From NCBI GenBank assembly GCA_964626905.1, contig CAZVHA010000005.1:51345-115344 (forward strand): DNA of 64,000 nt. The letters are read 5' to 3'. A model generated the notes under the pieces. The model was not told where the DNA came from and made no database searches. It saw only the letters and a program-made list of their open reading frames with translations. This DNA comes from an uncultured bacterium (lineage in GTDB: Bacteria > Chlamydiota > Chlamydiia > Chlamydiales > SM23-39). This document shows, piece by piece, positions 1-64,000 of this stretch. The stretch's first letter is position 1. Every line of letters begins with the position of its first letter. A program made the translations under genes and the position numbers.

Positions 1-506
1 CATTCAAGCGCTTTTTTTTGTGCTAAGACGATCGAATCTTCAAATTTGAGCGCTTGATGAGTGGGCTGTCGAAAGTACCAATAATTGGAGAGCTTGAGCG
101 CCGTGTGGTGCATATAGTCGCTGCAGTTGAGCCACTCCAAAAACTGTTTCCCGTCGGGGATCTCATCGGCGTCGAGGAAAAGGAGACTTTCCGCCGCCTC
201 ATCGACAAAGTTAAAGCCGACAAGTCTTGAAAGACTGTGCCAAAAATGGGCTGTCTCTACCTGTTTTAAAATTTTTTTTGGAATTTTTTTTGGCAAATAG
301 GGATATTCGACAAAGAGACACTCAGGAAAAGCGGCATATATTTTTTCCAAAAGGGGGCGATTTTCCTCCGAACCATCGAAAAAATGGTCACAAACAGGTA
401 CAATGACCTGCATGGAAAAAGTGAGCGCCTGCTCGAGCGTCGATTTGATGAAGCGGCTCTCATTCGAGGAAAAATTGACAATCGTCGCAATCGGGTGCTT
501 TTCCAT
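1..506 (-). CDS. GT-A fold glycosyltransferase (family 2-like). Only the 5' part is present; the gene runs off the left edge.
   Basis: Not in the ORF track because there is no stop in the window. My own reverse translation from the ATG at 506-504 reads MEKHPIATIVNFSSNESRFIKSTLEQAL...ESLLFLDADEIPDGKQF... and stays open to base 1. The N-terminal strand pattern and the DAD (DxD) motif are typical of GT2-like enzymes. Confidence 0.6.
   Translation of the reverse strand, partial: MEKHPIATIVNFSSNESRFIKSTLEQALTFSMQVIVPVCDHFFDGSEENRPLLEKIYAAFPECLFVEYPYLPKKIPKKILKQVETAHFWHSLSRLVGFNFVDEAAESLLFLDADEIPDGKQFLEWLNCSDYMHHTALKLSNYWYFRQPTHQALKFEDSIVLAQKKALE
270..293. repeat. Perfect 12-nt tandem duplication (aattttttttgg x2) inside the partial glycosyltransferase CDS
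   Basis: Read directly. It encodes PKKI-PKKI on the minus strand. Each unit carries an 8-nt A/T homopolymer. Confidence 0.9.
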
Positions 507-537
507 GAGTAAACCATAACATAAAGTACACATTTCT

Positions 538-1881
538 ATGAATGTAGTCATTCTCGGAGCGGGTAAAATCGGCTCCTTTGTCGCCTCGACACTCGCAGAA
601 GAAGAGCACAACGTGACTTTGATCGATCAGGAAAGCGAAGCGCTCAGCCGTGTTGAGAGGGAAAGCGATGTCGCTCGGGTTCACGCGAAAGTGAGCGCAA
701 AACTTTTGGAAGAGCTCTTTGAGCAAAAACCAGATCTATTTCTCGCAGCGACGGGCAATGATGAGACCAATTTGACGTTTTCGGCCCTTGCAAAAAATAT
801 CGGATTTCCCAAAACGGTGTGCCGGGTCCAAAAAAGAGAATATCTCAACCATCCCAGACTCGATTTTCGAAAAATTTTTTCGGTCGACTATTTTTTAGCA
901 CCAGAAGTGCTCGCAGCAGAAGACCTTTGTAAACTCCTCCTCCACGCCAAAGATTTAGCAGTTGAGCACTTTGCCCATGGCGCCATTCAAATGCGCACCA
1001 TTCAAATTCCCGACCTTTGGGACAAAGGGGGGATTCCCATCGCGAAGCTAGCGCTTCCCGAAGAGCTCATCGCAGGGCTCATTCGGAGAAAAATGGCCGA
1101 AGGCGACTCCATTTTGATTCCGAGTGGAGAAGATCATATTTTGCCAGGAGATCAGCTCACAGTCGTGGGAGAGGCCAAAGTGATGCATCGGCTCCATGAA
1201 ATTTTCCATTCTCCCCAAGCGGAAATCCGCTCTGTTGTCATCGTCGGCGGCACCCCTGTCGCAGTGCACCTCACTCATCTACTGTGCCAGCAAAAAATCG
1301 CTGTCCGGATCATAGAAAAAAGTGAGATGCGCTGCCATGAACTTGCAGAAATGCTCCCGCAAGCGACGATCATTCACCGCGACGGGCGCGATTTACAACT
1401 TTTAAAATCTGAAAGAGTGCAAGAGGCCGACGCATTTGTCTCCTGCACCCACTTTGATGAAAAAAATCTCATGATTGCAGGGCTTGCAAAAGAGCTGGGC
1501 TGTCCCAAATCGATGGCCCAAATCACCAACGGGCAAATCACCCATCTTTTAGAAAAAATGGGAGTGATCCCCATCTTATCGCCCCGCGTCAACATCGCAA
1601 ATCGGATCCTTTCCATCTTAGATGAAGGGACCACCCTTTCTGTCGCCTCCTTAAGCTGCGATGCGGCAAAAATTCTCGAGATGAAAGTCGCTCCCACATC
1701 CAAGTTGATCGGCACCCCCCTCGCAGATCTCAATTTGCCTAAAGGGCTTCTCTTCGCTGTGATTGAGAGCCGAGGGCAAGTGATGGTCGGACGGGGCAAC
1801 AAAATACTAAATCCAAATGATATTGTGATCGCAATCTGCAACCCGGTTCAGATTCCCAAATTGCAACAACTGTTCCATTGA
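538..1881 (+). CDS. trkA: Potassium uptake protein TrkA (NAD-binding peripheral subunit)
   Basis: 447 aa. It has two Rossmann-type glycine motifs (VVILGAGKIG and VVIVGGTPVA) in a duplicated domain layout. It sits immediately upstream of trkH and overlaps it. Confidence 0.9.
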   Translation: MNVVILGAGKIGSFVASTLAEEEHNVTLIDQESEALSRVERESDVARVHAKVSAKLLEELFEQKPDLFLAATGNDETNLTFSALAKNIGFPKTVCRVQKREYLNHPRLDFRKIFSVDYFLAPEVLAAEDLCKLLLHAKDLAVEHFAHGAIQMRTIQIPDLWDKGGIPIAKLALPEELIAGLIRRKMAEGDSILIPSGEDHILPGDQLTVVGEAKVMHRLHEIFHSPQAEIRSVVIVGGTPVAVHLTHLLCQQKIAVRIIEKSEMRCHELAEMLPQATIIHRDGRDLQLLKSERVQEADAFVSCTHFDEKNLMIAGLAKELGCPKSMAQITNGQITHLLEKMGVIPILSPRVNIANRILSILDEGTTLSVASLSCDAAKILEMKVAPTSKLIGTPLADLNLPKGLLFAVIESRGQVMVGRGNKILNPNDIVIAICNPVQIPKLQQLFH

Positions 1882-3476
1882 TGATGATTGCCAAAACTTT
1901 GAGTCGGTATCTCTTCTACCTCTCGCTCCTCCTCCTCGCCCCCATCGCTCTATCGGCCTACTTCCAATTTTTTTCCCAATCTCACCCACAGCCCCACAGT
2001 TTTTTCCCATTTTTATGGACCCTACTGATCGCACTGGGCTGCTCCTCCGTTCTCTATTTTATCGGAAAAAAAGGAAAAGATCCCCTGTACCGCAAAGAGA
2101 GCATTTTACTCCTCATCCTCATCTGGATTTTAACTACCCTGATCAGCGCCCTCCCTTTTGTCTTTAGCAAAACACTCAAACCCATCGACGCTTTTTTTGA
2201 GGCGATGTCGGGTCTTACGACGACGGGCGCCACAGTCATCGCCCCAAAGGCTTTTGATTCCAGAACAGGCGATGAAATTCCGATCCATCTGACCAATGTC
2301 CACGTCCCCGAAAAAACCTATTCCTACTTTGGGACTATCGATCCGATCCGAGATGTTGCAACGGGCATGATCACCCACTCTGGAGTGGAGGCTGTGGGTA
2401 AAGCGCTCCTTTTTTGGAGAAGCCTTTTACAGTGGATCGGCGGCATTGGCATCGTCGTCGTCTTTTTGGCGGTCCTTCCCGTTTTGGGCGTGGGGGGGAA
2501 ATTTCTCTTTCAAATGGAGACAACAGGTCCCATTAAAGACGAAATCCAACCCCGCGTCCGGATGGCAGCTTCGCGAGGCTGGAAACTCTACGCCTCTTTG
2601 ACCGTTTTAGAGATGATTCTTCTCGTCTCAACCAACCGAGATATGCCCCTTTTTGATGCGATCTGCACCTCTTTTTCCACCATTTCAACTGGGGGATTTT
2701 CAGTTCGGAATGAAAGTATCGGAAGTTATCACAGCCTTGCGACAGAGACGATCGTCATTATTTTTATGATCTTGGGAAGCATTAACTTTTCCCTCTATTT
2801 TCATATTCTTCGGATGAAGTTTTCCAAAATTTATGTCCCCGATTTTTTTCTCTTCTTAGGAGTGATTGCGATCGGCTCTATCGCCATCTCCTCTTTTCTC
2901 ATCCCTGAATTTGGAGTGGCGAACGGGTTTCGCCAAGGGATCTTTCAGGCAGTTTCAGTGCAGACCACAACAGGCTTTTTTTCCACAAATTACGACCTTT
3001 GGCCCTTTGCCCCGCAGATGCTCATGCTCATTTTGATGTTTGTCGGAGGCATGTCGGGCTCCACTGCAGGTGGAATTAAAACCTCAAGGTTCTACATCGC
3101 CTATAAAATTCTCATCCACCGCCTCGAATCGATTTTTCGCCCCGACAGCATCCGCAAACTCTACGTCGGACCGAGTGAAGTGGACGATAAAAATGCCCTC
3201 ACCGTCCTCACCTTCTTTTGCATTGTCGCTTTTTCTACAACTTTAGGGACAATCCTCCTCGTCTTTGACGGGATCGATCCAGAAACTGCCCTCGGCCTCA
3301 TCTCCTCATTCTTGAACAACTCCGGCATCGCCTTTAGAGCCGCTGGCCCCACCGAAACCATGGCCTTCTTATCCCCATTTTCCAAGCTCATGGCCTCCTT
3401 CTGGATGCTCTTGGGCCGCCTCGAATTTTTCGCCGTTTTGCTCCTCTTTTTACCCTCATTTTGGAAAAATCGGTAG
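1881..3476 (+). CDS. trkH: Potassium uptake transporter TrkH
   Basis: Polytopic membrane protein with four pore-loop-like motifs (TTTGATV, STGGFSV, TTTGFFS, STAGGIKT). The ATG at 1881 overlaps the trkA TGA (TGATG). The track start at 1878 is a TTG. Confidence 0.9.
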   Translation: MMIAKTLSRYLFYLSLLLLAPIALSAYFQFFSQSHPQPHSFFPFLWTLLIALGCSSVLYFIGKKGKDPLYRKESILLLILIWILTTLISALPFVFSKTLKPIDAFFEAMSGLTTTGATVIAPKAFDSRTGDEIPIHLTNVHVPEKTYSYFGTIDPIRDVATGMITHSGVEAVGKALLFWRSLLQWIGGIGIVVVFLAVLPVLGVGGKFLFQMETTGPIKDEIQPRVRMAASRGWKLYASLTVLEMILLVSTNRDMPLFDAICTSFSTISTGGFSVRNESIGSYHSLATETIVIIFMILGSINFSLYFHILRMKFSKIYVPDFFLFLGVIAIGSIAISSFLIPEFGVANGFRQGIFQAVSVQTTTGFFSTNYDLWPFAPQMLMLILMFVGGMSGSTAGGIKTSRFYIAYKILIHRLESIFRPDSIRKLYVGPSEVDDKNALTVLTFFCIVAFSTTLGTILLVFDGIDPETALGLISSFLNNSGIAFRAAGPTETMAFLSPFSKLMASFWMLLGRLEFFAVLLLFLPSFWKNR

Positions 3477-3504
3477 ATTTGGTATAATAGAAGTGAGGTG
3501 AATT

Positions 3505-3885
3505 ATGGAAATAACAAATACATCAAATTATCGGTATAACAATAGTAATTATAATTGGTCCGACTTCCTTCAATTATACAACCAATTCGGTGCTGATCGA
3601 AATCTTCTTCAACACGATCTCAGCCAAACTCCCCCCAATTGGTCGAAAATTCAACAGGATTTGAGCAAGATGGAACAAGATTTTAACGCGATGGTACAGA
3701 TGGCTCCCTTCATGAAAGGGGCAAGCGCAAAGCTTCTCGCGGGAGTCCTTGGACCCATGGCCAATTTCATTGCTCAGATGAAAGACGAAGCCATAGACAA
3801 GAATACAGACGGAATGTCCAAAACCCTTGCTTTATTTAACTTCCAGATGGGCCCCATTCTTCAGGTGATTCTGCAGGGGCGGTAG
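3505..3885 (+). CDS. Hypothetical protein, 126 aa, with an Asn/Tyr-rich N-terminus
   Basis: ATG preceded by GTGAGGTG. The ORF occupies an otherwise empty gap. No motif recognised and no signal peptide. Confidence 0.5.
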   Translation: MEITNTSNYRYNNSNYNWSDFLQLYNQFGADRNLLQHDLSQTPPNWSKIQQDLSKMEQDFNAMVQMAPFMKGASAKLLAGVLGPMANFIAQMKDEAIDKNTDGMSKTLALFNFQMGPILQVILQGR

Positions 3886-3913
3886 AACCCACCCCAGGTG
3901 CTTTTCCGCAGTA

Positions 3914-5892
<1,979 letters not shown>

Positions 5893-5918
5893 TGTCTTCC
5901 TCCAACTTTTTTAAGGCG

Positions 5919-5947
5919 ATTATAAAGGGTCCTCTTGAATTAGTCAA
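5919..5947 (-). promoter_or_regulatory. Candidate sigma-70/66-type promoter of groES-groEL
   Basis: The minus strand reads TTGACT (5947-5942), a 17-nt spacer, then TATAAT (5924-5919). A GGAGGA RBS at 5903-5898 precedes the ATG at 5892. Confidence 0.5.
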
Positions 5948-6003
5948 CATTTAGCAATCACTCCCCCCTCGTTGCCAAACCTCATGGCGAGAGTTCAGAG
6001 GCA

Positions 6004-6078
6004 GCCCTCAAAACTGCTTTGCATGGACGCAACGTGGCTCAAAAGGGCGATTTTTCCAGGCAAATGAGTTTTGAGGGC
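6004..6078. repeat. Perfect 11-bp inverted repeat (GCCCTCAAAAC ... GTTTTGAGGGC) with a 53-nt spacer
   Basis: Read directly. The arms are at 6004-6014 and 6068-6078, in the divergent region between groES and the RND operon. Confidence 0.8.
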
Positions 6079-6124
6079 GGCCTCTTCATTGACGAATAAA
6101 GGGAAATTTGCAAAGTTGCGAAAT

Positions 6125-7234
6125 ATGAAGATGGTGGGATGGTTCTTTCTTGTTTTGGCTCTTTTTTCCTGTGCGAAGAGGGAAGAAAAGCGGGCGATTG
6201 TCAAAGTGGTTCCGTACACTGTGGAGCCGCGGACGATTCCGTTGACATTTGAGTTTGTCGGGGTATGCCAGAGTTCCCACTTAGTGGAGGTCCGCTCGCG
6301 GGTGGAGGGGTATTTAGACAAGGTGGCCTATACTGAGGGGGCGCCGGTGAAAGAGGGGGACCTCCTTTTTGAGATCGACGCGCGTCTTTTCGAGGCGAAG
6401 TTGGATGAGGAGAAGGCGAATTTAGAGAAAGAGAAGGCAATTTTATGGTCAGCGCAAAGGGCGGTCGATCGATATAAGCCGCTTTTTGAGCAACGAGCTG
6501 CGAGCCGCAAAGATTTGGACGATGCGACAGCGCAGCTGCTCGCCCAGCAGGCGCAGGTGAGTTTTTATGAGGCGCGGCTGCATGAAGCTGAGCTGAATTT
6601 AAGTTACACGTCGATCCATTCCCCTATTTCAGGTCTGACGACCAACTCGAGATATCAAGAGGGGACGCTGATCTCTCCTGGAGCGAACGATCTTCTGACG
6701 ACGGTTTCAGTGATTGATCCTATCTGGGTTGTTGTGAACGTATCTGACTATTATTTTTTAAAGAGTTCTGAGGAGATTGCGGCGGGGATATTAGAAGTTC
6801 CTAAGGATTTTCATTTTGATGTAAAGCTCATTCTTTCCAATGGGAACGAATACCCCTATTCGGGGGAGGTGAGTTTTATTTCTCCTGTGTTGAATTCGAG
6901 TACGGGGACATTGAGTGCAAGGGCCATCTTTAAAAATCCGGAGTATCTTTTAAAGCCTGGGCAATTTGTGAAGGCGATTGCGTCTGGGGCAAAGAGGCTT
7001 CATGCGATCACCGTTCCCAAGTCTGCCATTGTGCAGGGGGAAGGGGGGCGATTTGTCTATGTGATTAAGGAGGGGAACCGGGTTGAGAAGAGAGCCGTTG
7101 TAACCGACACGTGGTACGGCGATGATTGGATTATCACATCGGGGTTAAAGGCGGGTGACGTGGTGGTTCAGGAAGGGGTGAATAAAGTAAAAGAGGGAAT
7201 GGTTGTAGAAGTGATCGATTCCCCAAAGAAATGA
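6125..7234 (+). CDS. RND efflux pump periplasmic adaptor (membrane fusion protein, AcrA/MexA family) lipoprotein
   Basis: Signal/lipobox MKMVGWFFLVLALFSC at the internal ATG 6125. Coiled-coil hairpin region (LDEEKANLEKEK...AQQAQVSFYEARL) and SPISG lipoyl-like motif. It is followed by the RND permease. The track start at 6071 adds 18 non-signal residues. Confidence 0.85.
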   Translation: MKMVGWFFLVLALFSCAKREEKRAIVKVVPYTVEPRTIPLTFEFVGVCQSSHLVEVRSRVEGYLDKVAYTEGAPVKEGDLLFEIDARLFEAKLDEEKANLEKEKAILWSAQRAVDRYKPLFEQRAASRKDLDDATAQLLAQQAQVSFYEARLHEAELNLSYTSIHSPISGLTTNSRYQEGTLISPGANDLLTTVSVIDPIWVVVNVSDYYFLKSSEEIAAGILEVPKDFHFDVKLILSNGNEYPYSGEVSFISPVLNSSTGTLSARAIFKNPEYLLKPGQFVKAIASGAKRLHAITVPKSAIVQGEGGRFVYVIKEGNRVEKRAVVTDTWYGDDWIITSGLKAGDVVVQEGVNKVKEGMVVEVIDSPKK

Positions 7235-7241
7235 TCGAAAT

Positions 7242-10200
7242 ATGTCAAATTTTTTTTTAAAAAGGCCGATATTTGCGATGGTTCTGTCGATCATCATCGT
7301 ATTGATTGGCATTGCCTTTTTAAGGCGACTTCCCATAGAGCAATTTCCCTCTTTAAGTCCAGTGCAGATCAAAGTGATCACTCGATTGCCTGGGGCGTCG
7401 GCCCAGGCTCTATCGGATAGCGTGGCGGCGCCTTTAGAGGAGGCGATCAATGGGGTCGAGAATATGATCTACATGTATTCTCAGAGCGTAGCTCCGGGAA
7501 ATCTCAGTTTAGTGGTCTCATTTAAGATTGGAACCGATCCAAACACCGCTTTGATCAACACGCAGAACCGGGTGAATCTAGCTCTTTCCTCCCTTCCTCC
7601 TGAAGTGCAAAAGGAGGGGGTGGTGGTCATCAATCAAAACCCCAGCATTTTGCTTTTTGTGGCCATTGAGTCGGAAAACGATTCACACGATCCGATTTTT
7701 CTTGCCAACTATGCGAATACAAACATTGCCAATTATCTTGAACGGATCAATGGGGTTAGTTCAGCCAAAGTGCTCAATGCGAAGGACTATTCGATCCGCA
7801 TTTGGATTAAGCCTGATCGGCTAGCGCAATTTGGGATGACGGTGACCGATGTGATTCGAGCGGTTCAAGAGCAAAATGGGACCCATTCGATTGGGTTGAT
7901 TGGGGGAGAGCCGACAATGACGCCGAACCAATTGACGATTCCAGTGACTGCTCCTGGGCGGTTAAAAAATGTGGAGGAGTTCGAAAACATTATTTTGCGG
8001 GCTGAGCGGGATGGGGCGATGGTGCTGCTCAAGAATGTGAGCGATGTCACTTTGGGCTCTATCAGTTATAACCTTGTGGGAGATCTCAACGGCAAATCGG
8101 GTGCTTTCATCGGGATTTACCAAGACACAGCGGCCAACGCGATTGAGGTGTCGAGTTCGGTGCGATCGAAGCTCGAGGAGCTCTCGCAATTTTTCCCTGA
8201 GGGAATCGTCTATAAAATTCCCTATGACACTTCAAATTACATCAAGTTATCGATTTCACATCTTCAAAAAACGCTCATCGAGGCTGTTTTGCTGGTCGCG
8301 CTGGTTATTTTTATCTTTTTACACAGCATTAGGGCGGCGATTGTTCCGATTGCGGCGATGCTCGTATCGATCACTGGGGCATTCATTGGGATGTATCTTT
8401 TTGGGTTTTCCGTGAACACTCTCACTCTTTTTGGGCTTGTTTTAGCGGTGGGGATTGTCGTGGATGACGCGATCATCGTCGTTGAAAATATCGAGAGGAA
8501 GTTGGGGGAAAAAGAGCTGACTCCACAGGAGGCGGCCCAAGTTGCGATGAAAGAGGTGACGGGGGCCGTTGTTGCGACGGCATGTGTATTGGGGGCGGTG
8601 TTCATTCCGGTCTCGTTTTTAGGGGGGATTACGGGGCAATTTTTCAAGCAATTTGCAATTACGATTGCAACGTCTGTTTTTCTCTCTGGGTTTGTCGCTT
8701 TGACGCTGAGTCCTGTTCTTTCGATACTCTTGCTGAAAAAGGGGCGCAAAAAAGCTAGGTGGGCGATCTATTTTGATTCGATGTTTGGGGCTTTATGTGA
8801 ATTTTATCTCAAAGGGGCGAGCTTTTTGATTCGAAAGCCGCTCTACGGCATCGGATTCTTTATTGCGATGATCATTGCAACTGGGGTGATTGTGAAGTCA
8901 ACCCCGATTGGGCTTGTCCCTCATGAAGATCAGGGGCTCGTGTTGATTTCATCTTCATTGCCAGATGGGGCGAGTTTATCGCGGGTGGAGGCTGTTTCGA
9001 ATCAAATTGAGAAAATCGCCTCTCAAAATCAGGGGGTATCGGATGTGCTTGCTATGTCTGGATATAGTTTGATTGAATCGATTGAGCGTTTGCAGATGGG
9101 GGCCTATTACATCAACTTGAAGAATTGGGATGAAAGGAAGGAGAGCGCATTTCAGATCATTGACTCATTAAATGCCCAATTGAGTGAGATTCCCGAAGCG
9201 CTGATTACGGCGCTAAATCCGCCTGATATTCCTGGAATTGGGGTGGTTGGAGGATTTGATTTTTGGATTGTCAATGATGGGCCTGCCGATTATGAAGCGG
9301 TCAATCGAGTGGTTAATGAGATTGTCGCAAAGGCGAAGACGCATCCTGAATTTTCGAAGGTATTGACTTCGATCAATGCGAATAACATGGAATTATTTAT
9401 CAATCTCGATGCAGTAAAAGCGCGCTCATTTGGGGTGAACATCGATGAAATTTACCAAACACTGCAGGTGCTTCTCGGTTCATCTTATATCAATCAGTTC
9501 AACAAATTTGGCCATGTTTATCAGGTGGTAGCGCAAGCGGAACCTTCTGGGCGCGATTCGATTGAAGATATTGGGAATACGTATGTGAGATCGAGTCAAA
9601 ATGAGATGATTCCGCTGAAATCGCTCATCATTCCCACTTTTTCTAAGGGGCCGACGTTGGTGCAGCGGTTCAATGGATTTCCGGCGGCATTGGTCTCATT
9701 GATTCCGGCAATTCCCGACCCAGAGCGGATCGTATCGGTCATGGAGAAAATTGCGAAAGAAACTCTTCCTCCGGGGATGTCTTATTCTTGGGGGGGACTT
9801 GCATTTCAACACAAGGAGACGGGGGGGATGTCGGCGGCGGCATTTCTTTCGGCATTTGTGCTCATCTTTTTAGTTTTAGCTGCGCTTTATGAGAGATGGC
9901 TTCTTCCGATTGCGATTTTGATGGCGGTTCCCTTTGGTGTATTTGGGGCCTTTTTAAGTGTCCGGTTGTTTCACACGGGGGCGAACATCTATTTAGTCAT
10001 TGGGGTGATTGCGCTGATTGGGCTTGCGGCCAAAAATGCGATTTTGATCATTGAGTTTGCGAAAGAGGAGAGAAAAGCGGGCAAAGAGATCATCGATGCG
10101 GCGCTGACGGCGGCAAGGCTCCGCTTTAGGGCGATTATGATGACCTCGCTTACGATTATCGTCGGATCGCTCCCCTTAGTGGTTACAACAGGCGCTGGGG

Positions 10201-10337
10201 CAATCAGTCGCAAATCGGTTGGGATGGGGATGATTGGCGGGATGGCGATGGCGACCTTTTTGGCAGTCTTTTTTGTCCCCCTATTCTACCAGGGGATGGA
10301 GAACTTATCAGAATGGTTTAAAAATAGGAAAAAATGA
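7242..10337 (+). CDS. RND efflux transporter permease (AcrB/MexB family)
   Basis: 1031 aa starting MSNFFLKRPIFAMVLSIIIVLIG. It has twelve-TM architecture with two large periplasmic loops, and VVDDAIIVVENIERK and AKNAILIIEFAKE motifs. Confidence 0.93.
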   Translation: MSNFFLKRPIFAMVLSIIIVLIGIAFLRRLPIEQFPSLSPVQIKVITRLPGASAQALSDSVAAPLEEAINGVENMIYMYSQSVAPGNLSLVVSFKIGTDPNTALINTQNRVNLALSSLPPEVQKEGVVVINQNPSILLFVAIESENDSHDPIFLANYANTNIANYLERINGVSSAKVLNAKDYSIRIWIKPDRLAQFGMTVTDVIRAVQEQNGTHSIGLIGGEPTMTPNQLTIPVTAPGRLKNVEEFENIILRAERDGAMVLLKNVSDVTLGSISYNLVGDLNGKSGAFIGIYQDTAANAIEVSSSVRSKLEELSQFFPEGIVYKIPYDTSNYIKLSISHLQKTLIEAVLLVALVIFIFLHSIRAAIVPIAAMLVSITGAFIGMYLFGFSVNTLTLFGLVLAVGIVVDDAIIVVENIERKLGEKELTPQEAAQVAMKEVTGAVVATACVLGAVFIPVSFLGGITGQFFKQFAITIATSVFLSGFVALTLSPVLSILLLKKGRKKARWAIYFDSMFGALCEFYLKGASFLIRKPLYGIGFFIAMIIATGVIVKSTPIGLVPHEDQGLVLISSSLPDGASLSRVEAVSNQIEKIASQNQGVSDVLAMSGYSLIESIERLQMGAYYINLKNWDERKESAFQIIDSLNAQLSEIPEALITALNPPDIPGIGVVGGFDFWIVNDGPADYEAVNRVVNEIVAKAKTHPEFSKVLTSINANNMELFINLDAVKARSFGVNIDEIYQTLQVLLGSSYINQFNKFGHVYQVVAQAEPSGRDSIEDIGNTYVRSSQNEMIPLKSLIIPTFSKGPTLVQRFNGFPAALVSLIPAIPDPERIVSVMEKIAKETLPPGMSYSWGGLAFQHKETGGMSAAAFLSAFVLIFLVLAALYERWLLPIAILMAVPFGVFGAFLSVRLFHTGANIYLVIGVIALIGLAAKNAILIIEFAKEERKAGKEIIDAALTAARLRFRAIMMTSLTIIVGSLPLVVTTGAGAISRKSVGMGMIGGMAMATFLAVFFVPLFYQGMENLSEWFKNRKK

Positions 10338-11812
10338 GCCGTCTTTTCCTATCTTTACTTCTTTTGAGCGCAGCTTGCAATTTTAGGCCTGAATACGAGC
10401 GGCCCGAATTGGAGATGGGGGAAACGTATCGATTTGAGCCGGTGAATGCGAGTGAATATGCGAATCTCTCCTGGTGGAAGCAGTTTCAAGATCCGACGCT
10501 CGACAATCTGATTGAGATCGCTTTGGAAAACAACAAGGATCTGCATGTAGCGACAGCGCGAGTGCTCGAGTATAACGCCAAATACAAGATTGTTTTTTCC
10601 CAATTTTTCCCTGAGATCGATGCGCAAGGCAATCTCGATCGATTGAAGCTTTCTCAGGACGTCAATTTCCAACCCATACCTCTGAAAGTACCTCGGATCA
10701 ATCCGCTGTATGCATTTCTCTTTAAGATCTCCTATGAGATTGATTTTTGGGGGAAGATTCGGAACCAAACGGAATCGGCGAAGGCGATCTATTTGTCGCA
10801 AATTTATGCGAGACAAAATGTGATTTTGACTCTCGTGAGCTCGGTGGCAGCGAACTATATTCTCCTGAAGCAATATATCAAGCAGCTTGAGATTTCGAAG
10901 TTGACGTATGACTCCCGAAAAGAGGCTTGGGACATAGCCATTTTGCGCTTTGACGGAGGGCTAGTGTCTGAGCTAGAGGTGAAGCAGGCCGAATCGGAGA
11001 CTTTGGTTGCAGAGGTGGAGATCAAGAATTTTGAGTTATTCATTGGCAAGCAAGAGGATCTGATCAGCATTCTTTTAGGGCAAGCGCCGGGGCCGATTGA
11101 GGGGGGGCTTCTTTTGAGTGAATTGACATTGCCGCCGAACGTTCCGACCGGTTTGCCGTCAGATCTTTTGGAAAATCGCCCAGATATATTGCAGGCGGAG
11201 GAGCAAATTTTAGCGGCAAACGCAGATGTAGGGGTTGCAAGGGCTGCCTTTTTCCCCTCATTCACATTGACTGGCGACTATGGGCAAAGGACAACGAGGG
11301 CGAATCAATTTTTTGAAAGTTCGGCAACTCTTTGGGATATCGGTTTGCAGGCATTTGAGCCTCTTTTCACTGGCTGGAGACTGACAAACCAGTTGAATGA
11401 GAGCGAAGCAATTCTCTTGGAGGCGCTCTATTCTTATCAGCAGACGATTTTGACTGCGCTTAAAGAAGTTGACGACGCGCTGATCTCTCATGAGAAGGCG
11501 AAGGAAAAACTGGCGATCCAAAGGGAGCGGGTAGCGGCGTTGAAAGACTATTTAAATCTTGCGAACCTGAGATATTTCAACGGACAAAGCGACTATTTGA
11601 CAGTGTTGGATGCGGAAAAATCGCTGTTTGTGACGCAGTTGAGTGAGGTGGTGACAGAAGGCGATCTATTCTACTCTCTGATTTTCCTCTACAAAGCGCT
11701 CGGGCAAGGGTGGAACGTCGAGATTCCTTGCGAATCAGACCCTACGAATGAAGTCGAAGAAACAGACCCCGTTCTTGTCCAAATGGATTGCACCCAACCT
11801 CTCCCTCAATAG
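10334..11812 (+). CDS. RND efflux outer membrane factor lipoprotein (NodT/OprM family)
   Basis: 492 aa with lipobox LLLLSAAC. It has the duplicated TolC-like repeat structure and LDAE/YLTVLDAE motifs. An ATGA overlap links it to the permease gene. Confidence 0.85.
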   Translation: MSRLFLSLLLLSAACNFRPEYERPELEMGETYRFEPVNASEYANLSWWKQFQDPTLDNLIEIALENNKDLHVATARVLEYNAKYKIVFSQFFPEIDAQGNLDRLKLSQDVNFQPIPLKVPRINPLYAFLFKISYEIDFWGKIRNQTESAKAIYLSQIYARQNVILTLVSSVAANYILLKQYIKQLEISKLTYDSRKEAWDIAILRFDGGLVSELEVKQAESETLVAEVEIKNFELFIGKQEDLISILLGQAPGPIEGGLLLSELTLPPNVPTGLPSDLLENRPDILQAEEQILAANADVGVARAAFFPSFTLTGDYGQRTTRANQFFESSATLWDIGLQAFEPLFTGWRLTNQLNESEAILLEALYSYQQTILTALKEVDDALISHEKAKEKLAIQRERVAALKDYLNLANLRYFNGQSDYLTVLDAEKSLFVTQLSEVVTEGDLFYSLIFLYKALGQGWNVEIPCESDPTNEVEETDPVLVQMDCTQPLPQ

Positions 11813-13023
11813 AGGAGAAATTTTTTCCGTTTTTCTAAGAAGGCCTCTCTTTCATTTTTGTGGAGTTCGACCAATTTCCAAGCGGGGAATTTTTCATTGA
11901 GGAGCATTTGGTAGACTTTATCGGTGCCATTGGCTTTACAAAAGAGCTCTATTTTTTTGGGAGAGGATTGGAGTTTTTCGCTGAATTCTTTGGGGTAAAG
12001 GCTTTTGAGGATTCCGAGGAGGAAGAATTGAATAGAGAGGGGTTTATAAACAGTTGGGTCGGTGATCTGGATTAAAACGCCTTGGCAATCGGTTCCCTTA
12101 TACAATCCCCAAAAAGGGCGGAAGTGGTAGGGGGAAAAGTGGACGCCGGGCAATTTTTGGGCGTTTAGTTTTTTTGCAAACAACTGGGCATCGATCCAGG
12201 GGGCGCCGACAATTTTGAAAGGGAGGGTAAATCCGATGCCGATGTTGAGGATGCCGAGTTCTCCGAGGATGCCGGTGGAGGGGCAAAAGAGGGGGGTATC
12301 TGGTTCTGGGACATTGGGGCTGGGGGGGATCCAAGCGAGCCCTGTGTCTCGAAAGCTCATTTTTCTTTGCCACCCTTTCATGGGAATCACTTTGAGTTTG
12401 CAGCCAACTTTGTATTCTTCATTGAAGAAGAGGGCGAGTTCACCGATGGTCATTCCGTGGCAATAGGGGGTATTGATGTAGCCGATGAAGGAGCGCCAAG
12501 AATCTTCGAGCATGGGACCATCGACGGTGAGGCCGTTGATGGGATTGGGGCGATCGAGGACGATCACTTCGATGCCGTGTTTGGCGGCCTCTTCCATCAT
12601 GTAGAATAGGGTGGTGGGGTAAGTGTAGGCTCTGACGCCGGTGCATTGCATGTCGTAGACGATGACGTCGAGGTTTTCGAGCATTTCTGGGGTGGGTCTG
12701 CGCGTTTCTCCGTGGAGGCTATAGATAGGGACGCCGAGGAAATCGGAGTGATCGACTTTTTCCCATGCGTAGCATTGGCCTTTGAGGCCATGTTCGGGGG
12801 AAAAAATGGCTGCGAGCGAAAAGTTTTCGCAGAAGCGCTCGAGAGTGAGGCGCATTTGGGTATCGATGCCTGTGTGGTTGGTGAGGAGGCCGATTTTTTT
12901 ATCTTTTAACAGGGCGTCGTGACCGTCGTTAAAGAAGACATCAACTCCAGGAGACACAATGGGAGCCGCCATAAGAGACATGAGAAACACGGGTAAAACC
13001 AAAAAAAGAATCGCGCGCATCAT
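11806..13023 (-). CDS. DUF1343 / NamZ-family exo-beta-N-acetylmuramidase-like protein, secreted
   Basis: Family blocks GLLTNHTGID, FSPEHGLKG, VRAYTY, VLDRPNPINGL and GMTIGELALFFN. Signal peptide from ATG 13023 (MMRAILFLVLPVFL). The track start at 13032 is a TTG. Confidence 0.8.
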   Translation of the reverse strand: MMRAILFLVLPVFLMSLMAAPIVSPGVDVFFNDGHDALLKDKKIGLLTNHTGIDTQMRLTLERFCENFSLAAIFSPEHGLKGQCYAWEKVDHSDFLGVPIYSLHGETRRPTPEMLENLDVIVYDMQCTGVRAYTYPTTLFYMMEEAAKHGIEVIVLDRPNPINGLTVDGPMLEDSWRSFIGYINTPYCHGMTIGELALFFNEEYKVGCKLKVIPMKGWQRKMSFRDTGLAWIPPSPNVPEPDTPLFCPSTGILGELGILNIGIGFTLPFKIVGAPWIDAQLFAKKLNAQKLPGVHFSPYHFRPFWGLYKGTDCQGVLIQITDPTVYKPLSIQFFLLGILKSLYPKEFSEKLQSSPKKIELFCKANGTDKVYQMLLNEKFPAWKLVELHKNEREAFLEKRKKFLLY

Positions 13024-13068
13024 CGAAATCAATTATAACAGAATTTTGATTGAAGTATAGAGTCCCAT

Positions 13069-16000
13069 ATGAGTCATTTAGATGCAGCGATTGAGATCTT
13101 GGATCAAGTAGCGGGCAAACCGCAAACGATCTCGGAGCGGGGGCGATTTGCAGTTGAGCTTGCGGCGTTGATGTTGGAAGAGGCGAATCGGACGATGTCC
13201 TCCTCGGAGAAAAAAGAGCAGGAGCAGCTCAGCCGTTTGATGCGCGATCCTCTTGGGAAAGCGTTTACGACTTCGATGACAGATGAGTGTTTTCGGAGCC
13301 ATTCAAATCGGCGCATTGCAGATCAGATGATCTATCTTTTAAACCAATTGGGGGTACCGCAATATCTCGATTTATGGAAGAAGGCGGAGCTATTTGTCTT
13401 CCGTTCATTGAGTCCGCAGCTTGCGGGGATGTTGATCCCTTTTGCAATGCAGGAGTTGCGGAGGCAAACGGCGAAGGTGATTCTTCCTGGGGAGACGGCC
13501 GCTTTGACGAAGCATCTCAAGGAGCGCAAAGCGGAATCTGTGCGGCAAAACATCAACCATTTGGGCGAAGCGATTTTAAGTGAGGCGGAGGCGAAAAAGA
13601 AGCTCCACCTTTATCTAGAGGATTTAAAGAATCCAGATATCGATTACATGTCGGTGAAAATTTCGACGATTTACAGTCAAATTCAGCTGCTCGCTTTTGA
13701 AGAGACTGTCGAGCATATTGCGCAGAAGCTGAAAAAGTTGTATCGGGCGGCGATGGCGATGAGCCCACCCAAATTCATCAATCTGGATATGGAGGAGTAT
13801 CGGGATCTCGATTTGACGGTAAGCAGTTTTAAGAAGGTGTTGGATGAGCCTGAGTTCCATTCATATTCTGCGGGGATCGTGTTGCAAGCGTACCTGCCCG
13901 ATTCGCATCAATTTCAAAAAGAGTTGACCGAGTGGGCGAAAGTGCGGATCAAGCAAGGGGGGGCGCCGATCAAGATTCGGATTGTGAAGGGAGCGAATTT
14001 GGCGATGGAGCAATTTGAGGCATCGCTGAAGGGGTGGCCGCAGGCACCCTACACGCAAAAGGTGGATGTAGATGCGAATTATAAGCGGATGTTGATTTAC
14101 GGGTGTATTGCAGAAAATGCCCGGGCAGTGCGCCTTGGGATTGCAAGTCACAACCTTTTTGATATTGCCTTTGCGATGCTGCTGCGCTCCGAGAACCGGG
14201 TGGAGCCCTATACGGGATTTGAGATGTTGGAGGGGATGGCAGATCCGATTCGGCGAGTGGTGCAGAAGCTAACGGGAGATATGCTCCTCTACTGTCCTGT
14301 GGCCCTGAAGGAAGATTTTCAACATGCGATTGCCTATTTGATTCGGAGACTGGATGAAAATACGGGGCCGGAGAATTTTTTACGGCATGTATTTGGGCTG
14401 AAACCTGGGACAGAGAATTGGGAGAATCAGACAGCGCTCTTTCTTCAGAGCTGCGATGAAATTGAGACTGTTTTTCAAGGGTCTCGGAGGGTCCAAAATA
14501 GACTTCTTGCGCCAATGGCACATGATCCGAGACTCGGATTTGAAAATGAGCCGGACACCGATTTTTCCCTGCCGCAAAACCGCAAGTGGGCGCAGGAGGT
14601 GGTGCGGCACTGGAAAAGCGTCAAAGAGAAGCCAATTCCCCTCGTGATTGGGGGAAAACAGATTTTGGAAAACGAGGAGGGGGTGGGCCGCTGTCCGAAC
14701 AGCACAACGGAGGAATTTTCAAATGTAAAGCCGCTTTACATTTACACCAAAGCCCATAAACATCATATAGATGCGGCTCTAAAATGCGCAAAAGCGCACG
14801 AAAAGGAGTGGGGGGAAACGACGGCGCAATATCGGGGTCAGCTTTTAGCGCAAGTGGCGCAAGGGTTAAGGCAGAGGCGTGGGGAGCTGATAGGTGCGAT
14901 GATGATGGATGGGGGGAAGCTGATCACAGAGGCGGATCCGGAGGTTTCGGAGGCGATCGATTTTGCCCAGTATTATCGGCGCCAATTAGAGAAGATGTTT
15001 CAGATGAAGGACATTGAGTGGGCGCCTAAGGGGACCATTTTAGTGGCATCGCCGTGGAATTTTCCGTGTGCGATTCCGGCTGGGGGGATGTTGGCGGCGT
15101 TGGCAGCGGGGAACTGTGTGATTTTCAAGCCTTCATCGGAGGTTGTGTTGACAGCTTGGCATTTGGTGAATGTGTTTTGGGATGCTGGGGTTCCGAAGGA
15201 GGTGTTGCAATTTGTTCCCTGTTCTGGCGACGGTGCTGGGGGGGATTTGATCCGGGATGAGCGCATCAATGGCGTGATCTTGACAGGGGGAACTGAGACG
15301 GCGAAATCATTTTTGCGGATGCGGCCCAGTTTAGATCTTGCGGCGGAGACGGGTGGGAAGAATGCGATCATTATTACGGGGTTATCGGATCGGGATTTAG
15401 CGATCAAGGATCTTTTGCACTCTGCGTTTAGCAATTCTGGGCAAAAATGTTCAGCGGCGGCGCTTGGGATCCTTGAGGCAGAAATTTATGATGACCCACA
15501 TTTTCTCGATTCTTTGAAGGAAGCGGCGGCGAGCATGAAGGTGGGGCTGAGTTGGGAGTTGGGTGTAAAAGTAGGGCCATTGATTCATCCTCCGCGTGGG
15601 GCATTGAAGAGGGGGCTAACGACTCTGGAAGAGGGGGAGGAGTGGTTACTAGAGCCTCGGCAGAATCCGGATCATCCTTGTCTTTGGAGTCCGGGGATCA
15701 AGCTTGGGGTACGTGCTGGCAGTTTTACGCATATGACTGAGTTATTTGGGCCTGTTTTGGGTCTTATGAGGGCGGACAATTTGGACCATGCGATTGAGCT
15801 TGCGAATCAGGTGCCGTATGGGTTGACATCGGGGTTGCAGAGTTTAGATGAGCGGGAGCAAGGGAAGTGGCTTGATCGGATAGAGGCGGGCAATCTTTAT
15901 ATCAATCGAGGGATCACGGGTGCGATCGTGCGCAGACAGCCGTTTGGGGGGTGCAAGGCGTCGAGTATTGGGAAGGGGGCGAAAGCTGGTGGGCCGAATT

Positions 16001-16653
16001 ATGTTTGTGAATTTATGAAGCCGAAGCAAACGGGCCTTCCACAGGAAAAGTATCCGGTAAACGAGCGGGTCAATCATCTGACAGCCTTTTTAGATCGGAT
16101 GGACTTGACGGCGGAGCAGCTAGGGGTTTGGACAGCGAGCTGTGCGAACTATGCATATTGGTGGAGGCGGATGAAGCAGGACCGGGACCCATCGAAAATT
16201 GTGGGGCAGGACAATTTCTTCCGCTATGTTCCGAGGAAGAGGATTGTACTGCGTCTTGAGCTGCACTCAAATCCATTGGAATTTTTGAAAGTGTGTGCGG
16301 CGGCGCTCACCTGTGGAGCGGGGGTTGAAATCAGTTATCCGATGGAGCTAGAGACGAAGATTCCGTGGCTGAGAGAACTTGCCTCTATTCCAATCGTTGA
16401 AGAAGCGGAGGAACAATTTTTAAAGCGGCTCCATGACGGAAAGATTGGCCGTTTGCGACTATTGGAGCCCGCAAACGAGAAAATCGCAAAAGCGGCGGCA
16501 CACTCTGCGACCTATATTTCGGATGATTTAGTGTTGACGAATGGGCGCCTAGAGCTATTGCATTATCTTCGCGAAGTATCGATCAGTATCGATTATCATC
16601 GTTATGGGAATTTAGGGCTTCGCGAAGGTGAACTGCGCAAGCCGATTCTCTGA
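13069..16653 (+). CDS. putA: Bifunctional proline dehydrogenase / 1-pyrroline-5-carboxylate dehydrogenase PutA
   Basis: 1194 aa. The N-terminal half is a PRODH barrel (IKIRIVKGANL, EMLEGM). The C-terminal half is an ALDH domain (SPWNFP, FKPSSE, ELGGKN-like ETGGKNA, GQKCSA catalytic Cys). Confidence 0.92.
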   Translation: MSHLDAAIEILDQVAGKPQTISERGRFAVELAALMLEEANRTMSSSEKKEQEQLSRLMRDPLGKAFTTSMTDECFRSHSNRRIADQMIYLLNQLGVPQYLDLWKKAELFVFRSLSPQLAGMLIPFAMQELRRQTAKVILPGETAALTKHLKERKAESVRQNINHLGEAILSEAEAKKKLHLYLEDLKNPDIDYMSVKISTIYSQIQLLAFEETVEHIAQKLKKLYRAAMAMSPPKFINLDMEEYRDLDLTVSSFKKVLDEPEFHSYSAGIVLQAYLPDSHQFQKELTEWAKVRIKQGGAPIKIRIVKGANLAMEQFEASLKGWPQAPYTQKVDVDANYKRMLIYGCIAENARAVRLGIASHNLFDIAFAMLLRSENRVEPYTGFEMLEGMADPIRRVVQKLTGDMLLYCPVALKEDFQHAIAYLIRRLDENTGPENFLRHVFGLKPGTENWENQTALFLQSCDEIETVFQGSRRVQNRLLAPMAHDPRLGFENEPDTDFSLPQNRKWAQEVVRHWKSVKEKPIPLVIGGKQILENEEGVGRCPNSTTEEFSNVKPLYIYTKAHKHHIDAALKCAKAHEKEWGETTAQYRGQLLAQVAQGLRQRRGELIGAMMMDGGKLITEADPEVSEAIDFAQYYRRQLEKMFQMKDIEWAPKGTILVASPWNFPCAIPAGGMLAALAAGNCVIFKPSSEVVLTAWHLVNVFWDAGVPKEVLQFVPCSGDGAGGDLIRDERINGVILTGGTETAKSFLRMRPSLDLAAETGGKNAIIITGLSDRDLAIKDLLHSAFSNSGQKCSAAALGILEAEIYDDPHFLDSLKEAAASMKVGLSWELGVKVGPLIHPPRGALKRGLTTLEEGEEWLLEPRQNPDHPCLWSPGIKLGVRAGSFTHMTELFGPVLGLMRADNLDHAIELANQVPYGLTSGLQSLDEREQGKWLDRIEAGNLYINRGITGAIVRRQPFGGCKASSIGKGAKAGGPNYVCEFMKPKQTGLPQEKYPVNERVNHLTAFLDRMDLTAEQLGVWTASCANYAYWWRRMKQDRDPSKIVGQDNFFRYVPRKRIVLRLELHSNPLEFLKVCAAALTCGAGVEISYPMELETKIPWLRELASIPIVEEAEEQFLKRLHDGKIGRLRLLEPANEKIAKAAAHSATYISDDLVLTNGRLELLHYLREVSISIDYHRYGNLGLREGELRKPIL
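14721..14743. repeat. Copy A of the dispersed palindrome (AAATGTAAAGCCGCTTTACATTT), inside putA
   Basis: 23-nt perfect palindrome. The 21-nt core is at 14722-14742 and is read in-frame as NVKPLYI. Confidence 0.95.
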
Positions 16654-16668
16654 GAGGCTCACCCCCCC

Positions 16669-17199
16669 TCATAAACGCTCATGTTCGGGGATTTCATAAA
16701 GGGTGAGATAAAAATCCTGTTCGTCCCTCCCATTCAGACTCCCTTGGAAAATGGCCGTATTTCGAACATAGAGTTGGGCATGATTAAGGAGCCTTTGATC
16801 CGCTCCGTTTTCGACCAAATAACGATAAAATGGGTGGCTTTCCTTTGCGTGGTATCGATTGTAGAGCCATCTTGGGATCAAAGTGATACAACGAATTGGC
16901 AAAGTTGCAAAATCAATCACTGCCGAAACGATGACTGTCAAAATTTTGAGGCCAAATTCTTTTATCTTTAAGGCAGCAATGGCTCCAGGAAAGAAAAGAT
17001 CTTTGCAAAAGTTCCCAATAGTGTCCGTTCTAACAACAACGAACTGCCCCTCCCAGGAACATTTTCTGGCATTGTAACTGCAAAGATTGGCCACACGCGA
17101 ATATTCACCGACACTTTTACACTCTTTGGTAAAGAGCCAAGGCTGGCCAGCCCCTTCTGAAACACGAATAGCGTTAGTGACTCTTAATTCAGCACTCAT
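16669..17199 (-). CDS. Hypothetical membrane protein, 176 aa
   Basis: ATG start and a central hydrophobic segment ILTVIVSAVIDFATLPIRCITLIPRWLY. No enzyme motif recognised. Confidence 0.5.
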   Translation of the reverse strand: MSAELRVTNAIRVSEGAGQPWLFTKECKSVGEYSRVANLCSYNARKCSWEGQFVVVRTDTIGNFCKDLFFPGAIAALKIKEFGLKILTVIVSAVIDFATLPIRCITLIPRWLYNRYHAKESHPFYRYLVENGADQRLLNHAQLYVRNTAIFQGSLNGRDEQDFYLTLYEIPEHERL

Positions 17200-17285
17200 A
17201 CAGCCCCCGATTTTAATCGGTTCAAAGGGTCGCCGATTTTCCCACTAAATGTCAACTTTGCCAGGTTAGTGAAGCGACATACAGA

Positions 17286-17335
17286 ATTCGGTTGTAACCG
17301 AATGAACTGCACGCCATTATTCGGTTACAACCGAA
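17286..17335. repeat. Two copies of a dyad, ATTCGGTT-NN-AACCGAA(T), spaced about 33 nt apart
   Basis: 17286-17303 is a perfect 8+2+8 palindrome. 17320-17335 is a perfect 7+2+7 palindrome of the same sequence. Both lie in the 186-nt gap between two minus-strand genes. Confidence 0.85.
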
Positions 17336-17385
17336 CAAATTGGTATGGAACGGTTATTTGAGATTCAACGCATTATCATTACGCT

Positions 17386-17976
17386 CTAGTGCTCAGTCTC
17401 AGGCAATTTTTTTCTGATACATTTCACTTTTGATAAAATGTCCGTAATAATATACACATCAGGAGTTACATATTTCCTCTCTTCCTTCGGACAGACTCCA
17501 TCTTCTTCGGCTATAAAATACATAATCTCATTCTCATAGATCGCTATCATCTCCAAATCGTCTTTCCGTAAGTGCCTTTTTTCATCATAGTCAAAATGTA
17601 AACGAAAAGATAAATCCTCATAGGTAATAGGAAAATGATAAAAACAATTCCGAAACTCTTCTCTACTATTCAAAAGAGCGAGCAACCCATCAACAATTTT
17701 ATAAAAATACCGTCTTCCTTCATCACATCTTATATTCAAATCTACACTATACCCCAGATCAATTAAGTGGATTTTCCCATCATAAACTTTATCCCGGCCT
17801 GTGCAACGCACTCCATATGATCTCAGCTTAACGTTCTTTTCTTTTCTCAATTGTTCTGAATATTTCTTTATCAAAGGAATCACTTCATCTCTAGGATTGC
17901 TTGTTTTGCTCATTGCATAAACAGGACCCGACTGCAATGCGGATAAAATAGCAAAGAAATATAGGTACCAATTCAT
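17386..17976 (-). CDS. Hypothetical secreted protein, 196 aa, in a very AT-rich gene
   Basis: Signal peptide MNWYLYFFAILSALQSGPVYA. An ATGA overlap links it to the upstream gene. No motif recognised. Confidence 0.55.
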   Translation of the reverse strand: MNWYLYFFAILSALQSGPVYAMSKTSNPRDEVIPLIKKYSEQLRKEKNVKLRSYGVRCTGRDKVYDGKIHLIDLGYSVDLNIRCDEGRRYFYKIVDGLLALLNSREEFRNCFYHFPITYEDLSFRLHFDYDEKRHLRKDDLEMIAIYENEIMYFIAEEDGVCPKEERKYVTPDVYIITDILSKVKCIRKKLPETEH

Positions 17977-18578
17977 CGCATCCCCCCATATTTTTCGTAA
18001 TCAGGTGCATTAAATCTCTTTATCCCCTTCTGATATGTTTGATTTTCAAAATAATGCCCCTTAATAAATCCCGAATAGACCTCCTCATCTGAATCGAAAA
18101 GAATGTACTGGTTTTTCAAATGCGTCTTCGCAGAAATTTCCCCGCTCGATGTATTCGTAAACCCCTTCGCACTCTGCGCAAAATTGTGCGCATTGTAGCG
18201 AAATACCTGCCTCGGCTCCTCTTTTTCCCCGTAAAATCCCTTCCCAATTTGCGGATACTTTTGCTCGTTCGGGTCGAGAAAATAACAGAGCGTCGTCCCA
18301 TTGCGCTCATTCACAAAAATCTCATTCGTCAAACAAGAAAATGAGGCCCTTAAGTGCCCATCTCCCCTAAACGTCCCCAGCCGGCTAATAAATGCCCTTT
18401 GCAAACGAATCGGCTCTGCCCCCTGAACCACATAATCCTCATCAAACGAATACAAATCCCCCGTAATCATGCTCACCCCCTCCACAAGAGCCGAAGGATC
18501 ATTCTCCGTCACCGCAACCGCCAACTCATCCGAATGGATAGAAAAAATAAGAAATAAAAAAACGCAAAGATACTTCAC
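17973..18578 (-). CDS. Hypothetical secreted protein, 201 aa, with an Rhs/DUF6531-like N-terminal string
   Basis: GTG start after GGGGGA. Signal peptide MKYLCVFLFLIFSIHS. The segment VSMITGDLYSFDEDYVVQGAEPIRLQRAFIS resembles the V-x-x-x-[ST]-G-...-D-...-G-..-P-[IL]-x-[LF]-x-R-x-[YF]-x-S pattern at the start of Rhs/YD-repeat proteins. Confidence 0.5.
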   Translation of the reverse strand: MKYLCVFLFLIFSIHSDELAVAVTENDPSALVEGVSMITGDLYSFDEDYVVQGAEPIRLQRAFISRLGTFRGDGHLRASFSCLTNEIFVNERNGTTLCYFLDPNEQKYPQIGKGFYGEKEEPRQVFRYNAHNFAQSAKGFTNTSSGEISAKTHLKNQYILFDSDEEVYSGFIKGHYFENQTYQKGIKRFNAPDYEKYGGMR

Positions 18579-18689
18579 TTTTCCCCCACGATCAGTGTAA
18601 AGGAAATACTTTAATCAAAGGTTTGCATTTCGATCGAACATTTTTAGATGTGGACTTATTTTTTCTTAACATGATATAAAAAACACCTT

Positions 18690-20282
18690 ATGACAACCGC
18701 TACCTCGAACGTCGTCCAGCTCTCTACGGACTACTGGATTACGCTGGATGAATTCTCCTCTCTCTTGGTGAATGCCGAGATCGATCTCGGTGAACAGGCA
18801 ATCGAGCGGATGAATGAGACGCGCCGTTTTATCGACTACCTTTTATCGGCCCAAATCCGCGTGTATGGCTTGACAACCGGTTTTGCCGACCTTAGAAACA
18901 CCGCGGTCGATGCGGAATACGCAGCCCTACTTTCAAAAAACATGATCCTCAGCCACGATGCCGGCATCGGCAAGCCGCTTGCGCAAAATATCACTTTGGG
19001 CGCCATGATTTTGAGGGCCCACTCTCTCTCAAAAGGGTATTCGGGGTTTTCAGTCGATTCGTTGGAGACCCTCATCCAAATGATCAATGCTAGAATTGTC
19101 CCGGAGATCCCCTGCACAGGCTCTCTCGGCGCAAGCGGCGATCTCGCCTTTTTGGCAAGGCTCGGCAGAGCCATGATGGGCGAAGAGGTCCCTGTACTGC
19201 ATCGAGGGATGAAAACGAGCGCAAAAGAGGCTTTTCGCCTCGCGAAAATTGAACCAATGACTCCAAAGGCCAAAGAGGGCCTCGCGTTGACCAATGGCAC
19301 CTCTTTCATGGCCTCCATGATGGCGATCGGCTACCAAAAAGAGATGCAATGCCTCGAAAATGCCATCTCGCTCCTCGGCCTTTTTCTCAATGCAACGGCT
19401 GCTGCTGAACCCGCTTTCTTTGACATGATGCAGAGCGTGAGACGCCAAAAAGGACAAGCCCGCATCGCAGAAGTTTTACGCCCCTTCTTGCGAGAAGAAA
19501 GATCCAGAGAAATCCAAAATGACTACTCCATCCGCTGCCTGCCCCAAATCTTAGGCCCTAAGGTTGAAATGATCTTAGAACAGAGGCAAAAGATCGAAAA
19601 CGAACTCAACGCCATCACCGATAACCCCCTCATCTTCCGAAATGACGAAATCTCCCCAGATGTCGATCGCTCCCATATCATCCCCTTCAATGGGACCGAT
19701 TGGGTCGTCGCTTCAGGCGGCAATTTCCACGGCGAAACGACCAGCACAATCGCCGATGCGATCGCAATCGCCAACGCCAAAATCGCCCTCACTTTGGAAA
19801 GACAGCTCACCTACATGCTCAACCCCGCCCGCAATGGGAAAAAATTCCCCATCTACCTCATTGCGAATCCAAAACTTGCAGGCTTCCAATCGGGCTTCAT
19901 GATCACCCAATACACCGCCAATGCCCTGACCCACAAGATTTGCCTCCTCGCCAACCCAGCCTCAACCACGAACCTCACCTCGGCAAATGAATCGGAAGAC
20001 GTCGTCAGCTATGGAGCCACAGCCGCACAAAAATTGCTCGAACAAATCGAACTCTTCGAACAGCTTTTGGCCATTCATCTCCTCACGACAGCGCAAGCTT
20101 ATTCCCTCATTCGAAAAACAAAAGAAAACAAAAACCCTTTCTGCGAAGAAATCTTTGCAAAAATCGAATCTAAAATCCCATTCCCCCAAATCGAAGACGA
20201 AAGTTTCGATCACAAATACAAAGTGGCCCTCTCCCTTTTGCAATCGGGCAGCTTGGTGTATCACATTCTTAAAATGTCTTGA
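18690..20282 (+). CDS. hutH: Histidine ammonia-lyase (MIO-dependent aromatic amino acid lyase family)
   Basis: 530 aa. The MIO-forming triad Ala-Ser-Gly sits in GSLGASGDLA (nt 19131-19139). The Ser-His selectivity pair in ILSHDAG favours histidine over Tyr or Phe. Confidence 0.82.
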   Translation: MTTATSNVVQLSTDYWITLDEFSSLLVNAEIDLGEQAIERMNETRRFIDYLLSAQIRVYGLTTGFADLRNTAVDAEYAALLSKNMILSHDAGIGKPLAQNITLGAMILRAHSLSKGYSGFSVDSLETLIQMINARIVPEIPCTGSLGASGDLAFLARLGRAMMGEEVPVLHRGMKTSAKEAFRLAKIEPMTPKAKEGLALTNGTSFMASMMAIGYQKEMQCLENAISLLGLFLNATAAAEPAFFDMMQSVRRQKGQARIAEVLRPFLREERSREIQNDYSIRCLPQILGPKVEMILEQRQKIENELNAITDNPLIFRNDEISPDVDRSHIIPFNGTDWVVASGGNFHGETTSTIADAIAIANAKIALTLERQLTYMLNPARNGKKFPIYLIANPKLAGFQSGFMITQYTANALTHKICLLANPASTTNLTSANESEDVVSYGATAAQKLLEQIELFEQLLAIHLLTTAQAYSLIRKTKENKNPFCEEIFAKIESKIPFPQIEDESFDHKYKVALSLLQSGSLVYHILKMS

Positions 20283-21415
20283 AATCCTAAGATAAAGAAC
20301 CCAAAGAATCCCAAAATGAGATGCGAAAAGGTGCACCCCACCAAGGATCTTTGCTTCGCATACATCCACCCCCAGATCAGACCCCAAAAATAGACTCCGA
20401 GGGTGAGAGAAAAAGATAAGTGAAGATGGATCATGCTAAAGGGAAGATTCGAAACGAGAATCGCAATCAGCGTATTGCGCTTTGACAAAAGGAGCTTTTC
20501 CAAAACGTTTTGCATAAACCCGCGGTAAATCATCTCCTGCACCGGAACAAAAATGAGATAGGCGACAACTAAGATCACAAACAACAGCGGAGTATACGGA
20601 ACATTTTCACCGAGCGCAGGAGAAATGGAAATCAGATGCAAGTCATGAAATTCAGTGACCCATCGAATCGCCGCCCATTTCATCAAAACGAGCAAAAGGA
20701 CCATCGGAATCGTCCAAAAAAAGGAGGAAATGAGCTGCTTCCCCCAATTACGACTCGTAAAGCCATAATCGCTCCAGGGATAGTCGGTCTTGCGGACAAG
20801 CATCATCATCGCAAGGACAAACACAATCAGGATCGGCACGCTGATCACTGTGCTCGACAGGACTTGGATCTGAAGTAAATCGAGAAAACGGATCGAATAA
20901 ATATAGAAAAAGATCAGTAGGAGAAGATAAATCAGGCAGTTCCCCAGATGACTTCTCGCTTTTTCCTGTTTCAATTGATTCTGAATCGCCAACACCGCAA
21001 CATCTGCCCCTCCTCTTGCCCGTTCCGTTAAAACTTGCAAAAATTGAAGCTGTATTTGAGCGCCCAGCTCTTTTGTCTCAGGATGTTTGGCAAGCTCTTC
21101 CAAAGAGATCCGAAGAAGCGTGCAAGAAGTTTTTGCTAGGGCCGTTGCAATTCTCCGATGCGACTTTGCCACAGCTGCCATCTCACCGACAACCTCTCCT
21201 TTGTGAATCAGGGCCAAGTGGATCTGATCTTTAACGATCTCTATCGTCCCATCGATCACTAGAAAAAATTCTTCCCCTTGCTCTCCCTCTCGAAAAAGAG
21301 AGCTCCCTTCTTTGAAATGGACCATTTTGGAAAATTGTAAAAGGGCGCTCAACTCGCGCTTCGAAAAGTTCTTGAAAAAGAAATTTTGACTCAAAACATC
21401 GAGATCTACCTCCAT
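20261..21415 (-). CDS. Fusion protein: cyclic-nucleotide-binding domain plus CPBP (CAAX/Abi) intramembrane protease domain
   Basis: The N-terminus is a CAP_ED-like domain (FKEGSSLFREGEQGEEFFLVIDGTIEIV...GEVVGEMAAV...RRIATALA). The C-terminus is polytopic with CPBP motifs (VQEMIYRGF, PFSMIHLH, FSHLILGFFGF). The ATG at 21415 shares one base with the upstream TGA. The track start at 21424 is a GTG. Confidence 0.7.
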   Translation of the reverse strand: MEVDLDVLSQNFFFKNFSKRELSALLQFSKMVHFKEGSSLFREGEQGEEFFLVIDGTIEIVKDQIHLALIHKGEVVGEMAAVAKSHRRIATALAKTSCTLLRISLEELAKHPETKELGAQIQLQFLQVLTERARGGADVAVLAIQNQLKQEKARSHLGNCLIYLLLLIFFYIYSIRFLDLLQIQVLSSTVISVPILIVFVLAMMMLVRKTDYPWSDYGFTSRNWGKQLISSFFWTIPMVLLLVLMKWAAIRWVTEFHDLHLISISPALGENVPYTPLLFVILVVAYLIFVPVQEMIYRGFMQNVLEKLLLSKRNTLIAILVSNLPFSMIHLHLSFSLTLGVYFWGLIWGWMYAKQRSLVGCTFSHLILGFFGFFILGFQDILRM

Positions 21416-22830
21416 CAATCCCACCCTTCAGCCGGCCCGCTTGGCAGATGATGGGTCGATTTTCTGTGGTAAAGGAAAGCGCTCACAAGAAACGCAATGA
21501 CCATCAATATCCCCAAAAGGAAATGGACCGAAGAAAAACTCATCATCTCAGCAATTCTCTCCCCCACATTCGGCAAATAGATGGCCTTTTCCCAACTTGT
21601 AAAAGCAAAAATCAGCGCAAGCCCTATCGTCCCGGCAAATACCCTCAACATACTCACAATCCCAAAAGCAATGCCCAACTGCTCCTCCGGAATATCACTC
21701 ATCGCAACTGTATAGGAAGGGGTAAAGATCAAAGGGAGCCCCATTCCAAAAAAGAAGAGGGGAATCAGGTATAAAATGAGCGTCGGCATTGGCGTGTTGC
21801 CCAACCAGAAAAAAGAGAGGATAATCAGACAATACCCAAGCGCAATCGGCAATTTGGGACTCACCTTGTCAGATAAAAATCCCCCCACATACGAGAAAAA
21901 AAAGACCGGCACGGATGAAAAAGCAGTAATTATACCCGTCTGAGTGGGGGTATATCCCAAAATAGTCTCCGTATAAATCGTTCTAAATACCGTAATCATC
22001 AAAATAAATTGCGAAATCGCAATGCTCACATTGATCGATGCAAAGATCGGACGCTTGAAAAGTGTTAAAGTTATAAACGGATTGCGGGAAGTTTTTTCCC
22101 TTCTGAGGAGTAAAATAGCTGCGATAAAAGCCACAATGCCAGCGGCTAAGACCCTCCTGCTCCCCCATCCCCAGCTCGTCCCTTGCATAAAGACAAGGGT
22201 TGAAAAAAATGAGAAAAGCGCAAAATAAATAAAGCCGAGAAAATCGATCTTCCCCTCCCTTTTAGGAGATTTTGGGAGAACCAAAATGGTCAAAAAGATC
22301 CCAAGTGCTGCAATTGGCAAATTGATCCAAAAAATCCACCGCCAAGAGAGCCACTCAGTTAAAATCCCCCCTATCAATGGCCCCAGGATAAGGGAAATCG
22401 ATCCAATGCTCGCGATAATGCCGACAGCTCTCCCCCTCGAGACGGAAGGAAAACTAGTAGATATGAGCGCCGTCTGAGAAGGGCCGAGCATTGCGCCGGC
22501 AAGCCCCTGAAGGGCCCTGGCCCCAATCAAAAATTCTCCGCTTTGACTCATCCCACAAAGAAGGGAAAATAGAGCAAAAAGAGACATGCCCCAAAGATAA
22601 TTTACCCGGTGTCCAATCCGATCCCCTATTTTCCCCGCGAGTAAAACAAATACAGTCCACGAGAGAAGATAGGCATTGACCGCCCACTGCAAAGAGGTGG
22701 CGCTGGATCCGAACTCCTTTTGAATGACTGGAAGCGCCACGGGCAAAATCGACTGGTCCATGAACATCATCGCCGAAGAAGGAATGATGGCAAAGATTCG
22801 GCGCAGGCGCTCTGCGGATGTCAAGCTCAT
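21415..22830 (-). CDS. MFS transporter, 14-TM DHA2/EmrB-like drug:H+ antiporter family
   Basis: About 471 aa, polytopic. MFS motif A-like GKIGDRIGHR and motif C-like GPLIGGILTE. The ATG at 22830 is preferred over the track GTG at 22839. Confidence 0.85.
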   Translation of the reverse strand: MSLTSAERLRRIFAIIPSSAMMFMDQSILPVALPVIQKEFGSSATSLQWAVNAYLLSWTVFVLLAGKIGDRIGHRVNYLWGMSLFALFSLLCGMSQSGEFLIGARALQGLAGAMLGPSQTALISTSFPSVSRGRAVGIIASIGSISLILGPLIGGILTEWLSWRWIFWINLPIAALGIFLTILVLPKSPKREGKIDFLGFIYFALFSFFSTLVFMQGTSWGWGSRRVLAAGIVAFIAAILLLRREKTSRNPFITLTLFKRPIFASINVSIAISQFILMITVFRTIYTETILGYTPTQTGIITAFSSVPVFFFSYVGGFLSDKVSPKLPIALGYCLIILSFFWLGNTPMPTLILYLIPLFFFGMGLPLIFTPSYTVAMSDIPEEQLGIAFGIVSMLRVFAGTIGLALIFAFTSWEKAIYLPNVGERIAEMMSFSSVHFLLGILMVIAFLVSAFLYHRKSTHHLPSGPAEGWD

Positions 22831-22857
22831 AATCCGCACTATATAATGCGGGTCATT

Positions 22858-23436
22858 TTACTCAAAGGGGGATTGATTCCAAGAGGCAATAGAAATTGGG
22901 TCCTTCCCGAGATCGATCTCACAAAAATGGCCCGTCTTTACTTTCTCGCTGTGAAGGAGGCGAAGAATCCCTCCACTCGTCACGGCCAAAAGGGTCGAGG
23001 TGGGGAATTTTCGATGCAATTCCACGAACCAATTTTGAAGATTTTGCACATGCTCTTGAGCTTGTCCTTGAAAAATAGCGCTTTGCCACTCCGCACTTGC
23101 CGACCAACGGGCATACTGCAAAGGCCACCCGCGTACAATTTGTTCAGCAGTGAGTCCCTCCCAAAGGCCATAGTCGATCTCATTGAGCACTGGCACCTGC
23201 TCTACGGCCATTGCCAACGGATCCGCAATCGCCCGAGCCGTTTCTATCTGTCTTTTAAGTCCCCCCGCAAAAATGGCGCTCACCTCAATTCTTTTTTTGC
23301 GCATATATGCGGCCATTTGGCTCGCTTGTCCCTTCCCAAAAAGGGTTAACGGGAGATCGGTTCGCGCGCCAATTTGAATCGGTGATTGCCCCTCCTCAAA
23401 TGTGTTGCCATGGCGCATTAAAATAAGCCTCGTCAC
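22858..23436 (-). CDS. Histidine phosphatase family protein (phosphoglycerate mutase-like)
   Basis: 192 aa with LILMRHGNT (catalytic RHG) near the N-terminus. The GTG start overlaps the kdsB stop (GTGA). Confidence 0.8.
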   Translation of the reverse strand: MTRLILMRHGNTFEEGQSPIQIGARTDLPLTLFGKGQASQMAAYMRKKRIEVSAIFAGGLKRQIETARAIADPLAMAVEQVPVLNEIDYGLWEGLTAEQIVRGWPLQYARWSASAEWQSAIFQGQAQEHVQNLQNWFVELHRKFPTSTLLAVTSGGILRLLHSEKVKTGHFCEIDLGKDPISIASWNQSPFE

Positions 23437-24206
23437 AACAGTTCCCCCTCTTTTGCAATGATCGACTCGATCAAAGCTACATCTTCGGGGCGATCGACTG
23501 ATCCATGGGTCCTTCCCCGATAATCGATTTCAACTACCCGAATCGGGATCCCATTTTCCAAAGCGCGCAACTGCTCCAGTTTTTCGCACCTTTCCAAAGG
23601 ACCTTCGGGAAGAGTGCGCAAATAGCGAAGCGTTTGGGCCCGATAAGCGTAAAGGCCGATATGCCGAAAAATAGTCTGGTTGAATGGCTCCCGGGCGTAA
23701 GGGATCAGCGCTTTTGAGAAATAAAGGGCATTTTTATGCCGATCAAAAACCACTGTAGTCCCACTGGAACTTCCCCTCTGTTTTGCCTTTACAAAATGGG
23801 CGAGCGCCTCCCCTTGCAGATGCACTGCCGGCGTGGCAATCTGAACGCTCGGCTCATTCAACATCACTTTTAAAACCTCTTCGATGGCCCATGGGGGGGT
23901 TAAGACAGCATCTCCTTGCAAACTAAAAAAAATCGAATGGTCGGGAAATTTTTGGACCACTTCGGCCACGCGATCAGTGCCTGTCGGACATTCGGGGCTC
24001 GTCATGCACACATGCGCGCCAAACCCCTTTGCGAAGGCAAAGAGGGTCGGGTCATCCGTGGCGATGACGACATCCCCTGCCGAAGGGACCGCTTTCCCTA
24101 TGGCCCACACCCGCTCAATCATCGTTTTTCCGGCAATCTGGACCATCGGCTTATTTGGAAACCGGGTCGAGGCCATGCGGGCAGGGATTACAATCAGTAC
24201 AGACAT
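23433..24206 (-). CDS. kdsB: 3-deoxy-manno-octulosonate cytidylyltransferase (CMP-Kdo synthetase)
   Basis: MSVLIVIPARMASTRFPNKPM...IATDD...LQGD motifs. The ATG at 24206 is preferred. The track TTG at 24251 adds 15 residues. Confidence 0.9.
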   Translation of the reverse strand: MSVLIVIPARMASTRFPNKPMVQIAGKTMIERVWAIGKAVPSAGDVVIATDDPTLFAFAKGFGAHVCMTSPECPTGTDRVAEVVQKFPDHSIFFSLQGDAVLTPPWAIEEVLKVMLNEPSVQIATPAVHLQGEALAHFVKAKQRGSSSGTTVVFDRHKNALYFSKALIPYAREPFNQTIFRHIGLYAYRAQTLRYLRTLPEGPLERCEKLEQLRALENGIPIRVVEIDYRGRTHGSVDRPEDVALIESIIAKEGELL

Positions 24207-24319
24207 GCTAGCGCTCCATGGTAAAATGGGCCTCCTCTTTAGGGCAATCAATATTTAAGCTTCGCCAAAAACAGGGATTGAGGTATGTGTACAATTAAGA
24301 CAAGAGCTCTGAGGGGAGT

Positions 24320-24712
24320 ATGGAATTTTTACAAGATTTATTTGCGTTTATCGGCAGAGTGTTGATCAGCGGCACGTTTCTCTGGTTAGCCTATGAAAAA
24401 ATCACCCATTGGGATCGATCGATCGAATATATGAAATCCCATGGCGTGCCCAATGTCAATCTGATATTGCCGGTTGAAGTTGGGGTCAAAATCATTGGGT
24501 CTATATTGATATTTTTGGGATGGTATGCGCATGTGGGAGCCCTTTTACTCCTCATCGTATCGATCGCCTCACTATTGAAAATGCACCACTGGTGGAAAAT
24601 GAGCTCGTCTGAGGAGGCAGAAGTAGAAAAATTCTTCTTCTTTAAAGATGCTGCCGTCATTGGGGGGTTATTTATGATTTTGGCATTTGGGTCGGGCCGC
24701 TTCGGATTATAG
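24320..24712 (+). CDS. DoxX family membrane protein
   Basis: 130 aa with four hydrophobic helices. The GRVLISGTFLWLAYEKI start is typical of DoxX. Confidence 0.7.
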   Translation: MEFLQDLFAFIGRVLISGTFLWLAYEKITHWDRSIEYMKSHGVPNVNLILPVEVGVKIIGSILIFLGWYAHVGALLLLIVSIASLLKMHHWWKMSSSEEAEVEKFFFFKDAAVIGGLFMILAFGSGRFGL

Positions 24713-25637
24713 ACGCTAGCTTCAAAAAAGCCCTCTTGGCTTTTCCGACCGAAATGAATGTTTTCCAGTGGCGATCCCTCAATCTCAGCCCCCGAATATT
24801 GGGAATCCATGGACTGGGAGTGACGACTACCCCCTTATGAAAACTGGGGGCCCACATATTGGCCCAAGTTTTTCTCCTGCAAAGAGTCAAAGTGGGCACT
24901 CCGAGGGCCGATGCGAGATGGCCCAAGCCCGAATCATTGCCGATAAGAAAACCCGACTCGTATAGAAAGCAGGCCAAAAGATCGAGTGTCGGGAAAAGGG
25001 GCACATCAAACCCCCTCTCTTCCCAACCGGCCTTTGCCCCGGGGATGAGAACAGGCTCATACCCCTCTTCTTTCAAAGCAGTTGCGAGGGCCAAAAATTT
25101 TTCTTTAGGCCAGTTGCGCGTCTCTCTTGCGCTCGTCGGATGAATGGCGACCCTTTTAGGGTGCTTTCTTGAAACCAGGCCACTGAGCGGAATAAATCCG
25201 TTGCTCTTTGTTATTTTGGGCAAATGGAGGATCTTTTCACAAAAGAGCTTCATATTCTCGGAGATCGGCAAAGTGGGATCGGTCAAACAATCGGCGTAGT
25301 AGGGTTCATTGACGATGTTTTTGGAAGGGTAGAGATAAATGATCTTCATCTGATCGGGAAAACGGCGCTTTCCCTCTTCTGCGAGTTTTAAGACAAAGGG
25401 GTCTGTATCGTTATGGACGACAAAAAACCAATCATAGGCGTTGAGAATGCGAGAAAGCTCTGAAAGAGGGGGGTAAGGGAGTACCGCTAGGTGGGGAACC
25501 CAATTTTGCATAGCCCCCATTACATTACTATAGGTGTGGACCTTCCAACCGTTGAGCTGCAAATTGTTCGATAACACTAAGGAATTGACGCCATCTCCAA
25601 GCCCATTGTGGCAAAAGACACCTGCTTTCGGTCCCAT
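24672..25637 (-). CDS. Glycosyltransferase family 9 (LPS heptosyltransferase-like)
   Basis: 321 aa starting HNGLGDG. C-terminal GNDSGLGHLASALGVPTLTL signature of GT9. Confidence 0.8.
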   Translation of the reverse strand: MGPKAGVFCHNGLGDGVNSLVLSNNLQLNGWKVHTYSNVMGAMQNWVPHLAVLPYPPLSELSRILNAYDWFFVVHNDTDPFVLKLAEEGKRRFPDQMKIIYLYPSKNIVNEPYYADCLTDPTLPISENMKLFCEKILHLPKITKSNGFIPLSGLVSRKHPKRVAIHPTSARETRNWPKEKFLALATALKEEGYEPVLIPGAKAGWEERGFDVPLFPTLDLLACFLYESGFLIGNDSGLGHLASALGVPTLTLCRRKTWANMWAPSFHKGVVVTPSPWIPNIRGLRLRDRHWKTFISVGKAKRAFLKLASIIRSGPTQMPKS

Positions 25638-25729
25638 TGAAATCCTCCCAAAGGAGCCATTTTAATCGGTTGGGGACAAGAGAATCAATCGCCTTGTTTT
25701 AGATTAGCCGTTTGGTGTATGGGGAGGGC

Positions 25730-26911
25730 ATGAAGCAAATGCCCCTCACCCAACAGCGCCTCGTGATGACAGGCGCTCTGCGCCAGGCTCTCGAGATTCT
25801 CAGGATGCCAGAGCAAGAACTTGCCCTGTGGCTGCTCAAAGAGATTGAAAAAAACCCCTTTTTGGAGCTCAATACCCCCAAGATGAAAAGGCGCTTCGAG
25901 GGAGATTTTCCAGCCCCCTTGACTCTTCATGAACACCTCATGAATCAAATCCGAGACCAGTTCCAAGGAGAACTTGAGCAAAAAGAGGCCCTTTCGCTCC
26001 TCGATCAATTGGATGAGCGGGGGTTCATCGGCATGGAAGTGGCGCAAACGCCTACCTTAACTCTTTTGCAAACGTTCGAACCCCCCGGAATTTTTGCGAG
26101 AAATCTCCAAGAATCGCTCCTCTTGCAGCTCAAGGCTAGAGGAGCCCTCCATTCAACAGCCTATTTTCTCGTCGAAAACCACTACGAAGATCTCCTGCAT
26201 GGCCGTTTCAGCATCATTGCGAAAAAACTGAAGGAAGAAGATCTAAAAAAAGGACTCGATCTCCTCGCGCGCCTCTCCATGAGACCCGCATATGCCTTTA
26301 AAGAGGAGCAGCTGCGCCCCATTATCCCCGATCTTACGATCGAGCGAATCGACGGGGGATGGACGATTGCCCTCAATGAGGAGGATCTGCCCGAAGTGAA
26401 ATTGCAAACCAGGTATTTTGATCTCGATGTGAAAGGGGATGAGGAAAATGAGTGGATCCGGGCATTCAAAACAGAGGCAAAATGGATTATCCGCTCATTG
26501 ACGAGAAGGCGTAAACTCCTTTTAGAGATTGGAAAGGCAATCCTCACAAAACAGGCTCCCTTTCTAGACCAAAAAGGTCCCTTGGCCCCCCTCAGCATGT
26601 CAGAGCTCGCAAGTGAGCTCGAAATCCATGAATCGACCCTCTCAAGAGCTTTTTCCGAAAAATATATCGCAACCCCTCGGGGAATTCTTCCAATGAGCTC
26701 TTTAGTCAAAGCAGATCCAAAACCGGCCCACGCCAGAGAAATGCTCGAAAAATTGATTGCTAGCGAAGACAAACAAAACCCATTGACCGATGAAGAGCTC
26801 TCAAACGCATTGATTAAAGAGGGGATCTTTATCGCGAGAAGAACCGTAGCAAAATATAGAGGCAAACTCAATATTGGGTCTGCCTCACAAAGAAAATACT
26901 CAAGAAACTGA
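25730..26911 (+). CDS. rpoN: RNA polymerase sigma-54 factor
   Basis: MKQMPLTQQRLVMTGALRQALEILRMP..EIEKNPFLE region I. C-terminal HTH and RpoN box ARRTVAKYR. GGGGAGGG RBS before the ATG at 25730. The track start at 25712 is a TTG. Confidence 0.9.
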   Translation: MKQMPLTQQRLVMTGALRQALEILRMPEQELALWLLKEIEKNPFLELNTPKMKRRFEGDFPAPLTLHEHLMNQIRDQFQGELEQKEALSLLDQLDERGFIGMEVAQTPTLTLLQTFEPPGIFARNLQESLLLQLKARGALHSTAYFLVENHYEDLLHGRFSIIAKKLKEEDLKKGLDLLARLSMRPAYAFKEEQLRPIIPDLTIERIDGGWTIALNEEDLPEVKLQTRYFDLDVKGDEENEWIRAFKTEAKWIIRSLTRRRKLLLEIGKAILTKQAPFLDQKGPLAPLSMSELASELEIHESTLSRAFSEKYIATPRGILPMSSLVKADPKPAHAREMLEKLIASEDKQNPLTDEELSNALIKEGIFIARRTVAKYRGKLNIGSASQRKYSRN

Positions 26912-28171
26912 CCACTCGCGATCGGGATGGTGCATCAAAATCACCGCGATCACAGCCACTCCCGTAATTCCCGCAAGGAGCAAAAAGGCCCCCTGATAAT
27001 TCCCCGTGAGATCGATCAATCTCCCCGTCAAAATCGGCCCTATCACCCCGCCGAGCGATAGACAGCTCGAGGTGAGCCCTTGCGCCGTCCCTGAACGGTT
27101 TTTTGCAACATCGATATTGACACTGAAAAAGGCCGGCTGCGGCATGAGCCCAAACCCGAGGGCCAGACTCAAAAAGAGAATGGATGGAAATAGAGTCGTT
27201 GTAAAGCTGAGAAGGACAAAGAAAAATGCGGCGAGCAATTGACTGACCCAAATGAGATGAGAGCGGGCAAGTCTGCCACTTCCCGTCTTCTTGTAGAGAT
27301 AATCAGACAAAAATCCCCCCAATTTTAAAAAAACAGCCCCCACTAACCACGGGATCGTGAGATACCAGCCAACACTTTTCAAATTGAGGTTGTGCTGCGT
27401 TAAAAAATAGCCGGGAAGCCAAAGGGTGGCAAAAAAGAGCATGTAGCCAAAAGCGAAATAGGCGATGTTGTTTGCAATGAGAGCCGGATGCATCAGGATA
27501 AAGCGCCAATCGATAAAGTTTTTTTTCTGCTCGGAAGACATCAAAGAGGGAGTCGCAATCCAGTCCCTCTCCTCGGGAGATACCCGTTTACAGTCCTTGG
27601 GATGATCGGTAAAACAAAAATACCAGACGAACCCCCAAAGAATGCCAACCGAACTGATGATGAAAAACATCGCTCTCCACCCAAAATCGGCGACGAGATA
27701 CGAGGTGAGGGGAGCTCCAACCACAGCCGAAAGGGGGATCGCCACTAACCCCAACCCAAGAGCTGTCGCCCTCTCAGAAGGCGATAGCCAATTGCTCACC
27801 GAACAGGTAATGGCAGGAAAGTGGGGCCCCTCCGCCACTCCTAATAAAAAACGGATCCAGATAAATCCCCAAAATCCAGAGGCGAGCCCCAAAACAGCCA
27901 CGCATAAAGACCAAAAAATCGCCGCAAGCGGCCACACGATCCGGGGCCCCCATCGATCGACGAGCCAGCCCCCCAGCATCGTCATGAAAATATAGCCCAT
28001 CCCAAAAGCCGAGAGAATCATCCCAAACTGGGTGTCGGTAAAATGGAATTCCTCTTTTAAAGGGCCTATGACAAACGAGATTGCCGATCTATCCACAAAG
28101 TTAATTAAGGTTATTACGAAAATAAGAGTCGCAATAAACCAACGATAATTAGTTCGACTTACAATCGCCAT
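26900..28171 (-). CDS. MFS transporter (anion:cation symporter/ACS-like subfamily)
   Basis: 423 aa with 12 TM. N-terminal FINFVDRSAISF pattern and GGWLVDRWGPR motif A. Confidence 0.85.
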   Translation of the reverse strand: MAIVSRTNYRWFIATLIFVITLINFVDRSAISFVIGPLKEEFHFTDTQFGMILSAFGMGYIFMTMLGGWLVDRWGPRIVWPLAAIFWSLCVAVLGLASGFWGFIWIRFLLGVAEGPHFPAITCSVSNWLSPSERATALGLGLVAIPLSAVVGAPLTSYLVADFGWRAMFFIISSVGILWGFVWYFCFTDHPKDCKRVSPEERDWIATPSLMSSEQKKNFIDWRFILMHPALIANNIAYFAFGYMLFFATLWLPGYFLTQHNLNLKSVGWYLTIPWLVGAVFLKLGGFLSDYLYKKTGSGRLARSHLIWVSQLLAAFFFVLLSFTTTLFPSILFLSLALGFGLMPQPAFFSVNIDVAKNRSGTAQGLTSSCLSLGGVIGPILTGRLIDLTGNYQGAFLLLAGITGVAVIAVILMHHPDREWSVS

Positions 28172-28223
28172 GAAACCTCACCCATTTAAGTTTGAGGAGA
28201 TTATCACAAGTCAAATCTTTTCG

Positions 28224-29102
28224 CTATACAAATTGTTTGTTAAACTCCCGTTCCAAAAGCCTCAAGGGAGACTTCTCGGGTGTGAGAAGTCCCTTTTGAG
28301 GAATGATCAAGGTTTGCTCCAAAGCGTACTGGCCCTGAAGAGCGGCGTGGGACACCTGGTCTGTAAAGACAGCCCAGCAAGAAAGGGGGGGGAATTCCCA
28401 GCGTTTTTTCGAACACTGCTCTTGGAATGCGCTATTTTCTTTCAAGTAATTATGGAATCGCAGCATGAAACTATCGTATGGGGAGCGCAGCGCCCATTTC
28501 ATTCCCAAAGGGCGCAAGAGCCTGCGCAATATTTTATAATTGGACTGGGGAATCTCTTTGCCAAACTGTTGTAACAGCTCTTCAAAACTATTCGATGTGT
28601 TCCAAACGCGATTTTCTACTGGGTTAATGTTGGTGAAAAAGCGCAAAATACGGGCTCCATGCAAGGGGCGGGTCGGAAATGCATCGACATGGAGAAGGTC
28701 ATTCCTTGCGCGCAAACGGAGGCCCCGCCCTTTTTCTTGGAAGGGGCGAAAACTGGCGTAGTCGTGTCTCCAATATTTTGCATACGGGGACAATAGCGAA
28801 GAGAGGAAAGTAGTGACTCGATTGGAGTAGCTGCGCAAAATACCTTTTAGTTTTTCTGCTTCCAAGGGATCCTTTGTTTCGTGATTGGTGATCCGATCGA
28901 GTCCCGGTTTGTAGGCGATATTTTTTCTCGCCTTCGACGAACCCTGCTTTTGCGCCAGGAGAAATTCGATCTCATTTTTAGGAAAATCAAAGGGGACCTC
29001 TGGGAAAAAAAGGAGATTGCCCTTTTCCAACTCGGTGCAATATTTCAACCTATTTTCTTCTCGCTCCCATTCTCGATCTTGCACAACAATTTTTTGAGTC
29101 AT
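28224..29102 (-). CDS. kdoO: Kdo hydroxylase-like Fe(II)/2-oxoglutarate dioxygenase (KdoO family)
   Basis: 292 aa from the MTQKIVV ATG at 29102, which overlaps the upstream stop (ATGA). LLHVDAFPTRPLHGARILRFFTNINP carries the HxD at nt 28683-28691. The distal His lies in FTDQVSHAALQGQYALEQT. The longer track ORF to 29444 overlaps the upstream gene and was not used. Confidence 0.7.
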   Translation of the reverse strand: MTQKIVVQDREWEREENRLKYCTELEKGNLLFFPEVPFDFPKNEIEFLLAQKQGSSKARKNIAYKPGLDRITNHETKDPLEAEKLKGILRSYSNRVTTFLSSLLSPYAKYWRHDYASFRPFQEKGRGLRLRARNDLLHVDAFPTRPLHGARILRFFTNINPVENRVWNTSNSFEELLQQFGKEIPQSNYKILRRLLRPLGMKWALRSPYDSFMLRFHNYLKENSAFQEQCSKKRWEFPPLSCWAVFTDQVSHAALQGQYALEQTLIIPQKGLLTPEKSPLRLLEREFNKQFV

Positions 29103-29872
29103 ACCTCTCCTTTTAAATATGCGCGGATAATTCTCCAGCGCAAACAGTTTTGTTTTTCGGCCAAAAGCTCTATCGACATCTTCTTTGAAAGCAGCTCTAT
29201 TTCCCGATCGGTGAGTCTGAAAAGGATCGCCCGAGTGCTGCGGGGATTTTGAGTTTTCTGATCGATCTGATGAGCAGCCCTGCGCAATTGCAAATGGCGC
29301 CGAATCAGGCGATGAAACCCGAGCCCCGTCCAAAAAGCCCCCAACAAATAAAACGGGGGAAAAAAAGCGCCTCCTAAAATAGAAAGCAAAAAGGGCCACG
29401 CTTCCCAGGGGCGGCGCAAAATGGGACCGAGGACCCGTCTCCACCTCTTTTCGGAAGTCATATAGGCAAAAAATTCTTCAAAAACGGCCTCGTTGAACCC
29501 ACATCTCGCCCCGTGAACCGCCTCATGCGCCAAAATCTCCTCTCGGCGATAGAGTTTTAGATAACGGCCTCTCTTTTTTAACCCCTCTCGGAGTTGGATA
29601 GAGCTCAACCTTCCCCCCTCAATCCAGGAAGCTGCTCCTTGCCAGGGGGTGAGTCCCCGATTTGAGTAAAAAGCGCAAATGTAAAGCGGCTTTACATTAA
29701 AAAGTTCATAGAGAAACTCGCGCACCCAGTCCCAATGGACCTCAGGAATCCACTCCCCTTCTTTGTACTGATTTTGGGTCTTTGACACTCTTAGGGCGAA
29801 GGCCTCTTCATCCTCGTTGGGCCCGGGAATGAACCCGATTTTATCTAGCTCCAATAAGTCGCGATCTGTCAT
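29099..29872 (-). CDS. Hypothetical membrane-associated HExxH protein (putative zinc metalloprotease-like)
   Basis: 257 aa. HEAVH at nt 29513-29527 is followed by NEAVFEEF and two hydrophobic helices (WPFLLSILGGAFFPPFYLLGAFWTGLGF). The gene contains palindrome copy B. Confidence 0.55.
   Translation of the reverse strand: MTDRDLLELDKIGFIPGPNEDEEAFALRVSKTQNQYKEGEWIPEVHWDWVREFLYELFNVKPLYICAFYSNRGLTPWQGAASWIEGGRLSSIQLREGLKKRGRYLKLYRREEILAHEAVHGARCGFNEAVFEEFFAYMTSEKRWRRVLGPILRRPWEAWPFLLSILGGAFFPPFYLLGAFWTGLGFHRLIRRHLQLRRAAHQIDQKTQNPRSTRAILFRLTDREIELLSKKMSIELLAEKQNCLRWRIIRAYLKGEV
29678..29698. repeat. Copy B of the dispersed palindrome (AATGTAAAGCGGCTTTACATT), inside the HExxH gene
   Basis: 21-nt perfect palindrome. 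It is read on the minus strand in-frame as NVKPLYI. Confidence 0.95.
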
Positions 29873-29971
29873 AAAGAAACATTATGGTCTGAAGGGGAAA
29901 AACTTCACAGTCCTTTCTCGAAAATCGGAAATCGGGTACGATCGGGCCCAGTTTAAAGACTTAAGGCACAT

Positions 29972-32491
29972 ATGGGCAAAGCCCTAGTTATTGTTGAATC
30001 ACCGGCAAAGATCAAGACGCTGAAAAAATTTTTGGGTCCCAATTTTATTTTTGAGTCATCGATTGGGCACATTCGGGATCTTCCGCAGAAGGAATTTGGG
30101 ATTGATGTCGAGGGTGATTTTGAACCAAAATACGTCACCCTTTCTGATAAGAAAGAGGTGATAAAGAAGCTGCAAGAGGCGGCTAAAAAGGCAGATGTTG
30201 TCTATCTATCTCCCGACCCTGACCGCGAAGGGGAGGCAATCGCGTGGCATATTGCCTCGATTTTGCCTAAGGGGACAAAAATCAAAAGGAGCGCATTTCA
30301 ATCGATCACGAAGGCGGCAGTGGTTGAGGCGCTCGACAATCCGCGCGATATTGATATGGATCTCGTCAATGCCCAGCAGGCGAGGCGCCTTCTTGACAGA
30401 ATCGTCGGCTACAAAATTTCTCCGATTTTGACCCGCAAAGTGAAGAGGGGGCGCAGTGGAACTTCGGCGGGAAGGGTGCAATCGGTGGCTCTCAAACTCG
30501 TCGTTGACCGAGAAAAAGAGATCGATGCATTTGTCCCGGTGGAATATTGGAATCTTGGAGCCCTTCTTTCTCCAAAGCATGAAAAGGTATTTGCGGCGGC
30601 GCTCCACTCTGTTGGGGGATTAAAAGTTGAAAAAGAAAAGGGGAATAAAGAGTGTTTTCTCATTCCCGACAAAAAAACAGCCGTTGGGATTGTCGACAAG
30701 CTTAAAAAAGCAAAATACACCGTCTCCTCGGTTGAGAAGAAGGAGAAGAAGAGACATCCGGTCCCCCCTTTCATCACCTCCACTTTGCAGCAGGAGGCGA
30801 GTCGCCACTATGGTTTTTCTGTATCGCGCACCATGAGCATTGCGCAGGGTCTTTACGAGGGGATTGATGTGGGCCCAGAGGGGACAGAGGGTCTTATCAC
30901 CTACATGCGTACCGACTCGGTGAACATTGCCCCTGAGGCGATTTCGAATGCGAGGAAGTTTATTTTGGAACAATTTGGGAAAGAATATCTCCCCGATCAA
31001 CCCAAAATTTACGCCTCGAAAAAGACAGCCCAAGAGGCACACGAGGGGATTCGCCCTACCAATTTGCATAAAAGTCCGGAGAAGATCCGTTCCTATTTGA
31101 GTCAAGATGAGTATAAGCTCTATTTGCTCATTTGGCGCAGATTTATCGCCTCGCAGATGAATCCGGCCATTTACGACACTGTATCGGCCGATATTGCGAC
31201 AGATCAAGAGATGGTTTTGCGCGCGAGTGGCTCTGTGATCAAGTTCAACGGCTATTTAGCTGCATATGAGGAGAAAAGGGACAGAGGATCTGCCGAAGAG
31301 GAGGATGAGAGCGCCAAAATTTTGCCACCGCTTGAGCCCGATATGCGGCTCGATCTTCACGAAGTGACTTCGACGCAGTCGTTTACGAAACCGCCACCCC
31401 GCTTTACAGAGGCCTCTTTAGTCAAGGAGCTGGAGCGTTTGGGGATTGGGCGTCCATCGACCTATGCTGCGATCATGAATAAGATTCAAAGCAGGGACTA
31501 CACGACTAAGGAAAATCACGCTCTTAAACCGACAGAGCTTGGCAAGGTGATCTGTGCGATGTTGGAGGAGAGTTTTCCGCCGATCATGGACGTGACGTTT
31601 ACAGCCCAGCTGGAGAACCAACTTGAAGAGGTTGCGGAGCACAACAAGAATTGGAAGGAGCTTTTGCGGGCGTTTTGGAAAGATTTTATCCCTCTTGTAG
31701 AAAAGGCGGAAAAAGAGGCGGTTGTACCCAAACTCGAGACTGATATCAACTGCCCAAAATGTAGTTCAAAGCTGCAGAAAATTTGGTCGCGCAACAAATA
31801 TTTCTATGGGTGCTCTCGCTATCCTGACTGCGATTTCACGGCGCCTTTGGAGGCGTTAAAGTTTGACAAGAGCAATTACGACCCCGATTTCAATTGGGAT
31901 CAGCCGTGTCCTCATTGCGGTTCACCTATGACAGTGCGCCACGGAAAATATGGGGCCTTTTTAGGCTGTTCCAAATATCCGGAGTGCAAAGGAATCGTGA
32001 ATATTCCGAAGAAAGGAGAAACGACTTATCGCCCTGAAGATCTCCCGGCGTGTCCTGCCATTGGGTGCGATGGGAGGATGACGGCTCGCAAGTCCCGTTT
32101 TGGGAAAACCTTTTTCTCCTGCTCTAATTTTCCCGACTGCGATGTGATTGTCTCAGAGGTGGGTCAATTGGAGACCAAATACGATGCAAGCCATCCTAAA
32201 ACCGCATATGTGAAAAAGGGCAAGTATGCGAAAAAAGGGAGCAAGAAAAGGAAGATAACTCAGCCGGCCTATAAGACATCAGCTGATCTTGCCAAAATTG
32301 TGGGGGCAAAAGAGGTTAGCCGCCCCGAGGCGACGAAAAAGATTTGGGAGTACATCAAGGCGCACAAGCTGCAAGATCCGATCAACAAAAGAAAAATCAT
32401 CCCCGATGAACTCCTTTCAAAAATCATAGGAAAAGAGCCGATCGATATGATGAAACTCTCCTCATTCTTGTCAAAACATTTGAAAAAATGA
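29972..32491 (+). CDS. topA: DNA topoisomerase I with a C-terminal SWIB/MDM2 domain
   Basis: 839 aa. TOPRIM start (LVIVESPAKIKTL, DPDREGEAIAWH), catalytic region (TYMRTDS), and four Cys-type zinc ribbons. A C-terminal SWIB-like segment follows (LAKIVGAKEVSRPEATKKIWEYIKAHKLQDPINKRKI). Confidence 0.95.
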   Translation: MGKALVIVESPAKIKTLKKFLGPNFIFESSIGHIRDLPQKEFGIDVEGDFEPKYVTLSDKKEVIKKLQEAAKKADVVYLSPDPDREGEAIAWHIASILPKGTKIKRSAFQSITKAAVVEALDNPRDIDMDLVNAQQARRLLDRIVGYKISPILTRKVKRGRSGTSAGRVQSVALKLVVDREKEIDAFVPVEYWNLGALLSPKHEKVFAAALHSVGGLKVEKEKGNKECFLIPDKKTAVGIVDKLKKAKYTVSSVEKKEKKRHPVPPFITSTLQQEASRHYGFSVSRTMSIAQGLYEGIDVGPEGTEGLITYMRTDSVNIAPEAISNARKFILEQFGKEYLPDQPKIYASKKTAQEAHEGIRPTNLHKSPEKIRSYLSQDEYKLYLLIWRRFIASQMNPAIYDTVSADIATDQEMVLRASGSVIKFNGYLAAYEEKRDRGSAEEEDESAKILPPLEPDMRLDLHEVTSTQSFTKPPPRFTEASLVKELERLGIGRPSTYAAIMNKIQSRDYTTKENHALKPTELGKVICAMLEESFPPIMDVTFTAQLENQLEEVAEHNKNWKELLRAFWKDFIPLVEKAEKEAVVPKLETDINCPKCSSKLQKIWSRNKYFYGCSRYPDCDFTAPLEALKFDKSNYDPDFNWDQPCPHCGSPMTVRHGKYGAFLGCSKYPECKGIVNIPKKGETTYRPEDLPACPAIGCDGRMTARKSRFGKTFFSCSNFPDCDVIVSEVGQLETKYDASHPKTAYVKKGKYAKKGSKKRKITQPAYKTSADLAKIVGAKEVSRPEATKKIWEYIKAHKLQDPINKRKIIPDELLSKIIGKEPIDMMKLSSFLSKHLKK

Positions 32492-33693
32492 CGCTTCGAT
32501 TCAATTTGAAGTGGGTGTTGACGCTCCTTTTTATTGCGCTTGGTCCTTTGGGCAATCTGTTGACTCCCAACTTTCTGCCGAGTGCTTTTCGGGCGTATTA
32601 CTTTATCCTTCCCCTATTTCCTCTCTTTTTTTTACCCGGGAAGGGCAAAGAGGTGAAAATTGGGATTCTTTTTCTCCCGTTTTTGATCTATTGTGCTGTG
32701 TCTGCTCTGATTGTAGAAACTTTCGAGATCTCCAATGAGCCATTTGCCTTTTTTCGCTTCCTCCTTTTTGCGAGCCAATTTTTTTTCATTTTAGGGGCTG
32801 TCTCGAATTTAAAGAGTGAAGAGCAGATGAAAACGATCCTAAAAACCTATTTGCGTTTTTATTTTTTCTCCCTTGGGATCGGCTATATTTTCTTTTTGGG
32901 TTACTATTTACATGCGATTCCCCTTTCGGTGATCGAACGTTTTTCTGTACTTACGCAATTCAGTTTTAACTTGCTCCGTTTTTCACCTGGATCGTATCCG
33001 AACGAGTATGGGATCGTATCGAGTTTTGTCCTCTCGGTCCTGGGGCTCATTTTTTTGGAGAAGAGAAAAGGGGAATTTGGATTTTCAACTCTCTCTTTGT
33101 TTTTTTTATTCTTTGCCACTTTTTTGGCGCTGATTTTAACGACGACGAGAGCTGCCTATCTCTCTCTTTTTATCAGCGCAATTTACGCCTTATGGCAATC
33201 GAATCGACGGTTCAAAGGGATTGCCCTTGTTTTATCTCCCATTTTTGCCCTTTTTTTCCTCCTCTCTTTTTTCAAAATTGACATGTTGAAATTTCTATTG
33301 GCGGGCTTTAGTCAAAGCCTTTATGAGGGATCCCTTGGAAGCAGAACCGAAATTTGGGTTGAGAGTGCAGAAAAAGCGCTCGAAAATTCGTTATGGGGAG
33401 CAGGCTTTGCGTCGCTGACCAATATTCACAATGTCTATTTGCAAACTGTCTTTGAACTTGGGGTTGTTGGCATTTTTCTTCTTTTGGGAACTTTATTTTT
33501 TTTGGTTATAGAAACCCACTCTCGCTATACCGGGGCGACCTTTTTTTTTAAAATACGCGTAGTGGGGCTGATCCATATCTTGTCATTTGCGATGAGCAAT
33601 CACAACCTCAATCACCATCTCACCTGGTTTGTTTGTTTTCTTTGCCTTGCGATTCCAAAAGTTTCTCGTTCGAGTAGTGAGATTACACATTGA
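32488..33693 (+). CDS. O-antigen ligase-like (Wzy_C domain) polytopic membrane protein
   Basis: 401 aa. LILTTTRAAYLSLFISAIY and GSRTEIW...WGAGFAS...HNVYLQTVFELGVVG blocks are typical of the WaaL/Wzy_C family. The ATG overlaps the topA TGA (ATGA). Confidence 0.75.
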   Translation: MTLRFNLKWVLTLLFIALGPLGNLLTPNFLPSAFRAYYFILPLFPLFFLPGKGKEVKIGILFLPFLIYCAVSALIVETFEISNEPFAFFRFLLFASQFFFILGAVSNLKSEEQMKTILKTYLRFYFFSLGIGYIFFLGYYLHAIPLSVIERFSVLTQFSFNLLRFSPGSYPNEYGIVSSFVLSVLGLIFLEKRKGEFGFSTLSLFFLFFATFLALILTTTRAAYLSLFISAIYALWQSNRRFKGIALVLSPIFALFFLLSFFKIDMLKFLLAGFSQSLYEGSLGSRTEIWVESAEKALENSLWGAGFASLTNIHNVYLQTVFELGVVGIFLLLGTLFFLVIETHSRYTGATFFFKIRVVGLIHILSFAMSNHNLNHHLTWFVCFLCLAIPKVSRSSSEITH

Positions 33694-33810
33694 ACCAAAA
33701 AGTGTTGCTTCCCCGATTTATCAACAATTGGTTATACTCTCGACTTTGCAACTTTTTAGGAGCCTTAGATTTTCTGCGGGACATCGACAGGCCTCAAATT
33801 AAGGAAACCG

Positions 33811-34896
33811 ATGAAATTAACAGTTATATTCTTGTTGTCTCTTTCGTTATTTTGTTTTGCAGACACCGATGTAGAAGATAAATTGAGGGCCTGTTTTTTT
33901 AGTCCGGAAATTACAACATTGGATATTGCCGACTGGAATCAGCCAACTGTGGATGATTTATGGAAATTGCAAAATTTCATGAAAGAAAGACATATTCAAA
34001 ACATTAAACGTCATTCAGAAGATCCCACTTTTCAAGCACCATTTCCCAGCGATTATTTGAACAAAGAATTCTTTGGGTGGATTCTATATCGAAGTGGGAG
34101 GATTTCTTTTATCAAAGATGAGACAGTAACCCCAGTCAGACAAATTGTTTATTTCAATAATGATCCAAATAAAAAGGACAAATGTGTCATTTGCTATGCG
34201 GGGCATCAATCAAAGTGGAATGAGAGAGATTACATTCGCGGTATCCATTTGATGATTAAAGCATTAGAACAGACACATTTTGATGGCCACTTTATCTATT
34301 ACATAGGTGGATGGCCTAGCCTTAAGAAGGGTAGGCTGAAATACATTGACGTTCCTTTTGCCTTTAAACCATTTCTTTTCGAGGAAGCTAGGGATTTAGG
34401 TTATAGAAGGGTATTATGGCTGGATGCCTGTTGTTTACCGGTCAAAAGCTTAAAGCCCATATTCAAGCATATGCGAAAAAAGGGGCTCTGTTTTTATAGT
34501 TATGGTTCTTTGCAACAGTGGAGAGAATTTGATTTAGGATATGCCTACATGATGCCTTTCTTGAATCTTTCCAATGAGGGGCGCTACGAGCAAATTTCCT
34601 CGCAAGTCATTGGTTTAGATCTGTCTAATCCGAAGGCGCTTTGCCTTTTGAATGAATGGATCAAAGCCGCAGAAAGAAGAATCCCGTTCTTGCAAAGCGA
34701 TGAGCCTCCTTTTATGTATTTAATAAATCATCTGCAACTTCAAGACTGCCGCATGCCCAATTTCTATTACATAGAAACCCCCTGCAATACGGGAGATTTC
34801 AACTATAGACGAGCAAATAAAAATGCAATTATTTACCATCAATATGATTTTATCAATCCTCAATATCGAGTTCCAAAAAATCTTTTTAGCAATTAG
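33811..34896 (+). CDS. Hypothetical secreted protein, 361 aa
   Basis: Signal peptide MKLTVIFLLSLSLFCFA. No secure domain assignment. AT-richer than the core genes by eye. Confidence 0.55.
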   Translation: MKLTVIFLLSLSLFCFADTDVEDKLRACFFSPEITTLDIADWNQPTVDDLWKLQNFMKERHIQNIKRHSEDPTFQAPFPSDYLNKEFFGWILYRSGRISFIKDETVTPVRQIVYFNNDPNKKDKCVICYAGHQSKWNERDYIRGIHLMIKALEQTHFDGHFIYYIGGWPSLKKGRLKYIDVPFAFKPFLFEEARDLGYRRVLWLDACCLPVKSLKPIFKHMRKKGLCFYSYGSLQQWREFDLGYAYMMPFLNLSNEGRYEQISSQVIGLDLSNPKALCLLNEWIKAAERRIPFLQSDEPPFMYLINHLQLQDCRMPNFYYIETPCNTGDFNYRRANKNAIIYHQYDFINPQYRVPKNLFSN

Positions 34897-35879
34897 CGCA
34901 TTTGTTTTCTTAACTTTTCGAGCTGCTGATCATAAATTTTTTTGAATTCCTCTGAAATTTCAGCGATACGTGAATCGTCAACGGGTACAGACCTCTCCTT
35001 AAACAGAGTCACGAGAGTAGAACGCATAACATTACCTAAGCCATTTGCCCCAATTGCCCTTAGACAAGTCTCTAAAAATAGCATTTGAACCTTATAACCT
35101 TCTTGGTAGGATTGTCTCTTCTCACAGGCTTCTATAGATTCCCCTAATTCCACAATCTCTTTTAGAACATCTTTCCCTGCTAACTTCTGGAATTCGTTTT
35201 GAGTGCACTGATCTACGAGTTGGAACTGATAGGGATCCCCTCCTCTCAGTTCCGGAATTTCCTCTAGCCTTGAGGCCACTAATCCACCAAGCATTCCTGA
35301 AAACCCCCAAATCAATTCTTTTTGCTTCTCTGTTAAGGGAGCGTTTTCATTTCTTTTCTCTTCTGTCGCCTCCCTCTTCAAGGGGCCCTCTTTCAAAGTA
35401 AGCTTTGCTGTCAAATCATTCTCTTCAGAGTTGACAGTCAGACAATAGCTTTGCCCCTCTTCAAGAGTCTCAGGAAACTCGATCTCCATTTCTAAATCAT
35501 ATCTTTCAAAAAAGATTTGATGGATCACCTTCCCATTCGCATCCAAGGTTGCAGGCCCTTTTTTAGAACTTTGTTCAACTATGCCTGCTTTAAGGGTCAA
35601 GTTTTTGATCTGCTCGATCGTAAGCTGTAGTGCCTCTGAGCTACGCTCCTTATTCAAAAGAGGATGCACCGGATGTATGGATCGAAGTGTGAAAGGCAAA
35701 AACTGTTTTTGATGGGACGACCCCTTTTCGGGTATGCTTACAGATACCTGATCTTTTGTATTTTTGAAAATGAGATCTACTACTCCAACATCCCTTTGCA
35801 TATTATGAGAAGAGCAAGGCCCCTCCCATTTGAAAAAAAGAACAATTGGAGAAGAAGTCGGTACTAACTGCGATGCCAT
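34893..35879 (-). CDS. Hypothetical protein, 328 aa
   Basis: Long ATG-initiated ORF with no competing frame. No signal peptide and no recognised motif. Confidence 0.5.
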   Translation of the reverse strand: MASQLVPTSSPIVLFFKWEGPCSSHNMQRDVGVVDLIFKNTKDQVSVSIPEKGSSHQKQFLPFTLRSIHPVHPLLNKERSSEALQLTIEQIKNLTLKAGIVEQSSKKGPATLDANGKVIHQIFFERYDLEMEIEFPETLEEGQSYCLTVNSEENDLTAKLTLKEGPLKREATEEKRNENAPLTEKQKELIWGFSGMLGGLVASRLEEIPELRGGDPYQFQLVDQCTQNEFQKLAGKDVLKEIVELGESIEACEKRQSYQEGYKVQMLFLETCLRAIGANGLGNVMRSTLVTLFKERSVPVDDSRIAEISEEFKKIYDQQLEKLRKQMR

Positions 35880-36060
35880 ATAAAACGCTCCTTTTTAATC
35901 CAATGCATTGCCAATGTAGGCTGTAAAAGTGAAAGGAAAGACTATGCTATGCAAAGATAAATATTTTGTAAATATCAATCTTGACAGAGAGTTTAGAGCC
36001 CCTCCTTCGGACAGATATCCTACAGAGGGGGAGTGACATTTTGAACGGGAGCAGTATAAG

Positions 36061-37242
36061 TTATTCGAAAGTATTCAAAGGTGGTACGTTTGGATCCGAT
36101 GTATCGTTTTTCCTTTCTTCCATCACAACACCATTTTGCTCTTGCCGAGGAAAATCTTCGATCCTTGGATACATAGGCATCAGGAGACGAATGTACTTTT
36201 CATATAATGCGACAATTTTGTCCACTTTCTGCTGATAATGAGCAATGAGGCCCTTTGCCCCTTCTCTACTAGACGACATCTCCATTAATTCAGAATGAAG
36301 TTGTTCTGGGTGATCTAAATTTGAAGGATCTGAACACTCGATGATATAATTCTTTGCGTTTGCTTCAGCTACAGATTCAAGTTTTTTTATTTCAAATTCT
36401 CTGGCAAAAAGATATATGTGATACGCCTCTTCATCATCTTGGAATTCAATTTTTGAAGAATAAAAAGCCCTCATAACTTTTTCGACAATCGTTTCTGGAA
36501 TATTTAAATGCAGTTTTGGGATCAAATTCTCATTTTCTTGATTGGCATCTGGGAAATCGGGGTTTTGTGCTTCAACTAGTGATCCGAGCAATTTGGGAGC
36601 AATCTGTTCGAGTATGCATTTGTCAACAAGATCTCCTTGCTGAGCTCTAGCAACGTTATCTCCTTGCTCCATTCCTTCTCGTATTTCAACTTGCTGCCCG
36701 AATACTTCGACCAACCGGCGCTGATATTCCCCTCTTGACGGTTTGAGCGATGATGCATCTATGGGATCAAGCTTCGGGGGTTCTTTTTGCTGGCGCTCTA
36801 ACAGTGCTTGATATTCTTCACAAGAAGCTTTATGTGCTAATTGATATGCGTCATAAATACCAGCATAATCTCCTGTCATACTAGATATCATTTCAAGATA
36901 AACTGTTTTTGCTTTCATTTGGGACAACAAAACATCGCCCCTCGTTCGGTTCAAATCATTATATTCTTCTTTAAAGTTATAGCTGATGGTTTTACATATG
37001 AAAAAAACCTTGTTTTCGAGCGCCCCAGAAGAATCTTTTGGCCCATTACTTCCTTTAAAATAAAGATCTAGATTGACTGTAAACTCAATGTAATTTTCTC
37101 GATCGGATGGTCGCCATGAGTATACACGTTGATTACTTTCGCCGGGCCTTTGATAGTCAGATTGGGTCCCAGAAGAAAACTGGCAATATGGGATATTGAG
37201 TTTAATAATCCCGAATTTTGACGGATGATAATTTATCGACAT
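36061..37242 (-). CDS. Hypothetical protein with a possible BTB/POZ-like segment
   Basis: The ATG at 37242 (MSINYHPS) has a weak GGTG RBS. The alternative ATG at 37290 has none. Residues encoded by about 36340-36636 (CILEQIAPKLLGSLVE...LHLNIPETIVEKVMRAFYSSKIEFQDDEEAYHIYLFAREFEIKKLESVAEANAKNYI) resemble the BTB fold pattern. Confidence 0.5.
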   Translation of the reverse strand: MSINYHPSKFGIIKLNIPYCQFSSGTQSDYQRPGESNQRVYSWRPSDRENYIEFTVNLDLYFKGSNGPKDSSGALENKVFFICKTISYNFKEEYNDLNRTRGDVLLSQMKAKTVYLEMISSMTGDYAGIYDAYQLAHKASCEEYQALLERQQKEPPKLDPIDASSLKPSRGEYQRRLVEVFGQQVEIREGMEQGDNVARAQQGDLVDKCILEQIAPKLLGSLVEAQNPDFPDANQENENLIPKLHLNIPETIVEKVMRAFYSSKIEFQDDEEAYHIYLFAREFEIKKLESVAEANAKNYIIECSDPSNLDHPEQLHSELMEMSSSREGAKGLIAHYQQKVDKIVALYEKYIRLLMPMYPRIEDFPRQEQNGVVMEERKNDTSDPNVPPLNTFE

Positions 37243-37458
37243 ATTACACCTATTAAAAATTAAAACACAATTATATACAAAATTTAACATTAAGGCAAAC
37301 AGTAATAAATCAAAAACCTATCCGATATCCCTCCTTCACGAGCAGGGCATCAATAGCCGCACGAAGGAAAAACGCAAGTAATTGATAGTTATATATTTAC
37401 ATTCTTTATAACAAAAAAAACAAAAGGGAAGGCTATGCAAAGATCTGCCGCTCGTGAC

Positions 37459-38874
37459 TCAAGAAACTGGGATGAGGTGATCGAGGGCTGAAAGGCGATT
37501 TACCCGAAAGTGCAACATTGGACGCCCCTGGGCAATCAGGGCTGGGGCAAGGGCGATCGTCGCCAACGTTTCTCTTGATTTAGGGGTATTGAGCGGTCTT
37601 GTTTTCGCATAGAGAAGAGCGAGGTTTGCGGCCCCCCGATCCACGCAGCTGCGGCACGAAACATTGCAAGTCGCGGGTGTTTTTTCCCGAATGAACGTTT
37701 CGATGATGCCGACATAGACGAGCTCGATGAAGCGATGTCTTTGCCATTTTTCAAGTGTGGGGGCTGAGGCAAAATAAGTTTGGTGTACCTGTTCGATCAC
37801 ATTCATTGCGATATTTCTTGTATCGCCCCGGTCCCACGCGATTGGAAAGTGAAATGCTTCAAGATCGCTAAACATCCGGTCAATGAACGTCTCTTTAAAT
37901 TGTTCTGCGTCGTTCATGGCGGAAAAAGAGTTTGACTGGTGATAAAAATCACAATCATGCGAGAGTGTGAGTAAATCTAGGACATCTCCCCTTTTTCTCT
38001 CTAAATCTTCGAGGGCTTCAATTCTTTTCTTTTCCGATCCATGACGCATCATGAGATTTACGTAGAAATGTCGTTTTCCGACTCTTTTCGCATGGTCTAA
38101 AAATCCTTCAAATTCTTCGACAATTTTTGCTTTTTCAAGAGATCCAAAAAAGGATCTCTTCTCATCGCGTGTCACTGCCGGGGTACGGATGATTTGCGTG
38201 TTTCCAATCTTGAATAAACGGCTCGGCGTATCGCCTAAATAACGGGGATCATAGGGCCGGTAATCTTGAAACACTTCTCCTTGAAATTGGGATTTGTTTA
38301 CCAGTCTTCCATGTAAGCTTCGAAGAAATTGAGAGTTCACTTTTATCGATAGGTTGCGCCTCTCATTTTCAGTCATATTTCCTTGGATCCATTGGCTCAT
38401 CGCTCCCAGCAAGTTTGGCCCCATATAAATCCAGTTGCAAAACCGTTCGGCAAATTGCGCGCTCTTGGGATCAAGGTCCTTCTTGCGATTCAATAGATCT
38501 CGATGCCGCACTACAACTCCTTTGTGAAAGAGCTCTCGATTGGAAACAGGTTGTAAAATCCACCGAACTAGATCAAGTGAGCCCAATTCTGGATTTTTCC
38601 CCACTTCCGACGAGATGAATCGATGGAGTTTTTCTCGATACCGATCAAAGAGCTGTGTCGAATAAAAATAGGGGAAATCAGCAAGGGGAACTTTTCGAAG
38701 AGAGCGATATGCCCATCTGATTCCGTCCATCATGAACAGGATCGGAGTGATGATCAAAGCAGCTATTGCAGCCGTTGCAATCAAAGAGCGCCGCGCGATT
38801 CCGTGGGATTGTTTCCACGAATTTTCCAAGCGAAGAAAGGTATTTGCCGTAATTGGAAAAGAACAATGGCTCAT
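37459..38874 (-). CDS. Membrane-anchored hypothetical protein with the shared N-terminal module and a Sac-like C-x2-C-V-D-R string
   Basis: The ATG at 38874 lies 4 nt after the upstream stop. The track TTG is at 38895. The N-terminal module is HGIARRSLIATAAIAALIITPILFMMDGIRWAYRS. CRSCVDR is encoded at nt 37636-37656. Confidence 0.55.
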   Translation of the reverse strand: MSHCSFPITANTFLRLENSWKQSHGIARRSLIATAAIAALIITPILFMMDGIRWAYRSLRKVPLADFPYFYSTQLFDRYREKLHRFISSEVGKNPELGSLDLVRWILQPVSNRELFHKGVVVRHRDLLNRKKDLDPKSAQFAERFCNWIYMGPNLLGAMSQWIQGNMTENERRNLSIKVNSQFLRSLHGRLVNKSQFQGEVFQDYRPYDPRYLGDTPSRLFKIGNTQIIRTPAVTRDEKRSFFGSLEKAKIVEEFEGFLDHAKRVGKRHFYVNLMMRHGSEKKRIEALEDLERKRGDVLDLLTLSHDCDFYHQSNSFSAMNDAEQFKETFIDRMFSDLEAFHFPIAWDRGDTRNIAMNVIEQVHQTYFASAPTLEKWQRHRFIELVYVGIIETFIREKTPATCNVSCRSCVDRGAANLALLYAKTRPLNTPKSRETLATIALAPALIAQGRPMLHFRVNRLSALDHLIPVS

Positions 38875-38878
38875 AATA

Positions 38879-40063
38879 TTAGTAATCCCAGTCAATAAAT
38901 ATTGGCAATTTTAAACCCCTAATGTTTCCAATTGTCTCGCTAAACAAAGTTTTTGCTTTGGCTTTATCCGTTTCCACTTGTTCTGGAAGATCTGCAGCGT
39001 ATTCGACCACATCTTTGGAGCAAAACTTTTTGAGGAGATACTGTTCGCTAAATTTCTCCTGGAATCTCTTTTTTTGCGGATAGATATTTTCCGGATAGAC
39101 CTTGTCATCTTCTCCGACAACTAGTTTCGTTGAGCTCGCAAGAGTTCCATTGTGGCTCTCTTCGAGCCAACGCATCCCCGGGTTGTTTTCTTTACTCTCA
39201 AAATGACGAAGCGGAAGACTTGGATCTCCCAAATAGCCTTGCGCCGCATCAGTCATCGAGATCAGGTAGGTAAAATCAATAGCTACTTTGGGGAAAAGGG
39301 CTCGGATCTCTTTGATCATGCTCCCCTCAAAACCAATATCGATAAAAGTGCACTGATCTCCCTCTTGAATCTGGAGATTTTCTCGAACATATCGATCAAA
39401 AACGGATTGATTTTCTGTTGATGCGACCGCGTGCCGCAGCAATTTTCTAGACATGTGGGCCAAAACAAGGCGATCATCTCCTACGAGGTTGGGATATTTT
39501 TGCGCATATTCAGGTTTTGCCATCAACTTTATGGCGAGCTGATAGTAGGGGATTGCGTCTCGGGCCAAAAAAACAAGCTTTTTATTGTCTCGATTCGCGG
39601 TTTCCAAAAGATGGTCTACAAAATGGCGAATGACTGGACCATAAATTTTTTGGGAGCGGGCAGAATAGGCGCAGATTTTATCAATTAACTTTTCCTTTTG
39701 CCCTAAAGACAGCGATCGAAAATCCCTTTGATGCTTGTCGAAATACTTTCGGATCTGGGCTTCCGTTCGATTCACCTCTTCAGGTGCAAGCCGTTTCCGA
39801 TCTTCGTAAATGGCTCGAATAACGAGTTGCTTTGATTGATACCAACGGATTGGGTAGCTGATCAGGCTATAGAAAAAAGCAAACACTAAGGAAACGGCCA
39901 AGGCTACATCTAAAAGTCGATTTTTGACCCCATTGGCCAAGAAAAAGAGCCCCTTTCGCGAGAGTGAATCAGACTTCAATACCTCGATCTGAGTCTTTCT
40001 TCGCAAACCCTGAAATTGAAACCAACAAGTTTTAACAGGTTGAAATAAAATGTTAGCAGCCAC
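38879..40063 (-). CDS. Membrane-anchored hypothetical protein, tandem paralog 1 (394 aa)
   Basis: GTG start. The N-terminal module is NGVKNRLLDVALAVSLVFAFFYSLISYPIRWYQS. Blocks conserved with the neighbouring gene: KLVFLARD, DIGFEGS, GMRWLEESHNGTLAS, LFSETI. Confidence 0.6.
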   Translation of the reverse strand: MAANILFQPVKTCWFQFQGLRRKTQIEVLKSDSLSRKGLFFLANGVKNRLLDVALAVSLVFAFFYSLISYPIRWYQSKQLVIRAIYEDRKRLAPEEVNRTEAQIRKYFDKHQRDFRSLSLGQKEKLIDKICAYSARSQKIYGPVIRHFVDHLLETANRDNKKLVFLARDAIPYYQLAIKLMAKPEYAQKYPNLVGDDRLVLAHMSRKLLRHAVASTENQSVFDRYVRENLQIQEGDQCTFIDIGFEGSMIKEIRALFPKVAIDFTYLISMTDAAQGYLGDPSLPLRHFESKENNPGMRWLEESHNGTLASSTKLVVGEDDKVYPENIYPQKKRFQEKFSEQYLLKKFCSKDVVEYAADLPEQVETDKAKAKTLFSETIGNIRGLKLPIFIDWDY

Positions 40064-40128
40064 AAATAAACCAATTTTATATTTAAAATATTTTACAACA
40101 AAATAACATAAAAATCAATCAAACAAAA

Positions 40129-41346
40129 CTATTGATCCCAGCCGACAGGAATCAGAAGTTCGCCATTTTTGATTTGTCGAATGGTTTCACTAAAAATTTT
40201 CTTTGTCTCTGCCCTTTCCTTCTCAGTCTGCAAGGGGAGATCGGCAGCGCTGTGGACCACTGCTTTTAGGCAAAATTTTCTGATTAGGTAAGGGAGGGAG
40301 AATTTAGCCTCGGTGCGAACTTTCCCCGGATATTTTTCGCTTTGCACCCCTTTTGAATCATGAACGACATAAACCCTGTTTTTTTCGCCATCTAGAGCAA
40401 GTTCGGTGCCACTCGCAAGAGTGCCGTGATGTGTCTCTTCCATCCAGCGCATCCCCAGGTTCTGCTTTTCAGATTCGAAATAAGGGAGAGGCTGATCTGG
40501 TGTTGCCAAAAAGCCGTTCGCTTTATCTGAAGTGGCAACTAAAAATTCGAATACAATATCGTTTTCTGGAAGAAGTTTTCGAATGGGGTCGACCATCCTC
40601 CCTGAGAAACCAATATCGGCAAATATACAGTTTTCTAAGGGTTTAACCCCCAGATTTTCAGCAAAATACTGCTGGAACAGTTCTGGCTTTGAAAGAGATT
40701 TAAAAACCAATTCCCTTGAAAAATACCCGTAGACCAGTGCCCCTTCCTTTGCAAGGAATGGATATTTCTTTTGATATTCTTCTTGTTTCATGAGCTTTTG
40801 AGCTACCTCGTAGAAAGGGAGCCCGTCTCGAGCCATAAAGACGAGTTTGCGCTTTCCCCTATCGGCTGCTTCGAGGAGGTGGTCTACGAACTGCCTTGCA
40901 ACGGGGGCGAAAACGGCCTGGCTACGCGCGCATTGGGCAGTGACTTGGCGTATGATCTTTCCCTTTTGTCTACCTGATTGTCGGTCAAAAAAAGTTTTGT
41001 GTTTGTTAAAATAACGGAAGAGCTCCTCAGAGCCAATCACTGGTTTTTTAATTCGGGCTAAATCGAGCTCAATGCTTCTTCTTTCAAGGAGCTCGGCCTT
41101 GTAAAAGCGAAACGGAAAGGTCAAAAGGCAGTACAACCCCACAAAGAGAGTCGCAATGACAAAGGCGAGCTCGACAAGTCTATTTTTTATTCCGTTGGCT
41201 AGGAAAAAACCGATTTTTTTAATCGATGAGCAGGGGGATGAAGCGGGCTCAAGAGGCCTATCATAAACGCTGTGCAGCCGATTCCAAACCGTCATCAGTG
41301 GCTGAATCATTAAAATATTTTCTGGGGCCATTTTTATCTTCATCAT
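40129..41346 (-). CDS. Membrane-anchored hypothetical protein, tandem paralog 2 (405 aa)
   Basis: The N-terminal module is NGIKNRLVELAFVIATLFVGLYCLLTFPFRFYKA. Conserved blocks: KLVFMARD, DIGFSGR, GMRWMEETHHGTLAS, IFSETI. Alignment with paralog 1 suggests the ATG at 41331 (MAPENIL) as an alternative start. Confidence 0.6.
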   Translation of the reverse strand: MMKIKMAPENILMIQPLMTVWNRLHSVYDRPLEPASSPCSSIKKIGFFLANGIKNRLVELAFVIATLFVGLYCLLTFPFRFYKAELLERRSIELDLARIKKPVIGSEELFRYFNKHKTFFDRQSGRQKGKIIRQVTAQCARSQAVFAPVARQFVDHLLEAADRGKRKLVFMARDGLPFYEVAQKLMKQEEYQKKYPFLAKEGALVYGYFSRELVFKSLSKPELFQQYFAENLGVKPLENCIFADIGFSGRMVDPIRKLLPENDIVFEFLVATSDKANGFLATPDQPLPYFESEKQNLGMRWMEETHHGTLASGTELALDGEKNRVYVVHDSKGVQSEKYPGKVRTEAKFSLPYLIRKFCLKAVVHSAADLPLQTEKERAETKKIFSETIRQIKNGELLIPVGWDQ

Positions 41347-41400
41347 AATTGCCGATCACACAAATTAACCGCACCAATTTTACTTAATTTTTATTAAAAA

Positions 41401-41419
41401 AGCAATCATTGCGATTGCT
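41401..41419. promoter_or_regulatory. Dyad AGCAATC-attgc-GATTGCT flanked by A-runs in a divergent promoter region
   Basis: Perfect 7-bp arms with a 5-nt spacer, read directly. It lies in the 126-nt AT-rich gap between divergent genes 40129-41346 (-) and 41473-42546 (+). Confidence 0.4.
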
Positions 41420-41472
41420 AAAAATTATTTTCATTTGTTTTTAGATGCTCTTTAATATACAATATTTAGCAA

Positions 41473-42546
41473 ATGGTTAGGGCTGTGGGACAAAAGGGGG
41501 ATTTTTCTATTCCCCCGGAAACAATACAATGCAATGGATTGCGGGCTCGAGTGGGCTCTGTTGTTCGCGCCTGTTTTGAATGGCTCCGAGCTGTTTTCCT
41601 TTTTCCCTTTCGCTATTTGGGGTCCAAAACGTGGTCTATACCAGGGGTCATCCTTCGGGCGCCGTGGCTCTGTGTGAAGAGAGTTTTTACAAAATTCTCT
41701 TTACGGCAAGAATTATTTGGAGCAAAGTACCAATACTTTTTTGAAAAGAGTTTGGGGCCTGAGGAACTAAGACCGTATCTTCCTTACGCCTGTGCTGTCG
41801 CGTTTGTGGCGTCGGTCAATCCAGAGTATCGCCTTTCTGGGTGGAATCACGTTTGTTCGCTCGATCTGAACCTTCCGGAGGGGTGTTCCCTAAATCAGGA
41901 AGGGTATGTCGTTGATTCTATGGCGGGGTTTAAGTCTGTTATATTGGAAAAAGGGGATGAATTGATCATCGCATTTAGGGCCATGAAGCATTGTTTAAAG
42001 AGGGATGAAAGCGATCCTAAAAAGCCAGTGAGACTTCCCAGCATGGATCCGGATGCAAAAAATCTCGTGAGTCAACTTGCAGGATTAAAGCCAGCTCTTT
42101 TTGAACGGGCAAGTTCCTATGTAAAGCATATCGGCAATCTCCCCCAATCCCGAGGTAAAAAGATTATAGTCGCCGGACAATGTCATGGAGGTACTATTGC
42201 TTCTTATGCCGGGATTGCAAATGGGATCCCTGCCATCTGTTTCAACACTTGCCCTCTAGGTGTAGGGCTTCAGAAAGATTTGGGCAGAGAGCGGCTTGAT
42301 CGGGCGAGCGACTTAGCGACGCATATTTGTATTGAAGGAGACTTCCTAACAGACCATTCTTATCAGGCGCCTTTAGATGTCCTTGCTAACGGTCTTGGAT
42401 TGCGCACTCCTGGCAATTTTGGAAAGAAATTTCGCATCCCATCAGCCTATTCTAAGGAGCACGATAAGCACGTCTTCTCGTTGGGGAGCGTGCTGAAACA
42501 TCTCGGATACCCGATTCGCACTCTCCCAAAAGAGATCGCGCTATAG
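41473..42546 (+). CDS. Class-3-lipase/DUF2974-like alpha/beta hydrolase with Cys in the nucleophile elbow
   Basis: 357 aa. ELIIAFRA (compare the lipase_3 AFRGT block). The nucleophile elbow reads GQCHGG (nt 42175-42192) instead of GHSxGG. Candidate Asp is in IEGDFLTD and candidate His in EHDKHVF. The N-terminus NGLRARV...FLFPFRYLGS matches the module of the neighbouring genes. Confidence 0.6.
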   Translation: MVRAVGQKGDFSIPPETIQCNGLRARVGSVVRACFEWLRAVFLFPFRYLGSKTWSIPGVILRAPWLCVKRVFTKFSLRQELFGAKYQYFFEKSLGPEELRPYLPYACAVAFVASVNPEYRLSGWNHVCSLDLNLPEGCSLNQEGYVVDSMAGFKSVILEKGDELIIAFRAMKHCLKRDESDPKKPVRLPSMDPDAKNLVSQLAGLKPALFERASSYVKHIGNLPQSRGKKIIVAGQCHGGTIASYAGIANGIPAICFNTCPLGVGLQKDLGRERLDRASDLATHICIEGDFLTDHSYQAPLDVLANGLGLRTPGNFGKKFRIPSAYSKEHDKHVFSLGSVLKHLGYPIRTLPKEIAL

Positions 42547-42560
42547 CAGACCATCGCATT

Positions 42561-43589
42561 TCATCTGACGCTCTTGGCTCGATCCCTCAACTCTTGTAAA
42601 AGGGCCTTGACTCTTTGAGATTCTCCTTTCTTGCTGATGAGAATTGCCTCATCGGTTTCCACGATGAGAAGATCGTCCAATCCGATCGTGGAGACGATTC
42701 TTTTGCCGCCGATGATGAGGCTGTTCGTGGTGTCAATGGCTAAAACATCGCCAATTTTGACATTTCGATCTTCATCTTTTTGAAGAACATCGTAGACGCT
42801 ATCCCAGCAGCCGACATCAGACCAGGTGATGGCGAGAGGGCAGACGAGGAGATCTTTCGATTTTTCCATGATGCAATAATCGATGGATAGCTCGGGCAGT
42901 TCACCAAATCGACTCATCACCTCTTTGAGGTCCAGCTGAAATAGGGCTCCAAAGGAGGGGGCATGTAACTGTAGCTGCTCCCAAAAACTTTGAGGCGTGA
43001 ACAAAAACATCCCCGAATTCCAAAAAAAATGGGGATTTCTCAGGTATTTTTCGGCCAGTTTTAAATTCGGCTTTTCGACAAATCGCTTTACTTCGAAAGT
43101 GAGCGGATCACATTTTTTCCCCATTTCGATATATCCGTACCCGGTCTCTGGCTTCGTAGGGCGTATTCCGAAAGTGATGATTTTGGCCCTAGGCTGCAAT
43201 TGCTCTAAAGCGTGAAGAAAAATCTCCTCGGGCTCGATTAAATGATCTGAGGGGACGACCAAAATGGATTCTGAAGGGCTGCACCCCATCTCATTTTGCA
43301 GTGTTTTGACAGCTAAAGCGATGGCAGCTGCCGTATTTTTCCTCATCGGTTCTATAAGAATGGGGCAATCGATCCCAATTTTACTCAGCTGCTCCGTCAC
43401 AAGGGAATGGTGGAGCGCGTTGGTAGCGACAATCACCTCATCGATAAATGGCGCCTCTTTGAGCCGCATGACCGTCTTTTGGAGCAAAGAGGCCCCCATG
43501 CCAAAGTTGAGAAATTGTTTCGGGAAATTCTCCTTTGAAAGGGGCCAAAGGCGCTGCCCTCCACCGCCCGCTAGTACAATTGCCTTCAT
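42561..43589 (-). CDS. Mannose-1-phosphate guanylyltransferase (nucleotidyltransferase domain only)
   Basis: MKAIVLAGGGGQRLWPLSKENFPKQFL from the ATG at 43589, which overlaps the upstream stop (ATGA). GYGYIE block. No C-terminal cupin/PMI domain. Confidence 0.85.
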   Translation of the reverse strand: MKAIVLAGGGGQRLWPLSKENFPKQFLNFGMGASLLQKTVMRLKEAPFIDEVIVATNALHHSLVTEQLSKIGIDCPILIEPMRKNTAAAIALAVKTLQNEMGCSPSESILVVPSDHLIEPEEIFLHALEQLQPRAKIITFGIRPTKPETGYGYIEMGKKCDPLTFEVKRFVEKPNLKLAEKYLRNPHFFWNSGMFLFTPQSFWEQLQLHAPSFGALFQLDLKEVMSRFGELPELSIDYCIMEKSKDLLVCPLAITWSDVGCWDSVYDVLQKDEDRNVKIGDVLAIDTTNSLIIGGKRIVSTIGLDDLLIVETDEAILISKKGESQRVKALLQELRDRAKSVR

Positions 43590-44677
43590 CGTTTTGCCTC
43601 GACGAATGTGGAAAACTGTCTGTTGAATCGCTCGAGCGAAAAAAGCTCTGCCCTTTTGCGACATTTTTCTGGATCGAATTCCATTTTTTCAAACTCTTGA
43701 ATAGCGCCAATGAGAGAAGAGATACTCTGCTCCTCAAAAAAATGGCCCGTTTCCCCCTCGATCACGCTCTCTTTTACTCCCCCTTTGCCAAAAGCGATGA
43801 CCGGTGTTCCCGACGCCATCGCTTCGACAGGGGCAATACCAAAATCTTCAAGTGCAGCAAAGACGAACCCTTTTGCCCTTTGTAAAAGCCCTTTCAACAC
43901 GTGGTCCTCTTGATATCCGAGTAGTTCCACATTTTTGCCAGCGATTGCCCTCACTTTTTTCCACTCGGGACCATCGCCGACAACCACAAGTTTTTTGTCC
44001 CCCATTTTCGAAAATGCCTCCACAATTAAATCGATCTTTTTATAGGGGACAAACCTCGATGCGGTGAGATAAAAGCTCTCTTTTTTCTCCTTCTTTTCAA
44101 AAAGATCCACATCGACTGGGGGATAAATCACTTCGGAACTTCGCCCATAAAATTTCTGAATCCGTTTCGCAACAAATTTCGAATTGGCGATAAAATGATC
44201 GACTCTTTGCACCGAATGGAGATCCCATCCTCGCAAATAGTGCAAAAAAAACTTTGCAAAAAAGCCTTTGATTCCCCGATCGAGCTTGGCCTCTCTTAAA
44301 TAGGCGTGCATCATGTCCCAAGCATAGCGCATCGGCGTGTGGCAATAGCAAATATGGAGCTGTTCAGCACCTGGGATCACTCCCTTGGCAACACAGTGCG
44401 ACGAAGAGAGGATCAGATCGTATCCGCTCAAATCAAAATGCTCGATTGCTAGAGGAAAAAGGGGCAAATACCTCTGATACTTCGCCTCTACCTTTGGAAA
44501 TTTTTGCAAGAAAGAAGAAAAGATCTCAAGACCTTCAAAATAGGTTCCCTGAAGTTTTTTGGCATTTTGAATGAGGGTGAAAATGGGAGAAGGGTAGAGC
44601 TGGTGGATCGCTTGAAGCACCTTTTCGCCGCCTCCAACACTAGAGAGAAGCCAGTCGTGAACGATGGCGCTACCCAT
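43586..44677 (-). CDS. Glycosyltransferase family 4 (GT-B)
   Basis: MGSAIVHDWLLSSVGGGEKVL start at the internal ATG 44677. The C-terminal block EDFGIAPVEAMASGTPVIA is a family signature. The upstream part of the track ORF overlaps the preceding gene. Confidence 0.8.
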   Translation of the reverse strand: MGSAIVHDWLLSSVGGGEKVLQAIHQLYPSPIFTLIQNAKKLQGTYFEGLEIFSSFLQKFPKVEAKYQRYLPLFPLAIEHFDLSGYDLILSSSHCVAKGVIPGAEQLHICYCHTPMRYAWDMMHAYLREAKLDRGIKGFFAKFFLHYLRGWDLHSVQRVDHFIANSKFVAKRIQKFYGRSSEVIYPPVDVDLFEKKEKKESFYLTASRFVPYKKIDLIVEAFSKMGDKKLVVVGDGPEWKKVRAIAGKNVELLGYQEDHVLKGLLQRAKGFVFAALEDFGIAPVEAMASGTPVIAFGKGGVKESVIEGETGHFFEEQSISSLIGAIQEFEKMEFDPEKCRKRAELFSLERFNRQFSTFVEAKR

Positions 44678-45647
44678 CAAGGGCCTCTTCAAAAATTTGT
44701 CGGTGACTCTCTGCACACTTTTCCCATGAAAAAAGAGATGCTCTTTGAAATCCTTTCTGGATGAGTGGGTCCCTTTGTTGTAAGGCTCGTTGAATCGTTT
44801 GCGCCATCTCCTCGATGTTTTCTGGGTCAAAATAGAGGCTCGCCTCACCGCACACTTCGGGGATGCTGGCTTTTTTAGCGACAGCCGTGGGACAACCGCA
44901 ACTCATCGCCTCTAGCGGAGGGAGGCCAAACCCTTCATAAAGGGAAGGGAATACAAATACCTGGGCCATACTATACAAAACGGGCAAATCAGCATGGGCA
45001 ACTTCGAGAAGTCCATTTCCGACGGCGATCAAGGGGACATCAGAAAGTATTGCAAGCGCTTTTTTTAACCCATCGAGATTTTTATGTGGTTTGTGGCTTC
45101 CGACAAAAAGGGCAAAGTTTTGCGGCAACTGGTATTTTTGTCTCAACCGATCGCAATGCTCTCTTGGATAAAAGTGGCTCTGATTGACGCCGATGTGCAC
45201 TGCCCTCACCCGTTTTACTTTAAAATGATTCTCAATTTCACTTTTAGAAAATTCAGAGACGGTAATAACCCCATCCGATTGGAGCGCAGCCCTCATCAGG
45301 AGCTTTGCGTAGAGCCTTTGCAATAAAGATCCGAATTTCAAGTGATAAATGTCGTGAATGGTGACAAGGCGCTTTTTTGCCCGGATTTTGAATAGAGGGA
45401 CATTGTAATGAGGGGACCAAAAGAGATCGCAAGGGGGAATCGTGGATGGGTATTGCCACTGCTCTTTTAAGGAATAGATGGGAGCTGTAAAAAGGATCTG
45501 CTCAAGCCCTTCACACCACTCTCTGCTCAGCTGATCGACGAGAAGGGTGATGCGAAAATCTTTTTGCAAAAGAGGGACAAGTTCGCGAATATAGGTTCCA
45601 ATTCCAGAACAAAACGCCATGCGCACATCAATGCAAAGATCTCTCAT
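44670..45647 (-). CDS. Glycosyltransferase family 4 (GT-B)
   Basis: 325 aa with the YEGFGLPPLEAMSCGCPTAV signature. Confidence 0.8.
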   Translation of the reverse strand: MRDLCIDVRMAFCSGIGTYIRELVPLLQKDFRITLLVDQLSREWCEGLEQILFTAPIYSLKEQWQYPSTIPPCDLFWSPHYNVPLFKIRAKKRLVTIHDIYHLKFGSLLQRLYAKLLMRAALQSDGVITVSEFSKSEIENHFKVKRVRAVHIGVNQSHFYPREHCDRLRQKYQLPQNFALFVGSHKPHKNLDGLKKALAILSDVPLIAVGNGLLEVAHADLPVLYSMAQVFVFPSLYEGFGLPPLEAMSCGCPTAVAKKASIPEVCGEASLYFDPENIEEMAQTIQRALQQRDPLIQKGFQRASLFSWEKCAESHRQIFEEALDG

Positions 45648-45705
45648 GCATGAGATTCTATCAGATTTCTTCAGTTTCTACGATCAATTGCTTAAGTTTT
45701 TGACA

Positions 45706-46977
45706 TCACTCTTCTGGATCCACCGGTTTTCCCTTCATATAGGTCACTTTTCGGAAGAATCCCCCATTTTCATCAAAGAGGGTCGCAACTCCCGCACCCT
45801 TGCTGACGGAGGAGACGGGGTCTTTTTGGTACCTCTTGTAGTATTGCCCAGAGAGGAGGTGATCTTCTTCGTATTCTTCATAGAACATGAGGCTCCCGTC
45901 TGAATACCAGGCGAGAGCAGGGCCCATCCGCTGATTGCGCGAATACTCTCTTTGGCTTTGAAGCGAACCATTTTTATACCAAGTTTTGACACATCCGTGG
46001 ATCTTATTTTCATTCCAAGCAATCGATAGTTTGGGAAAAGGGGCCGTAGGGTTTGTCTTTAAATCGGCAGCTAAAAAATAATCGATCTCTTCGCCATGTT
46101 TCATCCCCCCTTTCGTGAAAAAGGTCTTCCGCATTTCCCCTTGGGAGGTGAAATTGCGCCAAAGCCCTTCTGGGCGCCCTACTTTATATTCGATTAAGGT
46201 GAGCTCCCCGTCCCCAAAACGGGCCACAAAACCGGCCCCTTTTTCTACCTCGGAAATGAGCTCTCCTTCCAAATTGAAATATGATCCATCTCGAAGTCTC
46301 CCGTCGGAATACTCTTCAACCCACGCTTTCGCCCCCTCTTCAAAATAGCCAAAACTATCCCCTTCTTTGATCCCCTGCTTGTATTGCGTCTTCGATTTCA
46401 CAACGCCGTTCAGCCAATACTCGATCTCACTGCCATGGAGTTTATTTTTGGCGAAAAACAGCTCTCTTTCTATCTGACCAGAAGGGTAATAATAGGTGCT
46501 TTTGCCTTCTAAAGACCCCTTGTCATAGGGAATAGCGGCGATCAGATGCCCCTGTTCATCCCAAACTCTACTCATCGCATCAAAAACCCAATCTTCTTGC
46601 GCCCCTGAGGCAAGATCGGCTGTCCCTCCAATCACTTTCGCCTCTATCTTGAGCTGTCCATTTGAGAACCACTCTCGATAGGCGCCGTGGGCCCGCATCT
46701 CCTCTGCTTCCAAATACTGCGCGATCACCCCATTGGGATGATAGGTCGTAATCCGCGAGCGGTTTTTCCCATCGCCTCTATAGACCCTAAGTACTTTTTT
46801 ATAAGGTTGATTGTTGAGAAAATCGACAGTTTCGTAGCTGACGAGCCGATCTGGATTGCTGATCGTCTCCGTGAGACCATTTCGATCTTGGATCTGGATG
46901 AGCGTGAGCGGGTCTTCTTTCGCGCTGTAATGACAAGCGCTCAAAAAGGCGAGGACAAAAATAGAAAAACGTCTCAT
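45706..46977 (-). CDS. Lipoprotein with MORN-variant (YwqK-like) repeats
   Basis: Lipobox VLAFLSAC. It has many repeats of the G-x-x-x-x-[YW]-[YF]-x-[NS]-G-x-[LI] type (for example HGAYREWFSNGQL, EGKSTYYYPSGQI, HGSEIEYWLNGVV). Confidence 0.75.
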   Translation of the reverse strand: MRRFSIFVLAFLSACHYSAKEDPLTLIQIQDRNGLTETISNPDRLVSYETVDFLNNQPYKKVLRVYRGDGKNRSRITTYHPNGVIAQYLEAEEMRAHGAYREWFSNGQLKIEAKVIGGTADLASGAQEDWVFDAMSRVWDEQGHLIAAIPYDKGSLEGKSTYYYPSGQIERELFFAKNKLHGSEIEYWLNGVVKSKTQYKQGIKEGDSFGYFEEGAKAWVEEYSDGRLRDGSYFNLEGELISEVEKGAGFVARFGDGELTLIEYKVGRPEGLWRNFTSQGEMRKTFFTKGGMKHGEEIDYFLAADLKTNPTAPFPKLSIAWNENKIHGCVKTWYKNGSLQSQREYSRNQRMGPALAWYSDGSLMFYEEYEEDHLLSGQYYKRYQKDPVSSVSKGAGVATLFDENGGFFRKVTYMKGKPVDPEE

Positions 46978-47612
46978 TGCGAATTAAACTCCCGTTTGAT
47001 GAGGTCCATTTCCACTTCAAACACATCAAAGTAAAGAGGACTGTTGATTTTTTTGAGCCTAAAATCGGTGATCAAAAGATGCGGTAAATGGTTTTCTTTT
47101 ACTCCCTCTTCCCTCGGCAAATCTTCAATGAGGGTAAGAATCTCTTTCAAATCAGTTTCATCCATTTGAACGGGGAGGCGCTGATGTTCTTTTACCTCTT
47201 TCATCTCATCCGATGTCTCGATCTTTTCTTCTTTAAAGCTCAATCGATTTTCATTGATAAAGGCGAGCCTCTCCTGAAAAGCGCCCCGCTCCGGTAAGGC
47301 GGGGTGATTCAAAAGTGCATCGCACTGTTTTTTCTCTTTTTGCAAAAGGGGAAACGATTCAATTTTTCGATCGAGAAAATAGGGATCGGCGCCCGAATGG
47401 CGAAAGAGAAAACGCTCTTTTCTCCCCTTTTTTTCCATGGCGAGTCTCTCGATTCTCGCAGCTTTTCCAAAACGAACTTCGAGATCTTGGAGTAGAGCCG
47501 ATTTTTGCATGAGGAAAAAAAGAGCTCCCAAAATGGGGCTCACGAGAAGAATAAAGAAAAAAAGAGGGCGTATTTGAGAGAAAAAGGCTTTTCCACATTT
47601 TTCAAGGAACAT
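46974..47612 (-). CDS. Hypothetical single-pass membrane protein, 212 aa
   Basis: N-terminal TM segment LFFFILLVSPILGALFFLM. It overlaps both neighbours, by 11 nt upstream and by ATGA downstream, so it is probably co-translated in an operon. Confidence 0.45.
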   Translation of the reverse strand: MFLEKCGKAFFSQIRPLFFFILLVSPILGALFFLMQKSALLQDLEVRFGKAARIERLAMEKKGRKERFLFRHSGADPYFLDRKIESFPLLQKEKKQCDALLNHPALPERGAFQERLAFINENRLSFKEEKIETSDEMKEVKEHQRLPVQMDETDLKEILTLIEDLPREEGVKENHLPHLLITDFRLKKINSPLYFDVFEVEMDLIKREFNSQ

Positions 47613-49158
47613 AAGGGGTCCTATTTTTCAGATAAAAAGTTGTCCTATACGATTCATTCAAAACATCCCAACTGATCTCCAAATGGGGATTTACCAAGTC
47701 ATCTCCTTGTCTTAGCATTTCGTGAAAGCGCCTCGCATTCATCACGTTTTTCAAGGAAAACTCGAGCTCCACTCTCTCTAAATAGGGCTCTTCTGCCGAA
47801 GAAAGAGTCGGAAATTGAACGAGCTCGACTCTCAGCTCCCTCACATCCATCGGATCATTTTCGCCTCTCAACGCCTCCAAGAGGGGGTGTGAAGAGAGCC
47901 AAGCGAGCACCTCAACCACTTTGGGCGCTGTGGGGAGATAGGGATACTCTCGATTGTTCTCTTCGACCATTTCAATCCACCGATCGATCCGCTCTTCCAT
48001 GCTCCCTTCCAATCCGATCTCTTTAGGCAAAGAAGGATGAAGCATATGGAGCATTTGTTCTTGCGCCGACTTTTCGAATCGAATCCCCCAAAAGAAAAGG
48101 AGCGCACTTAAAAAAAGGGACGTTCCTAAAAGAGCGAGGGCGATTTTCCCCATCCGAATCCAGTTCTTCTTCGGAAAAAATTCTCCTCTTCGAAGCTGCA
48201 GGGGCTTAAAGAGAATCTGCTCTAAGCATAAACCGAGACTCACCGCATATTTTTGCTCTTCCAAAGACAAGGTCCATTCACCGCGCGCGAAATCGATGAG
48301 AAATTCGGGCAGATGGATAAAGGCATCCGTCCTCCCAGTAAAAAGGAGGGGACACACCTTATTTTTGGTATAGGAATAGTGCACTTTTCCAATCTCTTGT
48401 CGCAAGGAATTGAGTTGCATTGATAAATGGGGATTGAGATGCGGCTTGAAAAGGAGCAGATCGATCTGTTGCGCCGCCCCTTCAATCTCCGTTTTTAAAA
48501 GGACCCTTTTTCGGTCATCGTAAAGAGCTGCTAAAAGGTTTTCTACACCAATTGAAATGGGATGCGCCCGTTTTAATCTTCCATTTTCCATAAAGACGCA
48601 AGTAACCCCTTCAGATCCGATATCGACGATAAACGCGTTGGTTACCTTGGGAAATTTCCATCGGATAAAGTGGCAAAGGGCAGAAGCGGTTGTACTCACG
48701 ACATCGGGATCGATCCCCCATTTGGCAAGCTCATCGAGGTGTTTTCTCATCTCACTTCGCGGAATCGTAAAAATGAGAGCCTCTGATTGCCCTTTTTCAA
48801 CGAGGGGAATTGCGAGAATTTCATTCGGTTTAAAATGGCTGAGCGCCTCTGATTTAAAACTCAAGGTCTCTTCCAGATAACGAAAGCTCCCATTTTTAGT
48901 GCCAGTCGTTCGGACTAAAAAGTCGGTCGCAGCAAGCCCACTGACCACTTTCCCTCTGAAAGTTTGAATGTAAAGCCGCTTTACATTTGGCTGTTTTGGA
49001 GCTGCCAAAGCCTCCGAATGGCCATTTGAATCTATTGCCTCTGTCTCCCCAACCATGGGGAGGGTTTCCATCCAGCGGATGTCGATCTTTTGACCCGACT
49101 TTCGGATGAGGCTAACGCGCAAAAAAGGGAAATCTTTATGGACGCCGAGAATCTGCAT
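47602..49158 (-). CDS. PilM/GspL-like protein: actin-fold cytoplasmic domain, single TM, then a periplasmic domain
   Basis: 518 aa. FIVDIGSEGVTCVFMENGRLKRAHPISIGVENLL resembles PilM/FtsA-type nucleotide-binding strands. There is one TM segment (IALALLGTSLFLSALLFFWGI) about two-thirds along. The gene contains palindrome copy C. Confidence 0.45.
   Translation of the reverse strand: MQILGVHKDFPFLRVSLIRKSGQKIDIRWMETLPMVGETEAIDSNGHSEALAAPKQPNVKRLYIQTFRGKVVSGLAATDFLVRTTGTKNGSFRYLEETLSFKSEALSHFKPNEILAIPLVEKGQSEALIFTIPRSEMRKHLDELAKWGIDPDVVSTTASALCHFIRWKFPKVTNAFIVDIGSEGVTCVFMENGRLKRAHPISIGVENLLAALYDDRKRVLLKTEIEGAAQQIDLLLFKPHLNPHLSMQLNSLRQEIGKVHYSYTKNKVCPLLFTGRTDAFIHLPEFLIDFARGEWTLSLEEQKYAVSLGLCLEQILFKPLQLRRGEFFPKKNWIRMGKIALALLGTSLFLSALLFFWGIRFEKSAQEQMLHMLHPSLPKEIGLEGSMEERIDRWIEMVEENNREYPYLPTAPKVVEVLAWLSSHPLLEALRGENDPMDVRELRVELVQFPTLSSAEEPYLERVELEFSLKNVMNARRFHEMLRQGDDLVNPHLEISWDVLNESYRTTFYLKNRTPYVP
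48967..48987. repeat. Copy C of the dispersed palindrome (AATGTAAAGCCGCTTTACATT), inside the PilM/GspL-like gene
   Basis: 21-nt perfect palindrome. It is read on the minus strand in-frame as NVKRLYI. Confidence 0.95.
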
Positions 49159-49212
49159 CTCCCCAGTTTACAGGACATGACGAAAATAGGAAATACCCTT
49201 AATATATGAGCC

Positions 49213-49467
49213 ATGTATTTGATCTACATTGTAAATCTTCTTTTTACGACCTACACGGTGCTCCTCTTCATCCGGATCATCAGTTCTTGGGTTCCCAGTT
49301 GGCAAAGGACTCAGTTCATCCATTTTGTCGCCTTTTACACTGACCCTTACCTCAACCTTTTTCGCCGCCTTCTCCCTCCGATTGGAGGTCGTCTAGACAT
49401 CAGCCCGATCCTCGCTTTTTTTGCTTTGAGGCTCATTGAAATGATTGTGTTATACTTATTGTCATGA
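49213..49467 (+). CDS. YggT family membrane protein
   Basis: 84 aa with LLFIRIISSWVP and LDISPILAFFALRLI, typical of YggT. Confidence 0.8.
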   Translation: MYLIYIVNLLFTTYTVLLFIRIISSWVPSWQRTQFIHFVAFYTDPYLNLFRRLLPPIGGRLDISPILAFFALRLIEMIVLYLLS

Positions 49468-50474
49468 GTGAACCCTTTTTTATCGGCAGTGCCGAACTTC
49501 CCAACAAAATTCTTTACGCGCCCTTGGCAGGGTGTTCTGATCTCCCCTTTCGGCAAATGTCTTGTCGCTACCGCCCAGGAATTGTCTATTGCGAGATGGT
49601 GAAAATCGACGCGCTCGTCCGCAATGACCAGAATACCTATCGGATGCTCGACTATACGGTAGATATGCATCCGATCGGAGCGCAACTGTGTGGGAGCAAG
49701 CCCAAAATCGCCAAAGAGGCGGCCCGTATCGTTGAGGATTTGGGATTTGATGTGATCGATTTAAACTGCGGCTGTCCTGTAGATAAGGTGACTAAGGATG
49801 GGAGCGGATCGGGCCTTCTGAAAACGCCCGATCTGATTGGCGAAATAGTCTCAGAAATCGTCGCGGCAGTAAAAATCCCGGTGACGGTGAAAATCCGTTC
49901 TGGCTGGGATGAAGAGCATATCAATGCGAGCGCAGTTGCCAAGATTGCTGAAAATGCAGGAGCCCGGGCCATCGCCATCCATGGCAGGACCCGAGAGCAG
50001 GGGTATAAAGGGCGGGCCAACTGGGATCACATCAAGGCGTGCAAAGAGGTTGCCAAAGATATTTTAGTGATTGGGAATGGGGATGTATTTGATGCTGAAA
50101 GCGCCCTTCGGATGTTTGCATATACCGGTTGTGATGCGGTGTTAGTTTCTCGCGGGACAATGGGGCAACCTTGGATCGTGGAAGACATCCTGAGGGCTTT
50201 GGACCAAAAAGAGCCGATTGAGCGGTCGGTGGAAATGTTAAGAGGGGGACTTCTGGAGCATTTTGACTGCATTTTAAAATACAAAGATGAGCGGCAATCG
50301 CTCCTCGACATGCGCAGGGTGGGCTGCTGGTATTTAAAACGGTTGACGGGAGTTAAAGAATTGCGTATGCGTATCAATAGGGCTGCGTCCACCATAGAAG
50401 TATTTCAATGCCTTGAAGATTTTTCTTGGGAGATGTCCGGTTGGACCCAAGAGCCAATTGTTAGCGAGTCATAG
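49464..50474 (+). CDS. tRNA-dihydrouridine synthase
   Basis: 336 aa with LAPLAGCSDLPFR, DLNCGCPVDKVTKDGSGSGLL and HGRTREQ blocks. ATGA overlap with yggT. Confidence 0.88.
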   Translation: MSEPFFIGSAELPNKILYAPLAGCSDLPFRQMSCRYRPGIVYCEMVKIDALVRNDQNTYRMLDYTVDMHPIGAQLCGSKPKIAKEAARIVEDLGFDVIDLNCGCPVDKVTKDGSGSGLLKTPDLIGEIVSEIVAAVKIPVTVKIRSGWDEEHINASAVAKIAENAGARAIAIHGRTREQGYKGRANWDHIKACKEVAKDILVIGNGDVFDAESALRMFAYTGCDAVLVSRGTMGQPWIVEDILRALDQKEPIERSVEMLRGGLLEHFDCILKYKDERQSLLDMRRVGCWYLKRLTGVKELRMRINRAASTIEVFQCLEDFSWEMSGWTQEPIVSES

Positions 50475-50475
50475 C

Positions 50476-50745
50476 ATGGAAGAGATCCACATATTTGTGA
50501 GCGGAGTTGTGCAGGGTGTCGGATTTCGGACAGCCGTCAAAAGGCATGCGATGTTCCATCAAATCAAGGGGTATGTGCGCAATTTACCTGATGGGCGAGT
50601 GGAAATTTGCGCGCAGGGGCGCGGCGATCAGATCCATCAGTTTATCAAGACAGTGGAGACGAGGCCGGGTGCGGGGTCGATCACAGGGATCGAGACGAAA
50701 TACCATCCGATGCAAAGTTTTTTTTCCTCATTCGAAGTTCTCTAA
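50476..50745 (+). CDS. acyP: Acylphosphatase
   Basis: 89 aa from the internal ATG, with VSGVVQGVGFRTAVKRHA...GYVRNLPDGRVEI motifs. The track start at 50413 lies inside the dus gene. Confidence 0.85.
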   Translation: MEEIHIFVSGVVQGVGFRTAVKRHAMFHQIKGYVRNLPDGRVEICAQGRGDQIHQFIKTVETRPGAGSITGIETKYHPMQSFFSSFEVL

Positions 50746-51212
50746 CTTTTTTTGAGCCGCTCTTCAAAAATTTTTTCAAGTTGATCGACATTACGAGGGC
50801 TCTCTTTGATCATTTTGGGCTCACTTTTCCCCTTTTTTTTCTTGAGCCATGCGATGAAAGGCCCATTTTCCAAGACATTTGCACCGGCAGTTTTTGCATG
50901 CATTTTGAGGCCTCGATCGTTGGTCACAACGGTAATTTGCTTTTTCCCCTTGCCAAGTTGGATCTCTTCGACGATGTACTCGTCGGCACTTTGCCCTTTG
51001 GGAGTGTAGGCGACCACCAAGGGGCTTGGATAAGACAACCCGCTCTCTTCGCCTCTTTGGTGAGCCCCATCAAAGACGAGCACCCCCTGCAACTTGCGCG
51101 TGGCAAATTTTTTTTGCAGATATCGGATGACTTTTTCTCTGAGCGCCTGGAGGGACCCCTTGGATTCGACGAGGCTAAAAATCAAATTATAGCCATCGAT
51201 GAGATAGATCAT
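50742..51212 (-). CDS. NYN-domain YacP/Rae1-like ribonuclease
   Basis: 156 aa with MIYLIDGYNLIF, VVFDG, SADEYIVEEI and VVTNDRGL blocks. ATGA overlap with rdgB. Confidence 0.75.
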   Translation of the reverse strand: MIYLIDGYNLIFSLVESKGSLQALREKVIRYLQKKFATRKLQGVLVFDGAHQRGEESGLSYPSPLVVAYTPKGQSADEYIVEEIQLGKGKKQITVVTNDRGLKMHAKTAGANVLENGPFIAWLKKKKGKSEPKMIKESPRNVDQLEKIFEERLKKS

Positions 51213-51826
51213 CCCGTTCCCATCACTGATTCGAGCATAGGGATGATTTTATCGAGGGCTTTGCGCCTATGGGAAATCCGATTTTTCACCGATTCGCCGA
51301 GCTCGGCAAAGGTTTTGCTATAGCCGTGCTTGATGAAGAGGGGGTCATAGCCGAAGCCGCTGCCGCCCCGATCTTTTGTGAGAAGAAGCCCTTCGCAGGT
51401 GCCCTTAGTGCACTTTTTAAGTCCTTCAGGTGAGGCGAGGGCGATTGCGCACTCATAAAAAGCTTGTCTATCGTCGTCCATGAGGTGCTGCATCTCTTCG
51501 AGGAGTTTTTTCCGATTGTCGAGATCGCTTGCATGGCCCCCTGCATAGCGGGCGGAAAAAACACCAGGCGCCCCACCTAAGGCGGGGACAACGAGCCCCG
51601 AATCGTCAGCAAGGACCCAACGACCCAAGGCTTTTGCAGCTGCAACTGCCTTTAATGAGGCATTTTCCTCAAAAGTGCCCCCGGTCTCTTCAGGGGAAAC
51701 ATAATTTGGAAAATCGCAAAGACTCAAAAGGTCGATGCGTGGGTAGGGTTTTAGCATGTTCCGCAGTTCACGCACTTTGTGGACATTGGCACTCGCGATG
51801 ACGAGCTCGACTGGTGAAGATGACAT
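51209..51826 (-). CDS. rdgB: dITP/XTP pyrophosphatase (RdgB/HAM1 family)
   Basis: 205 aa with LVIASANVHKVRE, FEENA..KA, DDSGL.VPALGGAPGVFSARY, FGYDPLF and ISHRRKAL. Confidence 0.9.
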   Translation of the reverse strand: MSSSPVELVIASANVHKVRELRNMLKPYPRIDLLSLCDFPNYVSPEETGGTFEENASLKAVAAAKALGRWVLADDSGLVVPALGGAPGVFSARYAGGHASDLDNRKKLLEEMQHLMDDDRQAFYECAIALASPEGLKKCTKGTCEGLLLTKDRGGSGFGYDPLFIKHGYSKTFAELGESVKNRISHRRKALDKIIPMLESVMGTG

Positions 51827-51890
51827 AGGTACTTCCTTGGTCCTTTCAAGATAGTGGATCTATTTTTTCTGAGCAAAGCAATTAATCGAC

Positions 51891-51911
51891 ATATAAGAGG
51901 AGCTCTTATAT
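51891..51911. promoter_or_regulatory. Perfect 9+3+9 dyad, ATATAAGAG-gag-CTCTTATAT, upstream of the aromatic amino acid transporter gene
   Basis: Read directly. It ends 20 nt before the ATG at 51932, in the divergent rdgB/transporter intergenic region. Confidence 0.4.
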
Positions 51912-51931
51912 TCTAGTACCGCTAAGACGTC

Positions 51932-53170
51932 ATGAGCACACAAACACAAAGTAGAGTAGAGGCGGGCTCCTCTTGGAGGGGCGCCCTTCTGGTGAGCGGG
52001 ACCTGTATTGGCGGGGGGATGCTGGCTATGCCCATTCAAACGGGGGCAGCGGGTTTCTTCATTTCCCTTATTGTCGTCCTCATCAGTTGGGCGTTTATGA
52101 CCTTCACTGGCCTACTTCTCGTCGAGGCCACTTTTTGGCTCAAAAATAACACCCACTTTTCCTCTATGACCGAGGCCCTTTTAGGAAAAACGGGGAAAGT
52201 CATCAGTCTTGTGATCTATTTATTTATCAACTGCGCCTCACTGGTTGCCTACACTTCTGGGGGAGCCCATCTGATCGATCATTGGGCCCAAATGCTCACC
52301 GGCTCCTCTTTGGGATATGCCAATAGCTGTCTTTTTTTTACGCTTCTTTTTGGAACCATTGTCTATTTTGGCGCCTATTTTATTACCAAAATGAACAGCC
52401 TATTTATGATTTTCATGGCGATCGTCTATCTTCTCCTCGTGGGAATGGGGATTTTCAGTATTCAAATGAAAAATCTCCTGTTTCGCCCGGAATGGGTCGC
52501 AGGGCTCCACAGTTTTCCTCTGATTATCGCCGCCTTCAGCTATCAAATGATCGTGCCGTCGCTTTGCTCGATTACCCATTACAACTTGGAGGAATCGAAA
52601 AAATCGATTCTCATTGGCACTGCGATCCCGTGTCTCATTTATCTCATTTGGCTATCCGTGGTGCACGGGATTGTCCCATTTGAGGGAAGTGGAGGGCTCC
52701 ACGAGGCCTATGTAAAAGGGTCACTGATCACTGAGTCTTTGCAAAGATATTCAAAGACCTTTTTCCTCGTAATATTGACCGACCTATTTGCATTTTTAGC
52801 TCTCGTCACTTCCTATTTAGGGCTTTCTCTTGCGCTCTTTGACTTTGTGAAGGATCTCTTCAAAAATGGGAAATACAAGGCGAACTGGGTCACCTTTTTA
52901 TCGCTGGTTCCTTCTCTTCTTCTCGCGATCTTTTTCCCAAGGGCTCTTTTAGACTTTTTAGATATGACTGGGGGGTTCGGCGACGCTCTTTTGTCGGGGC
53001 TGATCCCGATTGCGATGGTTTGGGTAGGGCGTTTTCACAAAAAACAGCCCTCCGAGTACCGCGTTTTTGGGGGGAAATGGTCCCTTGTGACAGCGGGGCT
53101 GTTTGCAATCTTCATTTTCATGATCCAATGGATCAAATTGCAGAAGAACTTGTTCAACAGCCCGCTTTGA
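51932..53170 (+). CDS. Aromatic amino acid permease (HAAAP family, TyrP/Mtr/TnaB-like)
   Basis: 412 aa with 11 TM. N-terminal LLVSGTCIGGGMLAMP signature. Confidence 0.85.
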   Translation: MSTQTQSRVEAGSSWRGALLVSGTCIGGGMLAMPIQTGAAGFFISLIVVLISWAFMTFTGLLLVEATFWLKNNTHFSSMTEALLGKTGKVISLVIYLFINCASLVAYTSGGAHLIDHWAQMLTGSSLGYANSCLFFTLLFGTIVYFGAYFITKMNSLFMIFMAIVYLLLVGMGIFSIQMKNLLFRPEWVAGLHSFPLIIAAFSYQMIVPSLCSITHYNLEESKKSILIGTAIPCLIYLIWLSVVHGIVPFEGSGGLHEAYVKGSLITESLQRYSKTFFLVILTDLFAFLALVTSYLGLSLALFDFVKDLFKNGKYKANWVTFLSLVPSLLLAIFFPRALLDFLDMTGGFGDALLSGLIPIAMVWVGRFHKKQPSEYRVFGGKWSLVTAGLFAIFIFMIQWIKLQKNLFNSPL

Positions 53171-53174
53171 AAAA

Positions 53175-54614
53175 TCAATCCTGTTTTTTCTCTTCAGACT
53201 CTCCAGTTACAGTTGTTTTATCCCTTCTCGCCGAGAGATCTCCTGCATTCACAAGAAAATCCATAAGACTATCCGTTGCATTTCGTAAAATGCTCAAAGA
53301 TTGTGATTCGTTATGACTATGAGCATTAGTATTTGGGTCTTCGACGCCCACTAACATTGCGTCAATCCCGGGAAAAGCTTTTTCAAAATCGCAGAACATG
53401 GGGATTGCTCCACCGGTGGGCATGACAGCCGTTTTGGGGTAATATCTGGACATTGATTCTAAAAACTGTCTAGCAAACGGTTTTTCTATCGGATTTGTCG
53501 CCCACGCTTTTGAAGCCGCTCCAATCCGTCTTAAAGTGAGAGGAAGGTTCCAAAGCACCTCTTGCTTATTCAGATATTTTTGAACCACTTCAAAAACTTT
53601 CTCTGGGTCTTGGCCATCGGTCAATCGAATACCAATCGTCGCCTCGGCATGGCTCTGGATAGAGTTGCCTCCTCCCAACTTTCCGCACTCCATATTGATC
53701 ACACTCAAACTTGGTTCATCCGAAACCCTTTGGAAAACGGACTTTGCCGAATCGCCTCTGAGATGAGCTCCCTCGACAACTCTGTGCTCTGCTGCGTATC
53801 CCTCCGCACTGATAGATGCTTCATTTAGCTGTTGAATTTGGGCTTGAGTCAATGGGATACAACCATCCATAAATCCAGGAATTTCTCTCGGATTTTCCAA
53901 ACTACTGACTAATTTACAAAGAGCCATACCCGGGTCTGGGGTAAGACATCCCACTCCACTATGCGTGGGCTGTGCTAGAGCATCCACGCGAAGAGATAGG
54001 GTCAAAATACCTCTTGTAGAAGATTCCAGTGTTCCGGTCCTTTCACTCATATTGCCGCCATCCATTACGACCAAAGCATCGGCATCCAGCATGGCAGCAT
54101 ATTTTTGAATCAGCTGCGTCATGGGCTCTGAGTCATACTCCTCATCGCCCTCAATCAAAACTTTGATGTTGGCTTGCAAATCGATTCCCTCACTTCTTAA
54201 AAACTGCAATGCTTTTGTGATGACAACAACTCCGGCCTTGTCATCGCTTGCGCCGCGACCATAGAGCCTGGCTTCCCTTCGCTCCATGTGGAATGGATTT
54301 GTATCCCATTTGTCCCGATCCACCGGTTGAACATCGTAATGTCCATATAAAAGGATGGTTGGATACGCTGCATTCACCACTCTTTGTGCAAATACAAACT
54401 TTGGCGCATCGCCAATTTCGAGCAATTGCGGCTCAAAATCGCTCTCTTTAAGCAGTTGCACGGTAAATTGGGCTGCATTATCCAACGCCTGCACAGAATA
54501 ATCAGGACTTTTCGGGTTGCTGACTGAAGGGATGGCAACGAACTCCCCCAGAGTTTCTATCATGTGGTGAAAATAGGGATCGTCGATTCTACATTGTATT
54601 TGACTTGCATTCAT
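53175..54614 (-). CDS. M20 family metallopeptidase (dipeptidase-like)
   Basis: 479 aa with LLYGHYDVQPV, LYGRGASDDKAG and EGDEE metal-ligand blocks. Confidence 0.85.
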   Translation of the reverse strand: MNASQIQCRIDDPYFHHMIETLGEFVAIPSVSNPKSPDYSVQALDNAAQFTVQLLKESDFEPQLLEIGDAPKFVFAQRVVNAAYPTILLYGHYDVQPVDRDKWDTNPFHMERREARLYGRGASDDKAGVVVITKALQFLRSEGIDLQANIKVLIEGDEEYDSEPMTQLIQKYAAMLDADALVVMDGGNMSERTGTLESSTRGILTLSLRVDALAQPTHSGVGCLTPDPGMALCKLVSSLENPREIPGFMDGCIPLTQAQIQQLNEASISAEGYAAEHRVVEGAHLRGDSAKSVFQRVSDEPSLSVINMECGKLGGGNSIQSHAEATIGIRLTDGQDPEKVFEVVQKYLNKQEVLWNLPLTLRRIGAASKAWATNPIEKPFARQFLESMSRYYPKTAVMPTGGAIPMFCDFEKAFPGIDAMLVGVEDPNTNAHSHNESQSLSILRNATDSLMDFLVNAGDLSARRDKTTVTGESEEKKQD

Positions 54615-54673
54615 CTATAGGCTCCTCGTTAAGGTTTAAAGAAACGGAGGAGCATAGATCTCAAGTCAATTTC

Positions 54674-56857
54674 TTACAATTCTTTTTGATCAAAAAAGTT
54701 GTCCAAATCTGCAACCATAAACGACTCTCCTTGAAAAGTGAACTTTTCTCCGATGGTTTTTCCCTTCATAGCCTGTGCTAATTTGGACTGGAAAGAGAGG
54801 ATATGTTTTTCCGGATCAGCCTCCCAAGGTCCGAGGAGGGTAAATCGCAAATGTTCCCCTTTGGAGTCGCGCAAGCTGACGACAGAACCGATACCCACTT
54901 CGTCTGTGGAGACATCTTCTGGGGTGATAATGCGAGCCTGATTGATCTGATCTGCGAGGAACTTGAGCTCCGACTGAAGGCGATCGCGCCTTTCGAGCGC
55001 GGCCTTAAACTCGGCGTTTTCGCGCAAATCTCCGTGGGATCTGGCCACTTCGATCTCTTTTGCATTGCCAACTGTTTCTACCGTGGCAATTTGCTGCATG
55101 CGCGCTTGCGTTTTCTGATACCCTTCTTGCGTTGTCCAGATGACACTCTCTTCTGCGACAACGCGATCCTTATCCTTTCGCAACCTAGACAGCGAGGGGT
55201 GGACCACTTCGCCAAGCGAGTGTAAGATTTTGATATCGTGATCTGTTAAAGAGCTGCATTTCGTAGCCAAAAGCAAATACTCTTTCACCTCATCCAAACC
55301 AGAATGGCTCATGATATCGCGCACAATTTTGTATCGATCGGCAGTCAAAAGGAGGAGAATTTTCTTAGCTAAATCGCGATGCTGTACCTTTTTCTCCAAA
55401 AAATCCAAGAGGATGAGAAGCCCCTCAAAGAACCGATTTTTCCCTTCCGGATCAGAGAAGGGGAGTTTCGATTTTTTATCGATGATCTTTTGAAAATACC
55501 AGATAAACACTTCGGGGAAAGAAAGAGGATGGATCAAAAGGGAATTCAGTTTTTGTTTGAGCGTCTCTTTTGTCTTCACCTCATCGAGCTCGCTCAAGAT
55601 AAAATCCCTCAAAAGATTTTGATCTACAGTAAAGAGCAGATCGAGGAAAACTTCTATCCAATCTGCGCGCAATTTTTTGATTCTTTGAAGCGCTTTTTTC
55701 TGAAATCCCATTACGTGAATCGACCGAATCACATCGGGCGCCTTTTGCAAATGGCGAAAGAGCTCATCGATTTGTCCTGACACTTGAGAGACATTGAGCT
55801 CTTCTAAAAAGAAGAGCACTTGCAGTTTTTGACTCTCTTCTAAGTGTTCTTGCGCTAGCAGTTCTTGAAAACGGGCTTGCAAAGAGGTTTTGAACTCGGG
55901 ATTTTTCAGCGTCTCTGGGAAATCGCGCAAAAAAGCATAGACCATTTGGATCGTCGCATTGACTCCAGGCTTTGCCTCAAGTGCCTTATGCAAGGCCACT
56001 TCATGGGGCACCTCCTCTTCCAGAAGGACAAAGGGATCCTTCAATTCTTTGGGACACTGGATTTTGGTATCTTTTTTCAGTTTCGCTCTTGCCGTCTGCC
56101 ACCATCGATTCCAATCATCGACGGGAATGACGAGATCGGAGAGCTCTTCCTTAATTTCGGCCGCTGTTTTGGGACCTAAATCGCGCAACAGAAGGCGGAT
56201 GATCTCACCAGGATTTTCTCTCGCTTCTTTCTCAAAGAAGTCGGGATTTCCGAACCGCTTTGCATAAAAATGCTCCGGCGGCAAAGGGATCAACGTCTTA
56301 AAAGCCTTTTCAAAAGAGAGGTGCTGTACGCCGATCACGTATTCGAATTCCAAAGTGAGCTCTTCTCTTACGAGTGAGACATCGAGAATCTCACCCGTTC
56401 CCCAACCAGCGGAGTGGAAGACAAAATTCCCCTTTTTGATGTGGGTGAGCAGCTCATAATTTCGGATCGCCGACTGAAATCTCTCTCGATTTCTAAGGCC
56501 GATCAGGCGAAATTTTTCGCTGAGAAGAGGATCATCGGGGTACAAATTTTTGAGGTATTCAGTGGCGAGATCTGCGAGCTCTTCGCTATTGGTCGTTTGA
56601 AGATCATATACAAGTCTGAGCGCTTCGTGAGCTCTTTTTGCATCTTTGAGGAGGCGCCAAAAAGGGAGAAGCCGCTCGACATGAACGCCAAAGGGTTTTG
56701 ATAAATCGGATGCCTTGACACTTTCCAAGACAGCGACAATCTCCTCCCCATCGGGCTGATCGCCATAGCAGTATTCTTCCCAAATTTTTAAAAACCCCGG
56801 ATAGTCGTTATTCTGGATCCGTTCGCGAAAATCTTTCAAATAGGCCATATCTTTCAT
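54674..56857 (-). CDS. greA: Transcript cleavage factor GreA, long chlamydial form
   Basis: About 727 aa. The C-terminal roughly 150 aa is canonical GreA (GDLRENAEFKAALERRDRLQSELKFL...GSVVSLRD). It has a large N-terminal extension. The ATG at 56857 is preferred over the track TTG at 56866. Confidence 0.85.
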   Translation of the reverse strand: MKDMAYLKDFRERIQNNDYPGFLKIWEEYCYGDQPDGEEIVAVLESVKASDLSKPFGVHVERLLPFWRLLKDAKRAHEALRLVYDLQTTNSEELADLATEYLKNLYPDDPLLSEKFRLIGLRNRERFQSAIRNYELLTHIKKGNFVFHSAGWGTGEILDVSLVREELTLEFEYVIGVQHLSFEKAFKTLIPLPPEHFYAKRFGNPDFFEKEARENPGEIIRLLLRDLGPKTAAEIKEELSDLVIPVDDWNRWWQTARAKLKKDTKIQCPKELKDPFVLLEEEVPHEVALHKALEAKPGVNATIQMVYAFLRDFPETLKNPEFKTSLQARFQELLAQEHLEESQKLQVLFFLEELNVSQVSGQIDELFRHLQKAPDVIRSIHVMGFQKKALQRIKKLRADWIEVFLDLLFTVDQNLLRDFILSELDEVKTKETLKQKLNSLLIHPLSFPEVFIWYFQKIIDKKSKLPFSDPEGKNRFFEGLLILLDFLEKKVQHRDLAKKILLLLTADRYKIVRDIMSHSGLDEVKEYLLLATKCSSLTDHDIKILHSLGEVVHPSLSRLRKDKDRVVAEESVIWTTQEGYQKTQARMQQIATVETVGNAKEIEVARSHGDLRENAEFKAALERRDRLQSELKFLADQINQARIITPEDVSTDEVGIGSVVSLRDSKGEHLRFTLLGPWEADPEKHILSFQSKLAQAMKGKTIGEKFTFQGESFMVADLDNFFDQKEL

Positions 56858-56988
56858 AGTTTCCAAAAAGGGTTCAAGTTCTTCGGGGGGAAGTATAGCT
56901 CTTCGGCAAAATATTGTTCAAATTAAGAACTGTCTTGCAAGAAATGTCTATACAATCCTACCCTTGCCCCTTCACCCTCTTTGCATAA

Positions 56989-59148
56989 ATGAAATGGCTC
57001 TTGATCCTCTTCCCCCTCTCTCTCTTCTGCCAGGCAGAAAGTATTTGTTGCCTTGAGTCGCCCGCCTGTCAACTCTTCAAAGATCTAGAGATCGTGGGGA
57101 AAATCGATCAGGAGATCAAAGACAAACTTCCCGTCGTCATTAACTACCAGCTACAGGGAGGATATTTCGCCATGCCGTCGGCCCGCACATTTGTAGCAGG
57201 GGCTTTGGGATTCGGATTTGCCTATGCTCCCCCCTACCACATCTGGAGCTTGGGATTCCAGTTTTTTGATCACCTTGAGGCGACGGGAAACTATTGGATT
57301 TACAAGGGAGTTTTGGATAGCATTTTTGGCTCATTGGGGTTTGGAGATACGGCCGAAAGAGCCGCCAATCTCAAATGGGTCCTCTTGAGAAGAGAGGATG
57401 GCTTTTCTTTCTTGCCCGACTTTGCCCTTGGATTGAACGATTTTATGGGCACCTGCCGCTTTAAGTCGTTTTATGTAGTCATGACAAAAGAATTTTTGAA
57501 GTGGAATCTGGAGGCGACCCTCGGCTGGGGCTGCGGGCGGATCCAAGGATTTTACGGGGGCGCAGCTTGGAGCCCTTTTCGCTACTGGGATACATTTTTA
57601 AAAAATTTGACTTTGGCCGCTGAATACGATGCAAATAACTACAAAAAGCACACCCACGAACACCCGAGCGGCAGGAGTGTGAAGAGCCGGATCAACGCGG
57701 GGCTCCAATGGACCCTTTGGGATTTGATCCGCTTTTCTGGGAGCACTTTGCGCGGGGAAGCACTCGCAGGGAGCATCGCCCTGAACTACAATTTGGGAAG
57801 TTCCAAAGGATTGCTGCCAAAAACGAATAACCCCCTTCCCTACTGCGCGCCCATCGATACACAGCCCATCGGACTTTTGAGAAATAGACAAGAGCTCGCC
57901 CAAGAGTTTGCCTACGCCTTTCAAGAGCAGGGCTTTGATCTCTATCACCTCTATCTCGTTCCCACAGATTGCGGCCAGGATAGACTTTGGATGAGGGTGG
58001 TCAACGTCCGCTACCGAGAAGAGGATGAGGTGCGCAATCGGATCCAATATGTCCTCGCCGCCCTCACCCCATCCAATATTTCTGGCGTCACCGTTGTGAG
58101 CGAAGCGGAAGGGATCCCCATCCAAGAGTACCGGTTTCGCCGGGAAGATTTGAGGCGCTATGCAGAAGGGAAATTGGGAGAGGACGAGTTTCGGGTGATC
58201 TCCCCGCCAAATGAGGTCTCAAATACGCCTGATAAATATGACGCAGCGCTCTTGTACCGCAGAAAAAAAGCGATTTGGATTCTCACACTTCGCCCCTGGT
58301 TTCGCTCCTTCTTAGGATCGAGCCGTGGCAAATTCAAATACGAAGTGGGCCTTGCCCTAAATCCCGAAGGATATCTCTTCGATGAGATCTACTACAATAT
58401 CTGCGGTACTTATACTGCGAAATCAAGCGCACAGGATATCGAGGCGCAAGATTTTATCAACCCCTCTCGCCTGATCAATGTCCGCACCGATTCCATTCTC
58501 TACAACCAATCCAATACCTGGCATCTCGAATCGGCCTTTTTCCAAAAGAGTTGGAACATGAGTCAAGGCTGGTTTTCAAGACTTGCCGCCGGATATTTTG
58601 AGATGGCCTACGGGGGATTTGCCCTTGAAACTCTCTATTACCCCGTCGACGTGAATTGGGCCGTCGGCTTTTCTGCGGCCGCCCTCTTTAAAAGAAGTTA
58701 CTACGGCTTAGGCTTCCAACAAAAGGTGCGAAAACTCACCGACGATGGGCCGATCTATGTTCCCTACACCGGATTGCAATACTTTGCCGATTTTTACTAC
58801 CAGTACCGGCCACTTGCGCTCGACTTTAAATTGAGCGCTGGACAATTTCTCGCAAGGGACAAAGGGATTCGGGTCGAAGGGGGGCGCACATTTGCCAGCG
58901 GGCTCAGAGTCGGACTCTGGTATACCCTGACAAATGCGGGAGACCAGGTCAATGGGAGCCGCTATTATGACAAGGGATTTTCAATCACCATGCCTCTCGA
59001 TCTATTCCTCAGAAAATCGAGCCGTACGCGGATCGGCTACGCGATGTCTGCATGGCTCAGAGATTGCGGAGCCATTGGCTCAACAGGCAAACAGCTCTAT
59101 CCGACCCTTTTCTGGTCTCGCTACAACACAAAGCCGGTATTTTATTGA
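56989..59148 (+). CDS. YjbH-family outer membrane/exopolysaccharide-associated protein
   Basis: 719 aa with a signal peptide. FAMPSAR near the N-terminus. The C-terminal blocks GYFEMAYGGFALETLYYPVDVNWAVG, SAGQFLARDKG and GFSITMPLDLFL...SRTRIGY...LRDCG match the E. coli YjbH pattern as I remember it. Confidence 0.8.
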   Translation: MKWLLILFPLSLFCQAESICCLESPACQLFKDLEIVGKIDQEIKDKLPVVINYQLQGGYFAMPSARTFVAGALGFGFAYAPPYHIWSLGFQFFDHLEATGNYWIYKGVLDSIFGSLGFGDTAERAANLKWVLLRREDGFSFLPDFALGLNDFMGTCRFKSFYVVMTKEFLKWNLEATLGWGCGRIQGFYGGAAWSPFRYWDTFLKNLTLAAEYDANNYKKHTHEHPSGRSVKSRINAGLQWTLWDLIRFSGSTLRGEALAGSIALNYNLGSSKGLLPKTNNPLPYCAPIDTQPIGLLRNRQELAQEFAYAFQEQGFDLYHLYLVPTDCGQDRLWMRVVNVRYREEDEVRNRIQYVLAALTPSNISGVTVVSEAEGIPIQEYRFRREDLRRYAEGKLGEDEFRVISPPNEVSNTPDKYDAALLYRRKKAIWILTLRPWFRSFLGSSRGKFKYEVGLALNPEGYLFDEIYYNICGTYTAKSSAQDIEAQDFINPSRLINVRTDSILYNQSNTWHLESAFFQKSWNMSQGWFSRLAAGYFEMAYGGFALETLYYPVDVNWAVGFSAAALFKRSYYGLGFQQKVRKLTDDGPIYVPYTGLQYFADFYYQYRPLALDFKLSAGQFLARDKGIRVEGGRTFASGLRVGLWYTLTNAGDQVNGSRYYDKGFSITMPLDLFLRKSSRTRIGYAMSAWLRDCGAIGSTGKQLYPTLFWSRYNTKPVFY

Positions 59149-59158
59149 TTGATCCACC

Positions 59159-59189
59159 ACTCAAATGTAAAGCCGCTTTACATTTGAGT
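59159..59189. terminator. Copy D of the dispersed palindrome, extended to 31 nt (ACTCAAATGTAAAGCCGCTTTACATTTGAGT). Candidate bidirectional terminator.
   Basis: Perfect 15+1+15 palindrome lying exactly between convergent genes ending at 59148 (+) and 59178 (-). It contains the last codons CAA ATG TAA of the minus-strand gene. No clear U-tract. Confidence 0.5.
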
Positions 59190-60527
59190 TTCCACCGCCG
59201 CTCTCTTTTTTCGACTCCAGACCCAAATTTCCCCTGCACAAAACCCTAAAAAGGAGAGAGAAATGGAGATGATTTCGGAAGGAAACGGCGAGGCGACAAA
59301 TCGGAAAAAGCAAAAACTGCAAAGGCCGATGAAAATGGCCAAAAGGGCCGAGATAAAATTCCCTTGCGGCCTAAATAGAGCGATAAAGATCGGCACAAAG
59401 AGACAACTCAAAGAGAGTTCATAGCTTTGGATAAGGACATCGACGACGTTGTTGAAAAGAAAGGCAAATAAAATGGCGCCAATCGACATGAGCGCAGTCA
59501 AAAATTGCATAAAGGCAACCCCTTCTTTTTCCCTAAAAAAATCTTGTGAGAGATTCGAGCTGATCGCATTGATGAGTGATGTCGCGGTTGAAATGATAGC
59601 GGCAATCACTGCGCAACCAACAACAGCTGAAATCCAAGGGTTGGTGAAAGCGTTGATCGCAACCATGAGGATGCTGGCCCCTTCCGAAGGGATAACGCCC
59701 ATTTTTTTAGCAAATACGCCCAAAAAAACGGGAATACAACAAATCAGCAAAGTAAGAACTCCTGCTGCGAAAGTAGCCCTGGAGACTGTTTTTGGAGAAT
59801 CGCCTGCAAAGCAGCGCTGTCCCATATCTTGTTCGATCGTCATAAAAAGAAGGGGCATCAAAAGCCATCCCACCCATTTTGACGAGGAGCTCGCGAATGG
59901 CTCTACCACCATCGGAGCGCTCCAATCGCTACTCCAAGCAACAAATGCAAATGAGAAGAAGAAAACAAGGGAAAAGACAAACGCCTGGGCGATATCCGTT
60001 GAAATGACCGCTTTTAGCCCCCCTTTCACTGTATAGGCAATGATAATCGCCCAAAAGAAGATAAAAAGAGGCGTGCTGGAAAAGCCGAGCGTCAGTAGAA
60101 ATTTGCGCGAGGCGATGATCTGGCCGACCAATATCATAAACAAAGAGATGACGGAGAGGGTGGAGGCCACTTTTTTTAAGAAGGGAGATCGGTAGACGAG
60201 CTCCAAAATTTGGGCCACCGTTGAAACTGGGAATTTGGCTAATTTTTTTCCCAACCCCAATCCGAGCCCAATCAATCCTAAAGAAGCGCCCAAAGGATAT
60301 AGAAGGACAGGCCACCCGTATCGATAGGCCTCCTCAGCTGCTCCTAAAACAAGCCCCCCGCCCACTTGTGTTGCTAAAAAAGTCATCAATAAAGGGAAAA
60401 ACGAAACACTTTTCCCTGCTAAAAAGTAGTCCTCTTTCCCCTTCAGATTTTTTGACGAGCGCCTTCCAATCACCCAATAAAGCGCCTGGAGGCCAAAGAG
60501 AAGAAAAATAAAAAATGTTATATCCAT
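59178..60527 (-). CDS. Sodium:solute symporter family (SSS) transporter
   Basis: About 449 aa, polytopic. YFLAGKSVSFF and GGGLVLGAAEEAY are typical of PutP/PanF-type SSS proteins. The ATG at 60527 is preferred over the track GTG at 60533. Confidence 0.85.
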   Translation of the reverse strand: MDITFFIFLLFGLQALYWVIGRRSSKNLKGKEDYFLAGKSVSFFPLLMTFLATQVGGGLVLGAAEEAYRYGWPVLLYPLGASLGLIGLGLGLGKKLAKFPVSTVAQILELVYRSPFLKKVASTLSVISLFMILVGQIIASRKFLLTLGFSSTPLFIFFWAIIIAYTVKGGLKAVISTDIAQAFVFSLVFFFSFAFVAWSSDWSAPMVVEPFASSSSKWVGWLLMPLLFMTIEQDMGQRCFAGDSPKTVSRATFAAGVLTLLICCIPVFLGVFAKKMGVIPSEGASILMVAINAFTNPWISAVVGCAVIAAIISTATSLINAISSNLSQDFFREKEGVAFMQFLTALMSIGAILFAFLFNNVVDVLIQSYELSLSCLFVPIFIALFRPQGNFISALLAIFIGLCSFCFFRFVASPFPSEIISISLSFLGFCAGEIWVWSRKKRAAVETQM

Positions 60528-60702
60528 AACCACCCAAAAATTTTTTAAAGTTTACAATGCAACCGTTCTACAAAAAAAGATCAATGGTGATGGTGGAAAT
60601 GAATAGGAGAGACGAGATAAGTCTTTATTTTTGAAAAATTTATTTGCATTGCCATAAATCCATCTCCTTGGTGGATGGGGACATTCTAAGAAAAGGGTCT
60701 AT

Positions 60703-61689
60703 TTAAAGCAATTTCATTTGTGAAAGAACCTGTTTAATCGCGTAAGTGAAAATGAGATCGGCCCCCGCCCGTTTGATGCTGAGGAGAGTCTCATAGAAAA
60801 CTTTTTCCTCGTTCAACCACCCTGCTTTGTGGGCTGCCATCACCATGGCATATTCTCCACTGACATGGTAGGCGGCAACGGGTCTTCTCGTCTGTTCTTT
60901 GAGTTTGGCGATGACGTCGAGATACAAAGTTGCCGGTTTTACCATGAGGATGTCCGCCCCCTCTTCTTCATCTAGGGCAGCCTCCAAGAGAGCTTCTCGG
61001 CAATTGGCCGGATCCATCTGGTAGGTTTTTTTATCGCCAAATCCCAATTTGACCTGGAGTGCCTCGCGAAAGGGGCCGTAGAGGGCCGACGCATATTTCG
61101 CACTATAGGCGAGGATGCCAACTCCTTCGAATCCCTCTTGATCGAGCGCTTCTCGGATTGCGCCAACCCGTCCGTCCATCATATCGCTAGGGGCGACAAA
61201 ATCGACCCCAGCTCTTGCCTGCATGAGCGCCATTTGCGTCAAACAATCGATTGTCGCGTCGTTCAGAATTTCCCCTTTTTCATTGACGAGCCCATCGTGG
61301 CCATGGGTCGTGAATGGATCGAGAGCGACGTCGGCCATGATACAAAGATCGGGGAGGGCAAATTTGATTTCCCGAATCGCCCTTGCTAAAAGCCCGTCGG
61401 AATTCCACGCCTCTTCAGCTCCCAAACTTTTTAGATTTGGAAAAATGACAGGGAAAAGGGCAATGGAGCAGATCCCTTGGCGAAAGAACTCTTTGGCCTC
61501 CTTGACTGCGAGGTCGACCGAAAGCCTTTCGACTCCGGGCATGCTCTGAATTTCCTCTCGCCGCTTTTCCCCTTCGATGACGAAGATGGGAGCGACCAAA
61601 TCGGCAGGTCTTAAGTGGGTCTCTTGGACAATTTTGCGAATCGCTTCGGACTTCCGATTTCTTCTCAGACGAATGGGGAGATTTAACAT
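60703..61689 (-). CDS. hemB: Porphobilinogen synthase (delta-aminolevulinate dehydratase)
   Basis: RLRRNRKSEAIRKIVQETHL start. Blocks DPFTTHGHDG, VAPSDMMDGRV, SYSAKYASALYGPFR, MVKPA and YHVSGEYAM. ATG at 61689; the track TTG is at 61695. Confidence 0.93.
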   Translation of the reverse strand: MLNLPIRLRRNRKSEAIRKIVQETHLRPADLVAPIFVIEGEKRREEIQSMPGVERLSVDLAVKEAKEFFRQGICSIALFPVIFPNLKSLGAEEAWNSDGLLARAIREIKFALPDLCIMADVALDPFTTHGHDGLVNEKGEILNDATIDCLTQMALMQARAGVDFVAPSDMMDGRVGAIREALDQEGFEGVGILAYSAKYASALYGPFREALQVKLGFGDKKTYQMDPANCREALLEAALDEEEGADILMVKPATLYLDVIAKLKEQTRRPVAAYHVSGEYAMVMAAHKAGWLNEEKVFYETLLSIKRAGADLIFTYAIKQVLSQMKLL

Positions 61690-61724
61690 TGACAAATCCT
61701 TTTTTACACATTAGCATTTTAGCG

Positions 61725-62573
61725 ATGCGTATATTTCTTTTCGCCCTTTTTGCACTTTTCTCTTGTACCTCTTCACCGGAGCGCTCCAGGCTTGCCATCT
61801 GCGCTATTTTCAAAAACGAAGCTCCCTGGTTGAAAGAGTGGATCGCATACCATGCAAATGTGCTTGGGGTGAGCCATTTTTACCTCTACAACGACAAGAG
61901 CGAGGACAACTACCTCGAAGTGTTGGAGCCCTACATCGAAGTTGGGTTGGTTGAAGTGATCGACTGGGACTCTTCTGATCCAGCACATATCCTTCCTGGG
62001 GGAAATCCGGGCGATGGTCCCTGGATTCCCGCCCAAATTGGAGCCTACAACGAATGTTTGAAAACGAGGGCCCTCGGAAAAGAACAGTGGGTGGCGATGA
62101 TTGACATCGATGAGTTTATTGTCCCAGCAAAAGGAGTCCCATCTTTCTACGCTCTTTTAAAACAGGCCGAAAAGAGCAACAAGGGGAGCGTTTCGCTCAA
62201 GTGGCACATTTTTGGCACTTCGAATGTCAAGGAGCTGGGAGAAAAAGAGCTACTCACGGAGCGTCTAACGTGGCGCGCGCGCGACGATCACCCGTGGCAC
62301 GAGCTCGTCAAAAGCATCCACCGCCCCGAAGCTGTGGAAAAATGCCTTGTTCACATAGCGATTGAACTGAAACCTGGATTTGGGGCCCGCACTTTAAAAC
62401 CTGAGCAGGCCTCCATCCATCACTACTGGACTCGTACAGAGAATTTTTGCAAAGAAAAGAGGAAAAATCTGATCGAATGTGAACCTGATCTTTTAGAGGC
62501 GTTGCATCAAGTGGAAGATCAGACGATATTTCAGTATTTGCCAGCGTTAGGACTTGCAAGAGACGTTGAATGA
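61725..62573 (+). CDS. GT92/Glyco_tranf_2_4-like glycosyltransferase, lipoprotein
   Basis: Lipobox from the ATG at 61725 (MRIFLFALFALFSC). AICAIFKNEAPWLKEWIAYH..GVSHFYLYND and MIDIDEFIVP (DxD) blocks. Confidence 0.68.
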   Translation: MRIFLFALFALFSCTSSPERSRLAICAIFKNEAPWLKEWIAYHANVLGVSHFYLYNDKSEDNYLEVLEPYIEVGLVEVIDWDSSDPAHILPGGNPGDGPWIPAQIGAYNECLKTRALGKEQWVAMIDIDEFIVPAKGVPSFYALLKQAEKSNKGSVSLKWHIFGTSNVKELGEKELLTERLTWRARDDHPWHELVKSIHRPEAVEKCLVHIAIELKPGFGARTLKPEQASIHHYWTRTENFCKEKRKNLIECEPDLLEALHQVEDQTIFQYLPALGLARDVE

Positions 62574-63615
62574 AATGCTCCGCTGTGAACAATTTTGCTT
62601 GATCGCTTTGCAAAAAGGCCCGAATCCGCACTAAATACCCCTCGTATTCTTGAGCGCTTATCTGTTTCATAAACTGATAGACCTCTTCATCGCTTGCAAA
62701 TTTCCTTCGGTCGATGAAACAATCTGCCGGGATGTAATCTGTCACGTTGCTCGCTCCCCAATAAACGGGGATGACACCTGCGCCGAAGCAGTCGAATATT
62801 TTTTCTGTGATGTACCCTTTTACATCGCCCATATTTTCGTAGCAGATGGAAAATTTATACTCTTTGAGTTTTTCGATCTTGTTGGAGTGGAGAGCTCCTC
62901 GCCAATTCTTAAATTTTTCCCTTTCCCAGAAATACCCGTATAAATCGAATTCACCGGCCGGTTTTTCCTCAAAAAAGCGGATCATCTTTTTTCTCATCGA
63001 ATAGAGCTCTCTCGGATGTTTACTCGTGAGCCGTCTACAGATCATGACGCAAAATTTTTTCTCTTCGAAGGAGGGGAGATCATTGGCCATGGGAACGAGC
63101 GCGGGATAGTGGAATTTGAAAAACTTTTTGTTATCGACCAGATCGTCATCCCAGGTGAAAATTTTACCAAAACAGCTTTGGATTTTGGGATCGTAGAGCT
63201 CTTTTTGCACAGTGGGTGGCTCCCACATGACTAAGATCATTTTTTCCGTAGCGGTTTTTGCCAAATTGCATTCCTTTAATTTCGGGCCTAAATTCCAAAA
63301 CATCCAATATTTTGTCTCGGGCAAGATGGGTTGTTTTCTCTCGAGGCCAAGCTTAAGCCAATGTTTTAGATCCTGAAAATTTTTGACCCCTTTCCAAGTG
63401 ATCAACCAGGGGTGATACGCGTCGATTTCGAGGCTCTTCAACAGATGGCCCCTCTCTTTCAGGCGCCGACTCAACAAGTGGTTCAAGGAGAGCTCTTTTT
63501 CCGAAACATTTTCAAGTGTAGAAACGATCCCTTTTGCATCGCAACTCCAATCGCAAAAAAGTTCGATTTCGGCCCCCAAAACCAAAAGTGGCAAGAAAAA
63601 GAAAAGAAAATGCAT
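62308..63615 (-). CDS. GT10-like alpha-1,3/4-fucosyltransferase
   Basis: Signal/anchor MHFLFFFLPLLVLGA. FKFSICYENMGDVKGYITEKIFDCFGAGVIPVYWG is the GT10 nucleotide-sugar motif region. The recognisable domain ends near 62565. The last roughly 85 codons run antisense through the convergent gene, so the true 3' end is uncertain. Confidence 0.72.
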   Translation of the reverse strand: MHFLFFFLPLLVLGAEIELFCDWSCDAKGIVSTLENVSEKELSLNHLLSRRLKERGHLLKSLEIDAYHPWLITWKGVKNFQDLKHWLKLGLERKQPILPETKYWMFWNLGPKLKECNLAKTATEKMILVMWEPPTVQKELYDPKIQSCFGKIFTWDDDLVDNKKFFKFHYPALVPMANDLPSFEEKKFCVMICRRLTSKHPRELYSMRKKMIRFFEEKPAGEFDLYGYFWEREKFKNWRGALHSNKIEKLKEYKFSICYENMGDVKGYITEKIFDCFGAGVIPVYWGASNVTDYIPADCFIDRRKFASDEEVYQFMKQISAQEYEGYLVRIRAFLQSDQAKLFTAEHFIQRLLQVLTLANTEISSDLPLDATPLKDQVHIRSDFSSFLCKNSLYESSSDGWRPAQVLKCGPQIQVSVQSLCEQGIFPQLRGGGCF

Positions 63616-63710
63616 CCGCCCATTCTAGAAGTTCAAGGGCAATTCCGTCAATTGCGCTTGCGCTTGGAATCTAAATATGGCAATCTATTATTTGCATTTG
63701 GAGGTAAGAA

Positions 63711-64000
63711 GTGCAACAAGATGAGTTTAGTGAAAGTCAGTTGCAAATTCTGGAACATTTTGTCACAAACGTAAGTGGCGATGTTTTTGCGCTCCGCAAT
63801 CTTCCCGAGGTGATTAAAGGGGCTCTGTTTTCGAGGTATTCGCGCTCGACTTTGGGTCTTCGGCATCTCCTTTTAAAAGAGTTTATTTTGAATGACGACA
63901 CCGCTTTTGCTTCGATTACCGGGAAATTTGACGCTGACCGGACGAATCAGATGGTGGCGATTCAAAAGGCGCAAAGTTTTTACGATCGGATTCTCGACGG
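63711..64000 (+). CDS. thyX: Probable FAD-dependent thymidylate synthase ThyX (long form), 5' part only
   Basis: Not in the track because there is no stop in the window. GTG at 63711, 5 nt after GGAGGT. My translation reads [58 protein letters not shown]... The [14 protein letters not shown] start resembles ThyX-type proteins from memory only. Confidence 0.45.

What the first reader, a model, noticed from the sequence alone, without database searches (positions are those of the whole stretch)
59159..59189. The longest palindrome copy sits between two convergent genes and supplies a stop codon
At this locus the palindrome extends to 31 nt (15+1+15, perfect). It fills almost the entire 29-nt gap between the YjbH-like gene (stop at 59148) and the SSS transporter gene (stop at 59178-59180). 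The transporter's final codons, CAA ATG TAA, are part of the palindrome. The element may therefore have inserted into or replaced the original 3' end. It is the only convincing hairpin I found at any convergent gene junction in the window, and no T-tract follows it. This suggests a role as a bidirectional intrinsic or factor-assisted terminator.
Basis: partly seen in the sequence, partly recalled or inferred. Interest (0 to 1): 0.55.

Follow-up and report, generated by a model that had tools for sequence, protein, structure and literature searches.

The report
Conserved chlamydial palindrome capping a gene
The 31-base palindrome is real and does give the transporter gene its stop codon, but it is one copy of a short, almost invariant palindrome found across many chlamydial genomes, often inside genes, and in a group of unknown phages, so it looks like a signal read by a specific protein and not like an ordinary terminator.

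Summary
Window 59159-59189 is a perfect 15+1+15 palindrome, and its CAA ATG TAA supplies the last codons and the stop of the SSS transporter gene.

The transporter is not truncated. At least four related species have the same palindrome-derived ...QM*/...EM* ending.

The 21-nt core AATGTAAAGCNGCTTTACATT occurs four times in the window. Three copies lie inside long ORFs and are read in frame as NVK[P/R]LYI. No copy in the window has 1-4 mismatches.

The same core occurs in at least 108 loci, nearly all labelled as or syntenic with Chlamydiota MAGs. About 44% of copies are inside genes, and 20% sit at gene ends, where the stop lies in or within a few codons of the palindrome. The 19-nt version occurs in at least 120 viral-contig loci; the two examined are tailed phages. 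There it sits mostly between cistrons.

In a PilM-like gene, the site is 96% identical across ten orthologs, against 48-61% for the flanks. All synonymous positions are fixed, so selection acts on the nucleic acid.

No U-tract follows the palindrome. Relatives carry a separate hairpin after it. I found no target-site duplications and no recurrent transposase.

Best reading: a REP-like or parS-like cis-element recognised by sequence, which is tolerated at gene ends because it carries stop codons on both strands. A terminator role for this extended copy is possible but untested.

The parts
59159..59189 (.). Perfect 31-nt palindrome (15+1+15), the extended copy named in the finding
   Evidence: RNA hairpin of -15.9 kcal/mol, z = -4.9.
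59164..59184 (.). Conserved 21-nt core AATGTAAAGCCGCTTTACATT, shared with the other copies and with other genomes
   Evidence: four exact copies in the window, 0.00 expected; at least 108 loci in genome collections.
59178..59189 (-). Last three codons and stop of the SSS gene (ACT CAA ATG TAA), encoded by one arm of the palindrome
   Evidence: The same ...QM* ending occurs in orthologs P0002-P0005. DNA confirms it in L112, L111 and, as ...EM*, L119.
59178..60533 (-). Sodium:solute symporter (SSS) gene, 451 aa ORF (449 aa as called in public data)
   Evidence: Pfam PF00474, E=1.3e-21. 951 homologs; the best 120 are 432-471 aa long.
56989..59148 (+). Convergent YjbH-family gene. Its stop lies 10 nt before the palindrome.
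   Evidence: Pfam PF06082, E=1.1e-147.
14722..14742 (+). Family copy inside the PutA gene (13069-16653), read in frame as NVKPLYI
   Evidence: The orthologous copy is present in L098.
29678..29698 (-). Family copy inside a 257-aa ORF (29099-29872), read in frame as NVKPLYI
   Evidence: The L097 ortholog has a segment of the same length without the palindrome.
48967..48987 (-). Family copy inside a PilM-like 518-aa gene (47602-49158), read as NVKRLYI. This is an ancient site under nucleic-acid-level selection.

Best explanation
The palindrome at 59159-59189 is one copy of a dispersed, sequence-invariant palindromic cis-element. The core is (A)ATGTAAAGC-N-GCTTTACAT(T). It occurs in many Chlamydiota genomes and in a group of uncharacterised tailed phages.

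I think it is a recognition site for a conserved, sequence-specific factor. The factor is most likely a symmetric dimeric DNA-binding protein, and less likely a protein that binds the hairpin form. The element is kept by purifying selection on the nucleic acid. In kind it works like REP elements, or like parS, Noc or KorB-type sites: many near-identical copies placed wherever the genome tolerates them.

Read in one frame, the element contains ATG TAA on both strands. In the other two frames it is open (NVKxLYI and CKAALH). It therefore survives in three kinds of place: between genes, in frame in variable parts of proteins, and exactly at gene ends, where it donates a Met codon and the stop. 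The SSS copy is of the last type.

Shown: family membership, the stop-codon donation and its conservation, selection at the DNA level, and the absence of terminator hallmarks.

Inferred: that a protein recognises the element, and that recognition is of duplex DNA. The five extra base pairs at this locus may add a stable hairpin at the 3' ends of both convergent mRNAs. That is conjecture.
For: 1. Four exact 21-mers occur in 64 kb, with 0.00 expected. None has 1-4 mismatches, and half-sites never occur alone.

2. The exact 21-mer occurs in at least 108 loci of the one-genome-per-species collection. Nearly all are labelled as Chlamydiota MAGs or are syntenic with this chlamydial window. The flanks are unrelated and the centre base is free. 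About 0.5 matches are expected by chance (my estimate).

3. In the PilM-like gene the site is 0.96 identical across ten orthologs, against 0.48 and 0.61 for the flanks. In five orthologs fetched without regard to the palindrome, the codons GTA AAG CNG CTT TAC are identical at every synonymous position in four of five. The centre base varies.

4. The same sites recur at orthologous positions in several species. Examples are the region upstream of thrS, the PolA linker, a TrmH-like gene and the PutA gene.

5. The SSS-end copy is present in five of seven close relatives, with a different neighbouring gene.

6. The element supplies stops at other gene ends: GroEL in L093 and L074, HemB in L118, a phage lipoprotein in L196, and both convergent ORFs at once in L053 and L076.

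7. At least 120 viral-contig loci carry the 19-mer, against about 2 expected (my estimate). The two examined closely (L196, L159) are tailed phages. There, 78% of copies are non-internal and the Shine-Dalgarno sequence starts 0-6 nt after the palindrome.

8. All ten stem positions are Watson-Crick in all perfect copies. This fits recognition of symmetric duplex DNA.
Against: - No binding protein has been identified.
- Transcription-factor sites are usually more degenerate than this all-or-none pattern.
- The position between a stop codon and the next Shine-Dalgarno sequence in phages fits an RNA hairpin role equally well.
- One variant (L125) has a C-to-T change that keeps a G-U pair in the sense RNA.
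- An 83-nt composite form, with 14-nt inverted ends identical to the half-site, exists in some genomes. It looks like a miniature transposon.
- Copies at the SSS, hemB and groEL gene ends come and go between species. This fits mobility as well as site turnover.
Confidence: 0.5

Rival explanations
1. Bidirectional terminator, intrinsic or factor-assisted, or a 3'-end stabilising hairpin. On this view the element works as an RNA stem-loop at the end of transcripts on both strands.
For: - The 31-mer folds into a stable 14-bp hairpin on both strands.
- 20% of host copies sit at gene ends, and many more lie in short intergenic gaps.
- In phages the element lies between cistrons, including a tandem pair after the head and structural genes.
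- Stem extensions of 3 bp or more occur mainly outside coding sequence: 9 of 63 non-internal copies against 2 of 50 internal ones.
- The L125 variant keeps a G-U pair.
- Translating ribosomes would silence hairpins that lie inside ORFs.
Against: - There is no U-tract on either strand, and the terminator scan does not call the site.
- The core-only hairpin is weak, at about -7 kcal/mol.
- 44% of host copies are internal to ORFs. One of them is conserved more strongly than the protein that contains it.
- The stem sequence is invariant where a structure-only signal would covary.
- In relatives a separate, stronger hairpin follows the palindrome.
- The other convergent junctions in the window have no hairpin at all.
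Confidence: 0.2
2. A selfish miniature mobile element, a REP- or MITE-like mini-palindrome. It spreads through host and phage genomes and persists where insertions are tolerated, with no function for the host.
For: - Copies are near-identical and their flanks are unrelated.
- The element is present or absent at orthologous gene ends.
- It is translated in frame inside genes, as Rickettsia palindromic elements are.
- An 83-nt composite form has 14-nt terminal inverted repeats. In L066 it occupies, in frame (+20 aa), the same site where the window has the solo palindrome.
- The element occurs in both phages and hosts.
- PutA carries 6 extra residues at the site relative to palindrome-free homologs.
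Against: - Flanking direct repeats occur no more often than chance in 113 copies.
- No transposase gene recurs near copies.
- The PilM-like copy is ancient and is kept intact at synonymous positions while its flanks diverged to about 50% identity.
- In the 257-aa protein and in L098 PutA the palindrome replaces a segment of about equal length and does not add 21 nt.
- Decayed copies are almost absent.
Confidence: 0.2
3. An uptake-signal-like sequence, kept and spread by biased DNA uptake and recombination. The parallel is the neisserial and Haemophilus uptake sequences, whose inverted pairs sit after genes.
For: - The sequence is invariant and restricted to the clade.
- Many copies lie in coding regions in tolerated frames.
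- Orthologous positions are conserved, and copies sit at gene ends.
- At the PilM-like and PutA sites, palindrome-free or variant orthologs carry similar sequence (xVKxLYx, PLYxY). This could mean the palindrome arose in place.
Against: - Known uptake sequences are 9-12-nt non-palindromic words at about one per kb, with many one-mismatch copies.
- Here half-sites never occur alone, the density is about 1 per 16 kb, and mismatched copies are nearly absent.
- A presence in phages is not expected for an uptake signal.
- No uptake specificity is known in Chlamydiae (my knowledge).
Confidence: 0.05

Closest known systems
REP (repetitive extragenic palindromic) elements of proteobacteria, including GTAG/CGTC-tagged REPs
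   Same: Both are short (20-40 nt) dispersed palindromes at a density of roughly one per 10-20 kb. Both lie mostly after genes or between convergent or co-directional genes. Their ends can supply the stop codon of the flanking ORF, and some copies lie inside ORFs (PMC3733652). Proposed roles for REPs include mRNA stabilisation, termination and protein binding.
   Different: This element has no GTAG or CGTC tag and is a perfect palindrome. About 44% of copies are inside ORFs. The sequence is invariant across many species of a phylum and is not species-specific. The element also occurs in phages. No RAYT transposase was seen near copies.
Rickettsia palindromic elements (RPE)
   Same: Both are palindromic repeats found in frame inside protein-coding genes of obligate intracellular bacteria. 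Both are conserved at orthologous positions between species.
   Different: RPEs are about 100-150 bp and are clear insertions. This element is 17-21 bp. In at least some genes it occupies a segment of the same length as in palindrome-free orthologs. It is also under DNA-level purifying selection.
Palindromic loading or operator sites of ParB-family proteins (chromosomal parS, Noc-binding sites, KorB operator OB = TTTAGCGGCTAAA)
   Same: Both are near-perfect palindromes of 13-16 bp. They are highly conserved, often lie inside genes and occur in multiple copies. KorB OB is also odd-centred and shares the central AGCNGCT (PMC11790492).
   Different: The sequence matches neither parS nor OB outside the centre. 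No ParB-like partner has been identified. Clustering near the origin could not be tested. Presence in phage intercistronic gaps is not typical of these sites.
Neisseria and Haemophilus DNA uptake sequences arranged as inverted pairs after genes
   Same: Both are clade-specific invariant words. Both occur in coding regions in preferred frames, and as hairpin-forming inverted pairs at gene ends.
   Different: Half-sites never occur singly here. The density is 10-20 times lower. Mismatched copies are nearly absent.
Canonical intrinsic (Rho-independent) terminator
   Same: Both form a stem-loop directly after a stop codon.
   Different: The stem is AT-rich and no U-tract follows. The sequence is conserved and the structure does not covary. 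Many copies lie inside ORFs.

Membership tests
Intrinsic terminator | U-rich tract immediately 3' of the stem | tested here: not met
   Downstream sequence is TTCCACCGCC on the + strand and GGTGGATCAATC on the - strand. The scan does not call the site.
Intrinsic terminator | Stable G+C-rich stem-loop | tested here: inconclusive
   The stem is 14 bp with only 4 G-C pairs, at -15.9 kcal/mol. Core-only copies fold at about -7 kcal/mol.
Intrinsic terminator | Located after genes and not inside them | tested here: not met
   Three of four window copies and 50 of 113 copies in relatives are internal to long ORFs.
REP / RAYT system | Short palindromic repeat in many dispersed copies | tested here: met
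   Four copies in 64 kb. Ten or more copies in some MAGs.
REP / RAYT system | Conserved GTAG or CGTC tetranucleotide at one end | tested here: not met
   The flanks show only a weak CA/TG preference. No GTAG or CGTC is present.
REP / RAYT system | Extragenic location | tested here: not met
   44% of copies are internal to ORFs.
REP / RAYT system | Cognate RAYT (Y1 transposase) gene flanked by the repeats | tested here: inconclusive
   No recurrent transposase family was found among 957 ORFs within 1.5 kb of copies. Whole genomes were not available.
MITE | Terminal inverted repeats plus target-site duplication, length about 50-500 bp | tested here: not met
   The solo element is 21-31 bp. Flanking direct repeats occur at chance level. 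An 83-nt composite with 14-nt TIRs exists in other genomes but not in this window.
Rickettsia palindromic elements | 100-150-bp palindromic insertion, in frame, absent from orthologs as a clean indel | tested here: not met
   The length is 21 bp. The indel evidence is mixed: +6 aa in window PutA, about +1 aa in L098 PutA, and 0 in the 257-aa protein.
DNA uptake sequence | Single short word that is abundant on its own, with many one-mismatch variants | tested here: not met
   Half-sites occur only within the palindrome. The window has no copies with 1-4 mismatches.
ParB/KorB-type site | Match to parS or to OB, and binding by a ParB-family protein | not testable with these tools
   Only the centre AGCNGCT is shared with OB.
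Known chlamydial TF operators (Euo, HrcA/CIRCE, PhoB/ChxR, NrdR) | Match to the published consensus | tested here: not met
   The published motifs are Euo TTAAAAACAAATTTT, HrcA TAGCA-N15-TGCTAA and a 21-bp PhoB motif (PMC4989314). None resembles the palindrome. The NrdR consensus was not retrieved; my recollection of it (acaCwAtATaTwGtgt) does not resemble the palindrome.

The most novel reading that the evidence does not exclude
The palindrome is a previously undescribed cis-signal found across many Chlamydiota genomes. It is read by an unknown conserved factor. It could be a sequence-specific, orientation-independent termination or processing signal, or a chromosome-organising site. Tailed phages that infect chlamydiae have adopted it. 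Its presence would then give the first sequence handle for assigning tailed phages to chlamydial hosts.
Probability: 0.35. Interest if true: 0.85.

Novelty: new variant of a known kind. Interest (0 to 1): 0.66.

Why it matters
Gene regulation and chromosome biology are poorly charted in environmental chlamydiae. A 17-21-bp palindrome that stays invariant across species whose proteins have diverged to 36% identity, even inside coding sequence, points to a specific and conserved recognition system that nobody has described.

The element also shapes proteins. It adds NVKxLYI or CKAALH peptides and donates Met-stop endings, sometimes to two convergent genes at once.

It also links a large set of uncharacterised viral contigs, many of 33-41 kb, to chlamydial hosts. 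Only small Microviridae phages are known for chlamydiae (my knowledge).

For annotation, the element explains recurrent ...M* gene ends. It also warns against calling such hairpins terminators.

Tried and rejected
- Rfam: no family matches the window or the loci that carry the composite element.
- Target-site duplication: the TCCACC repeat that flanks this copy (59153-59158 and 59191-59196) looked like one. Across 113 copies, flanking direct repeats are at chance level.
- Transposase or DNA-binding gene next to copies: clustering of 957 host ORFs and 198 phage ORFs near copies found only housekeeping or structural genes.
- Promoter reading: the palindrome contains TTTACA, a -35-like hexamer. 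A good -10 at 17 nt was found only upstream of thrS in L075. In phages the Shine-Dalgarno sequence follows too closely.
- CRP-type site (AAATGTGA-N6-TCACATTT, from memory): the flanks are similar, but the half-site and the spacing (N7) differ.
- Known chlamydial TF motifs: no match.
- GenBank phages and PLSDB plasmids: only chance partial hits to the 35-mer. The phage contigs have no close cultured relative.
- Metagenome scan for SSS relatives: it returned only five distant loci, none with the palindrome.
- Regular spacing: the window copies are 10-19 kb apart.
- Centre-base strand bias in oriented phage copies: too weak to use.
- Literature searches for a described chlamydial palindrome found nothing.

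Full report
**1. The observation**

Window 59159-59189 reads ACTCAAATGTAAAGC-C-GCTTTACATTTGAGT. It is a perfect 15+1+15 palindrome. None of 100 shuffles produced a match.

The plus-strand ORF 56989-59148 is a YjbH-family protein. The minus-strand ORF 59178-60533 is a sodium:solute symporter. The two stops are 29 nt apart. The palindrome covers 19 of those 29 nt and extends 12 nt into the symporter ORF. The codons ACT CAA ATG TAA (T Q M stop) therefore come from one arm.

No T-run follows on either strand. The terminator scan of 56-62 kb does not call the site. As RNA it folds into a 14-bp stem with a 3-nt loop, at -15.9 kcal/mol (z = -4.9).

**2. It is one copy of a family, and most copies are inside genes**

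The 21-nt core AATGTAAAGCNGCTTTACATT occurs four times in the window, at 14722, 29678, 48967 and 59164. The expected number is 0.00. The window has no copy with 1-4 mismatches, and the 10-nt half-site never occurs alone.

Three copies lie inside long ORFs, and all three are read in the same frame:
- PutA (13069-16653): ...FSNVKPLYIYTK...
- A 257-aa protein (29099-29872, minus strand): ...LFNVKPLYICAF...
- A PilM-like 518-aa protein (47602-49158, minus strand)...QPNVKRLYIQTF....

The element has 7 x 3 bases, so a given frame reads the same on either strand. Frame 1 gives NVKxLYI, frame 3 gives CKAALH, and frame 2 contains ATG TAA. The symporter copy is the frame-2 case.

**3. Distribution in other genomes**

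Nearly all are MAGs labelled Chlamydiia, Chlamydiales, Parachlamydiales, Simkaniaceae or Waddliaceae, or MAGs labelled Verrucomicrobia or "uncultured bacterium". Several of the latter are syntenic with this chlamydial window.

The flanks are unrelated, so the repeat unit is the palindrome alone. The centre base is any of the four. The only flank preference is a weak CA...TG.

The 113 copies fall into four classes:
- 50 internal to long ORFs, roughly evenly split between frames 1 and 3
- 23 at gene ends, with the stop inside the palindrome or within a few codons after it
- 10 just upstream of a gene or at its start
- 30 intergenic.

About 88% of a random sample would be internal. The element is therefore depleted in coding sequence and enriched several-fold at gene boundaries, but it is far from extragenic.

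**4. The symporter locus in relatives**

The symporter is not truncated. It has 449-451 aa, against 432-471 aa for the best 119 homologs. The variable tail after the conserved GE motif has the usual length.

The closest orthologs (68-71% identity) end ...TQM, ...LQM, ...PQM, ...SQM or ...SEM. Their DNA shows the palindrome over the stop:
- L112: CAAATGTAAAGCGGCTTTACATTT
- L119: GAAATGTAAAGCGGCTTTACATT
- L111: CAGATGTAAAGCTGCTTTACATG, a 19-mer core.

In L045 (67% identity) the gene ends earlier, and a 19-mer copy lies 48 nt after the stop. L118 (70%) and L120 (67%) lack the palindrome, as do five orthologs at 57-61% identity.

In L111, L112 and L045 the next gene is on the same strand, and yjbH lies 2-4 kb away. 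The palindrome therefore belongs to the symporter's 3' end and not to the convergent junction.

In L111 and L112 a separate, G+C-richer hairpin follows within 10-25 nt. The same arrangement is seen after a 447-aa ORF in L045 and after groEL in L093 and L074.

**5. Turnover and stop donation elsewhere**

- GroEL orthologs in L093 and L074 end ...GGM* with ATG TAA from the palindrome. The window's groEL (3914-5596) has no palindrome.
- HemB in L118 ends in the palindrome. The window's hemB does not.
- In L080 the palindrome begins inside the stop codon of a protein whose C-terminus (FWKNR*) is identical to the window ortholog, which lacks the palindrome.
- In L053 and L076 both convergent ORFs end with Met-stop from the same palindrome.

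**6. Selection acts on the nucleic acid**

All 120 homologs of the PilM-like protein (36-100% identity) carry a motif [NDHGS]VK[QPRL]LY[ITKN]. Only 34 read NVKxLYI.

I fetched DNA for five orthologs without regard to the palindrome. The results were:
- L121: AAT GTA AAG CAG CTT TAC ATT
- L122: GAT GTA AAG CAG CTT TAC ATT
- L123: AAT GTA AAG CTG CTT TAC AAA
- L124: CAT GTA AAG CAG CTT TAC AAT
- L125: GAT GTA AAG CAG TTT TAC ATG.

Every synonymous position of V, K, L and Y is fixed, while the centre base varies. Over ten orthologs the site is 0.96 identical, against 0.48 and 0.61 for the 24-nt flanks. The "protein motif" is therefore a consequence of a conserved DNA or RNA element. Its 17-nt core is TGTAAAGCNGCTTTACA.

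Other sites recur at orthologous positions in several species:
- about 55 nt upstream of thrS
- the PolA inter-domain linker
- a TrmH-like methyltransferase gene
- the PutA gene
- a dapA/methyltransferase spacer.

**7. Insertion or conversion in place?**

The evidence is mixed.
- Against Thermus P5C dehydrogenase, and against the closest palindrome-free PutA homologs, the window PutA has six extra residues at the site. However, the right arm overlies a native PLY[QR]Y, and the L098 PutA differs in length by about one residue.
- In the 257-aa protein, the L097 ortholog has a segment of identical length (FDFEPGCLK against FNVKPLYIC).
- Flanking direct repeats occur at chance frequency. The TCCACC pair around the window copy is therefore not evidence of transposition.
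- No transposase recurs near copies.

On the other side, some MAGs carry an 83-nt composite element. It has the form palindrome - N5 - GGGGNCCCCGAAAAACGCCTCGTTTTTTGGGGT - TTTGTATTGCNGCTTTACATTT, with 14-nt inverted ends. In L066 it occupies, in frame (+20 aa), the PilM-like site where the window and L082 have the solo palindrome. The window has no composite element.

**8. Phages**

Their GC content is 0.32-0.47. Many contigs are 33-41 kb, often with 2-5 copies each.

The two I examined closely are tailed phages. L196 encodes an exonuclease, RecT and tail proteins. L159 encodes the major head protein and tail proteins. Head proteins in GenBank phages are at most 25% identical. The phage loci share no nucleotide similarity with the chlamydial loci apart from the palindrome.

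Of 119 phage copies, 93 are not internal to genes. In 47 copies that could be oriented, the Shine-Dalgarno sequence begins 0-6 nt after the palindrome. The copies recurrently flank one structural gene downstream of the head gene. L159 has a tandem pair there. In L196 one copy donates ATG TAA to a lipoprotein gene, and its last bases form the next gene's ATG.

**9. What it most likely is**

Seventeen to nineteen specified bases stay invariant across hundreds of copies, many species and phages. The dyad is perfect and the centre is free. Decayed copies are nearly absent. The element is conserved at synonymous sites. Together these features require sequence-specific recognition by a conserved factor and purifying selection on the nucleic acid.

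Perfect Watson-Crick symmetry favours duplex DNA read by a symmetric dimer. The intercistronic placement in phages and one G-U-preserving variant keep an RNA-hairpin reader in play.

The symporter copy is explained without a special story. The element is tolerated at gene ends because it carries its own stop codon in both orientations. The five extra pairs at this locus could give both convergent mRNAs a stable 3' hairpin, but nothing tested here shows termination.

**10. Comparison with what is known**

The closest kind is REP elements, whose ends are known to donate stop codons and which occasionally lie in ORFs (PMC3733652). The defining GTAG/CGTC tag and the extragenic habit are not met here.

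RPEs share the in-frame habit, but not the size or a clean-insertion signature. ParB-family sites share the conservation and the intragenic tolerance. KorB's OB (TTTAGCGGCTAAA) even shares the centre AGCNGCT, but there is no further match.

Published chlamydial TF motifs do not match. Literature searches found no description of this palindrome.

**11. Verdict**

The finding is real, and its stop-codon observation is correct. Its terminator interpretation is not what the evidence points to.

The wider result is a chlamydial palindromic element that is invariant across many species, is under nucleic-acid-level selection and is shared with an uncharacterised phage group. I rate it a new variant of a known kind (dispersed palindromic repeats). 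Its reader and function are still unknown.

Noticed in passing
L021 2408-2495; L043 18-105; L052 1954-2040; L064 820-906; L066 6374-6460; L010, L017, L034 (reverse orientation): An 83-nt composite element: palindrome + N5 + GGGGNCCCCGAAAAACGCCTCGTTTTTTGGGGT + TTTGTATTGCNGCTTTACATTT. Its 14-nt inverted ends equal the half-site. In L066 it is translated in frame (+20 aa) inside the PilM-like gene. It is absent from the window.
   Followed up: partly
L128-L247 (IMG/VR contigs), e.g. L196 2582-2600 and 13367-13385; L159 6709-6752: Uncharacterised viral contigs, many 33-41 kb, carry 2-5 copies of the palindrome, mostly wedged between a stop codon and the next Shine-Dalgarno sequence. L159 has a tandem pair after the head and structural genes. 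The two examined (L196, L159) are tailed phages. They may be the first tailed phages assignable to chlamydial hosts.
   Followed up: partly
L053 1394-1414; L076 1586-1606: Two convergent ORFs (307 and 306 codons in L053; 326 and 146 in L076) both end with Met-stop supplied by the two strands of one palindrome.
   Followed up: yes
window 47602-49158 and orthologs P0241-P0360: The conserved motif xVKxLYx of this PilM-like protein family is encoded by the palindrome with all synonymous positions fixed. The apparent protein motif is probably a by-product of a DNA or RNA element about 117-180 nt into the gene.
   Followed up: yes
L055 1218, L095 2766, L075 5157, L037 4100: A palindrome copy is conserved about 55 nt upstream of the thrS start codon in four species. 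In L075 its TTTACA lies 17 nt before a TACAAT hexamer, which makes a good sigma-70-type promoter.
   Followed up: partly
L002 3660-3810; L095 near 2780-2860: Arrays of GGACTC hexamer repeats, and GGGCAA/GGGCAT repeats, lie next to palindrome copies in MAGs from study SRP200132.
   Followed up: no
window 59153-59158 and 59191-59196: A TCCACC direct repeat brackets the 31-nt palindrome and looks like a target-site duplication. Across 113 copies such repeats are no more frequent than chance.
   Followed up: yes
window 3886-3913, 16654-16668, 42547-42560, 53171-53174 and overlapping pairs at about 11806, 20261, 34893, 62308: Convergent gene pairs in this window are separated by fewer than 30 nt or overlap, and have no hairpin. 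Termination between convergent genes here evidently does not rely on intergenic stem-loops.
   Followed up: partly
window 14722, 29678, 48967, 59164: The four copies are spaced 15.0, 19.3 and 10.2 kb apart, which is more even than random placement would suggest. With n = 4, and with the genome scan truncated, regular spacing could not be tested.
   Followed up: no
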